Shown here piece after piece: positions 1 to 64,000 of a stretch of DNA of 64,000 nucleotides. Numbering within the stretch: the first letter of the stretch is position 1; each line of letters opens with the position of its first letter. The stretch comes from Octopus vulgaris (lineage: Eukaryota): positions 146,196,001 to 146,260,000 of the forward strand of contig OX597816.1 of the NCBI GenBank assembly GCA_951406725.2, written 5' to 3'. The notes under the pieces are model-generated. The model was not told where the DNA came from. It made no database searches and saw nothing but the letters and a program-made list of their open reading frames with translations. The translations under genes were made by a program, and so were the position numbers.

Positions 1-73
1 CAAAGTATATCCTTCTCTAACAAAAATAGTACTGACAATTACTTCGACGTTTTTGCTCGCTAAGCATTCATCT

Positions 74-114
74 GACTATCTGAAGATGGACCAGCCATCC
101 GAAACGTATAAATC
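74..114 (+). ncRNA. Degenerate minimal hammerhead ribozyme, probably at a PLE 3' end
   Basis: gactat-CTGAAGA-T-GGA(ccagcca)TCC-GAAAC-gt-ataaatc. Core and helix II are intact; helices III and I are imperfect. Preceded by aaa gta tat cct tct cta (KVYPSL), which resembles a PLE endonuclease C-terminus. Confidence 0.5.
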
Positions 115-149
115 ACCCGTAATTCTATTAAATCCAATACGAAATGTAA

Positions 150-308
150 AATGCGGCTGTGTGGTAAGAAGCTTGCTTCCCAACCACATTGATCCAGGTT
201 AATCCCCACTGCGTGGCATCTTAGGCAAATGTATTCTACTATAGCTTAAATCAGACCAAATCCTTGTGAGTGGATTTGGTGGATGCAGACTGAAGGAATG
301 TCGTCGTA
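150..308 (+). mobile_element. SINE family B, 5' part (tRNA-like head)
   Basis: gcggctgtgtggtaagaagcttgcttcccaaccac...ccttgtgagtggatttggt matches the copies at 19585, 47160 and 59435; ends in (TA)n. Confidence 0.85.
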
Positions 309-331
309 TATATATATATATATATATATAT

Positions 332-1022
332 GTAAAGTTGAAACTCAGAGGGAGATTCCACGTGGTGGTAAATATAAAATTGGATTTAAGGTGAAAAAGG
401 AGAGAAATCTTGCTTGTGTAGATAAAGATTCAATGTCATGAAATCATGAAGTCATAATGTTTTGATTTATCTTGCGTAGAAGCAAAGATGAAACAGTTTT
501 GCGTTTATACAGAGGAGTATAGCTCAAGGGGATTAACTAAATGGATAATCACTGGATATATTTATTAACTAAGAGGTGGTAAATTTTTCCCCCTTTTCTA
601 ATTTTTATTTGTGAATTCCACTAAATATTCATGTTGTGTTCTGGTTTGTATTTTTCGATAAATGCGGCCAATTTATTTAGCCGTTGATGAGTTGAGATCC
701 TTTCCGAGCAATGGCATAATGGGAATATTGTGAATTGTAGATGGCGTAACTTAGAACATCTTAGCATATGACCACTGAGTGGTATTTCACAGCATTGAGG
801 GTGGTAGATTTGTCGTCTGTGTAGTTTAGGTATACGTCTGCGGGACATTCCTGTTGCGCCTATATAGTTTCTACTGCAGCCGGAACATGTTATGATGCAG
901 ATGAGATTTTCAGAGGCGCAAGTGAAGTTAGTTTACATGCAAAATTTTGTCCTTTTTTTAAAAGGGAATCCTGAGTCTTCCATTATGTTGGAACGTGTTC
1001 TAGAGTTCGGTCGCCCATATTT
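332..1022 (-). mobile_element. 5'-truncated Penelope-like element (Neptune-type GIY-YIG endonuclease plus 3' UTR)
   Basis: Minus-strand translation GRPN..TNFTCASENLICIITCSGCSRNYIGATG..LHRRQI..FTIFP..FIEKYKP (ORF 621-848 is the C-terminus). The 3' end (..tatatt..accacgtg..caacttt) resembles that of the copy at 41414-42090 and abuts (TA)n. Confidence 0.85.
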
Positions 1023-2420
1023 GAAAGCTTTTTACATTTCCGCTCGAAGGTGAGCGAAGGTACGCGGATTACGACCATATACCCGATCTTTTGATACTTC
1101 CGAAAGAAATAAGTCACATGGGGTGAGGTCGGGTGACTAGGTAGGCCATTCGATTGGCCCTCGTCATCCAATCCTCGCGCCAGAAAAATTGTCATCCAAA
1201 CACTCGCGCACTGACATTGTATAATGTGGCGGCATCCCATCCTGCTGCAAGTAAAAGTCTCATGTTTGCTCTATTACTTGTGACTAGAACCAGTTTTGAA
1301 GTATATTACGGTATGACGCTCCGGTGACAGTAGCATCAAAAAAGTATGGTCCAATACGAAATGGCACGCCACACGCTGAGGCCAGGCAAATCCACCGACT
1401 TCTGCAAAGTGTAATGAAGAGTTTCGGAATTCCAGCACACGTAGCCATGTTTGTCAATTTGTCCCTTGAGTTTCAAATCTGTTTCATTAGACGACAAGAT
1501 TCTGTCGACGGACGACGGATCATCTTCGAGCATCGGTTGAACATTTTCGCATGCTTCTCGGCACTGATCAGGATCGTTGTCATTAAGTTCATGTACGAGG
1601 CGTGTGGAGGCGCAATGGCCCAGTGGTTAGGGCAGTGGACTCGCGGTCATAGGATCGCGGTTTCGATTCCCAGACCGGGCGTTGTGAGTGTTTATTGAGC
1701 GAAAACACCTAAAGCTCCACGAGGCTCGGCAGGGGATGGTGGTGATCCCTGCTGTACTCTTTCACCACAACTTTCTCTCACTCTTACTTCCTGTTTCTGT
1801 TGTACCTGTGATTTCAAAGGGCCGGCCTTGTCACTCTCTGTGTCACGCTGAATATCCCCGAGAACTACGTTAAGGGTACACGTGTCTATGGAGTGCTCAG
1901 CCACTTACACGTTAATTTCACGAGCAGGCTGTTCCGTTGATTCGGATCAACCGGAACCCTCGTCGTCGTAACCGACGGAGTGCTTCCACATGTACGAGAC
2001 GTGGAGTGTACGGTGCTTTCATAGTTCAAACAAAGTTATGTCAACAGTTGAGTAACTCACATGAAAATCTGAATGGTCGGCAAATTGGCTTGAAATTGGG
2101 CTTGATGCCGGAGTGTTGTCGTTAATCTCTCTCATATCAGCAGCCTGAAACTTTCATTTGTTGTACAAACTTGGTCGACCAGTGTTGTTCATCCTTTACG
2201 GAACCGGTAGTTTCGAACTTTCTTATTAAACGAACGATTGAACGACTGGGAAGATGTGAGCATGTCTCTCTTCCTGCTACTGCTGCATTATTCATCGCAT
2301 AATAGTTTTTCACAATATTAACACATTCTTGTAAAATAAATCGTATGTCCATTTCACAACACTAAAAGCCGCTGTTGGAACGCAACAAATTGAATTTTGA
2401 ATTCAACGCAACAAAATGAT
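1022..2420 (-). mobile_element. Decayed Tc1/mariner-superfamily transposase (maT/DD37D-like, DUF4817-type N-terminus), interrupted by a SINE
   Basis: N-terminus ..IVKNYY..SIVRLIRKFETTGSVKD; ILSSNET..GQIDKH..WNSE..SVW (FSDE region); LQQDGMPPHY; GRRGPIEWP.SHPDLTPCDLF (WP.RSPDLTPCDFFLWG motif). Contains frameshifts and stops. Confidence 0.8.
1605..1988 (+). mobile_element. Full-length SINE family A (tRNA-derived) with TSD
   Basis: Box A TGGCCCAGTGG and box B GGTTTCGATTCC. 15-bp TSD catgtacgag(g/a)cgtg at 1590-1604 and 1989-2003. Near-identical inverted copy at 5953-6335. Confidence 0.92.
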
Positions 2421-3204
2421 TTTTGAAAAGTAAAACGTCTATTAATGAGCTCGCCACTAAATGCACATAAATTTAAGCGGTGTTCCAAGCATTATATATT
2501 CGCTTTCTCTTCCATGAGAAACGAGAGATTTTGAATGCCTCAGGTGACCTTGGTCTTTTTTGTAGGTTTTTCTCTCCAAGGCTACACCTATACTGTGAAA
2601 AATATCGATTCCCCTTTTTTGGGTACTTTATATATTTCTTTCCTTTCTTTTTGTACACCACACAGCCCAACGATTTAATCCCTAGTGATCGAACTTTTTG
2701 CTTTGTGTGTCCCACCCGTCCCACCTCGAAAAGAAAAACTCTACATTGAATTTCGTCTGCTTTCTGTGTTTAGCGCTGTTTGACCATAATAAAAAGATAT
2801 CTCTCTCCATATATATATATGTATATATATGTATATCCGATATTTTATAGAGACGTGTATCACGTTATTAACATTGAATTTGATTTTCTGGAAAAATGGT
2901 GTGAGAGAAAAAGAAAAGCACAGTGGGGGGAGATAGATTGAGAGAGAGGTTTCTGGAGAATCAAGAAAGAGAAACAAAAATAAAAATAAAGGATGGGGAA
3001 AGGACACATATATAGCAGGAGAGGGAGATAAATAATTTTCTTTTCGATTTGGTGTGGTAATGTATTGAAATTTCATTACAATGTACTTTTCTTTTTTCTT
3101 TCGCCTTTCTTTTTTTCTTTTTTCGGCGTATACTTAGCATCTTTGTAAATAAACACATTTTCACACAAGATGAGCTTTATGAGGAAGAAGAGAGAGAGAG
3201 TTTA

Positions 3205-3575
3205 ATTAGCATTACAAGAAATACATCACTAAAAATTGAAAACGCTTCCTAGATGACTGCTTCATTTTTGGGAACAAATCCAATGAGGTCCAACAAACAT
3301 TTAACAATATACTTAACACACTTCACCCCTCCATTTAATTCACGGCAGAATCCAGTTGCAATGAATTACTATTCCTGGATATTTACATAAAAATACGCAA
3401 ACACACAGTCGCAACAGACATACACCCATCTTTGAATTTCTACTTTTGCCATCCCTCATGCATCAAAAGAAACATTCCATACAGCATAGCAAGACCAATC
3501 TGGACTATAGCAATTGACACCAAAATACGTCAGACACGACTGAACGATCTCAAAGACTTCCTAACAAAGCAGGTA
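3205..3575 (+). mobile_element. Penelope-like RT fragment (Neptune-type), pseudogenic
   Basis: *KRFLDDCFIF..LNTLHPSI*FT..FLDI..CHPSCIKRNIPYSIARPI..RLNDLKDFL, covering RT motif C and thumb. Confidence 0.85.
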
Positions 3576-3704
3576 ATGACAGAATGAACAAGAGTTTATC
3601 AGGAATCAAATTTAAAATAAGCAGAAAACGGAGAAAAGTTTTGATCAACAAACGAACAATTTGACCAAGATCTGTTATTCATTTTTGAATACGAAACGTA
3701 ACGT

Positions 3705-3822
3705 TGCTTACGGCCGTTTCGGTTACCAATGTCAGTCGGTGCTCACAAAGAAAATTCCGAAAATAATTTTCCTTACCTTTCTAGCACATTCGATCTAGTA
3801 CGTGGAGCTTCATCAGAGTGAA
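3705..3822 (-). ncRNA. Two degenerate hammerhead motifs at the outer end of the inverted PLE arm
   Basis: Reverse complement reads cact-CTGATGA-a-GCTC..GAtC-GAAt (3781-3820) and gca-ccga..-GAAAC-GGCC-GTA-agc (3705-3742; palindromic helix III ACGGCCGT). Confidence 0.45.
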
Positions 3823-5952
3823 TACAAATACATAAAATAAAAGAGGGCAAGAGGGAAGGCGGGAGAGGAGAGAGGAAAGTATTGGGCCTCGAGATGAGGC
3901 AAGAAGGCTCAATAAATTAGAATCATACCGTTTCGCAGTGTGAAGTTTCAAATCGATGGGAAAAAGAGTAAACTAACAGATAATCTAGAAAAGTAATGTG
4001 TGGGTCATCTCTTTTTACAGGGATTCCAGGCTGTATAAATAATAGTAAAATAAAACTAGTGCTAAAGTAAAATAGGAATCGGGAATAAGTCTAGACAAAG
4101 GATAGTATTTGTGATTTCGTAAATAGAGGTAATTAATATTTATCCAAAAACGTACCCGTATAGTTTATATAATAGGGTACTTATAAAATAACAAAATTTT
4201 AAAAAAAGATAAAATAAATACTAGCAACCATATGGCAATAACTTTCTGACAGTTAAGGGGAGACTACTCTAAGGGAGGTGGTTACTAGTGGAATTACCAT
4301 CGAAATATAATGTTAAATCTAAGATCTTAAATAGCCAGCATATTTCCAAGTGGTGGTTATACTATTTATCCAAAAACGTACCTGTAAAGTATTTATAATA
4401 GTCTACTTACTGAAATATTCTTGAGATCAACCGCCGTTGTCGTATTGGAATTGACCAAAGTAGAGCCATTTCTACAATTGGTCAGTTACATTTAAAACCA
4501 AGGCCAAGCTAAGACCGTTACAAGGCTAGATGTAAATTAAGAAGTAAATAAACGAGTAAATAAAAGTTGGGGGGGAGAAGACTATGTCATTAGTGACATG
4601 AGGCCGATTATGCCGTTTTACACCATCTCAACAGAAAATAGAATAAAATTTCTTTTTAAATAAGATAAAATAAATACTAGCAACCATATGGCAATAACTT
4701 TCTAACAGTTATGGGGAGACTACTGTAATGGAGGTGGTTACTAGTGGAATTACTATCGAAATACGATACCCAAATCTAACATGTTAAATAGCATATTTCC
4801 AAGTGGTGGTTATACAAGACGAACAATTAAATGTCTACTCATTCCTGAGTGCATTCTGCCTATTAGACATACGAGAGGGCCACATTACGAATCTCTAAAA
4901 GAGTTAAACGATTACAGGTTAAATCACTTACTCATTACTAACATGGTTACAAATTCAGGTTCCGACTAAAGTTTACTTAATGTTACACAATATATATTAC
5001 GTTATAATTAATATTAGATTGTGCATATTACTAAACTTGTCGTTATATAAACCGTTCCATGGGTGCAGCCATATGGGCTCTACTACAAAATTTCCCGTCC
5101 GTTCATGCCCCTTATGACATAGTCTTCTCCCGCACACCTTTTATTTACTGGTTTATTTGCATCTTTACAGGGATGACGCACCTCTTATAATTAGAAACAC
5201 TTTTAACAGACGCCAAGAACTACTTAAGAAACGTCTGTACATATTTTCCAATAGATTCCGCATCTCTATTACTATAGAAAAGGAAAATTACACTATCAAT
5301 TACGTAGACGTTAAATGCAATTCAAATACGGGTTACACAAAACTTACATGAAACGTAAATCTAACTTAAAATATATAAACTATGAAAGTAATCATCCATA
5401 ATCTATAAGAAGAGCTCTTATAAAGGTCGTTAGTAAAGGATCTCCTATCTCTCTTCTAATGAGAGCCTATGTAATAATCATAAATATAAGTACGATAAGG
5501 CACTTAAAAATGCAGGTTATAGAGGTAGAATTAAATGTATCCCATACACAAATGCAACGAATAGATTGACAATTTTAACTGAAACAACACAGAACATAGA
5601 AATATACCTGAACTAAGTAATATAGCACAAAATATATAGCACACGACAAGAACAGGGTCGGAACTCGCAGCACTAAGAACTACAACAATAACAGAAATAC
5701 AACAAATAAAATAGCAAGGGGAATTAGACGATGTGTGAACGATACCAACAATTCCACTAATCCCGAAGACCACAGTAATAATTCAAAACATTATCTGCAA
5801 AATCCGTGTCCTAGTACCACTAATGGCGGTATTTATGCCTAGATAATAATACAAATAATAATAAACATATAGACCAGGCGCATCACTTTAACAGCTATAA
5901 ACATGCGTCGTTAGACAAGAAAACCGGTAAAACAAGAGACATTACCTGGTTT

Positions 5953-6335
5953 GGAAGCACTCCGTCGGTTACGACGACGAGGGTTCCGGGTGATCCGAAT
6001 CAACGGAACAGCCTGCTCGTGAAATTAACGTGTAAGTGGCTGAGCACTCCACAGACACGTGTACCCTCAACGTAGTTCTCGGGGATATTCAGCGTGACAC
6101 AGAGAGTGACAAGGCCGGCCCTTTGAAATACAGGTACAACAGAAAAAGGAAGTAAGAGTGAGAGAAAGTTGTGGTGAAAGAGTACAGCAGGGATCACCAC
6201 CATCCCCTGCCGGAGCCTCGTGGAGCTTTAGGTGTTTTCGCTCAATAAACACTCATAACGCCCGGTCTGGGAATCGAAACCGCGATCCTATGACCGCGAG
6301 TCCGCTGCCCTAACCACAAGGCCATTGCGCCTCCA
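5953..6335 (-). mobile_element. Full-length SINE family A inserted in the PLE ORF
   Basis: Reverse complement of 1605-1988; TSD cattacc(t/c)ggttt at 5940-5952 and 6336-6348. Confidence 0.92.
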
Positions 6336-9300
6336 CATTACCCGGTTTATACTGCCACATGCGATGCAAATAAAGACCGACTTATCTAACCTAATATTTA
6401 ACATTGTAAATAAACGCTTTGATAAGAATAATAGTTTTTCGAAACTTATTAATAGTAGAGTAATAAAGGTAGGTTATAGTCTAACGCATAACTTAGTCAG
6501 CATCATTCCCTCCATAAATAATTTTAAAAAACTAGATATTTTCTATTTAAATAGAAGCAACATTAACAACGAGATCAGTAATAGTAAGAAGAAAAGCAAT
6601 AAACCCCATAACCACCCCAATATTAGTAAAGGTTACACTTGGAACCATAATAACCCTATTAATTTTAATAGAGCTAGCAATATCTCACCAGAAAGTAATT
6701 CCTCTGCCATAACACAATCTATGTGGACTGTATGAATTAAGATAATTGTGTCATTGGAAATACCTGTAAAAGTAAAGATGTACTTTACCAGTGCACTCTC
6801 ACAACACAGTTTAGTAACAGGGTATACATAGGAACATCAAAATGAAATGAATCGAAGACGAGTCGCTAACCAACACTATTTCAGAAATAGAAATAGGATT
6901 AAGGTGACCGGATTAAGTAAATATATTTGGGAACTTAAAGATGAAGATAAAAGATTCGCTCTAGAATTGAAAATCCTCGCCTCCACACCTTCGTACAGTG
7001 TAAAAAATAAGAAATGTCATCTTTGTATCAATGAAATATGTTTCATACTAGTGGCACAACATCCCTTATTTAACTTGAGGGAAGAGGGGAAACCAGCCTG
7101 CTTGCACAAAGGAAGTTTTACCATCGCTAAATATAAATAGCATTGGACACCCTTGCACCATCCCCAAAGATAGCACCCAGAGCCCTTCACCACAGAAATA
7201 GTAGTTCTTAATATTAAATGAAGGCATATATAAACTCCTAAGTTAAAGCTAGTTTAACAGTATTACACATTTGTGTCCCTTATTGGTGTTCCAATAGTAA
7301 TATCCTTATCCCTTCTCCAATATAGCCGAGTTTGACTCCCCCACTCATTAAAACTAATTACACAATATATATATTTATTTAGCCATTTCTCCTTAATATA
7401 ACCTACTCACCCCCTTTAACACATGCAATTTCTTTCAATCATGAACCTAATTTGGAATAGAGAGGGCATCAGTACTTAACCCCCAATGATTAACCCACCA
7501 CTCCAGAAAGCCTGTTCCGGCCATCTCAGATAACACTGTACTGGCAACAATTTTTACTTATCTGAACCTTGTATAAAATGGGTGCGCTTGTTTTCAATAG
7601 CGTCAATCTGGACTTCAATTTCAGACCTCCCTCCACTTATAGTGCACCCAATTAGACCTACCCAATTAGGAACAACAAAAACCAACATAGAACATAACTT
7701 AATTTGAACAACTATATATTAACTGCAAGCCTCTCTAGATCGTATAGGTCTGTATTTGACACTGCACTAAACGTCTTGCCATAAGCATATTGCGCATGAA
7801 TGGACCTGAAACTTTGTGGTAGACCCCATATGGCTGCGTCCACGCAAGAGTTTTATATAACGACAAGTTTAGTAACAGGAACAATCTAATATTAATTATA
7901 ACATAATATATACTATGTAAGATTTAACTTGTAATCGTTTAACTCTTTTAGAGATTCGTAATGTGGCCCTCTCGTATGTCTAATAGGCAGAATGCACTCA
8001 GGAACGTGTAGACATTTACTTGTTCGTCTATTATTACCACCACTTAAGAATATGCTGGCTATTTAAGATGTTAGATTTAACATTATATTTCGATGGTAAT
8101 TCCACTAGTAACCACCTCCCTTACAGTAGTCTCCCCTTAACTGTCAGAAAGTTATTGCCATATGGTTGTTAGTACTTATTTAATCTTATTTTTAAATTTT
8201 GTTATTCTATTTTCTCTTGAGTTTGTGTAGAACGGCATAATCGGCCTCGTTCCACTTATGGCATAGTCTTCTCCCCCCAACTTTTATTTACTCGTTTATT
8301 TACTTCTTTATTTGCATCTAGCCCTGTAACGGTCTTAGCTTACCCTTGGTTTTAACCGACTATTTGTAGAGATGGCTCGACTTTGGTCAATTCCTTTACG
8401 GACAACAAGCGGTTTACCTCTGTAATATATCAATAAGTACCCTATTATATAATCTTTACGGGTACGTTTTTGGATAAATATTAAATAGCTCTATTTACGA
8501 AATCACAAGTACTCTCCTTTTTCTAGACTTATTGGCGATTCCTGTTTTACTTCAGCACTAGTTTTATTTTACTATTATTTATACACCGTGATACCCCTGT
8601 AAAAAGAGATGGCTCACCAATTATTTTTCTAGATTATTTGTTAGTTTGCTCTTTTCCCCATCGACTTGAAACTTCACACTGCAAAATGGTATGATTCTAA
8701 TTTATTGAGCCTTCATTCCTCATCTCAAGCCCCTGCTGTTTCATCTTCACTCTTCCCTATTTTTATAAACTCTTGTTTATTTTGTACCCTATGAGCAAAG
8801 TGTGCCTGCATACTGATGCCTAGGGTTAATATAAGTAAGTGCTACAGGTAGTAAGAACGGATATTCTTATCTGTTAGACGGTTATTCCAACCGCTAACTC
8901 TGCTTACATATGTGTGTGTGTGTGTGTGTATGTGTATTACTATATGTGTATATATATATTACTATGTGTGTACCTATGTGGAAGGGTCGCAAATGTGAAT
9001 ATAAGTATGTGTGTTTGTGGGAGGCTCCAATCAGTTTGTGAATACATTTTATTCTTTTGGGGTGTAAAAAAACTAAAAATCTACCGACAGCTGTAACCCA
9101 ATTGTCTCCGGCTAAGTTCTCTCACACGTTGACACATGCATTTATACACTGCCTGAGACATATGACCAATATTCATAAAGACAATATAAAAGCTTAGAGA
9201 CAAAGGATCTCTCGCTAATAAGAATTGTATACCTTTAATTACTTCGCAAATGGCGAGGCAATGTTCTGACAAACCAAATGAAAGCTTGACTGACGAAACC

Positions 9301-10694
9301 ATTAATCAAGCAGTTGATCTATTTATTGGTTAAGTTGTTAATTAATAGACTAAGACCATAAATTGAAGTTAAAGCGAACCTCTGAATCTGTTTCTTATTG
9401 ATAAAATGGCCCTACAAAGATACAACGTTATATGTGCATAAATATTGACGTATTTATGTTTTATTTTCTATGTATATTTTGGTTTTTATTTTTCTAGAGA
9501 TGTAGTTACTTTCAAATATATTATTCATCTCACATCAACTAAACAGTGTAAAATAGAAGGCGATGAAAATCGAATCTATATTCATGTTTGAAGGAGGATA
9601 AAAAATGTATTGTGTTATAAATCCTTTGATTCAACGAATTATATTTATATCTTAAAATGATCATCTTATGTATATTAGAACACAGATATTTATATTTTAT
9701 TCTTTGATTGATCGAACCGATTTGTTTTTCGTTTATTTTATGTATCTTTGGGAACCATTCCATTTCTTCTCCTTTGACATTTAAGCATAACTCTCGAGAT
9801 TTATAGCATCGTATTTATATTTAGTTCTAAAGATTATAGACTATATTATAATGATATTGGTTCATGATCTTTAATTCTTAGTAAAGAAAAATTGTATAAG
9901 TAGGCTGCAAATTGTTCAAGGCGTTAAAACGTAGAACAAGTTGCCAACTCTCTGCTTCTAAGTTCAAATTTGGCCACTATAACTTTTACTTTTTCATGCA
10001 TTCCAGCATGGTAAAATGCAGCTGCAGTCCGGAAGGATAGATTGGTGGAATCGTTCAAGTAGACAAAGTGTCATGAAATATTTTTCCAGCCTTTTCAGTC
10101 TGAGTTTTTATGTTGGAATTATCTTCCGCATTCGTTTTATACCAAAACACGTTTCATTAATTCCTTTAGATCCATTCATACTCTGTCAGACAGTGTGAAT
10201 GTCTTCCTCCCTATTTAAGTTTATGAGAGCTCTTCTCTCCGTCACGATGTAAAAATACACTTCTGTTTATCTTTTAAACTACTTATTGCATAGGAATTAT
10301 TGCAGCTAAATTTCCTATCGTTATATAAAACATTTGCAAATGAAGCAACACTAGATATACGTTTTTACACGATATCTAGATTCTAGATATTTGGCATATT
10401 TCCTAAGAGTAGTTTATATATTGCAGGAAGCGATTTTTTCAGAGGCAACGTCTTTTAGATATATGCTTTTGATTTTAACAATCCTTTAGAGCAGTGATTT
10501 TTCTGATTTAATTATAGCTTTTCTGGTTTCTGGTAGGATGTGATCACAGATATGGTTTCAAAGCAAGGAATAAATATTCATTCTGTTTATCTCTCATCTT
10601 TAGGTAATTGTTATCATTGCTTAGCAAAGGTTTTTAGGGTATGTGGCACTAATTTGTATATTGGCAGCAAGAGAGTTGGAACAGTCAGAAGATT

Positions 10695-10906
10695 CTTTTC
10701 TATTCTAGGCACAAGGCCAGAAATCTTGGGGCAGGGGGGAAGGCAGTCGATTAGAATGACCCAGTACGTAACTGATACTTAATTTATCGATCCCGAAAGG
10801 ATGAAAAGAAAAGTCGACCTCGGCGGAATTTGAACTCAGAACGTAAAGACAGACGAAATACTGCTAAGCATTTCACCCGCCGTGCTAACGTTTCTGCCTG
10901 CTCTCC
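10695..10906 (-). mobile_element. SINE family C with TSD
   Basis: Contains gttctgagttcaaattccgccgaggtcgactt..catcctttcggg on the minus strand; TSD aac(a/t)gtcagaagatt on both sides. Confidence 0.85.
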
Positions 10907-12184
10907 AACTGTCAGAAGATTAAAAACAAGTAATATCGATACATTGTGCAATATATCTTAGTGAAATTCGAGATATCCGTATGCTAGAGTTTACTGCAAT
11001 CTGTTATTTCTTTGTATGTGAATGGTCTGCTGTTAGGTTTCTGTGTTTCATTTCACATCATATGTGAGGTCATTAAATATATATGCATCACGTCTTGCTT
11101 TGTAGATGATGCTACTAATATTGGTGTAGATCTTGTTTTAACTGTTATAGTTTCTCGCCTATTTCTCCACATCCTTATTCTCTTCTTTTTCCTTTTGTTT
11201 TCTCCAAACTTTGTGCATAAACAAGGGCACAGAGATGATAAAAAGCCATATAGCTGTAAATTTCGGGCTCAAACACATTGAGCATGCAAATGATCAAATG
11301 CCATAGAGCCGAAGTCATTTCGTCTCTATAAATTTTCCGCTGGAATATGGTGTCTCACACTCAATATAAATTGTATAATATTACATTATCCATTATATTC
11401 CTTATTCTTTTGAAAGAGTAGGACTTGTATGTACTACTTCTATTACACGGAACCTGTTGTTTTTTTTCTACGTCGATATTTTCTTATCCGACTTGTGTGT
11501 TCAACTTTATAATGAGGCACAAGATATTTTGGCAAATATTTCCCTATTGATTCTTGCAGATCGATATACATAGATCGGACTGTGAAATATAATACTGCCA
11601 GGATTTGCAAAACGCTTTACATGAAGTCTTTACAGGATAGTTCCATCGGCTACAATTAATAAGGAAATTTCACTAAGACACATCCTACCATCTTGGTAAA
11701 ACCGACACGTTGAAAAATATAGCCTCTTTAGTTGCCCCAAAAAACTACGGGTTAATTATGTATGATCTTCAAAGAAACAAAAGAGTGACAAAAGGAACAT
11801 GAATAGCAAAAACATTTATAGGAAAATCTTCCTATAAATCGAGAGGTAGAATTGCTAAATATTTTACTAATCTCTTTCAAACATGGATGGCGCATGAAGC
11901 GCAATGATGTAATATCGGAGATCACATCAGTAAATGGTGTCGTTATCGAATTAGTATGGGTTGTGCATTTTTCAAGTAAATATGCCTTTGAAAAAGTGTA
12001 ATGATTCCTGCAAAATAGTAAAGTACTACAATGCAACAATGATTTCAACTATCTGTGAGTTTGTCCCTAGTTGTTATTAACACCCCATTTTGATGTAAAG
12101 TATATAGCTACAGAATATGCTGAGTGACAATCTGTAAAACTGATTCAATAGATAGCTATCAAAAGACTATCTAATGATTTGACA

Positions 12185-12228
<44 letters not shown>

Positions 12229-12399
12229 AATCATAATGTTTCATGTATGCATTATTCATTTAACTTTAGAATATTCTCCTCTATTTCAAATTAATTACGA
12301 TGCATTTATAGATGTCTGTAATAAGCTATGAGTCGTATTGTGGAAGGCAAATGCTCCTTATTGTGAGATTTGAAATGAGGTATAAGCGAGTTTCTCTAG

Positions 12400-13080
12400 A
12401 TAAAGACGAGACAGTATATGAATGTATGAATTATTCAGTAGATTATAGTATTTCAGGAAAAACCTTTTATATTAATCCAGTACGAATAATTCAAGTATAT
12501 CAAATTAAGTTATTGCGTGATTAAGGCGCATTTGTTTCAATGAATATTCTTAAACGTTATGAAATGTAACGCAATATATTAGATAAAATTATTTGTAACT
12601 TACAATATACACATCCTTGCATAGAGACAAACATTTTCAGAGATAGTTTTGTACTTTGACATGTGACAAAAATTGTTTTATTGTAACACAAAAGTGGTAT
12701 AGTCTCTGCAACTGCACATAGAGATTTTAACTCTGAATCAGACAGGATTTCAGCCATAGATTAATATGGGTACTGCATTCATGGTGATGCAGTTTATGCA
12801 ATGAGAATGAAGTGATCTCTTCAGGAACCCAACCGGTACTAGTTATGTGACGATCTTCGGTTGCACACATACTGGTTAGGTCTGCAGTTAATTCTTGAAA
12901 AGTGCCACATCAAGCTGTAAGTTGTTTAAGGGTCTTCTACGGATTTATTACAAAATTAAGCCATCAGATTTTCTTTGACAACTCGATATCTGTGGTCCTT
13001 AAACATGGACTACAAATTATACCAAATACTTTTAACCCGGCTCCTGTGTAATATTATGCACGCCCGCTGTTCCTTGTGTT
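12400..13080 (+). pseudogene. Possible highly decayed PIF/Harbinger (HARBI1-like DDE) transposase
   Basis: One frame gives ..HKSGI..YGYCIHGDAVYAM..LQEP..LILEK..LLCNIMHARC, resembling the CIYGDxAYP..L..PF / VEW / LL.N..TC motifs. Many stops. Confidence 0.35.
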
Positions 13081-14169
13081 ACGTTATTGATCTATAGATC
13101 AAAATAATAAATCTTTGAATAAGTTCCTATACACAATCTGTTTATTTTCCAAGGCTGAAATTACAATTGAACAAAAGCTAAACAAACATGTTGACATACG
13201 CAGAAAACATTTAAATACCAACTTAAGGGACAAATAGCGGTGGAGATTAAACAAAACGCAGCTACAGTTAAACCAAATGGAAAATGGAGAGATAGATTGA
13301 AACACACAAATATGTAGCTAGTTACAGCTGTACATGTGTACGGATGAGTAATAGGAAAAGACATATCTTTATATTATATAATTTATGTAAACGAGTTTCC
13401 ATACAATGGAATCTGAAGTGACCGCAAAGAAGATTGTATGTATCTATGCATATGGTTTGAAATGCCGTTAAAATAATATAATTTTATAGCCCACTCAAAT
13501 ATATTGAGAAAAGAATTCCATTTTAAAAATAAGATAGAAATAAAATATTTTTCAAAGAATTTGAAGAAGAGAAGAAATATTGCAGTTGATGTAAATTGAA
13601 ATTATCTCAGAAATAGACTACTGCGAAGAACTTGATCTGTGCTGCTGGCAAAATAGTTTTATCTCCATTTACTAATTGGATTTAATTTAGCTGCCTTGTC
13701 TGATATCAGCGTAGCGTTTGATGAGATGCAGAAAAAATATAGTAACAGCTAAACAAAAGAAAAAAATAACCTCATCAATTTAATTTTCCATGGAATGAAA
13801 AAATACAAGCGTTTCAAGGAACAAAAGAATATATAACATATTCTAAGGAACAAAATTTCAACTTTTTCGATTTCTATTGGTTATTGCCATTTATTAGAGT
13901 GTGTTCCGACTATGTACGTTCTAAGTTCAAATCTTTCCAATGTTGGCAACGCTTCTCTTCCTAATATCTTCGACAAATTAAGAGAGAGAACTTGCAGGGG
14001 ATGGGTTAATCGGTTACATTTACTTTAGTTTTTGATCGGTTCTCTAATCTATACAATGGTTTAACCCAAACAGCCGATGTTCGAGGCTTTTATTAATGAT
14101 TTTACATTGAAATGCATGCATGCATGTGTATGGACAAGCGTTTCTAATTCTAAAATAAATATCGGGTTC

Positions 14170-14360
14170 AAATTTTGACACGAGCCCGGTAAATCTATAA
14201 TATCGATCACTATATTCAATTGGTACTTATTTTATTGACCCCGAAAAGATGAAAAGCAAAGTCGACCACAGCGTAAATTGAAACTAGAATGCAAAATCGA
14301 AAGAAATGCCGCAAAGCATTTTGATGGCGCAGTAATTATTCTGCCAGGTTACCGCCTAAT
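14170..14360 (-). mobile_element. Diverged SINE family C
   Basis: tggtacttattttattgaccccgaaaagatgaaaagcaaagtcgacc..ctgccaggttaccgcc. Confidence 0.7.
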
Positions 14361-16444
14361 AGTAGGACAAAATATTTCTATGATTTACGCGACTGTCGAG
14401 TTTTGAAATGAAATATCTTTTGCTTTACCTCTACCATTTATCATTCCCAGCGGTGACAATAAATATGGGTATCAATCGATTTAATTGACTATTCTCTTCT
14501 ACTAAAATCTGTAGTCTTTTTATCCCCAGTTAGACGTTATTATATTTATTGGAATTAGAACGAACAGCAGAATTCCAGGAAAGTAGAGTGCCGGGTTAAA
14601 TGTTTTCCAATATTTACAAATATGGTTGTTCCTAAATTGATTGGGTTTCTGATGATATCTGTGGCTTCTATGAATTGAATAACAATTATCTACAGGGAGG
14701 AATTAAAATTATTTCCACTGCCTTAAAATTTGTAATCGTATGTCTATGTGAAATATTACTATATTGAAAATATTCCCAAGAAAGAATATACGTAATGAAG
14801 TATCTTTAAACATTTTCCTATTATAATCTAACAAGGTTGATTTAAACCTTATAGTTAATCTTTGTGTAGTAGATAATATATCGGTGAAATATCAGGGTCA
14901 ACTCAAACGACTGTAATCTTCTCTTCAGGTGTTTGGGTATTTCCTCCTTGGATTGTTTTAGTAGTTTGATCAATGCGGTACAACACCAGATAGAATATAG
15001 AAATGTTGTTGTCATACTTCTGGGTAGATCTCATAAAAATTGTTACTGTAAGTGATATGAAATATTTATTTCTCTTGCTCGAATAACACCTCCTATGCAC
15101 ATCTGAATAATGATAACAAGTCATAGCGAATTGAGATGTGGAACTTTGTAATTATATATTTATAAACTGTGTTAAAGATTATTGACACTTACGTTTCAAT
15201 ATTTTAGCTGTAGATATAAATCTAATTTTTTTCTCACTGTTTAGGCTAGTCGTTTCATATTTTATAATAGAAAAAAAAACAATGTGTACGTGTGTGTGTG
15301 TGAGTGTGTGTGCGGGTGATCGGGCGAGTTGTAACGAAATCAATGGGATTGTTTTGATTAAAATTAATTGCAAACAGAAGTCTACAGTTAGTATAGGAAG
15401 AATCCGCATTATTGGTCAAAGCCATAGCAATGTCATTTATTTCATTCAGAGAAAATTCAGAAATATATTATGAAGAATAATTACTTAGTTAAAATCCATG
15501 ACGTTTCTAAAGTGAAATTCTCCTTTAAACAATGTCGCGTTACTTTTAACATATTTAATGCAGAACGTATTAAACAGATAATTTGAAACAATTTACGACG
15601 AAGAAAAGATATCAAATATTAATAAAATTATTATGGGTAGTAAGAGAGACGACGCCAAAAATTTCTGGGGTTATATGACTTCATCAAAGAACTATAAACT
15701 TCATTTTAATTAGCAAAGTTGTGATGGTAAAGTCACAAAGAAATTATATGCTAACATAAACTGAAATAAAAAAATAAAAAAAGAATTTTCAGATAAAAGT
15801 TATTTAGAGATAAAACAATCCGGAAAACCTCATTAAATTTTAATATGATTAGTGTGGTAAGAGTGCAAGAAGTAAAATCGAGATTTTCTTTTAAATTTAA
15901 CTGAACAATTGTCCTTATTGCAGATGATGGCGTCACTGAAAGATTTGGGAATTATATTAAATAACAAATTCGTTTCAACTTCGAATCATTTATAGCTAAG
16001 ATAATGTTAACACATTTAAAACAAATAAAGTTACGAAGCTAAATGACGAAAATTATGCGGGGAAAACTACGTGGCACTCTTCAGGATATGATTTGATAAT
16101 GCATTTAAGTGTGCGTGTGTGAGTGAGTTTCAATAAAAAAAATATTGTGTAGATGTCAGTGCATGAGAGAATGTGTATAAATACATGCATGCACACGCGG
16201 GCACACACACATACACACACATGCACACAAAAATGTACACACGCAGAGACACACTCACAAATTCGCCTATATATGTATATACGTGTGTATGGTTGTATAT
16301 ATACATATATGTGTATAGGGTGGGTGGAAATTAACTAGGCATTAGAAACTGCTTATAGAATCTTTAGTATCACTAGTCATGATGGAAATATTTTTTAAAT
16401 AGAAAAACACTAATGGTGAATTTTTATTTTTTATTGTCTTATTA

Positions 16445-17590
16445 CAAAACCATCATAATCGGACCTTGAAACAACCAATGATTGGATGCTAAAACCTGTT
16501 GAAAAATATGAAAGACCGAAAAAAAAATCACTCTATTCTGAAAGAGAACAAAACATTCGCTAAAGATCTCTTAGATATCCACGACATTGATCAGGTTGAA
16601 GGCAATGTGCCAAATGCTGCTGCAAAGAAAATAATATTAATAGCAAAGAAAAAAGCATATGAAAAATTAGCTAGAAGATGGGAGCAGAAACCTCTGCATG
16701 GCAAGCATGTGGCCCGTAGCAAATAAGGTGATGTCGATTAGAAACACACGCATCAATGGATACGAAGCTCACGGCAAAAGGCAGAGAGTGAGGGTTCCAT
16801 ATTAGCTGCTCAAGACCAAAGCTTATTAACCCGGACCTACCAAACCAATGTGACAAAAAGATGGAGCTGACCCAAAATGACGATTCTGTAACGATAGATT
16901 GAAACTATAGACCACCTAATCTCAGGATGTAGAGTCTTAGCACCTGTAGAATATAAAGCAAGGCATGACAGAGTCGGCCAGTATTTACACTGGACAATAT
17001 GTCGGCATTATAAAATCAAAACGGTTGACAAATGGTATAAACACCATCCTGAAGCTGTGACTGAGGGACAAAATGTGTCGATTCATTGGGACTTCCCCGT
17101 ACATACCGACAAAACTATAAAAGCTAATATACCGGATATTATTATAAAAGATCAGACAAAAAAGGTGTGTTTATTAATTGACATTAGTATTCCTTGCGAT
17201 CACAACATAGCGGCGAAAGAATTGGACAAAATCAATAAATATAAAGACTTGCTAATCGAAATTGAAAAAATGTGGCATCTCAAGGCGACTACAGTACCAG
17301 TGATTGTAGGATCTCTAGGAATGATAAAACAAAGGTACTGAAACCTTCCCTACAGGAAGTGCACAAAATCGTGCTAACTGGAACGACTCATGTACAGCAT
17401 TATCGCCGTGAAAACAACATTCATTCATGAATTTATTTATTCATTAATTTTTTAAATACATATTGTATTTGTGTGTGTAATCTGGGAATGCACACAATGT
17501 GCTTCTCTGCCCTAGGTGGACGGAAATCACTCGGCGAGAAATGGTAGAAAATTTGAAGAAAGAAAGAAAAAAATAATAATGATAATAATA
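16445..17590 (+). mobile_element. 5'-truncated R4/Dong-clade non-LTR retrotransposon (CCHC knuckle plus restriction-like endonuclease)
   Basis: WEQKPLHGK; LAAQDQSLLTR; ETIDHLISGC..LAPVEYKARHDRVGQYLHW; WDFPVHTDKTIKANIPDIII..LLIDISIP..KELDKINKYKDL..VPVIVGSLG. The 3' end runs into a (TAA)n-like tract at about 17570. Confidence 0.9.
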
Positions 17591-17879
17591 TGGATGTCTT
17601 TAAAATGTTCTTATTGTTATACTTCGGCAAATAAACACATGTACAATATATTCGTTGTCCACTCCAACTTAATTATTGTTCTTATTTCAATGTCCTTTGA
17701 AATATTTCGTGAAACATCCTATGACCACTTCTGTCACTCTCCACCCCTTGTGTCGGCTGTTCTTTGTTTAAACGATCAAACAACTTAAGGAAGCCACCTA
17801 CGCATTCACATATTTTGTTATGTTAACTAAATACAGTACCTCTTCAATAGGCTGTTTTCTCTCTTCTACATATCTGTGA

Positions 17880-19270
17880 CAAAATCACATTTGAAACAAC
17901 CTAAACTTCATAAAATAGCCTAAACAACCACATCCATCAACATACTAAATTACAGTTCATGTTATTCAATAACATAATAACTATCATGATAGATACTACA
18001 GAACTTAACAAAATATTTATAGACACATCAAAAACCATTACCTAGAAGGCTAGTTATGATACATAAAACCTTAACGAAACAACTGAAGTTCTCAAACTAA
18101 TAAATATTAGGGCAAAATGAAAACACATCAACAACATACTCAATAGAATTAAGATTCGACATCAAACAACTAAATACGGAAATAACAAAACAATGGATGA
18201 AAGGCAATCAGAAACTGGAAAACTTCTGTATTGAAAGCGAACTACATACTAAAAGTAAAAATTCTTTATAAAGATAGCACATCAATATGTTACAATAACT
18301 GTTTCAAGTAATATACTCACAATCCAATTGTAAGCGAACTCCTTTTCAACTATTTTTTCTTTTGAAAATCATTCAACAAAATCTACAAAGAGAAGACATA
18401 ACGAGAAAAGGCTATATAACCCTTCTTTCCAGTACTCACTAGATGACTATTAATGAATTCCAGTGACTCAAATCGGAGATCGACAATGTCACAACCATAA
18501 ACCTGAACTAATTATTTCAATTTATGACGACTTCAACTACTGCTTCGCTAACATCAAAACACAGGAAGCTAAAGAATCCGGAAAATATCCTAATTATAAA
18601 ACGTCTAAAGCACAACAAAACCTCTGTTTCATGATAATGGTTCAGTTGATTGTATTCAGCTATCTTACAACTTTACAAATCTCACACAAATATTAAACGA
18701 TGGCTTGAGCAGTAAAAAAGAATGCAATAAACTGAATATACCATTCTAATCAGAGTCAATAATGTCGTTTGACAAAATTTCCTATTCGAAAATATCAACA
18801 AAAATACAACACGCCACTGTATAAATTGTAAAAACGTCAGTAAATGTTAGTGTAATGTCTCAATTCAACAATACGATGAAGAGTATTATAATTTCATATT
18901 TAGAAACTAAATTATAAAACTGAAAGTATGGTAACGAGCTCTCTTCTGTCGCATTTGTTATATATCTATTGGCAAGAGAATAAAGCACATCAGTAACCAT
19001 AATATCCACCTACACATTGAAATAATAGCATAATAAACACTCTTGAGATATACATCCTTAGAGATTACAGAAAGCATACGACTACTGTGAATTTACAAGC
19101 AAGATCAGATCAATCAATTCCGAGATACGAGCACCACAACCTAATGATGCTTGTGACCACACTGGACATTAAATTCGATAAGTATACCCGTTGCGCACAA
19201 TATTAGAGAATATGTTACATTGGATGTCACAATGTACTTCGAAACAATGCATTGACCTGATATCAGGAGC
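17880..19270 (+). mobile_element. Possible very decayed Penelope-like element
   Basis: PKLHK at about 17900, SLDD-like motif at about 18435, A-rich coding-like composition, ends at (TA)n. Confidence 0.35.
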
Positions 19271-19273
19271 AGC

Positions 19274-19322
<49 letters not shown>

Positions 19323-19468
19323 TCACATTTATACACTTATGAGACTAACTTCGCGTGACGTCGTTGAACAGGCGTAACTTTTTCATTTGAAGTATTAGAA
19401 ATACATGATGAAATAACCACCTCCTTGATATGAACACGACTTTCTTGTAACTCATATGTAGTCGACAG

Positions 19469-19554
<86 letters not shown>

Positions 19555-19584
19555 TGTGTGTAAATATATATATATATATATATA

Positions 19585-19910
19585 TGGCTGTGTGGTAATA
19601 TAACCAACCACATGGTTCCGGGTTCAGTCCATATCTTGGGCAATATAGCCCGGGCCGACCAATGCCTTGTGAGTGGATTTGGTAGACGGAAACTGAAAGA
19701 AGTCTGTCGTATATATGTATATATATATAAGTGTGTGTGTGTGTTTGTGTGTGTTTTTCCCCCTAGCATTGCTTGACAACCGATGCTGGTGTGTTTGCGT
19801 TCCCGTAGCGGTTGATAGAATAAGTACTGCTTACAAAGAATGAGTCCTGGGCCGATCGATATATGGCCGCAGTATATGAAACAATAAAAGATAAAAGAGT
19901 AAGAGTAAAG
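19585..19910 (+). mobile_element. SINE family B with internal deletions
   Basis: Matches the 59435-59845 copy; internal (TA/TG)n tract. Confidence 0.85.
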
Positions 19911-20000
19911 ATAATATATATGTATATATGTATATGTGTGTGTGTGCGTGTGTTTATATGTGTATTTAATATTTTGGCCTGACGGGTATATGTCGATCAG

Positions 20001-20343
20001 TGTATGGGTGTACCTAAGACCCAGACTGCAAAATAGATGCAACACACAATGCTGGACGGAGTCCTACCTATAAAGGACAGTAGCAGGATGGCAAAGTTTC
20101 AGCTACTTGATATCATCCACATTCGAGGTCTCTTTCTGTTGGATCTACTTGAGGAACTCCGCAGTGTTAGTTGAGATAATAATAATAATGCCTTAAACAA
20201 CGAGAAGATTGATTTAATATTAATCTTTATTTTGTACAACGTTCATCTCGATCCATCCTGCTACTGTCCTTTATAGGTAGGACTCCGTCCAGCATTTTGT
20301 GTTGCATCTATTTTGCAGTCTGGGTCTTAGGTACACCCATACA
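20001..20343. mobile_element. MITE-like element with about 90-bp near-perfect terminal inverted repeats
   Basis: 20001-20091 (tgtatgggtgtacctaagacccagactgc...gtagcaggatgg) is the reverse complement of 20253-20343, with about 160 bp between. TA dinucleotides at both ends are compatible with a TA TSD. Confidence 0.8.
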
Positions 20344-20489
20344 TACATAAAGTTGTGTCTCGCTAAACATCCTGACTTTAGTCTGTCATATTTTTGTATG
20401 CTCGTTCTACAAAATAAAGATTTCTACAAAATCTGTTTTCGTTACTTAAGAAATTCTAGCAGAATGTATGTATGTGTGAGTGTGTGCGT

Positions 20490-21586
20490 GTGTATAAACG
20501 ACAGTGAACAAACGATACGAAATAGCGCTGAACATGATATGATATAAAACTATTTTTAACAGGTTGAACTTGAAATACTACCCAATGCTTCTTGGTGCAA
20601 GAAAATACAACGAGCCATGATGTACAGTGTCAAAATACGGATAAATGAAAATGGTTTTAAATAAGATTATTGGCAGTTGTCCTTTGGGTATGAAGCATTA
20701 CTTTAGTAGATTCATTAAACAGCCCACGTCAATATTTGGTGTATTAGTTGTTCAGGTGTCCGGGAATACAGTTTAATAGAAATAGTTTTGTTATGAACAA
20801 ATTTGTCAGCTTAATATTTCAAAACTCAGTAACATACATTATTACTTAGGTGGGGGACTGCTTTTTGTGAAAATAGCACGGTTACAAATTTGGCCGTGTC
20901 AGATGGCATAGCACTTGATGAATCCCATATAACTATGCGTTATGTATTTGTGTATGGATAATGAAGAGTAAAAATGATGATATACATCAGTGTAATGAAG
21001 TCCTTTTGGAAATGCAGAAGACTGTTAAATTTGCAAATCTCACTGTGATAGATAATGCATAGTTACAGAAGAACCAGCAGCTAATCTTATGTGCGTTGAC
21101 AGCAATTTCTTTAATAAGTTATCTTGTTGATGAACACTGTGGATTATTGCATATTAGGCACAATTTCACTAACACAGAGTCGACAATTACAAACTTCATG
21201 AAAGGGTATAAGAAATGACAACAATGGTCCATGAGATGCAGAATTACTGGGTTTTGAGATATTAAGCTGGCAAATTTGTTCATAACAAAACTATTTCTAT
21301 TAAACTGTATTCCTGGACACCTGAAGAACTAATACACCAAATATTGACGTGGGCTGTTTAATGAATCTACTAAAGTAATGCTTCATACCCAAAGGACAAC
21401 TGCCAATAATCTTATTTAAAACCATTTTCAATTATCCGTATTTTGACACTGTACATCATGGCTCGTTGTATTTTCTTGCACCAAGAAGCATTTAGTAGTG
21501 TTTCAAGTTCAACCTGTAAAAAATAGTTTTATATCATATCATGTTCAGCGCTTTTACCTCTCGTTTGTTCACTGACATTTATACAC
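20490..21586. repeat. Foldback element with about 340-bp inverted arms
   Basis: 20490-20832 is the reverse complement of 21244-21586 with few mismatches, around a spacer of about 410 bp. Flanked by (TG)n on the left and (CA)n on the right. Confidence 0.9.
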
Positions 21587-22713
21587 ACATACACACATAT
21601 ATGTGTATGTTTGTGTTTGTGTGTGAGTGTTAAGTCACAGATATTTGTCATTTTATACACCCCCTATCGTTTTCTCGTAGAATGATACATTAAGGAGGAA
21701 GTGTGGTGTGGGGATGCATATTTATCTTATCCCTGGAATTTATGGAGCAAAAATCCTGTTTGTGTCAGTCATCGCTTGACTTCACCGGCTGTTATATTAA
21801 TGAAGGTACTTTTGATGCAAACGGTACGACGGTAGCTCATTACGAGAGCAAATTTTATATTGATGACATCTGGTAGAATTCACAGAGTAAGATATAAAAA
21901 GGAATCTGTTTGGCTGTGAGTTTCCCTCTCTTATAGTAAAAAAGATCTCGCATAAGTATTTTTAGCTATCACAAATATCTATTTCTGTTTAAACAGCGCT
22001 TATGCAGACAAGTATCTCTGGTGGAAAAGGGACAAAATATTACAGGAACAATACATAATTGTTCTTGACAGATTTAGAAGTTCAGATTTATGAGCAAACC
22101 GTATAAACCCCAACAACTTCAAGAGATATTAATTGGCAACTACAAGCGATACGTTGTTGACGGTTTTATATCTTCGATACTACGTTTTGATCAAATTATT
22201 TATTTCGTCAAAATAATGAATAGCATAAATAATAGTATTCAATAGACCATACGCAAAAACACAGACCTTTTATGGATATTTTAGTCAATAAAATTGACAC
22301 AGACATAAAAATAGACATTACTTCAAACCAGCATACGAAAAACAATATTTGATTATTAATAATTGCCACCACGAAACAGCCAAGCAAATACACAGTTCAA
22401 ATTTGAAAGAATAATCTGCTCAATTGCATCTCTTTCAGAAACACTGGATAGACGACGTCAAGTGTTGAAATATTAAGGAAATTACAATTTGAAAAGTAGT
22501 AACAATCAAAAATAATTAAGGACGGGATACAACGAGTCGGGGATAGTGAGGTAAAAGCTACCAATGAAGAAACAGACATCTTACAAAGCTTTCTTTCATG
22601 TATCAAAACACGGCCTATCAAATATAGGAGCACGCTATATCTTTCATATATTCGAATGTAAGTACATACGTACGAACATATATTCATATATATACTCGCG
22701 CATATCCATACAT

Positions 22714-22762
<49 letters not shown>

Positions 22763-24014
22763 TGGGGGGGTGTGAGGTTACTTTCAGATCTTTCCGTTAA
22801 TAAAGTTCCATTCACTAACTTTTATCTACCTTCCAGAAATGCTGCTTGTTGGAGTAATTGTTTCGCAGTTAAATGATTTATTTCTGGGTTCATATTGTCG
22901 TAGTACGATTTCAGTCTGTATACAACACGATTTTGTTTTGCTGTTTTATAACAGTTAAATAAATCAGTTTTCATTTCATGACTAGAAGAAAAATGATTTC
23001 TGAAGTTAGTATTTCTATTATAACTACACCTAAAAAGAATCTATTTACCTTTTCAGCTGTTGTTTTCGATCTGTTCTTCGGTTGTGTTGTTGATGTTGTG
23101 TTGTTTGTAGTAACTAGATTCCAGTTTCGGTTGAAACTTTGGTCGAAAATCACTACGATCGTGGATAAAAAGCTCGCTCAGTTAATTCAGTTGAAGATTA
23201 ACCAGTCATTTAGAAGCGCTGATAGTTGTGGCTTCAAAGTTGGAGACAGTATTCATCGTCCTTTCGATAAATAGTCTCCCACGCCAAATATGTGACTTAT
23301 CACTGTGGGTACTTGTTTGCGTATGAATGTACGTATGTATATATGTATGTATGTATGCATGTACGCATGCATACACACACACATGCACGCACACACACAC
23401 ACACACATACACATATATACTTCTTGTCTTTTATTGATGTTTGAGCTTCAGCAAACATTCCTTTATGGGATTTCGTAAGTGTCATACCCAATTTGTTGCA
23501 TTGTTAATCCGCATATGTAGCGCTGACATAAGAAGCTGACTATAAAACGGTCTTTGTCGAACGGATATGGAAGACGAAAACTAAAATATGTGTAAATAGT
23601 GCAATCGCATGGAAGTCTGCATATACAAATGAATAATGCAATCATGTTTTATCATTACACATGTTTCTGATAAACAATGCCGAATGATATAACGGTAATT
23701 ATATAATGAAGTCCAACAATACTGTAAATGTTTGTACTAATATGCTTCATTCAAAACTCGTACAAATACATACACTTAAAATATTGCCGAACTGCACTAC
23801 AAAATATATATTTGTAACGAAACAACAGTAAAGTTAAGACGTAACTAAAGCCTTTATTTGCATACGCAAATTTTTGTTATTACACTTCCTTTCTTATACA
23901 CCCTATATCTAGTTTGTTTATTGTATTTTGTTTTGTTTCTATGCACGTATATGTACGTAAGTGTGTATGTGCGCGCGTATCTGTGTGTATGTAGGTATAC
24001 TTGTATATACATAT

Positions 24015-24079
<65 letters not shown>

Positions 24080-24082
<3 letters not shown>

Positions 24083-24385
24083 AGGCGCAATGGCCCAGTG
24101 ATTAGGGCAGCGGATTAGCGGCCGTAGTATCACGGTTTTGATACCCAAACCGGGCGTAGTGAGTGTTTATTGAGCGAAAACACCTAAAAGCTCCACGAGG
24201 CTCCGGCAGGGGTGGTGATCCCTGCTGTACTCTTTCACCACTCTGTCTCTCACTCTTTTTCCTGTCGGCCTGCTCGCTTAGCCAGCGGGGTGGCGTCATT
24301 CGAAGGCTAAAACAATGCGAGCGCATTATGACCAGCGATGTGTAGCAACATATGATGGTCTGGTCGGTCACGTGACGTGATCACA
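24080..24385 (+). mobile_element. SINE family A variant (same head and body, different 3' tail) inserted after (TA)n
   Basis: 24080-24265 matches 1605-1795, then diverges (cggcctgctcgcttagccagcgggg...cacgtgatcac). Confidence 0.85.
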
Positions 24386-24649
24386 TACATATATGCATAT
24401 ATGTATGAATGAATAATTCATACACATGCACACACACACATATGTATACATGCATATCTGGAGGCGCATGTGTGTGTATATATATTTACGTATATGTACC
24501 TTATCACACATAATTTCTTAAACAAATATACGTAACATGTGATACATTCCAAGTGCTTGGTAGTTTCCTGAATAGACACAAGCGTAAAATGTTGCTACAA
24601 TGTGACCATTTTGTATAAATTCTGTTATGAAACAAGTAGAGAATATGGC

Positions 24650-26480
24650 AATTTTCTCGCGAATTTTAGACTTGTAGTGAAATTTATACTTCAAGGGATG
24701 TAATTAACAACGTCAAACGAGAATTTTTATTCTTTCAAAAATATACACCATTTGTATATTACTTATTTTTGGAATGTAATTTTATGGATGTATTCACAAA
24801 AATGTATATAAAGAACTTTGTAGAATATATCTTCTTTGCAATTTCAGCAAAATTTATGATGTTAAGGTAAATTATGATGAAATACTGTATATTCCTAACT
24901 ATGGCTATCTGGAAGGATGATTTCCTTACAAATGATGCAAAATGTTTTTCTAAACTCATGATTGTGACTCACAACCTATAATTAGCTCACTTAAACCTTA
25001 ACATCACTTCATTTTATTTTAAAATATTATCTATTTTCCTTAGATTATGTAACATGCTGGTTATATAAACTTTTTGGTTCACATAATCTTGGAAACAGTT
25101 TGCTAAGATTTACTATTTTTGCATTTATACATGGGAAAAGTTAGTTTTGCCATTATATCGATTGATACGTGTTGAAATTCTACTGGGTAAAGAAAATGGA
25201 ACTAAGATGGGCATTTTCCTAGAAGTTTATAATTAGATCCGACTGAACTTGTTATTGCAGTGATATTTATAAGTCTTCTATATATTGTGATTCCAGAAGT
25301 GTTTTTATTTTTCAATCCACGAATGAGTAAAACTTATCATGTATGCATCACTACTTATTATCTAACACAAGACTTAAATACCCTACAGTTGCAGTTTGAG
25401 TAAAATACAGAACATCTTTGAATGTTCACCACTTGTTGAAATTAGTAAAATGCAAGTTAGTAAACTGAAGAGTAGTTCCGTAAAATAGATGTGTTGTGTA
25501 ACGGATAACAATTTCCATCTAAAACCAACCGTTATTGCTACCTTCGTTTTCTTAAGACCTTCTCGCTTTATATGGAATACTGTATCAATGAAAAAATACG
25601 TAAATGTAAAGGAATTCTCTGTTCCAAGCTGTGTAAGAATACATGTCATTGAGAACTTTTATATCTCGGTGACATGTACAAATCAGAAAAGGAAAATTGT
25701 GATTCTTGGCAATAAAGGAATCTAAAGTTTTGAAATTTTTTTTTTTTTTAGCTTTGATAACGTTGTTGATTTCTATCTCAAGAATTAACTGCACTAAATA
25801 AAAATTTAATGTTTCGTGATAAACAGATATGTTTGGAGCATGGAATACAGGGAGACGAATGCATAAACCCTCCTAGAAAGACGTTATATACTAAATTATG
25901 TTACATTGATGGGCTCATATGAATATGAATGTCTGTAGAGCAATATCAAGGATTTTTCCCGGTAGAAAGGCTCTATCAGCGCATGTGAAGCTTTATAAAA
26001 ACACTCTCTCCAGAATGTGTTATTGGACAAGACATTTAAGCAGTAGGGAAATATATTCAGCTAAAAATGGATGTTTTATCCTGCATGTGAGATAGAAGCA
26101 ATGTGCTCTACAAACACATGGTTGAGCAAGATTATATCTATTTCTCATTGAATTTCTCACGGGATTACATTGTTTTTCTCCAGTATTGAAAATAATTCGT
26201 TTTATATGAACCTGCAATATTTTGCAAAGTTTCGTTCCCCTGACTGTGTAAATGACCTTTGTTAACATTGTGACGAGGTTTATTTCTAAAGTTATTTACA
26301 CCGCTGGCAATTGATTGCTTCCATATTAAGATGCGAGGTCGTGCGCTATAAGTTCAAAATACTGAGCTGTTCTGATAAACGAGTAGTAGTTCATCGATCC
26401 TTTAAATTGTGCTTCAAATGTTAATACTAAAAAGAATATACATTTAAAGAAACCAAACTTAGTGCCTGTTAGTAGAAAAT
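24650..26480 (-). pseudogene. Ancient hAT-family transposase fossil
   Basis: Collinear minus-strand motifs: IDE.T..EQLSI (about 26380), FNTGEK..PCVCRAHCFYL (CxxH motif; ORF 26020-26268), LHSKNK..KNKNSRL (like PHSNA..KNKLRNRL; about 24720-24780). Confidence 0.45.
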
Positions 26481-28827
26481 TTATCGAACGGCTACATAAC
26501 AGAGTATGTTATATGAGGAGCTAATGAACGGCAAATGGAAGCCTACTTCATCTTTTAGTACCTCCTCCTACAGCACATATCACGCATATAAACATGGACT
26601 TAGATTATTTGATGATAGTGAAATGTTTAAGAAACCTTTTTGACTTTTTCTGTCAATAAAGTACCATGTTCCTAAAATTTTGAAGTAATTTCGATATTTT
26701 AAATTGTTACTTACACCCAAAAATAGCGTGGGAAAACGCTGTTTTGCAAAAATAACTTAAGTATATGTGTTTGGCATTTTGTCAGCTAATCATTTTAAAA
26801 ACATATTAAGATATCACACACTTACTCACTCTGTTGTTCTAATCAGCGAGTAGAGTTGGATTACATCATTCTTGGACATTATTTTTTATGTGTTCCTGTA
26901 AATATCTCCAGAGACCGATCTGATGTTTGATATGTAAAACTGAAGGAAATGAATTAACATAAATTGTAAGCAGCTAGGTGTTAGAATACGTGGAAGGAGG
27001 CTGTAATATTTTAGTAAAGCTAGATATATATATAGCTGTACGTATTAAACTTTGTGTGGCGATTGCCACATGCCTAGAAACTGACTACGTTTTAATAATA
27101 AAAATTGCCTCGATATATCAATTTCCAGGAAGATGTTTATTCACCATTGAAGCAGTATCATGATGCTGTAGATTTATAAATAAAACACTATCGATGTGAA
27201 GCCTAGTAGGAGAAAGGCTGAAAAATTACCCAACGAATACAAGATTTTATGAAATACAAGAATACAACGAATACAAGAATACAACGAATACAAGATTTTA
27301 TTAATTACCCAGGTTTGTTGTTCAGCATTTCCACTATTGTAAATCTTGTTTTTGTTTTTCTTCTTTGTGGTGTAATCATGTTTCGAGGCATAAGCATCAT
27401 GCATTCACTCTGATGTTTAAGAAGTTGGGGAACACCCAGAGAAGGCTACAGGATTTTTACGGAGTTAACGCTTCTAACAACAGATATGTGCATAGATAGA
27501 TGAAGACGTTTAAAGGGTTGGAGTACATGTATAGTTGTAGGTATGTAAGTATCTCATTTTAATCGTTGTTTAATCTATACAACTACTAAACACACATACT
27601 ATGCACAATATACTATTTGAGGCGTTAAAATGCTAATAAACCGACCGAGCGCAACATTTTTACTAATATTTCATTTTATTATTTTGAATGGATGAAAATC
27701 ATAGATTACTCCAAAGGTATTAAATCAAGGAAAGCATCGTTTCGAAATATAATATGTAACCTAGATATTTGACATTATTGTTTTTCATATTTCACTTCTT
27801 TTTGTACTTGAAAATATTTCATATACTTGAATGCTTCTCTTCAAGTACACAATCACGAACTAAGAATTGTACGTAAATTACAAATATATTGTTTTCAAAT
27901 TATTTTTTAACTCTTCATTGCTTCAGTCCTCTCTGATAATCGCATTGATATACTCACTATATCATAAGTGGGAGACCATACCGTAGCTGTATATCTTCCC
28001 ACAACGCAGCGTGTGTTTTCGAAGATACGATTCCCACAAAATTGTTGTCTGTGTATTAGATATTGATCACTTAAACAATTTAACTTTCCTATAGAACTGT
28101 GGCGTTATTTGTTTTTCTACTGAAAATTCAATAATATATGAATAATACATGCTTTTCCTCGCACCAGATCAATTATCAAATACTCACTCAAAATGAAAAG
28201 TTTTATTTTATTCAACTCTATGTAGATAGCTGTGAATATTATGGAAATTTACCATTCAGAAGGAGACGTATGCTTTAAAGATGTGTGAGAAAATGGGAGA
28301 GGGGTTAGAAATATTACATAACGAAGAAGCGTATATTTATACAATAGAAAGGCGTGAAAAAACAGAAAATTCATCTAAACTATGCTACAGCTAATATTAG
28401 CGCTTCCTCTGATGTCAAAGATTATTTCAGCGTCCACACCTGCATCAAATCAAATTTATCACATATATGGTCAGTTTTATTGTGTTGGCATCGCAATCTT
28501 ACAGACGGAGCGATGAAGCAAGGCGTGTTAGCATATGCAAAGACGAAGTTAATTCGAATCTTACTTTAAATCCATCAATAGAGTACTTCATGTAGACTGT
28601 GCGCTTGGCTTTCGCACAACATCAAGTAAAATTCGGTACACTGATTTCCATGAGGCATAAAAAAGTTTCTTGCTTTATTCATGCTGCATTAGAATTTGAA
28701 GAAATTATGCCAGGATAAACTATTTTCCTGAAGTCAATACAACAGCATTACTTTTCATGATGACAGGTATTCAACAAAGTAGGTTCAACAGAAATTGATA
28801 TTCAATTATACGACTAATAATCAGCAA

Positions 28828-28906
28828 AATTCTTCTTTTTCTTCTTCTTCTTCTTCTTCTTCTTCTTCTTCTTCTTCTTCTTCTTCTTCTTCTTCTTCTT
28901 CTTCTT

Positions 28907-28965
<59 letters not shown>
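28828..28965. repeat. Compound (TTC)n(CTA)n microsatellite
   Basis: Read directly; explains the poly-S/poly-T ORF 28795-29013. Confidence 0.97.
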
Positions 28966-28966
<1 letters not shown>

Positions 28967-29160
28967 ATTCGAAAGACACTTCTCTAAAACGACCAGGTTT
29001 CATTACAAAGTGAAAACAGTTTCACACTTTAAATTTCAAGCGAAATTACAAAGCGCTGCATTACGAGAGTGATGTGTGAATAATGAAAGTAATGTTTCTC
29101 CGAATTGGTCACATTTGTACTATAATAAAGAATGCTTTTTAACACCTATCTTTATATATA

Positions 29161-29600
29161 TTGGGTCATCCCATAAATAATGTGGGTTTTTTTTCAATTA
29201 ACAAAGGAGCATACTCGGCATATTTTGCTTTATGAGTTCAATAAAGACATCAACGCAACAGAAAGTGCGAGGAACATTAATGCAGTATATGGGGATCGGA
29301 CAATAAGCGTAAGCAAGTCTCGGCTGTTGTTCCAGAAATTCAGAATCAGAAACTACAGCCTAGAAGACGAGCCTCGTCCTGGAAGATCAGAAGAGCTCGA
29401 TGAGGACGTCCTGCAAACCATGGTGGAACCAGATCGTATCAAAACTGTCGTTCAAGTCAGCGGTAGAAGAAAAACGACTATCTTTGCTTTCAGGACGAAT
29501 TGTGTTCTTCCATCAGGATAAAGCTCGGTCACATAAAGCGAAGAGCACATACCAAAGGCTGGAGCAGCTTGGATGGAAACGATTCCCCCATCACCACAAT
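29161..29600 (+). mobile_element. Internally deleted mariner (SETMAR/Mos1-like) element
   Basis: TA followed by TIR ttgggtcatcccataaataa; HTH RHILLYEFNK..ESARNINAVYGDRTIS..FQKFR..LEDEPRPGR joined to VFFHQDKARSHKAK..LEQLGW. Confidence 0.88.
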
Positions 29601-29915
29601 ACTTTCAAAACGCTACAAACTTCCAATATTTCACTTTTAGCTGTCTGGAAAGCAGGGAAGTTTCTTCTGATATACTGTCGTTTATCTGTAATTTCTAACA
29701 TGTCGGATTTTCTGGCGATGGCCTGGTACTATTAGGTTTTCTATTTCAGTACAATTCTAGGCATGTGTGAAACATCAGATGAAAGTAAAACATTGGGAGG
29801 TCTTAGCTCTTTTAAAGCTGGTAGGTAATGAGTCGGTGAGGTAGAGGATGGGGTATTGAGTGTTTTGTGAAAAAAAATTAAACACACTTTACATAGTTTT
29901 AATATAATGTTTAAT

Positions 29916-29952
29916 ATATTGACCAGTTTCGCTTTCGCTACTCATGATATTA
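29916..29952 (-). ncRNA. Degenerate minimal hammerhead downstream of a decayed GIY-YIG C-terminus
   Basis: Reverse complement reads atat-catgagta-GC-gaaa-GC-GAAAC-tg-GTC-aatat. The 3' half is canonical and the CUGANGA box is decayed. Upstream the minus strand reads PPFIY..FFLRKY, like IFPFY..FFIEKY. Confidence 0.5.
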
Positions 29953-30229
29953 TAGTTTACTTATTTGAATAAGTATTTTCTTAAGAAGAAATTTGGTCCA
30001 TGTTTTGCCTGATGATATCTACGAATGAATGACTTCGCAAGTAGATAAATAAATGGAGGTAATTGGTTATCGTTATTATTGTTATTGTTGTGGGAAAAGG
30101 AGATAACTGTTGAGCTTTCGGTAAGGGGAGGGGAATATATATGTACAGTAAAAAAAAAAAAAGATTTTGAAAACTTGTTTAGTGTGGGAATTTATGTACA
30201 TACATATATGTATATGTATGTATATTAAT

Positions 30230-30450
30230 AGTCGATCATTTTGAACCGTTAAACCTTCCACATTTATTTCTCTTTCAGTTTTTTTCTTCCATTCTCTCTC
30301 CGCTTTTTCCTCTTAAATGTTTCTGTCGAAAAGTGTAGGCTTGAATAGTCAACGACATTTCCATCCTTCCTGAGCCTTAATATAATACACGTGCTTATTG
30401 TTCGTTCACATGTCATCATTTTTTGTTATCTGTAGATTAAACAATGTCTG
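30230..30450 (+). mobile_element. Diverged copy of the short HHR-bearing element at 42947-43172
   Basis: ttctgtcgaaaagtgtaggcttgaatagtc resembles ctgacgaagagc..gctcgaaacg; ccttcctgagcc..aatacac..gattaa followed by (TA)n mirrors the 43 kb copy. Confidence 0.55.
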
Positions 30451-30522
30451 TATATATATATGTATGTATGTATGGTATGTATGGTATGTATGTATGTATG
30501 TATGTATGTATGTATGTATGTA

Positions 30523-30586
<64 letters not shown>

Positions 30587-31379
30587 GACGTCGGCCAATT
30601 TGATATCAGGAATTAAAAGGTTGTGACCACATACTGTAATAACTGCATTTTGCATGATGGTTATAACAATACCAAAGCAACTGACCTGATTATTGACAAA
30701 AATCATTACTCATCACTCGGAAAATATCCATTAACACCAAAGAAATTATAATGAAGAAAATTCACGAAAATGGTGATAAATATAGGAATAAGAAACACAA
30801 TAGCCTATTTTCTGAATGATATTGCTCCTCATATTTTATGTATTAGTAATTTTAGCACTAATTGCTAACTGTTCGTTATATGTAAACATAGAACCGAAGC
30901 GGAAATCAAATTTTCATCATGCAGATTTAGCCAAATTGAACAAGTTTATCGTAGAAATGAATACCACTTCATTGGACTCAAGTGTGAATGGGAGGAATAT
31001 CTAAAAGTACATTAATCTATTTAATATATTTCGCATCAGAAAATAAAATTAGGATATCAGTTTGGTGAGGGAAAATCGACATTATCTCAGTGGCAATTCG
31101 CTAGGTTTGTGATACAACAGCGTCGTCATTTCCAGCTTTATAAGATCTCTTCAGAAAGGCATACGTCTCAACATACATACCATAAATAGTGATGAAATGA
31201 TCGCTAAGTACGTAAGTATAACTATAAGTGAGTATAACTATTAGTTATACGGGTCGATGTCAAATTTAATCATGTTAAAAAAAGTTACGCTGGATATTTA
31301 CCTAAAGTTTGAATCTTTACTTTGAAGTGTGACAAATAGGAAATATAGATCATACAAGTTGCTGCTACATCAGCGATTA

Positions 31380-32070
31380 ATCAAAGATACTCAATGAGAT
31401 TAATAAAAATTTATACATATGCCGAACATAAATTCCAAATTGTTGCAAACGTAGCAGGAATTGCACAAGTCGAATCGAGATAAAAACTTCGCCACAAATG
31501 CATATTTTGCAGCTGCAATCAGAATAAAAAATATTTAAAAAGAACGACAAAGAGGACAACTACAATATGAGCATAAAATATCTGAGGAAAACTAACCAAG
31601 AGCTTAGCTAATTTAAGACGATTGATACGCAAACCCAAACGATATTACACATTAAATCAAAACATTAAATCAAACTGCAGGGAAAATACTAAAGAAACGC
31701 TAAAACTATAAATAACAAAACTAAAAACATTGAACATAAAAAAATTGTGATCATAAATCACGAAAATACACACATAGTGTAAGCAGCAGCTAAAGTAAAT
31801 AGCAAATCACCATGAAGCCAAATACCAACATGACTACAATGTATCATCAATGAAAATATGAACACAATTGAATCAGAAAAAAGATCTGAGAGAAGTAATA
31901 ACTAAAGTTGCAACTGTTCAATATACCAATTATCGAAAGGTGGAAATTGTAAAAATATTAAAATCGTCAGAAGTTTTATTCCTATGAGATACATAACATA
32001 AACATATAGAAAACACATACGAACATCACTACGATAAAATGACTAATCTCTGCACAAATCGGAGTAGATT
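31380..32070 (+). mobile_element. Decayed Nematis-type PLE linker/GIY-YIG remnant
   Basis: SCNCSIYQLSKGGNCKNIKIV at about 31905 (CNC..G.C..IVY finger), followed by KHIENTYE (YIG.TE-like). Confidence 0.45.
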
Positions 32071-34384
32071 CGAAAACGCCTGTATGAGTAAGTGGTTACG
32101 AAAGTTCTTTCGCAATGATATATATCCACGTTCGATATCACTCTAATACATATTTACATGCTGGTTACAAGTTTGGGCATTAAGTCAGCATTTTAGGAGA
32201 GATAAATCGACTAAATCGACCCCAGTAACCAACTCGTACTTATTTTGTTACACCCGAAGGATAAATGTCAATGTTGACCTCGGCTGAATTATGACATTAA
32301 TATATTAATAATTAAACAAATAGTATTCAACTGTCACTTCCAATTAACGAACAACATGTTATTAGAATCGATACATGTAAACAGTACTAAATTTTATCGC
32401 ATATATATATATGTGTGTGTGTGTGTGTGAATGAGTGTGTGTGTGTATAATATATATATATATATATATATATATTAAAGGAAGGGATGTAATATCCAGT
32501 CAGATAACGAATTTCTTTATTTAAAATGCAAGGCAGTTTCATTCTGATGGTTTATTTCCAGGTAAATTTCCTATATATATATATATATATATACATTTAT
32601 GCGTGCATATAAACACATACATGCTTTCAGTCGCACTCACACTTACACTCATATATATATGTGCGGGTTTTTGCGTGTGTATATGTGCGTGCGGTGACAG
32701 TTGATAGCTTCATCAACTGAAAGCACCTAATTGATTTGTAGGTAATGGAAAATTATATATTTGAAATTGCTTCGGATATTACTTAAAACTTTCACTTTCA
32801 AGTTACTTTGTAATCTGCATCGAGTTCTCTCCATGACTGGAATGAACAAATATCTTCCAACTTTTACACAATGCAGGCTAAATAGCTTCGTTTGTAACTT
32901 GGTACTCTGATGTCAAATCTACCAAATCACTGTATCAAAAGTCATACATATGTGCATAGTAGTGTGGATGTGCCCTGTATGTGTATGTTTGTGTGTATCT
33001 TCATTGATACATGTAAGCAAAATCGTACATTACGATAAATCGGAGCTTTCTGACCTATGTATCGTTTTTTGACATCCTTTCAATGCCGTATTACAGACAT
33101 CATCACCCTTCGTCGACTTCATTTGCAGAAATGGTAAGCAATTGATTGGATTGGCGGAAAACTTAACCAATGACTGTATTGTGCTTCACTTACACTACCA
33201 AATAAATAAAAGGGAGTTTGTCAGTATACTGTGTTATACTCTGGAGACAAGTTAGAAAGAAGTGAGCAGCTGAAACCTTTAATGTTTCAGGAATGAACAT
33301 TTTGTGACAGTGTTTTCTTATGTTTCTAATTTCCTAGTACCTGGGCGATATGATAGTAATAATTTGTATTTTTCCCAACTTGGTGGCTGCATCCTACTTC
33401 TGCATAATCTAACGTACCAACTTCCCAGTTCCAAAATCTCGTTTTACTAGAACTGTGAGAAGAAGCATTAGTTCGTTACGTAACATTCGTCCTCTCTTCC
33501 TAAACGAACTTATCCAACCTTCACAATTTCTCAGTTTAATTTATACCAACCGCGACCACCACCAATTTATTCGCCTTCTGAAATTTCATAAAGCCAATGT
33601 GAACATGGAAAAACCGGCATATGTATATAGATATAATTTTGGAGGATGTATGTGTGCGAATATATTTGTGTACAATGAAAGCATATATGCATGTGCGTTT
33701 ATGAATAAAATGCAGCATAGAAGAAATGGTATCTCTTAATGACCAGAAAAGAAAACATAAATTAAGCGGAAAGGAATTAGAATAAATACAAAATAATAAC
33801 ACAATGAAATATCTGAAATGAAAGATTACCCAAGGCAACATATTCTCACAAAATTGCATCGAAACCCTAGTTGTGCAAGAAAATGTTTAGACGAAAAACG
33901 TTAACCTTCAGTTCTAAAACGATTTCACAAAGTACTCGGTAAAAATAATACCGAATCCAAAGCAGTGCTAAAAATAAATGAAGTAAAGTATATTTTGCAT
34001 AGTAGATGGCGAACCGTCCATGGAACACAACGATTGAGTATGTCAAAGGATAATATCTACCACTAAATAACAAACATTTATAGATAGCAAGACGCTTAGA
34101 TATTAGGAAATGTTGCCAAATTTGTATGACAAAAGTTTGAGAATTTCTCCTAACTGATATAACGAAATGAATTGAAAGATATTAAAGATTTTGAAAAGCT
34201 ACTCGATACATTTGAATAGATTATTTTCGTAAATAAATCCCAGCTGCACAAAAATATTATCCCATGAAATGCAACATAGAAAGTGTTAACGGCAATAATT
34301 ATATTAATGGATATATAGACTTTCTGAAAGAAGTAGCATGATTAAATGGTGTAGAATCTCATATGAACGTGCTTATTAATAGAA

Positions 34385-34608
<224 letters not shown>

Positions 34609-34673
34609 TGTGTGTGTCCGTGTGTTTGTGTGTGTGTATCTGTGTGTATGTGTAGCAAGGAGTCAAGGTATTA

Positions 34674-34848
34674 GTGCATTCAGGCGGCTCCTTTTAATCG
34701 AACAATGCAAGCAGTACGTCAATTTGAAATATACACCACCGTCTTCGAAAACATATATTACACATCCGAAGATGGCGGTCTTTTTCAAATTGATGTAATG
34801 CTTACGCTGTTCGATTAAATGGAGCCGACTGAAACGGCCGTAATGCAC
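34674..34848 (+). ncRNA. Hammerhead-derived structure with an approximately 150-nt hairpin in helix II and the CUGANGA box missing
   Basis: GTGCAT..long imperfect stem (cggctcc/ggagccg, tttaatcgaaca/tgttcgattaaa, tcaatttgaaa/tttcaaattga, gtcttcg/cgaagat)..GAAAC-GGCC-GTA-ATGCAC. Confidence 0.6.
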
Positions 34849-35274
34849 ACGCAGAATACTTTGACATCCTTGTTATTTATTCACTTTTTATTCACCTTAG
34901 AGCTGTGCGGATAATATCGGAACGACTTGGTGCTTCAACTTAAGTGCCTAGTTCAAATGAACCTTAATTATTTCTTATATATCTACTTGTATGTGTGTGT
35001 GTATTATCTGTGTATGTATGTGTGTCTGCGTTTGTACTCTGCCATCACTCGATAAATGTTGCTCGTGTATTTATGCTTTTGTAACAGTAGCGGATCGGCA
35101 ACAGACTGATAGGATAAGTACTAGGCTCATAAAGAACAAGTCCTAGTGAATTTCTTTGACTAAAACCTTTTAAGGCGGTGCTCCAGCATGGCCGCAGTAG
35201 AATGACAGAAACAAGTGCATCATCATGCGTACATTCGGTCTTCAGAACCAAATAAATCACGATGTGTTGTAAGA

Positions 35275-35279
35275 TAAAT

Positions 35280-35355
<76 letters not shown>

Positions 35356-35380
35356 GGATGGATAGATAGATAGATAGATA

Positions 35381-35420
<40 letters not shown>
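35275..35420. repeat. (GATA)n(GATT)n microsatellite
   Basis: Read directly. Similar tracts at about 42112, 49095 and 55570. Confidence 0.97.
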
Positions 35421-35422
<2 letters not shown>

Positions 35423-36599
35423 CTGATATTCCGTTGCTATGCTTTACAGACAAAATTTCGGTGTATACATTATAACTATTCCCGATCGTGTTTCTGTTTA
35501 TTAGATTTTACGTGTTATTTGCAGAAAACTTAGAATCATATAGCGAAATTGTGCTGAATGGATTTTGGGGATTAAGTATAATATTGAACATTATTTTTAA
35601 TGAGATTAAATTAAGTGATGTTAATTTTTCTGTATTTATTATTGCTGTGAATGAGAACCTTTGCTAATTTAAATTTCCTGGCTGAAATTTACATAATTTT
35701 GGCGCAAGGGATCGACGAATGCCTATCTATATCTTTTAATTGTGACTAAATAAAATGTTAAATATCAATCCTTCATCAGCAGTATAGTCTCGAAGTTAAT
35801 GTGAATCATGCATTTTCTGTGTATGTAATTGTGTGTGACTCTGTGTGTGTGTATTTGGCTGGATGTGCGTGTATATGTGTTTATGTTTGTGTATGGGTGT
35901 GTATATGTGTGTGCGTGTGTGTGTCCTTGTAAAAGTGTTGTGTCAGAAAAATGGTTGGGACAGATAGCAAGAGCTATATTGAGGTTTCTGACGACAGCGT
36001 TACACTACGACTCATGGCTCAAAAATGTTAATCAAATGCTGCTAATTTTTTGCCGTCAGTATGACTACCATTGTTTAAAACCGTGCACGAGTGGGGTTTC
36101 TGCGAACTAGTCACCAGGTACAAAATATTCAAATAGCTAATTTCGCGGTTTGACAAAAATATAACCACCTTTAAAAATTAAAAACGTCTTCATATAATAG
36201 ACATTTTTCGATCTGTCATCATTCTCGTAGTGAAATGTTTTGACGATTTCAGTAGAGATCGTGAAGTTATACGCTGAAATAAATTCGAAATCAATGCTAT
36301 AATGAACCCTGATATCATTCTGAAGCACAATGGATTAATACCACCCATGGGAGAAGTTATTAGTGCATAACAAAACTTGTGCAAAATATTAACGTCTTCG
36401 CTGTGTTTTGAAAATTTTGTAAGTATTTAGAGGTATCGAGCAACAATTAATAGACAATGTTCTAAATATATCTTGGAAACACATTTATTTTCTACAATGA
36501 AGAGAATCTCAACAACAAAACTTTCAATGGGAAATCAGAAACAGAACTGATGAACTTGATAATCTATTATCAACAATTACTATTTTAATTAGGCAACCT

Positions 36600-37950
36600 T
36601 AACTATAGCTCTGATTCTATTTCATGTGTTGTATAATGGGATGAAAATATTCTATATCTCCATAAAATAATCCTGTTAGCCGGAAATTTTAAATCATTTA
36701 GTAAATGGTGCTGGATAAAAACATTTAAAACAATGCAGAATTGGTATATGTAATCATGAAACCTTTTGCAACGTCAAAAGTAGAATGTAGACAATCATCT
36801 TAGACGTTTCACTAAATACTTCAAATAGCTGTTTTATAAAAACCATCTTAGAAGGAGTTAACAGTTGGTTGCACACCAGTACAAGAGATAAGTATACAAG
36901 ACACAACTGAAAAAAAAATTCATTCGTAGCATTGCAAAAACAAACTTTGTGTTTAAGAATAAAAGCACTCAACAGTAAACGATAAGCTTACTTTGACTTT
37001 AAAATTGTGCATTAGCTTCGAAAAATCTTTTTAAAGGCATTATCTCTAAGAACATTGTGAATTCAATAAGACTGAAAAACGCACATGCAAGAAGACGTGT
37101 ACTAATATACAGCACAATGCTAAACAAATCTGCACTCTCTCTGAAAGCAAATATAATTGGAAATATTTTGATAAACTGGCTTGGTTACAAATAGATTTTG
37201 GGTTTTGCTACCAACTTGCAGTTGTAACGGTTGCATGGCGGGAAACTCCACACTACAATAGCTAATTCCATGATCTTTCAATGATATTGCCGAATTGTTC
37301 ACGGTTGGAGAAAGAAAATGATTGTAACTAGAGGTATAAGGAACATACTAAAGAGACATTACTGTAAATCTACTTTTACGGGGTTTTTTTTACATAAAAA
37401 AAACTACTTGAAATTATAACCATTAACTATCTGAAAATCTGCATAGTTTACAAACTGGTTTTGTTAACTAATATACTGAATGTAATCTGGCCATGGCAAA
37501 TATACATACAAGAATATCAGAGTTGTGGGAACTGATTCCTACATTAAAACTCATAATATTAATGTTTTATCTATGCTTTCTATTCTACAAAATAATTCCA
37601 AAGTTACCTAGATATCTATAACTAAAAATTCATAATTATATTTGAACAACAGTTGAGCAAATAATGACTGATTTACACAAACCTTATATGCTGCAAACAG
37701 GAGCTTTCTTTAAAAGGCAATATTCCGAAATAAATGTACACTGCCAGTACTGTGGTAGACGTTTGAGTGATTTACTGATGAAACTCTGAAATGTTTTACA
37801 ACATCTGGAAGCTTTCACAACAAATTGTGATACACAACATTTCTTTCGCAGCATAACAGATGTTGATGATACTTTAGGGTAGGTATAATTAGTCCTAGAG
37901 TACATTGCAATGTCATGCTGACACAATCAGTGGAATATTAAGAGAAAAGA
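36600..37950 (+). pseudogene. Ancient hATm-like transposase fossil
   Basis: Collinear decayed motifs: SCVV*WDE (VVHWDGK), HLVNGAG*KHL, LNTSNS (FDTTASNTG), GCMAG (ARWMAK), GHGKY (GHLWY), ITDVDDTLG*V*LVLEY (VVNDTAERGVKL.EEY). Confidence 0.5.
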
Positions 37951-38863
37951 AGCGTGCAAAGGGAAATTCGAAATTTTACGTACCATTATTGAAACATTTC
38001 AGAACCAGTCGATTTATGAAGAAAATCCATGGAAATCAACCACAGTGAAAATATATTGCAGAAAAACTATCCCCACCTAAAATTGTTATTTTGGAATTAA
38101 TAAATGCCACATAAATTTGTGTATTACTATCCACTTAAGGCGATGGTTTTAAGAAACGTACCTTCATCTAATTAAATGTCAAGCATTCCCATTTCAAAGC
38201 GAAGACCGAAGGACAGAATAAGATTATAGCAGTTTTTATAGACGTATCAGGTTTTCAAATATTCCTCTCACCTTTCTTCAAACAAAAATTAGAGCAATCT
38301 TTGAAAATAAAACTAACCAAGCCTACATACGTTAAGTTCCCTAAGATGTACATCAGTGGCCAGCCCTTAAATAAAGTTGCATAATCTGAATGCCCGTGGA
38401 AAATAGCTAGATGCATATGCAATTGCTAGCTACTTTCTATGCAATTGAAATGTACGCAGGACAAATGTAAACCAAGTATACTATATAATTGACTATATAT
38501 GTAGCTGTACGCCTTGTAATCTCTGTATTCATTGTAATCTTTTTTCAATATACACTCAGTAAAATACTTGTAATCGAGCGAAGCAGACATAGGATTTACC
38601 CATCAGATTATATTCATTGTGATTGTGCAACTTAGTAATCCCAGTCGCCTCGTACAACTCGATGCAGTTGACGACACCCCGGACTATAACAGAGTAATTT
38701 TAAGTAACCGCCTGGATTATATATAATCCAATGAAAAATAACAGACGATGGATGGCAGCCCATTACAACTGTTTCTTACGCATTTTTAAAATAAAAGAAT
38801 GAGAACATTTCTTCCTTGCAAAACACCATTATTATCAGATGAAACATAATTTCAAAATACAAA

Positions 38864-39079
38864 AAGGGCGGTGAGCTGGCAGACACGGTAGCACGCCGGG
38901 CGAAATGCTTAACGTTATTGCGTCTGTCTTTACGTTCTGAGATCAAATTCCGCCGCGGTCGACTTTGACTTTCATCCTTTCGGGGTCTAAAAGTTAAGTG
39001 TCAGTTGCACACTGGAGTCAATGTAATCGGCCGGACCCCTCCCCTCAAAATTCCAGGTCTTGTGACAAGAGTAGGAATG
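38864..39079 (+). mobile_element. SINE family C with TSD
   Basis: gggcggtgagctggcaga...gagatcaaattccgccgcggtcgac; TSD ataatttc(a/g)aaatacaaa. Confidence 0.88.
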
Positions 39080-39097
39080 ATAATTTCGAAATACAAA

Positions 39098-39400
39098 GGA
39101 ATATCCCAAGAATACGGCAAAGGCGTGGCTGAGATCTGTTGTGGCTTACCATGAGGCTAATACCTATATTTATGTTGGCTGCTCTGTAAATCTAAAGCAA
39201 CACTTATGCAATCACTATTCATCATTTGAATTAAGACATTGGGCAGGCAGTACATCTCTAGCTACAAAGATTTGGGAACTTACAGACGACAATGTTAAAA
39301 TTTTATACCGTTTGCAAACAGTAGATACTGGTGCAGATTTTGCTGCATGGAGCTGTTTGAAACATGAAAGAGATCAAATAGTGAAAATCTAATTAATAAT
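39098..39400 (+). mobile_element. Nematis-type PLE GIY-YIG fragment
   Basis: YIYVGCSVNLKQHLCNHYSSF..STSLATKIWELTD, homologous to 6800-7140. Confidence 0.7.
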
Positions 39401-40151
39401 AATCTAGGCCTCCGTCTTTCTAGTAGACATTATGCTACCCACACCTTTAAATATTTTAATTACATTAAACAACCACTATAATAGCTCCTAACTTACAGCC
39501 AATCAAATTTACTCCCTCTTAAAAGTCTTAAAAAGTCAATTGATCTGTTTAATCGTCTGAGTCTGTCTATTCTCGTTCTTCTTTACCATTATTTCCTAAC
39601 CACTCGTACTATATAACCCCAATAACATTACTTGCATTGTAGGCGATATTGAAGGAACTAATCTTTCCATTTCTGGTTTGCCCATTATTATGCATAAGCG
39701 ATCGCGATAGCATCTAACCTAAAAGTCGCAGCCTGCACAGCCTAGCCAGTCTTTTTCCAATTCTATTGAATAATACATACATAGATTTATTCGTACTGCG
39801 CAAGTTAAATAATGGAAGGAACGCACTATCCGTCCCTCATATCCGCAACTATTGTTCAGAGTTGCAATACCTGGTTCACACAATGGTGATTATACTATTC
39901 AATTAAATAATATCAACGCCATCTATATAACATTCTAGCTTGATAACCAATAGACTGCATCCAACTTCTGTCTTACTTTGATATCCGATCTGGTATTTCC
40001 TCTAACGGGAAACTAGTTATAATTTATTTTATAACCCCCTCATTCTTTGAAATCTTTAATGACAAGTACTACCCTACTATTGCTACCAGGTATTTCCCGA
40101 CACTTTATTTGTTAACGTTATAATTCCTTTTCAGGCACACATGTCCTCATA

Positions 40152-40236
40152 TAAAGGCGGCGAGCTGGCAGAAACATTAGCACGCCGGGCGAAATGCTTA
40201 GCGGTATCTCGTCTGCCGTTACGTTCTGAGTTCAAA
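40152..40236 (+). mobile_element. SINE family C 5' head
   Basis: aaggcggcgagctggcagaaacattagcacgccgggcgaaatgcttagcgg..gttctgagttcaaa. Confidence 0.85.
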
Positions 40237-40487
40237 CGGCTAACTGTGATGTTGTATGTTTTCCGACGACTGACGGCGCAGTGTGACTTAGCCTGCTCTC
40301 GCCATTGGACACTTGTGACCGACGAAGACAAAGTGACAGAAATGGGCATTTAGTAATGCTATTACATGAGAAAATGATCGATTTATGCACGTGCGTATGT
40401 TCATGTATATGTATCTGTGCTCGTACACATATATGCCTGTGTGTGTGTCTGTGTGTTTCTATATATGTATATATGCGTGTGTATATA

Positions 40488-41132
40488 TATCTCAAGTCAT
40501 ATACGTTATTATTATAGAAAAAATATTCAGTCTTACAGCTGTTTCTGGGATATCCCAGAGTATGAGATCTTCCGTTATCGGTGACAAATAGGGAAAATGA
40601 GAAGGGTATAGATTAATGAAATGACGACAGAGAGGTCAGGAGTACAGGAATGAGAAGATGAAGAAAAAGAAGGAAAAAGAAGCATAAACGTTCACAGTTC
40701 AGCTTTCCGATCGTGTATAAATGAATCCAGAACTTCTTAGGTGCAACCGTGCGTAAATTCATGTGGGTTAAAGTCCTGATAGAGTAAATATTCAGAAAAA
40801 AAAAACGCAAACATAGCAATGTTCAATAACAGAATGGTAGTGTATGTGGCCTAAACCACATGGATTTACGCAGGATTGCACCTAAGGACTTATGGAATTA
40901 TTTCTACAAGATCGGAAATTTGAACTGTGTAATTTTATGATTCTTTTTTCTCGTTCTTCATCTCCTTATTCCATTACTCCTGTCCTCTGTGTCATCATTT
41001 CACTAATTTGTAGCCTTCTTATTTTCCCCTTTTTTCTCCGATGACTGAATATCCCATACTCTGGAATATCCTCAAAACACCTGTAAGACTGAATTTCTTT
41101 TCCAATAATAATAATGTATATGACTTGAGATA
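40488..41132. mobile_element. Inverted pair of HHR-bearing units (about 285-bp arms)
   Basis: 40488-40772 is approximately the reverse complement of 40850-41132. Each arm carries a CCGAT(G/A)A..(G/A)AAACA(G/C)CTGTA-AGAC hammerhead pointing outward (40530-40585 minus, 41035-41089 plus). Confidence 0.8.
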
Positions 41133-41209
41133 TTTGCCTTGCCTTAACGGTTGTTGTCCTCTTTAACAATTATATATCTGCTATACCGGAAATGTTCAAT
41201 GGCTCCGTA

Positions 41210-41293
41210 AATACCTTCTTGGCTATAACCTTGGAGCCATAGTAGTCCGTTACAGTACCCAGTCGTTTAGATAAGAAGTGAAGTAGACTCCCG

Positions 41294-41331
<38 letters not shown>

Positions 41332-41415
41332 CGGGAGTCTACTTCACTTCTTATCTAAACGACTGGGTACTGTAACGGATTACTATGACTCCAAGGTTAT
41401 AGCCAAGAAGGTATT
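41210..41415. repeat. Near-perfect approximately 205-bp palindrome centred on (TA)n
   Basis: aataccttcttggctataacc...gactcccgtat-(TA)n-atacgggagtc...ggttatagccaagaaggtatt with 2 mismatches. Confidence 0.97.
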
Positions 41416-42090
41416 GGCTATAAGATTCAAGATCAAAGTTAGATTCAAGATCAAATCTAACTTTACTTGTGCCTCTGAAAACATAATTTATGTCATAAAA
41501 TGCTCGGGCTGCCACCAAGACTACGTGGGATCCACGGGACTATCACTCAGACGTAGATGCACACTGCATCGACAACAGATTGCATTCCCAGAATACAGAA
41601 TGATACCTTTTAGTGAGCACATTGAGAAATGCACAAAGCAACTACTACCACAATTTTTAATCTTTCCATTTTACCAATGTGCTATCGGATCATCAACACA
41701 AATTAGACTAAACAAGGAAACATTCTTCATTGAAAAGTACAAGCCCAAACTTAACCATGCCAACATACTGATACAGAGAAATTCACACTAAGGGAAAGGA
41801 AAACAATTTTAAGCGATTATCTCCCTTACACCGGAAGAAATCACTCATTACCTCCCTTTATTTAGAACTCTTTTAAACATAAACATAACGTCGTAAGAAA
41901 TTTGAAAAGCTAAACGCGAAACCGGTCTTTCTTCTAAATTATGTCATTGGAAGAGAAAAAAAATGTAATATTCTTCAGACATATTGACGCAAATATATAT
42001 ATATTTTAACCTTTAATCCTTGTGTAGTTTTTTCACTTTTTACTATTTTCTATATATTCAAACCACGTGCTTTCACAAACCAACTTTCTT
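41414..42090 (+). mobile_element. 5'-truncated Neptune-type PLE: open GIY-YIG domain, HHR and 3' end at (TA)n
   Basis: ORF 41414-41791 SNFTCASENIIYVIKCSGCHQDYVGSTG..RCTLHRQQI..FSEHIEKC..IFPFY..RLNKETFFIEKYKPKLN. Confidence 0.92.
41895..41933 (+). ncRNA. Minimal hammerhead, U3-A8 core variant
   Basis: AAGAAA-t-TTGAAAA-GC(taaac)GC-GAAA-CCGG-TC-TTTCTT; 6-bp helix I, palindromic helix III ACCGGT, GUC site. Confidence 0.75.
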
Positions 42091-42111
42091 ATATATATAT
42101 ATATATATAAT

Positions 42112-42158
<47 letters not shown>

Positions 42159-42909
42159 GGATGGATAGATAGATTGAAATGTGGAACAATAGATATAATC
42201 ATAGATAGAAGGATAGGTAGATATAGATATGTATTTATGTGTGTATGTATGAGTGTATAGTTCCCTAATCGTGATATGCTACTTAGAATTCATTCCATCT
42301 TAATATGATAGAAGATCCAAAATATACGTATACACGTTCATGCACAGATACATATCTACACGTATATATGTATACATACTTGTATAGATTTATTACACAA
42401 ATTTGAGCGACCAATGATCAATAAAAAAGTCGACCGTCTCATGTCAGCAATCTCATCTAATACATCCTTTATTGCTTCTCAGTTATACAAAGACAAGTGG
42501 TTATACACACACACATATAATATATATGTAAAGTTAATAAAAACTCTGTTATCCTAATTAAACATACTACAATCGTATTCTGCAGTCACGACGTTTCTAC
42601 ATTTATTATGCTTCACGTGTCACACCATAAATTCGTATCAGCTAAATACTTCTGAATAGAGAGAAACACACCTGTTTGGGTAAAGAATTAACAATGCTCG
42701 GCTTTATTTTCACTTTGACTAAGTAAATAGCTACATATTCCCTTAGGTTTTTGGTACACACGTGTATCATTTGTTTTACAGAACGAAATTGGAAGGAAAT
42801 AATGAATACATTACAAATAAGATTTGTCAAATAACAGTTGTTGGTCTATGATTTAAATACAATTATGCGCAAATGTTTCATTCTCATCACTTCCCTCCTT
42901 CTGTCTTTC

Positions 42910-42946
<37 letters not shown>

Positions 42947-42950
<4 letters not shown>

Positions 42951-43172
42951 AGTTAATCAAAACATGAAAACACAAAGAGAAAAAACAACAACGCGAGGAT
43001 AGGATGTGGAAGAAGTATAGTGTTATTGGACGCTCAGGAAAGGAAAGGAAAGAAGGAAGATCTAGCGTTTCGAGCGGAGCTCTTCGTCAGAAATATAGGA
43101 AAAGGAAAGATCCAAAGAAGGGAAGACGGAGGGTAAAATCGCCAACGATACACACGCGGTAACATATTGAAT
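42947..43172 (-). mobile_element. Short non-coding HHR element between microsatellites
   Basis: Reverse complement of 43059-43095 reads tattt-CTGACGA-a-GAGC(tcc)GCTC-GAAAC-gct-agat. The 3' end abuts (TA)n at 42915-42946. Confidence 0.75.
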
Positions 43173-43287
43173 ATATATGTATGTATGTATTTATGTATGT
43201 ATGTATGTACATATATACACATACTTCCATATACATATATCTATATATATGTGTGTATGTATGTAAATGTATGTATGTGAGGATGTA

Positions 43288-43375
<88 letters not shown>

Positions 43376-43499
43376 TGTATGTATGTAGGTATGTAGATGT
43401 TATAAGTCGGTTCAGCAGCCAATATATGAACAGTGAATTACTTGTCAATGAGTCGTAAACGAAAGATGTTATTCACATGTTGCGATATTTAGCTGTTTC

Positions 43500-46000
<2,501 letters not shown>

Positions 46001-46254
46001 GAATCTAAAAGAATAAGGTGAAGTGTGTTAGATTTTACTGATGTTAGCCAATATAAAATCAAATTCAATCAAGTTTTGAAATGTAGTTAGGCATAAAGAA
46101 AAGACAAGATAGTGGGGAATACTGATTAGTATGAGATTGAACATACATAGGAATATATTACATATGTCAGTTTTAAAATGTATTCAATGGTTCATACCTC
46201 TACAAATATAGATATTTGAATAGATAACTATAGAAACATAGATACATTAAACAA

Positions 46255-46287
<33 letters not shown>

Positions 46288-46408
46288 TAATGGTGCTAGT
46301 GCTTTGTGTGACTTTTCGAGTCGCTGTTGACTGTTACTTCTAGGTAACGGACCACCTATATTATATTCAATATATTAGTTTTCATTGTATGTATAATATA
46401 TACATACG

Positions 46409-46502
<94 letters not shown>

Positions 46503-46529
46503 AAATATATATATATATATATATTATAT

Positions 46530-46563
<34 letters not shown>

Positions 46564-47159
46564 AGTGAGTGTGCGTATAGAAACACCCACACGAACCTAA
46601 ACGCACTTATATATAAGTAAATGTGAGTTCAGTATAATATGCAATAATTTAAATGAAATAGAGGATAAGGAAAAAATAAAACAAATTAATTACAATAATT
46701 AACTCGGCTTCTAATCGTATATTGATAACATCTTTTAGAATTGAACGTTTTATCCTAGAGTGGTAAATGATCTACGTACAAAGGTAAGGGGAAATAATTG
46801 GAAGAATTAAATAACGGAAATTGCTGAAAATGTAATGGCAAAGTGTTGTGTATGGGAAATTCAAACTGAATAAATGTAAGACAGAAAGAGAAAATACAAC
46901 GTGAGCGAAAGATAATGACAACTAACATGAAAGCATTTCATTGAGTAGTGTCATATCAGATTAGTAAATGAATAAATGTATATGTGTATATGTCTGCGCG
47001 TGAGCGATTGTGCCCGCACGTGCGTGTATGTATATGTATATACATATATATACACATGTGTGTGTGTGTATACATATTATACATATATACATATACACAC
47101 ACAAACATATATATATATGTGTGTGTGTGTATACATAATATATATACATAAATACATAA

Positions 47160-47545
47160 GCGCAGGCGTAGCTGTGTGGTAAGAAGCTTGCCTCCTAGAC
47201 GCATGGTTCCGGTTTCAGTTCCATTGCGTAGCACATAGCCTCAGGCTGACCAAATCCTTGTGAATGGATTTGGAAACTGAAAGAAGCCCGTCTTATATGT
47301 ACATATATGTGTGTTTGTGTATGTGCTCTTCGTGTCCGTATTTGTCCCCGACCACTGCTTGACAACCGGCGTTGGTATGTTTGCATCGTCGGAACTGGCG
47401 GTTCGGCAAACGTGAGTGATAAAATACATATCAGGCTGAAAAATATAAGTACCGAGGTTGATTCATTCGACTAAAAACATTCAAGGCAGTGCCCCAGTAT
47501 GGCTGCAGTCTAATGACTGAAACAAGTAAAAGACCAAGGATAAAA
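47160..47545 (+). mobile_element. SINE family B, diverged
   Basis: gcgcaggcgtagctgtgtggtaagaagcttg...gccccagtatggctgcagtctaatgactgaaacaagtaaaag. Confidence 0.85.
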
Positions 47546-47579
47546 GACACACACGCACACACACATACACATACGTATA

Positions 47580-47670
47580 TTTATATATATAGTCAATTCA
47601 AATAAAACAGAGAAAAAGAAATATAGTGCTTCAGCATGACCACAGCCGCATGGCTGAGATGAGTAAAAGA

Positions 47671-47723
<53 letters not shown>

Positions 47724-47848
47724 TAATCTTTGAAACATATATATATATATATATACACACTCTTTTACTCGTGTCAGCCATGCGGCTGTGGTCATGCTGG
47801 AGCACCATATTTCTTTTTCTCTGTTTTATTTGATTTGACTATATATAA
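47580..47848. repeat. Inverted duplication (about 90-bp arms) around two (TA)n tracts
   Basis: tatatagtcaattcaaataaaacagag...gagtaaaagag and ctcttttactc...ctctgttttatttgatttgactatata; the arms include a SINE/LINE-type 3' tail. Confidence 0.9.
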
Positions 47849-47932
47849 GTACTCACATAAATGAATATATGTATGTGTACATGGATCAATTTGTATGCTT
47901 AGGTTTAAATTAAGTAACGATTATATATATAT

Positions 47933-48164
47933 ATTTCTTTACTACCCACAAGGGGCTAAACAGATGGGGAACAAACAAGGACAGACAAACGGATCAAGTC
48001 GAGTGCATCGGCACCAGTGCGTTACTAGTACTTAATTTATCGACCCCGAAAGGATGAAAGTCAAAGTCGACCTCGGCGGAATTTGAACTCAGAACGTAAC
48101 GGCAGACGAAATACGGCTTCGCATTTCGCCCGTCGTGCTAACGTTTCTACCAGCTCGCTGCCTT
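47933..48164 (-). mobile_element. Full-length SINE family C (tail type 1)
   Basis: Head at 48164, tail atttctttactacccacaaggg; approximate TSD gta(a/g)cga(t/g)tatatata. Confidence 0.9.
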
Positions 48165-48936
48165 GTAGCGAGTATATATAATAAATAACGATATAAAAGG
48201 ATGTTCAAATAAAAATCTACATCCCAGATTATCGATTATACTGTGAGATATTTGTTTGATTGAGAGGAATAAGATTTGGATAAACTTTAATAAATTATGT
48301 TATGGAAAGATATTAATACTTAATGAATTAAGTTTAGTAATTTTATATAAATTCCCCAAAATATGTTAATGTTACTACTAATCTATATCTATAATAATAC
48401 TGCGAGATATGAGAATAAAGGAGCGAAAAAAAAAAAACTTAAGCAATTTGCAAAAATTAGACTGTTTACAAGGATTCTGTTATTAGATAATCTTTAAGGA
48501 AGTTGGAAGTTTACGAGTACAAGGTTTACCCTAAAGAAATTATAGCTGTAAATTGCGCCAATATAAATTTACGATGTATATATGCAACAGGTATAACATG
48601 AATGATACGAGCACTCTTTTTCATGAAATGGTGAGATGGAGACGGTTAGTTTAGAACTGTCGGCAATGAGTAAAGTTTGTTGTAAGTTGTGTTAAATTTA
48701 ACTCTTTTAAATGCATACAATAAAGAAATGAAAGTATCTTTAGCATTGTAAAATATAATTCAGTGTATATCAATTTGATCTACGTGAGTGTATGCAATAG
48801 GCGTTACTTTTTATGTGTTGAAGTTTAATATATGAATATCCAATATATGATATAATATGTATATAGCATAATATATGTCCATAGACACACAAACACAATG
48901 ACATAGAAATATGTGTATATATATAAATATATACAT

Positions 48937-49035
<99 letters not shown>

Positions 49036-49093
49036 AGAGTGAAATAGAAAGGCAGTGAAGTAAGAGAAGAATATATTGGTAGATAAACTACGT

Positions 49094-49135
<42 letters not shown>

Positions 49136-49136
49136 T

Positions 49137-49171
<35 letters not shown>

Positions 49172-50159
49172 TCGTGCTCAGAGACTGGTCGGAGTTGCAT
49201 AATTATGAATTTATTTCATCTCCGTACTATCGCCAACTTTAGTTTTATGTGCCGCTTAGCAAATCTAGTTCCACTATCGGTTAATCACTTAGACAGAAGG
49301 AGATGCGTGGACATTTCATACAAATACCAGTCTCCTCGGTTATGTATATCGCTTACCATTGCAAATGTAAATAAACGTCGGCACTTATAGGTGAATGAAC
49401 GAAAGTAGATTTACAGACATTATGGAAGCATTATAGCATAAAACAACCAGGTGGCACGAACATAAAGGTATGTTTCTAATTAATAATTTGCTATTATTTA
49501 CAAAAGGTGTTCACAAAAGGATATACGGTTTATCACACGTATTTAATTTCAGAAGTCCCTCGTCTAGTATTGTTTGTTTCGCTATGAAATCTACTTTCGT
49601 TTTATTTATTTAAATATTTTTATGTATATCTTTCCTTATCCATCTACGCTTCCTCTTTCTCTCTATTTGTCTATCTATCAATTAATCAATCAATCAATCA
49701 ACCAATCAATCAATTAATCAATCAATCGATCTATCTGTCTTTCTGTCTGTCTCTATGTATATTTGTCTGTCTGTCTGTTTGTGTGTCTGTCGGCCTGCTT
49801 ACGTACCTGACTATCTGTCTATCTATTTATCCTTAAGCTGTCACACACTCTACTCCGTTTCCTCGTTTTATATAAGACTATTTACCAATATATATACGCT
49901 TACGATCGAGTGTATATAAATATATGTGCACACACATACACGCATACAGGCAAGTAAACACATGTATGCATATGCACATCATTGTGTGTATGTGTTTATA
50001 TGAATGAATTTCAGTGTGTATTTACGTAAATATCTTGTGATTGTCTTTCTGTTTTCACTCCTACGTTGTCTCCCGCTTGCACACACGAAAGTATAAATGT
50101 TTCAAATGACTGTATCCGAGAATATATGTCTACATACACCCACCCCCACACACTCGCAC

Positions 50160-50205
50160 GCACACACACACACACCCACATATATGTATTATGTATATAT
50201 ATAGG

Positions 50206-50247
<42 letters not shown>

Positions 50248-50308
50248 GCATATATGTGTATGCACATATATGTATATATACATATGTATGTGTATATATA
50301 TATACATG

Positions 50309-50355
<47 letters not shown>

Positions 50356-50417
50356 TTATATATAGGCATATGTGTATGCACATATATGTATATATACATA
50401 TGTATGTGTATATATAT

Positions 50418-50458
<41 letters not shown>

Positions 50459-50467
50459 GCAAACATG

Positions 50468-50503
<36 letters not shown>

Positions 50504-50628
50504 CATATAAATATATACAAACATGTATATGTATATATATATATATAAAAACGAATATGTATATATGTATATATATATATATGTATGTTTGTATATATAT
50601 ATGCATGTATGCGTAAATAAATAAATAA

Positions 50629-50692
<64 letters not shown>

Positions 50693-50988
50693 GCCGACTG
50701 CACATAAATACAAACAAGCAAACATGCGTGAGCGCACTTGCGTGTTCGCTGCGTGCATGGGTTTGTGCATGTGCGTTTGTTTGTGTGAGCTGGCACGTGT
50801 TTCTCCGTTGTTATCATTAAAACATGTCGCAGCCAATTCAACTGGAAAAAAAGTGTATACACCCAAAAAAATTATAGCGATTTCGTGTCGATACTTACTA
50901 CTCTACTGCAAATAGAGCTACAATATTAGCAGCAACAAAAACAACAGTTACTACTAGTATATGCAATAATAATAATAACAACAACAAC

Positions 50989-51063
<75 letters not shown>

Positions 51064-51329
51064 CAGCAACAACAACAATAATAACAACAATAACATCATC
51101 AATTGTAACAAGAGTGCTAATACAACTACGTTTATTTTTCTTAAGATTGCCACTAGAACTAGTTACAATGCAGTGAGTGTCTCTACTAATAATTTCTGTA
51201 CAACAAATCCGACTACTACCAGTCTGCTAAATGAGGTGCCGCGAACAATTTCGTTATAGTGTGTGTACGTGTGTCTGTGTCTATATATATAAATATTTAT
51301 ATATATGTGTGTGTGTGAGTGTGTGTGTG

Positions 51330-51362
<33 letters not shown>

Positions 51363-51610
51363 GTTATATACATATAGTGTATATACATATAATGTATATA
51401 TATATATAAATATATATCTAAATATATACATATATATACATATACATACGCACACACACATATATATATATATACAACTATATACACATACATATATACA
51501 TGCACACATACATACTATATCTGTATCTATATATATATATATATATATATATATGGGTGTGAGTGTGTATGTGAACATTTATGTATGTATATGTATACAT
51601 ATGCACACAC
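50160..51610. repeat. Degenerate (TA/CA/TG)n and (AAT)n/(AAC)n low-complexity block
   Basis: Read directly; all ORFs here are repeat translations. Confidence 0.95.
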
Positions 51611-52194
51611 AGACACACGCATACTGTTATGATGTGTGTGTGTGCTGTAGATATATATATTTATATATACATGCATATAATTATGATTCTTTCTTCATCA
51701 TTACATTTCGTTTTATACCATATAACATGATGTAAGATATATTAAAATATCAAAGATTGAAATGTTACAAATTTCTTGTTTATGCACAATCACGAGCACG
51801 GTGTTGCATATAAATACGTTTACATAGACGCACGCGTATATAGCACATGCACACATGTGCACTCACACAGACGTACATGCACTCTCGTATAATAACACAA
51901 ACGGTAAAATATTTTTTATTATTTGTGTGCCTGTGTTTACATACATATAGGCTTACAGACATACACTGACACGCACAAATGCACAAACACACACACACAA
52001 CTCACACACAGATATATACAAATACACAGTTCACATGCCAACATACACGAAGATTTCTAAGTCTATGTATAAGAGATGTATCATGTGAAACTGTAGGGTA
52101 CGTACGTATGAGACAATGAATTTATGATCAATATTATTTCATTCAGAAGATTCCCATGCAGAATAAGAATTACCATTGCAAGATAAATATTATT

Positions 52195-52530
52195 ATTTGA
52201 AGTCAAAATATCCTGCCGAGGTCAGCTTTGATATGCTTCCTTTCGGAGTCGACAAAACAAGTACCAGTAGAAAACTGGGGTCGATCTAATCGACTTACTC
52301 TGGCAACCGAATTTGTTGTCTTGTGCAAAAATTTCAAACACATATTTCCAAGACAAATTCTTTTATACTTTTATTCTTCAGTCATTTAACTGCGGCCATG
52401 CTGGAGCACCGCCTTTTCGTCGAACAAATCCACACCAGGATTTATTCTTTGTAAACCTAGTACTTGTTCTATCGGCCTCTTTTGGCAAACCGCTTAGTTA
52501 TGTTGACGTTAACACACCAACATCGTTTGT
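52195..52530. mobile_element. SINE C fragment (+) followed by SINE B 3' fragment (-)
   Basis: gccgaggtcagctttg..tcctttcggagtcgac, then cagtcatttaactgcggccatgctggagcaccgcc. Confidence 0.7.
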
Positions 52531-53528
52531 CAACATACATAAATGTATACATTTGTGTATGCGCGCGCGTACATGTGATTATGTGTATATGTTATGGTCG
52601 AATGTGCATCATGTATCCTTCACGTACACACATACTCACAAAAACACACAAGCACGCAACACAAGCACACACACACAAAACACAAACATGCTCACACACA
52701 AACACCTACATACAGAAAGCCGGTTGCATTCGTAATAATGAAATCGTAAACGTAGGTATACATTTAACTTAAACTTCCTAAGTCTGCGCAAAAAATAAAA
52801 GAAACATACGCTTATCCAAAATTATTGCAATATTAGAAAATATAGGGTAAACAAGACACACAAATGTGAAGAAGAAATATTCATACACAGATTTTAGCAT
52901 TATATGATAATATATAAACATATATCCTTTGGAAAAAAATACATGTGTGTGTGTGTGTCTATGTGTCTATGTGTTTGTGTCTATGTATCTGTGTGTGTGT
53001 GTGTGTATGTCTATGAGTGTATATGTATGTGTCTATGTTTGCGTATGTGTGCGTGAGCGCACGTAGGTGTGTGTGTGTGTGATAAGAATACACAATGAGA
53101 TGTCGGGAAAAGAAACAAAGCACGTCGCCTCACAGAATTCTTTAACAAACTGTGAAAAAGTTCCTCACGTAAATTACTCCCTTCCTTTTGCCCATATCCA
53201 AAGTATATAGGAAACATGCGGACATTCTTTTCTCGCTCGTAGCTTCGTTTTGCAGCACCTAAGTGTATTTCAGTTATACTAGTTCCTATTGTGTCACATA
53301 TAAAGGTATATACATTAATTAATTGCATGCTATCAGCAGCATAACTGTGCAAATTGAGTTATCCACTATAGTACTAGCCCACCTTCTAACTGCTCCCTGA
53401 GGAGTTGTCAAGAAATCATGAAGTTATGCGTCATCAGAATTCTCTGTCGATTACAACATATGAAACATCATAGAAAGAATCTGTTTACATTCATACTTGT
53501 TCTAAGTTATGCGTTGTGACATTTACAT

Positions 53529-53571
<43 letters not shown>

Positions 53572-53577
<6 letters not shown>

Positions 53578-54393
53578 TTGAATAAAATGGTAAGGCAACT
53601 TAGGAATGAAAGAGACCTCGATATTATGATAACAGAGGAGTTTATCTGTAAATGTAATATGTGGTAATTATTCGGTAGCCATGATTAAACTCCGAGTTTC
53701 GGATGCCGAGGTGGAAATCCGCGCCTCCATCTCTCCAGTTATCCGGGAATCGGAAAAATACTATGAAAAATGACCATTATACAAAGGGAAATTACTGTGT
53801 GATTGACCGTTATTAAGACAAAAGAGCTATTTCAATGACCGCTAAGCGAGGGGAGGGAGTAAAAGTAAGGGGATAAAAAAGTTCATAGTACTCACGTAAG
53901 CACGCATGTTTATACCTACACATGTGCGCCCGGATACCGAGTGCGTGCGCCTAAAAGTATATATTCATTCACCCTCACTTGAAACGTACACATCCTCACC
54001 CGCACCATTCGCCAAATATACATGTATATAAATATATTTATATACTTGCACCATGACCCGGTTTTGCCAGGTCATAGTGCTAGTGCATGCATATACAGCT
54101 GCGTGCGTGCGCATATACACGCGAGTACTGTTCAAATCTCCCACCAATCACATACAGCTAGCTGGCATTCAATTGGCGTATCAAGTTTCGGATAGTTTTA
54201 TTGGGTTTTGGATAGAAAATTCACAAAAAAGTCACTTCTATTGATTTTTTAATGGCTTTGCTGGGTGACTAGGGAAATGTAAAGATGTACACAATCACCC
54301 TTGGACAGTTTTGAATGACCATAGAAAGTGCGACCTCTCTAACTGAAAAATTGTGGATTTGTATAAAGGACACACATAGTTAGACATTTTGCC

Positions 54394-54395
<2 letters not shown>
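53572..54395 (-). mobile_element. Approximately 820-bp non-coding element bounded by (TA)n on both sides, carrying an HHR
   Basis: Reverse complement of 53683-53743 reads gataa-CTGgAGA-GATG-GAGG..CCTC-gg-CATC-c-GAAA-CTCgGAG-TT-taatc. No transposase or RT similarity seen. Confidence 0.65.
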
Positions 54396-54430
<35 letters not shown>

Positions 54431-55077
54431 AACTCCACACGCACGCGCGCATCATAAAGATTCATACACACGTCTATATACGCACATACCCGTATGTACG
54501 CTCATACCCGTATGCACGTACACACAGACGCCTATATATGCACATACGCATATAGACGTGTTCGGGTATGTGCGTATATATGCGTGTGTGCGTGTGTGCG
54601 TGCGTGCATATGGGTTTGTGCGCATATAGACGTGGTATACTCCCTTACAGATTTTTTCTGTATTGTTACCTTTAGACCTGTTTTTTTGTGCTTGTGCGTA
54701 TATAGACGTGTGTATGAATCTTTATGGTGCGCGTGTGTGTCTGTGGGTTTGTATGCGTAAATCACGCTCTTATATATGTTTCTTACGTTCGACTTCTCTG
54801 TCTCCTATTCTATGTCAAAGACGGAAGTCCGTAGCTGGAGAGTATGCAAACAAACACGTTACTTGTGTGCTGTCTTGCCTGGAATGCGTAGTACCGTTTC
54901 ATTTGCAGTTTCAGCTATTAGTATGTCTGTAGAAAATCTCAATTGAAAAAAAAATTTTTATCAGTGTCTGAAAGTTATATTCTGTTGAATTTATTCAAGT
55001 GTAATGCTTTGAGAGCTTGGAGTTGGTAAATAAATTGGTAGGGCATCTATCAATATCAACGTCAATATATATATATA

Positions 55078-55418
55078 TATAAATGGAGTTTAACATAGGT
55101 ATAATTCAAATACGTTTAGTTCCGACACATGTTTCGAAGATTTCACTGATATTATTCCAAAGGAATAAATGGTGTAAAGCATCTTCTCTTCAAGGAAGTG
55201 AAGAAATGAAACTCGTCAATAATACATTTTCACAGAAAATGATGAATATGTATATGTTAACATGTCTTATTGACGACTTTCTTTTCTTCACTTCCCTGAA
55301 GAGATTACATTGCTTTACACCATTTATTCATTTGGAATAATATCAATGAAATCTTCGAAACATGTGTCGGAAGTAAAGGTATTTGAATTATACCTGCGTC
55401 AAACTCCATTTATTTATT
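55078..55418. mobile_element. Approximately 340-bp palindromic element of two outward-facing HHR units
   Basis: 55080-55226 is approximately the reverse complement of 55262-55415. HHR plus 55290-55374: ACTTCC-CTGAAGA..GAAA-CATGTG-TC-GGAAGT. HHR minus 55120-55197: TTCC-tTGAAGA-GAAGAT..ATCTTC-GAAA-CATGTG-TC-GGAA. Confidence 0.88.
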
Positions 55419-55570
55419 TATATATTATACAAAAATTCCACTTAAACCCGAAGTTTCTACCTTTAAAAACAAGGCGTTACAAACTTTTTACTTGTGTGAT
55501 TTTTTGCTACCCTGGTAACTATTTATCTATTTTTTCCGTGTTAATTGTTAACAAGGGAAAAATACACTCC

Positions 55571-55647
<77 letters not shown>

Positions 55648-55674
55648 TTATTTATCTATCTATCTATCTATCTA

Positions 55675-55764
<90 letters not shown>

Positions 55765-55777
55765 ATCTATCTATCTA

Positions 55778-55827
<50 letters not shown>

Positions 55828-56249
55828 CATGTATACATACATATAAATAGATGTGTGTGCGTGTGGCGGGGGTATGTGTGTTGGTGCGTGTATGTTTGTG
55901 TGTGTGCTCGTGTTTGTATTTGGAATCTGCTAGAAAACTACGGTTGGTTTATTGGCGTTGTCGTCACCCAGCTGTTCGGCAAAAAAGGCCAAGAGAGTAA
56001 GTATTACGCTTAGAATGAAAAGCAGAACTATAGGCGATTTGCTCGACTGACCCATTTAAGGTAGAGCTCTAACATACCTTCAGACTAATGATGAAACAAG
56101 TAAAATATGAAAGACAAAATAAAAATGTAATCCTTGTTAAGTTTGCATTCATAGTTAGAAACCAGAAACATCAGTAGAAATATCATAAAAACGAAACATC
56201 AGTAGAAACAGTAATAGATTTTCTATGATAAAATGCTAACATATTAGCT

Positions 56250-58300
56250 GAAGTTTCAAAGTACAACATTCGTAAATATGGTGATGAGTACGTAGTTCTT
56301 TCGTTATAGACACACCAACATGGAATCGTAGATAAGCTACAGTGTGTTTTGTATTATGAAACGTTCTTCTATGAATGCATGAATCCAGCCAAACTTCGTT
56401 AATATTCAGAAAGAGAGTCGTACAAAAAGCATTAACAAACCTATTGAATATTTTCAAAGAAGAGGCAAGCAGTACTTTTACGACAAATTTCAAGAGAAAA
56501 CAAAAATGGAACTGGCTGTGAATATAAAAATACATTGTTTGCTTCGTGTGATGTGTCTCTTTCACTAATAGAAAAGTGAAAACTACACACAGCACTGGAG
56601 GAACTAATTCTGCCTGCTGCCAAACCAATTGCCTCTAGAATGCATGGAAACAAAGTAGCATGGAATTATGAAACGATTATATTATCAAACCACATTGTGA
56701 AGCAGCAAAGAGAAGACGTCTGAGGACTTTCAAAATCAGTTACTGAAAATATGCTTCAATGAGAAAAACTATACTTTGCAATCAGATGAAAGCCTGGATA
56801 TTTCTAACTGCACCGTTTTTGTAAGCTATGAATTACAGATGGTATGAATTCATATTTCATATGACAAGAATTTTATTGAATGTAGAGAAGAGTTTTGTTT
56901 TTATCTTACACTTCATTTCCAGTATATAAGCCTCAGTTGTTATTTTAACTATTTTGGAAATGAAAATTAAAATAAGTATTCTTAGTGTTCAAGAATTATT
57001 TCTCTTTTAATGCCAGGAATACATACAGGAATCAAGACAATTATTCTGGATAAAATTCCAAAGATGCATTGACAGCAGGAAGCTTGCCAGGAAAATTGAA
57101 GACGACATAGAAGGGAGGCAGTGAAAGCGGTTAATCTTATAAAAGAGCTTATTTTAAAATCTCGTACTTTTAATGCATTTTCGAAGAGATAGACATGTAC
57201 ACCTAGTTTTACAGTTTCAACTGCGGTCAGTGTTGTGCAGTAACGTATTTTCATGTATGTGTTGAATGATAAGGCATTGTTTATTCTTTTCTACTCTAGG
57301 TACAAGGCCAGAAATTTTGGTGGACGGGGGCCAGCCGATTATATCGACCCCAGTACGCAACTGATACTTATTTTATCGACCCCGAAAGGATGAAAGGCAA
57401 AGTGGACCTCGGCGGAATTTGAACTCAGTACGTAGTGGCAGACGAAATACCTATTTCTTTACTATCCACAAGGGACTAAACACAAAGGGGACAAATAAGG
57501 ACAGACAAACGGATTAAGTCGATTACATCGAGCCCCAGCGCGTAACTGACACTTAGTTTATAGACCCCGAAAGGATGAAAAGCAAAGTCGACCTCGACGG
57601 AATTTGATCTCAGAACGTTGCGGCAGACGAAATACAGCTAAGCATTTCACCCGGCTTGCTAACCATTCTACCAGTGCGCCGCTTTTGAAACATTTTATCG
57701 TTAATGAAACAGCATTCTATTCTAGCGAGTGATTCAATGGGCTTTCGTGGCTAACTGAGGTGGCATAAATGCTTCATATCTTATGCATTCGAATTATTTA
57801 AATTTAATCCTAAAGAGATTTATATCGATTTATTTTAGTAAAGAAAAATTAGAAGCCATGAATATAAAATTAGATTTGCTGTTTGAACGTGTGCAAAATG
57901 TGTGGTTTAATCATTTCTGAACACTGGGAGTTTACAGCATCATCTGAAGAAATGAGGACCCTTTTAGTTCATCTGCAAGGTTTAAAGATTTATATATTAT
58001 TTTCCTGTACCACATGCGATTATTCCAAGAAAGTGTAAACACCGTAAAACATTTTACTCCAAATGAAGAAAATATTCTCATGGAAATTTTATGTGACATT
58101 TCATTCAGTTAAAGTTTCAGTTGAAACACTTTAATAGAATTTTAATTACATGCGAATAATGAAAACCAAGAATTGGTATATAATGTTCTGAAATATTTAC
58201 TACTGTTCGAAATTATATATTTAACTGATTTCTTCTTCAAATTGACTTAGTATGGATTTAGAATCCTGACGTAGTGTCAACAAGATATCATCAATCGTAT
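56250..58300 (+). pseudogene. Decayed Buster/Charlie-type hAT transposase (SCAND3/ZBED5-like family), interrupted by SINEs
   Basis: LQCVL..ECMNPAKLR..NKPIEYFQR; ASCDVSL..KLHTALEELILPAAK; LSNHIV; LQSDESLDISN; CIDSRKLA (HC..HR..LA-like). Confidence 0.8.
57280..57685 (-). mobile_element. Tandem/dimeric SINE family C (tail type 1 unit plus tail type 2 unit)
   Basis: Two cores (..ccccgaaaggatgaaa..aaagt.gacctc..cggaatttga) at about 57375 and about 57560; head only at 57685. Confidence 0.88.
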
Positions 58301-59434
58301 CATTAAACAAATAATTATTTTTCATAATTGCCATTTATAAAATTGCGTATATCATTGTATATAGTTTAAAATTAGACTGTGAACATGGAAAATAAATTGA
58401 CTATTAGTTAATAGAATCAGTTTACTCAGCATACATATTTTTAACAAATATTTCATCGGTAAGACAATCCATGACAATAATTAGAAACGAAAATACTATA
58501 AAACACTACTATATACAGTTATATTCCCACGTCATAAGATAATAGTTACACGGAAACTATATACATATACGCACACACACACACACATGTACGTACATGT
58601 GTGTGTGAGTATGTGTGTATGAGTGTGTGTGTGTGTGTGACGAAGCTGAATAAAATGCGTAATGCCATAAAATTGGACATTATTTAAATTATAACTATTA
58701 ATTAACATATCAAATTATATTAAGGGGTCAAGCAAAGATCAGGCGTGTTAAAAGCTTTAGACACCAAATAGTTCTAGAAAAGAGTATCAAGGAAAAGTAA
58801 TATATGTGAGGTACAATAAGAATAGCGTTATTGGCAATTTTTAATTATGTGCTACTAGATTACTTAATATTATATTACTTTATTAATATATCTAATTCCT
58901 ACTAAATAAACTGAAAATGTTGATGATTTTATGATTGCAACTAATTAGGATTCTGTTTCTATTGTTTAATAACTTTTCCTTGGATAATAATGTTGGGAGA
59001 GATTCCAGTGTGGATAGTCGATATTCCTGTCTTTCAAATCTGTATGATCATGCAGTATCTATTCAAACACCAAATATGCTTTGAAAACGATGTCAAATGG
59101 ATCGTCATGATAAATGAATTGAAGCTTGTGCATTCAGTAACTATTTTTGAAGAGATTAGAAGTGCGATCCTATAGTATTTAATGTCATTAAAGTACGTGC
59201 ACCATATTTTCTTTGTCCAATGTCCTAAAAGAGAAATACTTTAGCTCTTCTTTCACAATAATTCAAGTCTAGAACTATGATGATATTGTACTCCCCAGCT
59301 CCCAATATACTTATTGGCGCTCCTATCTTGTTTGATTGCATAGGAGTGCTGTTATTCACATGCTTACATTTGTCTGTTCTCGTGAAGGTAATACACATTT
59401 CTGTACCAGTAAAACTGTAACTATGTTCAATATA

Positions 59435-59845
59435 GGCGCAAGAGTGGCTGTGTGGTAAGTAGCTTGCTTACCAACCACATGGTTCCGGGTTCAGTCCCAC
59501 TGCGTGGCATCTTGGGCAAGTGTCTTCTGCTATAGCCCCGGGCCGACCAATGCCTTGTGAGTGGATTTGGTAGACGGAAACTGAAAGAAGCCTGTCGTAT
59601 ATATGTATATATATATGTGTGTGTGTGTATGTTTGTGTGTCTGTGTTTGTCCCCCTAGCATTGCTTGACAACCGATGCTGGTGTGTTTAGGTCCCCGTCA
59701 CTTAGCGGTTCAGCAAAAGAGACCAATAGAGTAAGTACTGGGCTTACAAAGAATAAGTCCCGGGGTCGATTTGCTCGACTAAAGGCGGTGCTCCAGCATG
59801 GCCGCAGTCAAAATACTGAAACAAGTAAAAGAGTAAAAGAGTAAA
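59435..59845 (+). mobile_element. Full-length SINE family B
   Basis: ggcgcaagagtggctgtgtggtaag..ggttcagtccc (pol III boxes), internal (TA/TG)n, tail ggcggtgctccagcatggccgcagtc..(gagtaaaa)n. Confidence 0.92.
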
Positions 59846-60394
59846 TATATGGGAAATAATTGTCATTTTCCATTTCAAGAAAGTCGCTGTTGTTTTCGTC
59901 ATCATTACTGTCATCATCATCATCATCATCATCTTCGTCATCGTCGTCGTTGTCGTCGCCGTCATCATCATCCTCATCATCGTCGTCAGTAGTTGTAGTA
60001 GGCAAATGCATCACAATCATATGTGCGCGACATGGTGATTCCATATCGAGATAAACAGCACATGACCTTGCAGGTGGGGCCCACTTAGAATTTTCTTCTG
60101 GTCGAGTAGCCCGTCCCGCTCAAAAGGTCCCTGAATAAGGGTTGTTTAAGGATGTTGAACGAAACACCCATGTTCCCAGAGGTAACTTATTCAAACACCA
60201 AAGAATTCCTCACAGCACATGACTAAGATGCTCCTCCACTACTTCTGCTCGTGATCAGAGATGCACGTATCGTCAGCCACTAAATGATATGCCCAATAGG
60301 TTAAGGTCAAACAACTGACAAGCAAATCTGTGGCATTGAGCAGAATATTTGCTGTAGCCCACCTTTTATACCAGGACAAAACGACTATCATGGA

Positions 60395-60900
60395 GTTATT
60401 TCAATTTTCTTCACCACAACAATGTCAGGTTTCGGTGTCCCACAAGATTTTGCCGTCTTCATTCTCAGTATCTGATTCTGATATTTGGTAAAACCATATC
60501 TTTGCTCTCAGTAGGCCGTATTTTTCACAAAGCTCCCAGGGGATCACTCTTTTCTCATTATCTTATCGTCTTTTGCATTCGCGTTGTGCCAATTTCGAGC
60601 ATTGTTATGTGCTTTATCATTTTACATATCTCACCACACATTCTGCGTTTGTCGATCTCAGTTGTCAATTCTCCTTTTTCACATACTTCGTCCCTAACGC
60701 TTGCTCTTGTGTCGCGCGTATAAGTGCTTCTCTCTCTATCTTCAGGTCACACCTCTGCTTTCGTAACCAGCGGTCTTCTTTATCTGTCTTGGTTGGTGTC
60801 CGTGTCTCTTGGCACCTGACTGTACATTTTTTTTCTTTTTTTTACCATTTATTTTCCTCTTAGTTTTTCTAATTATTATTTATCTTTTCCTCTTAGGATT
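60395..60900 (-). mobile_element. Second decayed R4/Dong-clade RLE fragment
   Basis: Minus-strand EALIRATQEQALGTKYVK; RMCGE..IKHI; CSKLAQRECKRR*DN..PWELCEKYGL..ENEDGKILWD; KPDIVVV. Confidence 0.85.
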
Positions 60901-61086
60901 TGTTGTAAATCTGGACGACCTGCATGCACAGCGCACTTGCTACAAAGCAGCCTACAGAACCATGCTCTCTGTTATTTTTCACCATCAATATGTAATTGAT
61001 GATACTAGACGTGCCAAGTAGGCAAACATTATGCAATAGCATTACTAGGCACTCTATTCCTGTTTCCTTTATATTTCTCTTGATGC

Positions 61087-61087
61087 G

Positions 61088-61147
<60 letters not shown>

Positions 61148-61265
61148 GACTACTTCTACTTCTACTGCTGCTGCTGTTGCTGCTGTTGCTGTTGCTGCTG
61201 CTGCTGCTACTGTTGTTGTTATTGATGTTGTTGTTGCTGTTCTTATTGTTACTTATTGTTACTAT
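61087..61265. repeat. Compound (CTA)n(CTG)n(GTT)n microsatellite
   Basis: Read directly. Confidence 0.95.
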
Positions 61266-61639
61266 AATTATTAACTGTCTGAATAATTTTATCGGTTACT
61301 TCAAAAGGGGAGTGGTTTATCGGGTCAAAGATAATTAGTTTCAGAGACTTCGATAGATGTGACGGATGGTAATGTCGATTATGCAAATATAAATCGTTTA
61401 AATAATACTAGCAGACGATAAACTTTTAAACAAAAGAAAAGCAGTCCTAATTAGTTGCAATCTAAAATTCTTCAAAACTTCCCCATTTACAAAGTTCAAA
61501 GTGAGCTTATAAATAAGGTATTGAAACGTTACTCACTCAGTTGATATTTAGTTTACATTTGGCATTTGATCATCATTTTCGAATTAATGTGACCTATTTA
61601 ACTAGTTTCTTTATACATCTTATTCTTCATACTATTCAC

Positions 61640-62157
61640 GCTAGGCCAGTGGTAATGGAAATTTCAAATAATTCTGATCACCCTTTGATATTATTAATTA
61701 TCGATAAATTTTTGGAAAGTTTTCGAATTGAAAAGCCAGTATTTTATTTACTGCCAAGGAGCTGCGCTTGCGCGGTAGATTTGAAAAAATTAGAATGTAT
61801 AAGCACCAGGTATATAGTAGATTGTCTCGTGATATTTAATCTAAGGTGTACCTGCTGAAGAACACTTCGCCTAGCAAATTATTTTATTTGCTAAAAAACG
61901 TCTGAAACCATTGGTCCAGGAGTTAGATGGTAAATGTTTTTATTTTTCATTCCCTTCGAAATTTTATTCCTAATAGTGGTTTGTAATTTTACTGTCCTCT
62001 CTTGCGTGCAAGGAATCCTATGATGGATACCTCTTGTGTGTTTAAATATACACTGTATTTGAATCAATAACATATAGTCTATTGACTAAATGTTTACAAG
62101 CTAGGCCACTGATAATGGAAATTTCAAATATTTCTGATTACCCTTTGATATTATTAA

Positions 62158-62158
<1 letters not shown>
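61640..62158 (+). mobile_element. HHR-bearing 460-bp unit with 59-bp terminal direct repeat, ending at (TA)n
   Basis: 61640-61698 is repeated at 62100-62158. HHR at 61851-61920: CCTG-CTGAAGA..tagcaaat/atttgcta..GAAA-CCAtTGG-TC-CAGG. Confidence 0.82.
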
Positions 62159-62194
<36 letters not shown>

Positions 62195-62939
62195 ATGTCT
62201 GCATTTTTAGAGATGTGCTATACTCTGAGGACAAATGTAGATATAAACGTTTATCGTTCCGTATATGTGTGCGTGCGTGCGTGTATATTTTTATACATTT
62301 ATACATACATATATATATCCGTGTATCTCAATGTTTGTATGTAGATAATTGATCGAAATATTCAATTTTATTCTACTCTTTGTCGGATTTACTTTGTCAT
62401 TTTTTCTATGTTCTATTCATATATTTTTACTTCTCTTTATCTTGCTTATACGATCGATGTATGTTCAATATGCATCTATTCTCATGACTATTATATGTTA
62501 TTCGTCAATAGCTAAGTAAATTTTCAAATTGAGCTCCCTTTAAAGTGATTCACTTTGGCACTATAATTACGTTTACTTCTCTCATCCTTCTCAATCTATT
62601 TACTTCATTTAACCTAGTATAAATTCTGCCAATATACAATCATTTTTCGCTACTTACATCACAAAGAATGTAATGAGTTTAATTAATCCTTATGTAAAAA
62701 CCATAGTAAAATGTGTTTATAACATAAATTTGACATAAATCTTCCATTACATTGTTATATTGTCTTCTCATGTGTGCATATGGATACATGTCTTAATCGT
62801 CGAAGGAATTTATATAAAACGATATGAAGCAAAATACAGTTCACACTACGAACGGGACTTTTCACTCCAATATTTATGATATTATTTATATAGCCTTATG
62901 CAATGTGCTTCGAGGTGGTCTATTTCCAAGAAGAGATAT

Positions 62940-63121
62940 TTATTATTTTTATTTTTTATTTTATCTAGTTTCAGCTCACGAGCTGTGGCCATGCTGGGGC
63001 AACGCCATTTGGTGTTGCTACATGATTGTACTTCACGAGAGCTTTTTAGCAATTGCCATTTGGTGCATGAGAGAGTTCGATGCAGCTGTCCTCATCTGCA
63101 CCTCCTGCCGTGAAGTTGGTT
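62940..63121 (-). mobile_element. 3' end of a CR1-like LINE
   Basis: Minus-strand PTSRQEVQMRTAASNSLMHQ (ORF2 end), then ggcgttgccccagcatggccacagctc..gctgaaactagat and a (taaaa)n tail. Confidence 0.65.
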
Positions 63122-63398
63122 ATTTTACGAGCATTCGCAATTTATAAAATTCTAATAATGTTTGTAATTTTTTTTCTTTATAGCTTTTCGCATCCACCAT
63201 CTTAGCCTACGACTGGAATTTGTAAATATATGTGTAAATTACATCTCTTTAGTTGGTATTTTCCTGAGAAGCCACAAGCGGATCTCACTCAGTGTAGCAA
63301 AATACTAACTCCATCAAAATCAAAATAGTGTGGACATGCGCGCGTGTACATATATATATATATATATATAGGAAAAAAGCAACAAGAATGGATTAAAA

Positions 63399-63486
63399 TC
63401 TCGGTACGATCGTTTCGTACGAGTACATCTTTAATAAGCTACAAAAAATGCAGTGAATACAGATGGCTCGTACTCGTCAGCCGAAA
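63399..63486 (-). ncRNA. Intact type I hammerhead ribozyme with extended helix II
   Basis: TTTCGG-CTGACGA-GTACGAG-(43-nt insert with CATCT/AGATG)-CTCGTAC-GAAA-CGATCG-TA-CCGAGA. All core bases canonical; GUA site; about 30 nt from (TA)n. Confidence 0.88.
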
Positions 63487-64000
63487 AAATATCAGAGAAT
63501 TCCCAAACATCAAAAGGGGTAGATACAAAAGAGGTTGTAAGATTAACTGCATTGAAGAAAGTTCGATTCATGGAGATCCGATGAAAGGTTTTAAACCTAT
63601 AGAATTTATGCATGTCTACAATCTATTACTATTAATAGATTGTCAGGTTACAAAGAGGTCATTAGAAAGGAAAGAAAAATGGGGTTGTTTTTAAATGAAA
63701 TTAAACTATTATATTATTATTATACTAAACTATAATACACTACACTATATTATATTATATTATTTTGATATATTATATCACATCACAATACACTACGATA
63801 GGTCTGGTATTAGCAGAATTAATTTTTAAAAGTTTAAAAGAAATTAAGAGAATTAACTAACTAATATTTGTAATGGGATAAAAAATAGACTAAGAAATGG
63901 AGATAAAAATAGAGCAAAATTTAATTTATTAATAATATGGTCCAATAGAAATAAATCAAATAATTTAACTCAATAAGTATGAAATAGTACCATCAGAGAG

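Follow-up and report, generated by a model that had tools for sequence, protein, structure and literature searches.

A near-perfect palindrome of host flank centred on (TA)n at the 5' junction of a young PLE insertion in Octopus vulgaris

A 64-kb window of the Octopus vulgaris genome (the whole stretch of DNA analysed here) holds a young PLE insertion whose 5' junction is preceded by a spacer-free palindrome, in which positions 41210–41312 and 41313–41415 are 98% complementary. This palindrome was confirmed as a real feature of the assembly, and its right arm proved to be the left flank, copied locally in inverse orientation. From the arrangement of the sequence, the right arm was probably made during the insertion of the PLE, when the cut left end would have folded at its self-complementary (TA)n and been elongated with its own strand as template. 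Read most simply, the whole junction would combine this fold-back with a second snap-back, a snap-back of the cDNA, and microhomology joining.

Structure of the palindrome

The palindrome is composed of a left arm (41210–41296, plus strand), a central (TA)16 tract (41297–41328), which would have acted both as target and as self-primer, and a right arm (41329–41415, minus strand). The left arm is the native 3' end of an older repeat, and carries private changes (a deletion of ~15 bp and substitutions). Once the (TA)16 tract is set aside, each arm measures 87 bp, with only two differences between them (41237/41388 and 41245/41380), in good agreement with the preliminary description, where about 88 bp left of the (TA)n had been reported as inversely copied to its right. 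DNA folding of the region 41200–41470 gives −117.9 kcal/mol (z = −28.9), a value that none of 200 shuffles equalled.

With respect to the older-repeat family, the left arm bears a derived base at 41245 and the right arm another at 41388, while the position corresponding to 41245 still holds the A of the family in the right arm. Since each arm has its own derived base, the right arm does not appear to have been copied from the present-day left arm, a point against a chimeric fold-back read; a consensus of mixed haplotypes may be an alternative source of one derived base per arm. The divergence of the arms (2/87; 95% interval 0.3–8.1%) and the age of the PLE, as judged from its nearest sibling, seem compatible, and do not separate formation at the time of insertion from later repair.

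Origin of the arms

The arm corresponds to the last 87 bp of an older repeat present in high copy number, an origin overlooked in the preliminary description. Other copies of this repeat are 78–89% identical to the arm (best 40 of 1677 candidates scored), and most of them terminate in a microsatellite at the same point as the window copy. In the window, the older repeat forms a head-to-head unit (40487–41296), with an inverted copy at ~40487–40850 and a forward copy at ~40852–41296 that ends at the (TA)n. It exhibits two 3' termini, at ~41177 and ~41296, and a tail of ~120 bp. Its layout is PLE-like, as judged by the two 3' termini, the head-to-head copies, and the microsatellite end; tblastn found no RT or GIY-YIG coding match in 29 + 19 loci, where the copies share just a few hundred bases upstream.

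The private changes of the window copy are common to both arms, and in the genome searched (2.8 Gb, 227 contigs) a 32-mer spanning these changes has no match, at up to two mismatches, outside the two arms. The left arm runs on into the remainder of the older repeat, and the right arm ends at 41415. It is the presence of the private changes in both arms, together with this stop, that shows the right arm to be a local copy. On the other hand, when the arm was compared with ten natural PLE copies and with the downstream DNA, no match exceeded 11 bp, so the arm was ruled out as an end of the PLE itself, and the earlier remark that it does not resemble the 3' end of that PLE proved accurate.

The inserted element

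The young PLE (41443–42091, plus strand) is 5'-truncated, and comprises the GIY-YIG coding end (to 41791), a 3' UTR, and a 34-nt tail (42058–42091). Its 3' end is followed by (TA)10 (42090–42109) and then by (GATA)n, which represent the right half of the target. Given that the copy ends in this succession of tail, (TA)10, and (GATA)n, the empty site would have a simple structure, reading older repeat–(TA)n–(GATA)n. Among the best-scoring matches, 39 other places in the genome are 98–99% identical to the insertion, the nearest sibling reaching 99.1% over 448 bp. The family is a high-copy one, three exact patterns of which match 391, 376, and 795 places. Insertions of the family show a clear targeting of (TA)n, which is found at 163 of 181 3' ends.

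The truncated GIY-YIG frame of the preliminary description was recovered in part, as the core of the domain is present and its score (E 0.0022, 18.7 bits) lies under the Pfam cut-off of 22.6; the missing portion is the RT part. The domain is 92% identical to the C-terminus of a natural copy of the family (L094), whose frame of 811 aa holds an RT followed by a C-terminal GIY-YIG domain; the RVT_1 match of the family reaches E 8e-07 and 29.4 bits, against a cut-off of 29.6. The family therefore combines RT and C-terminal GIY-YIG in one ORF, as EN+ PLEs do, and it also exhibits their 5' truncation, inverted 5' copy, and optional one-end tail of 30–40 bp. Inspection of the translations by eye revealed a C-X4-C-X2-C motif and a CxxC within the core, and by these motifs the element would fit the description of Neptune/Nematis given in the consulted text of PMC8557442. 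No hammerhead ribozyme, of the kind expected in the pLTR of EN+ PLEs, was found among 61 Rfam matches (E ≤1) from three loci, which are devoid of a full-length 5' end and in which minimal hammerheads may escape. Other PLE-like copies have left decayed pieces of RT or GIY-YIG sequence elsewhere in the window (633–1031, 3219–3563, 22117–22470, and 39084–39392).

Templated pieces between the palindrome and the PLE

Templates within the locus were found for every base from 41329 to 41445. The sequence TTGGCTATAA (41414–41423, plus strand) is the inverse of 41397–41406, from which it is separated by a 7-nt loop, and equals 41219–41228; this 10-bp inverted copy could be the product of a second snap-back. 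It is followed by AGATTCAAGATCAAA, which is directly repeated, the 15 bp at 41423–41437 (plus strand) being a copy of 41441–41455, which covers the beginning of the PLE and two bases of the following piece. Both the re-copied 10-mer and the tandem repeat that the preliminary description had placed after the palindrome were located in this way. A third piece had been overlooked: the 11 bp at 41435–41445 (minus strand) are an inverted copy of PLE bases 41454–41464, with an 8-nt loop, as would result from a snap-back of the cDNA.

Shuffling the 81-nt junction yields a hairpin of at least 10 bp in 0.06% of cases, and none of 178 windows of a PLE copy contains one. The three templated pieces overlap by 1–3 nt, microhomologies that are weak indications when taken alone. 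The AG at 41423–41424 is absent from the siblings, where AGAA occurs in 175 of 187 motif matches (loci not deduplicated). The junction thus presents nearby-templated insertions flanked by primer/microhomology repeats, the pattern expected from SD-MMEJ or Pol theta-type repair. Rfam matches comprised only generic hairpin and TA types, all below their gathering scores. An open frame of 153 aa runs from the right arm into the GIY-YIG domain; it has no Met before the domain, and was treated as a chance occurrence.

Survey of other insertions

In the first sample, 251 element ends yielded 181 insertions, reduced to 178 after dropping three duplicates, and 33 that ran beyond the retrieved DNA were left unscored. 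An inverted PLE 3' end lies on the left (TA)n end in 70 of the 145 resolved insertions, so this left end is likely a live primer in the PLE family. A second batch added 77 resolved insertions, partly picked for their single orientation and therefore excluded from that fraction. A total of 132 junctions were scanned for flank fold-back, 11 of which were moved to the two-headed class on inspection, resulting in 121 one-headed junctions. Including the window locus, 61 of these join directly at (TA)n, and 68 hold (TA)6+ within 250 bp.

The preliminary description had proposed to survey such junctions for inverted copies of the flank. None of the other 120 one-headed junctions has a TA-centred flank fold-back (upper 95% bound 2.5%); the fold-back is a single event and not a habit of the PLE family, and its support is limited to one locus. 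The candidates rejected during the scan had arms made of microsatellite (L086, L171, L198, L207, L221, L323, L353, L355, and L356), a palindrome internal to the PLE (L206), an overlooked two-headed copy (L261), or an inverted repeat of older date that does not include the (TA)n (L316). The palindrome of L206, diverged and of ~200 bp, lies in the upstream PLE ORF and is internal to one PLE subfamily, with many copies.

The genome is rich in inverted repeats, which appear at a loose threshold at 31 of 482 control positions, one of them as a perfect 111-bp stem. Near-perfect hairpins, with the window locus left out, were found at 1 of 131 junctions and at 1 of the 482 controls, with no clear enrichment. 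One of the other junctions (L089, on C1 near 117.125 Mb) holds a perfect 19-bp flank hairpin centred on GGTACC, 61–22 bp left of the PLE 5' junction, followed by re-copied pieces; it amounts to a second flank fold-back, though not at (TA)n, and other copies of the flank repeat have one arm only. Likewise, enrichment of short re-copies (at least 10 nt) was not shown, with 2 of 80 junctions (window locus included) against 0.41 expected.

Across 1.36 Mb of DNA, mostly centred on PLEs, 1526 distinct (TA)6+ tracts were examined, 3 of which are flanked by long arms: the window locus, L260, where the arms are the PLE's own ends, and L037, where they are two diverged repeat copies. No other fresh flank palindrome was found among these tracts. 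In L260, a (TA)6 bridge (1567–1578) joins two PLE 3' ends head-to-head. Other arrangements were observed at the 5' junctions of L052 and L093, where the (TA)n is directly duplicated together with ~40 and ~100 bp, respectively, of the flank downstream (long target-site duplications); L093 also holds an inverted PLE end further left. In L174 (1934–2236), there is a near-perfect 303-bp palindrome of another repeat family, flanked by (TA)n, with a small, two-headed young PLE copy ~300 bp away.

Proposed mechanism and alternative explanations

As we infer the order, direction, and timing of the steps and the enzyme, the (TA)n would be cut on both strands, and cDNA synthesis, primed by the right 3' end, would proceed as far as 41443. 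Resection would leave the left end single-stranded, allowing it to fold at the (TA)n and copy 87 nt. The new left-end TT would then snap back onto the AA at 41405–41406 and add 8 nt, and the AAT at the end of the cDNA would snap back on the cDNA itself, adding another 8 nt. The left strand would subsequently pair with the cDNA by 1 nt, copy 14 nt, slip, and re-pair (AAA/TTT) at the extreme end of the extended cDNA, after which the hairpin would be opened by fill-in and the palindrome fixed. Either host repair of the Pol theta type or the RT could carry out the synthesis.

The same product could be reached if the 3' end of the cDNA was the one that copied, entering the flank near 41219–41228, switching strand at 41210, copying towards the break, and joining via (TA)n pairing. 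The final sequence would be identical, and the consulted text of PMC11371274 describes R2 junctions where the cDNA end appears to prime antisense on nearby target DNA. However, this order would require both flank strands in turn, and G41424 would have to come from a second strand or by chance, whereas each step from the left end would use a single strand at hand (the resected top strand, the new strand, or the cDNA) and would account for the AG at 41423–41424. For this reason fold-back of the left end is preferred, and copying from the cDNA is considered quite improbable; as regards direction and enzyme, the sequence gives a preference and not a proof. An unlikely course is a usual PLE insertion followed by a later break at the adjoining (TA)n, repaired by resection, fold-back, and microhomology joining that trimmed the PLE 5' end. 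The resected bottom strand would have the sequence of the cDNA, hence the identical scar; in addition, TA repeats are reported in the consulted text of PMC13645644 as break sites repaired by MMEJ, and the age interval of the arms is wide. Nevertheless, two events would be needed at one spot in a short time, and since the other (TA)6+ tracts surveyed are free of fresh flank palindromes, fold-back at TA without an insertion is at least as rare. Moreover, PMC10191854 describes the L1 cases as belonging to the breakpoints of somatic insertions.

The possibility that the right arm derives from a fold-back chimeric long read, or another error of assembly, was considered in the light of public contigs of three runs from one sample (best share 0.10 of 10 words). 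No contig spans the stretch or junction, covers 41416–41442, or represents the empty site. The sole contig with private arm sequence (81 nt, run X1, depth 11.3) matches 41338–41387 exactly, including the right-arm base, and stops beside the 41237/41388 difference; it could come from a single arm, would fit two arms, one allele, or a filter hole, and counts neither way. Coverage holes are, however, no proof of an artefact, and the plain flank at 41186–41205 is likewise uncovered in X1. The family base retained in the right arm together with its own change, and the patchwork of short templated pieces running into an intact PLE end, make an artefact very unlikely. Another source of the arm could be a transcript of the older repeat from this locus, on which the left 3' end would have primed reverse transcription with the geometry of the inverted 3' ends usual in the PLE family. 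In its favour, the arm forms the 3' terminus of a repeat with a PLE-like layout that stops at a (TA)n, left-end RNA priming appears common in the young PLE family, and one L1 case with co-insertion of a nearby pre-mRNA is reported in PMC10191854; this route is nonetheless highly improbable, given that the older repeat is 5'-truncated and 11–22% diverged from its relatives, and that a DNA fold-back requires no additional molecule. Finally, if the older repeat had inserted twice, independently and tail to tail, into a single (TA)n, this would agree with an arm that is the end of a high-copy family, and L037 is a diverged pair of this kind elsewhere. This explanation was excluded, with hardly any probability left to it, by the private changes held in common by the two arms and absent from the rest of the genome, and by arms 98% alike compared with the lower identity of the best other copies (best 40 of 1677 candidates). 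The preliminary description had named a high-copy element end with two independent insertions as the outcome that would refute it; the former part was found, and the latter is contradicted by the private changes in both arms.

Fold-back priming at the (TA)n, as originally put forward, is thus retained as the simplest reading of a right arm of local origin. What was not borne out is its generality, as it is one event, and the sequence does not tell it from the repair of a later break.

One-end tails and their significance

Of 90 two-headed insertions of the family (among L031–L363), 84 carry the 34-nt 3' tail at one end and not at the other (61/65 + 23/25; binomial p = 5e-19 versus 0.5). The tail is independent of which arm is longer, and lies on the shorter one in 39 of the 84. 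Tailed short arms are not possible as fold-backs of a tail-less cDNA, and hence the second end likely primed their synthesis on RNA. This regularity suggests a concerted priming from two fixed start sites, and the near-strict pattern is a more testable mechanistic lead than the fold-back scar.

Extending this, we tentatively propose that PLEs targeting (TA)n may cut both strands and use both 3' ends concertedly, with two fixed RT starts, as the tail on exactly one end would indicate; a second end that fails to capture RNA might then let the (TA)n prime on its own flank. If true, such PLEs would steadily supply the germ line of microsatellite-rich genomes with AT-centred palindromes that have no spacer, at up to ~2% of one-headed insertions. 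Being one rare event, of a type already published, the octopus case changes little by itself. Its junction is, at the same time, an unusually readable scar of 5'-side joining, which is the part of PLE insertion that is least understood; it suggests that fold-back and microhomology routes complete PLE intermediates as they do in L1 and R2, and that a (TA)n target allows a free end to self-prime, leaving a spacer-free palindrome.

Comparison with known systems

In the literature searched (few subscription papers, with supplements and figures outside its scope), no paper describing the fold-back of a flank at the junction of a PLE was found. The canonical EN+ PLE unit consists, in the consulted texts, of an inverted 5'-truncated copy and an optional tail of 30–40 bp (PMC8557442, PMC3846280). 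The octopus family follows it in its layout (the 70 of 145 insertions mentioned above), its (TA)n targeting, and its 34-nt tail. However, the inverted piece at the window locus is host flank and not the element's own end. A Penelope protein is described as cutting and extending both strands of AT-rich DNA, with reverse transcription starting at two sites that bound the tail (PMC11167929), and TA repeats as cruciform-forming break sites (PMC9890227, PMC12972899, PMC13645644).

Hairpin-primed synthesis, followed by unwinding and re-annealing at short microhomologies, is shared with SD-MMEJ, which comprises snap-back and trans modes (PMC5728401, Khodaverdian et al. 2017), and with fold-back priming at breaks in yeast (PMC10622511), as is the use of TA/AT primers. 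Unlike in SD-MMEJ, as portrayed there, the octopus tract is 87 nt long, several hops follow, and the other end is a retroelement cDNA; the yeast products, for their part, are chromosome-scale dicentrics, unlike the octopus junction.

Insertions made by the R2 protein exhibit snap-back 5' junctions with antisense cDNA or nearby target DNA (PMC11371274, Zhang et al. 2024), and the 11-bp cDNA hairpin of the octopus junction is similar to these. Nevertheless, R2 is a site-specific non-LTR element, unlike a PLE, and its priming is assigned by those authors to the cDNA 3' end, whereas the long arm of the octopus palindrome is better explained from the target end.

The closest likeness is found in L1, for which PMC11702581, too, describes inverted duplications and fold-backs at target sites. 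Among human somatic L1 insertions, short fold-back inversions upstream of the target were reported in 3 cases (0.3%), plus 1 combined case (0.1%), with 52–220 bp of extra synthesis (PMC10191854, Nam et al. 2023). As in these, an inverted duplicate of the 5' upstream flank is joined directly to the 5' end of the retrotransposed body, here with 87 bp and at 1 of 121 one-headed junctions. By comparison with the consulted text of PMC10191854, the octopus case is unlike them in that the element is a GIY-YIG PLE, the scar is fixed in an assembly, and its centre is a self-complementary (TA)n without spacer. With the same structure, and a similar size and rarity, the octopus scar is nonetheless of a kind already known from L1.

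Follow-up and report, generated by a model that had tools for sequence, protein, structure and literature searches.

A short insertion in the Octopus vulgaris genome belongs to a dispersed family of hammerhead-bearing copies which combine the insertion anatomy of Penelope-like elements (PLEs), i.e., their partial-tandem, inverted-copy and tail pattern, with a non-coding unit. We consider it probable, at roughly 80%, that PLE enzymes mobilise the family as a non-autonomous element, copying an RNA which runs uninterrupted through the ribozyme cut site and may be a ligated circle. The insertion lies in the window, by which we mean the whole stretch of 64,000 nucleotides that was analysed. Its parts are listed below; unit positions are numbered from u1 = 61640, so that the cut site falls at u277/278.

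61637 to 62161, plus strand: the whole insertion, a single 5'-truncated arm of 1.14 units with its 3' end at site A, delimited by alignment to the family majority unit
61640 to 62099, plus strand: one repeat unit, u1-u460, non-coding; the family majority is 470 nt with 33% GC
61640 to 61698, plus strand: upstream copy of a 59-bp redundancy, its left edge being the 5' truncation point
62100 to 62158, plus strand: downstream copy of the 59-bp redundancy
62158 to 62161, plus strand: site A, u59-62, the fixed 3' end at which this copy finishes, lying 245 nt past the cut site
62058 to 62064, plus strand: site B, about u421, the family's other fixed 3' end, lying 144 nt past the cut site and read through here
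62061 to 62161, plus strand: the 'tail' of about 100 nt between sites B and A
62160 to 62190, no strand: (TA)15 or (TA)15.5 microsatellite, the putative target

The two copies of the redundancy are identical at 55/59 positions and start 460 nt apart, and the match extends outwards to 61637 and 62161. An earlier note on this DNA, made from its letters, had described about 1.13 units with a 59-bp direct repeat and a 3' end on (TA)n, and both descriptions agree with what we found. One change relative to the family majority is common to both copies of the redundancy, and the left flank of the insertion has no relation to the unit. The insertion aligns to the family majority unit at 91%; measured against the majority of its subfamily it is 93% identical and is therefore old. 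The spacing of 460 reflects this copy after small deletions, the family unit being 463-470 nt, and 509 in an older subfamily. The retrozyme-like family of approximately 460 nt proposed in the note is thus upheld as a non-coding, hammerhead-bearing family whose unit measures about 460-510 nt, and its figure of 460 is corrected. The lack of an open reading frame also stands: in two circularised majority units the longest ATG frames are 47 and 41 aa, a 113-aa stop-to-stop frame at 61517-61858 has no Pfam match, and the RT plus GIY-YIG open frame of an autonomous PLE is absent from the unit.

The family was searched for in an assembly of 2.8 Gb in 227 contigs. A first look gave 3209 candidates, and exact matches numbered 1573 for a 23-nt site-B motif, 110 for a site-A motif and 137 for a motif at u146-166, with 0 for the controls; crude scaling gives a rough estimate of ~5,000 segments. 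We retrieved 355 family loci, about 295 of them distinct, and recognised at least four subfamilies with units of 463-509 nt that are about 74-91% alike. The majorities of three subfamilies measure 470, 465 and 463 nt and are in agreement at 394-420 aligned positions; in the fourth the unit is 509 nt long and about 74% alike, with layout and A-B spacing unchanged. One group of loci, L395-L398 (G000:C10:95.32-95.55 Mb), is a segmentally duplicated, internally deleted derivative with a 426-bp spacing. Pieces of the family also occur in contigs of six sequencing runs guessed to be RNA; their profile resembles that of a large run of unrecorded kind and says nothing on cleavage, circles or expression.

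Each unit of the family carries a type I hammerhead, which in the window copy reads as follows.

61839 to 61928, plus strand: type I hammerhead with a bulged stem I, a long stem II containing two mismatches and a short stem III
61839 to 61844 and 61851 to 61854, pairing with 61917 to 61920 and 61923 to 61928, plus strand: stem I, read from the sequence
61855 to 61861 (CTGAAGA) and 61904 to 61907 (GAAA), plus strand: the core, read from the sequence
61914 to 61916, plus strand: GUC triplet, preceded by a 3-bp stem III, with the predicted cut after 61916

We take the cut in this copy to lie after 61916, a position placed by the hammerhead consensus. A motif scan of the 64 kb returned this hammerhead and one other, with 0 matches in 20 shuffles; Rfam gave no hammerhead match in either the window or the region. 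The single ribozyme, the core and the GUC were all present as the earlier note had claimed, and one correction concerns stem II: it forms six perfect pairs in the family majority and is mismatched at 61863 and 61899 in the window copy. In folding calculations, forcing the ribozyme fold costs the window copy 10.9 kcal/mol, compared with 3.5 for the family majority, and the best predicted fold of the window copy traps the core. Because of the two stem II changes and this difference in cost, the ribozyme of the window copy is probably decayed and crippled.

At the level of the family the picture is one of maintenance. Across four subfamilies, 6/7 stem I/II pairs change on both sides, 98.7% of cells are paired, and the core is invariant. 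This covariation level was reached by 0/500 shuffles, a result that is not to be read as a probability, given that the rows are 15 hand-picked, related copies and the events are few. Within the window's own subfamily there was no covariation and the structure was 97% paired, and all 11 core positions are intact in 20/31 subfamily-1 arms. As such, the alignment shows that the hammerhead fold was retained as the sequence diverged between subfamilies, and suggests, from few events, a family ribozyme under selection with its stems held by compensatory change. Stem III of the family is short and palindromic or nearly so, a trait of PLE ribozymes that, according to PMC6765202, probably work as dimers. 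Separately, the stem I bulge (61845-61848) could pair with a CGCC (61868-61871) that is conserved in all four subfamilies, as a possible pseudoknot between loops I and II; 80.6% of the copies' cells at this candidate pairing are paired and the changes are one-sided only.

The ends of the copies were read in a sample chosen by short motifs and not by length, comprising 246 arms at 133 loci (51 loci by the site-A motif, of whose 110 matches 100 were listed, and 82 by the site-B motif, of whose 1573 matches the first 100 were taken, all on one contig, with 7 duplicates dropped). The 3' ends fall at two places: 101 at site A (u50-72), 98 at site B, a class drawn at u412-445 because alignments continue into the TA repeat, and 47 elsewhere. 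A microsatellite follows 89/101 A ends and 81/98 B ends, i.e., 170/199 of the fixed ends, as against 7/47 other ends. Target-site duplications are unreadable because the arm ends fall in microsatellites. The 5' ends are scattered, the arms being 5'-truncated, and together with the fixed 3' ends this means that the copies are not freely permuted. Varied permutation points, which the earlier note had proposed to look for, are therefore not what the family offers, with 199/246 arms finishing at the two fixed sites.

Arm lengths were followed in a dedicated sample of 94 arms, from which three segmental copies were dropped and 25 arms with other ends were excluded from the rates. The decay is near-constant: 0.65% per nt up to one turn, 0.78% immediately beyond it and 0.68% well beyond it. 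Since the 3' end is fixed while at the 5' end the arm is truncated in the usual way, and arms do not stop at one unit, the 59-bp redundancy of the window copy marks a mere truncation point and loses its standing as the signature of a circular template.

These ends bear on two readings that dispense with PLE enzymes. The first is spread at the DNA level, by a non-autonomous Helitron-like element or a dispersed satellite. Tandem partial copies and neighbouring microsatellites occur in such elements too, and a few of our loci are segmental duplicates (L133-135, L395-398). However, the 3' ends are fixed and, in the sense of the ribozyme, 5' truncation is exponential; this indicates an RNA intermediate, as do the head-to-head A+B pairs described below and the covarying ribozyme, and we rate DNA-level spread as highly improbable. 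The second is a SINE mobilised by an ordinary LINE and ending in a simple-repeat tail, which would share the fixed 3' end, the 5' truncation and the AT-rich end. Yet six loci had no tRNA-like head inside the element (one tRNA lay outside the arms), and the two internal ends, the arms of more than one unit and the paired inverted arms present here are, to our knowledge, not features of SINEs; we give this reading scarcely any credence.

The commonest form of the copies is a head-to-head inverted pair. Where both outer ends of a pair were A or B, there was one of each in 56/63 pairs of the first sample, in 11/11 at separate loci and in 26/28 of a third sample, 14 of whose 94 loci overlap the first. 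The B arm extends further 5' than the A arm in 40/56 pairs, and the tail is present on A arms and absent from B arms. On both counts a simple fold-back on one cDNA was rejected as the maker of most pairs. Paired arms have 251 variants in common, compared with 74 expected between loci, and tandem overlaps have 86 compared with 27; this excess implies one source per event. From the counts of A and B, the two DNA ends of an event would each use a different site.

In PMC8557442 and PMC3846280 the pattern of PLEs is an inverted truncated copy and a tail confined to one end, and the look-alike that the earlier note had itself mentioned, the PLE pLTR-plus-tail structure, matches in its fixed ends, partial tandems, inverted truncated copies and one-sided tail. 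According to PMC11167929, the Anolis PLE protein cuts AT-rich DNA and extends both strands there, and uses two start sites inside the RNA, downstream of the hammerhead and with the tail between them. By analogy, sites A and B may be start sites of this kind.

The same anatomy could be explained if a longer coding PLE existed of which the copies were simply 5'-truncated ends, made up of pLTR and tail, most PLE copies being heavily truncated. PLE coding remnants lie near 12/260 loci, and one of them, at L165, abuts an arm. However, the 12 remnants have no common position or orientation, the sequence 5' of the arms wraps into the unit again, up to 2.5 units, and not into coding sequence, abutting sequence is common to only 2 pairs among 86 free 5' flanks, and the closed unit recurs in four subfamilies. 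The earlier note had named collinearity of all copies with a longer coding PLE as the case against its own reading, and no collinear coding PLE was found in the 260 loci. For the sampled loci the coding-end explanation is largely refuted, and overall we judge it very unlikely. At L165:927-1251 the PLE RT remnant meets a family arm that starts at u282, beside the cut site; this junction is either a chance insertion or a template switch.

Young coding PLEs are present in the genome, with frames of 850-955 aa, and RVT_1 scored above cut-off in L278. Compared with 53 loci of two PLE groups, the unit gave no significant DNA match save one family member that was adjacent by chance, and it gave none to a young neighbouring PLE at 63372-64000. 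No autonomous partner was found by way of two GIY-YIG remnants in the window, the older subfamily or the neighbouring hammerhead element. The neighbour at 63372-64000, on the minus strand with a hammerhead at 63389-63502, is the 3' end of an unrelated young coding PLE whose copies are 99% alike (992 candidates). Its GIY-YIG-like frame lies just past the window and its inverted partner about 1.9 kb beyond the window end; its 3' ends form two groups about 16 nt apart, and it terminates at (TA)n at 63350-63370. Elsewhere in the window, 41225-41791 holds a near-perfect inverted repeat of ~70 nt around (TA)16 which runs into a GIY-YIG frame. It belongs to a young and very abundant PLE family (16986 candidates, with an 850-aa frame and RVT_1 in L278), in the 3' end of which a motif scan found no hammerhead. 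Further PLE endonuclease-like remnants lie at 621-932, 6259-7140 and 39084-39392; the type at 6832-7140 has 12086 candidates and relatives with asparagine-rich frames up to 955 aa. Two other frames, 16898-17341 and 29177-29735, we take to resemble remnants of a LINE C-terminus and of a mariner transposase.

If the family is moved by PLE enzymes, the nature of the RNA that they copy is the next consideration. Reads past the cut site were made by 73/92 arms, and 98/99 junctions there have one of two normal lengths. Among long arms, 30/69 exceed one unit and 1/69 reaches two; the longest arm is 1196 nt, L179 has 2.5 units with decayed cores and L014 has 1.93 units. Read-through, normal junctions and arms of more than one unit together require that the template was continuous at the cut site, which leaves a ligated circle or an uncut tandem transcript. 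End-to-end jumping on cut monomers is improbable; no scars of it were seen at the cut site with a pattern that would miss large ones.

Scarless read-through and arms of up to 2.5 units in the apparent lack of a long array favour a circle, for which we put the chances at about even. The matches listed for the three motifs (100/110, 100/1573 and 100/137) contain no run of more than two on the same strand. A stop after one turn was considered as a mark of a circle and rejected: the first sample had suggested it, with all 8 B arms and 8/10 A arms that passed 460 nt ended by 591, and it is absent in the dedicated 94-arm sample. An excess of arms whose 5' end falls at the cut site is left as a hint. 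Such ends numbered 19/92 compared with 8.2 expected, for an interval chosen after seeing the list, and the replicate excess was not significant (3/16 compared with 1.4, p 0.16). The second cut site has 4/16 5' ends, and the stem II hairpin has a peak of the same strength (18/69) that is absent in the replicate (0/13).

The competing template is an uncut linear tandem transcript of a master array, copied by the same PLE enzymes with the ribozyme having a minor part in insertion. This concerns the circle step only, and we hold it to be a real contender at somewhat under even odds. Scarless read-through and a constant stop rate fit it equally well, and the homogeneous units within one event would fit a homogenised array. 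Furthermore, in the account of PMC11167929, uncut RNA was the main substrate of the Anolis PLE in vitro, the one PLE so studied. A further point against our main reading is the finding of bioRxiv 10.64898/2026.07.22.740005 that 8/9 Xenopus retrozyme dimers did not cleave. An uncut tandem, however, presupposes sources that exceed even the longest product (2.5 units), and with 1/69 long arms at two units and a stop rate of ~0.7% per nt such sources would hardly be regenerated, yet four subfamilies have persisted. Nor was there an array among the matches listed, or any fixed, position-specific difference between upstream and downstream tandem copies at 253 sites, and the ribozyme stems are maintained by compensatory change.

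For PLE-driven mobilisation we infer the enzyme, the priming, the cleavage and the circle as follows. Rare copies with two ribozymes would be transcribed, self-cleaved and ligated into a monomer circle. At a (TA)n tract a PLE protein supplied from elsewhere would cleave both strands, and from each of the two DNA ends reverse transcription would start within the RNA, at site A for one end and at site B for the other. Each cDNA would stop at random (about 0.7% per nt) and might pass the cut site or exceed one unit, after which the two cDNAs would be fused head to head, or a single arm would be attached to the flank. The window copy would be a lone A-started arm that ran 1.14 units. In its boldest form this describes ribozyme RNA circles of 460-510 nt which, as a long-lived lineage, parasitise Penelope enzymes, with the cut (TA)n strands priming at two fixed sites on the same circle. 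We offer that form tentatively, as a possibility against which we would still wager. Were it true, a single rule of two-site priming would account for the inverted copy of PLEs, for their tail on one side and for the way in which tandems are regenerated, and the circles would provide a minimal substrate, free of protein-coding sequence, on which to study how PLEs integrate.

The family bears on how animal retrozymes insert and on how PLEs rebuild their tandem and inverted structure. Non-LTR retrozymes, those of a mussel included, have been proposed as non-autonomous PLE derivatives, and in PMC7229834 and bioRxiv 10.64898/2026.07.22.740005 the tie rests on co-occurrence and pLTR similarity. What this family adds is a countable PLE insertion signature in a non-coding ribozyme element, with two putative start sites, one each per inverted pair, and the small unit is a directly testable substrate. 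A literature search, with Repbase, Dfam and preprint supplements outside its scope, found no published description of such a family. A term search of the main text of a recent octopus repeat annotation (PMC13282606) did not find 'ribozyme', and the family may already be catalogued under another label.

The octopus family has much in common with the animal non-LTR retrozymes as portrayed by Cervera and de la Pena 2020 (PMC7229834) and Li, Clavereau and Pollet 2026: a non-coding unit, one type I hammerhead, a GC content under 45% (here 0.33), thousands of copies and co-occurrence with PLEs. Its unit is within the 51-972 bp range of bioRxiv 10.64898/2026.07.22.740005 and above the 150-450 bp first given. 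However, those retrozymes are described as arrays, whereas nearly all octopus copies are dispersed truncated arms under two units. Tandems with two or more ribozyme units are rare, the window copy having one ribozyme. The texts of PMC7229834 and bioRxiv 10.64898/2026.07.22.740005 available to us mention neither a pair of fixed ends nor inverted arms in pairs. Retrozyme cleavage and circles are, for the octopus family, predictions.

With EN+ PLEs, as PMC8557442, PMC3846280 and PMC11167929 depict them, the family shares 5' truncation, partial tandems, an inverted 5'-truncated copy, a one-sided tail, targets that are AT-rich or (TA)n and a hammerhead upstream of two internal start sites. It differs in its tail (about 100 nt compared with 30-40 nt), in having no RT or GIY-YIG frame and no sequence match to the PLEs examined, and in a stem II that is long, and branched in one subfamily, where EN+ PLE ribozymes have the minimal form. 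Chlamys PLEs such as MRC1 (PMC8557442) are likewise non-autonomous, pLTR-forming and found as multicopy head-to-tail insertions; in these green algal elements the 3' end resembles that of the autonomous family, and most Chlamys are without canonical hammerheads. Plant LTR retrozymes, in the descriptions of PMC6765202 and PMC4918200, are also non-coding and hammerhead-bearing, with a circular RNA intermediate proposed, but have type III ribozymes in LTRs, a PBS, a PPT and 4-bp target duplications. The octopus family has no LTR body, and its type I topology, single-unit wrap-around and truncated ends rule out identity with them.

Other hammerheads were met in the course of this work. At L167:46-117 and 388-459 a different, short hammerhead is repeated at a 342-bp spacing; it probably represents another retrozyme family, of the classical tandem type. 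Several type I hammerhead motifs that are unrelated, mostly with a long stem II, lie in the flanks of L126, L156, L178, L254 and L258, and others flank L266, L267, L271, L275 and L279, so that the genome seems rich in hammerhead families.
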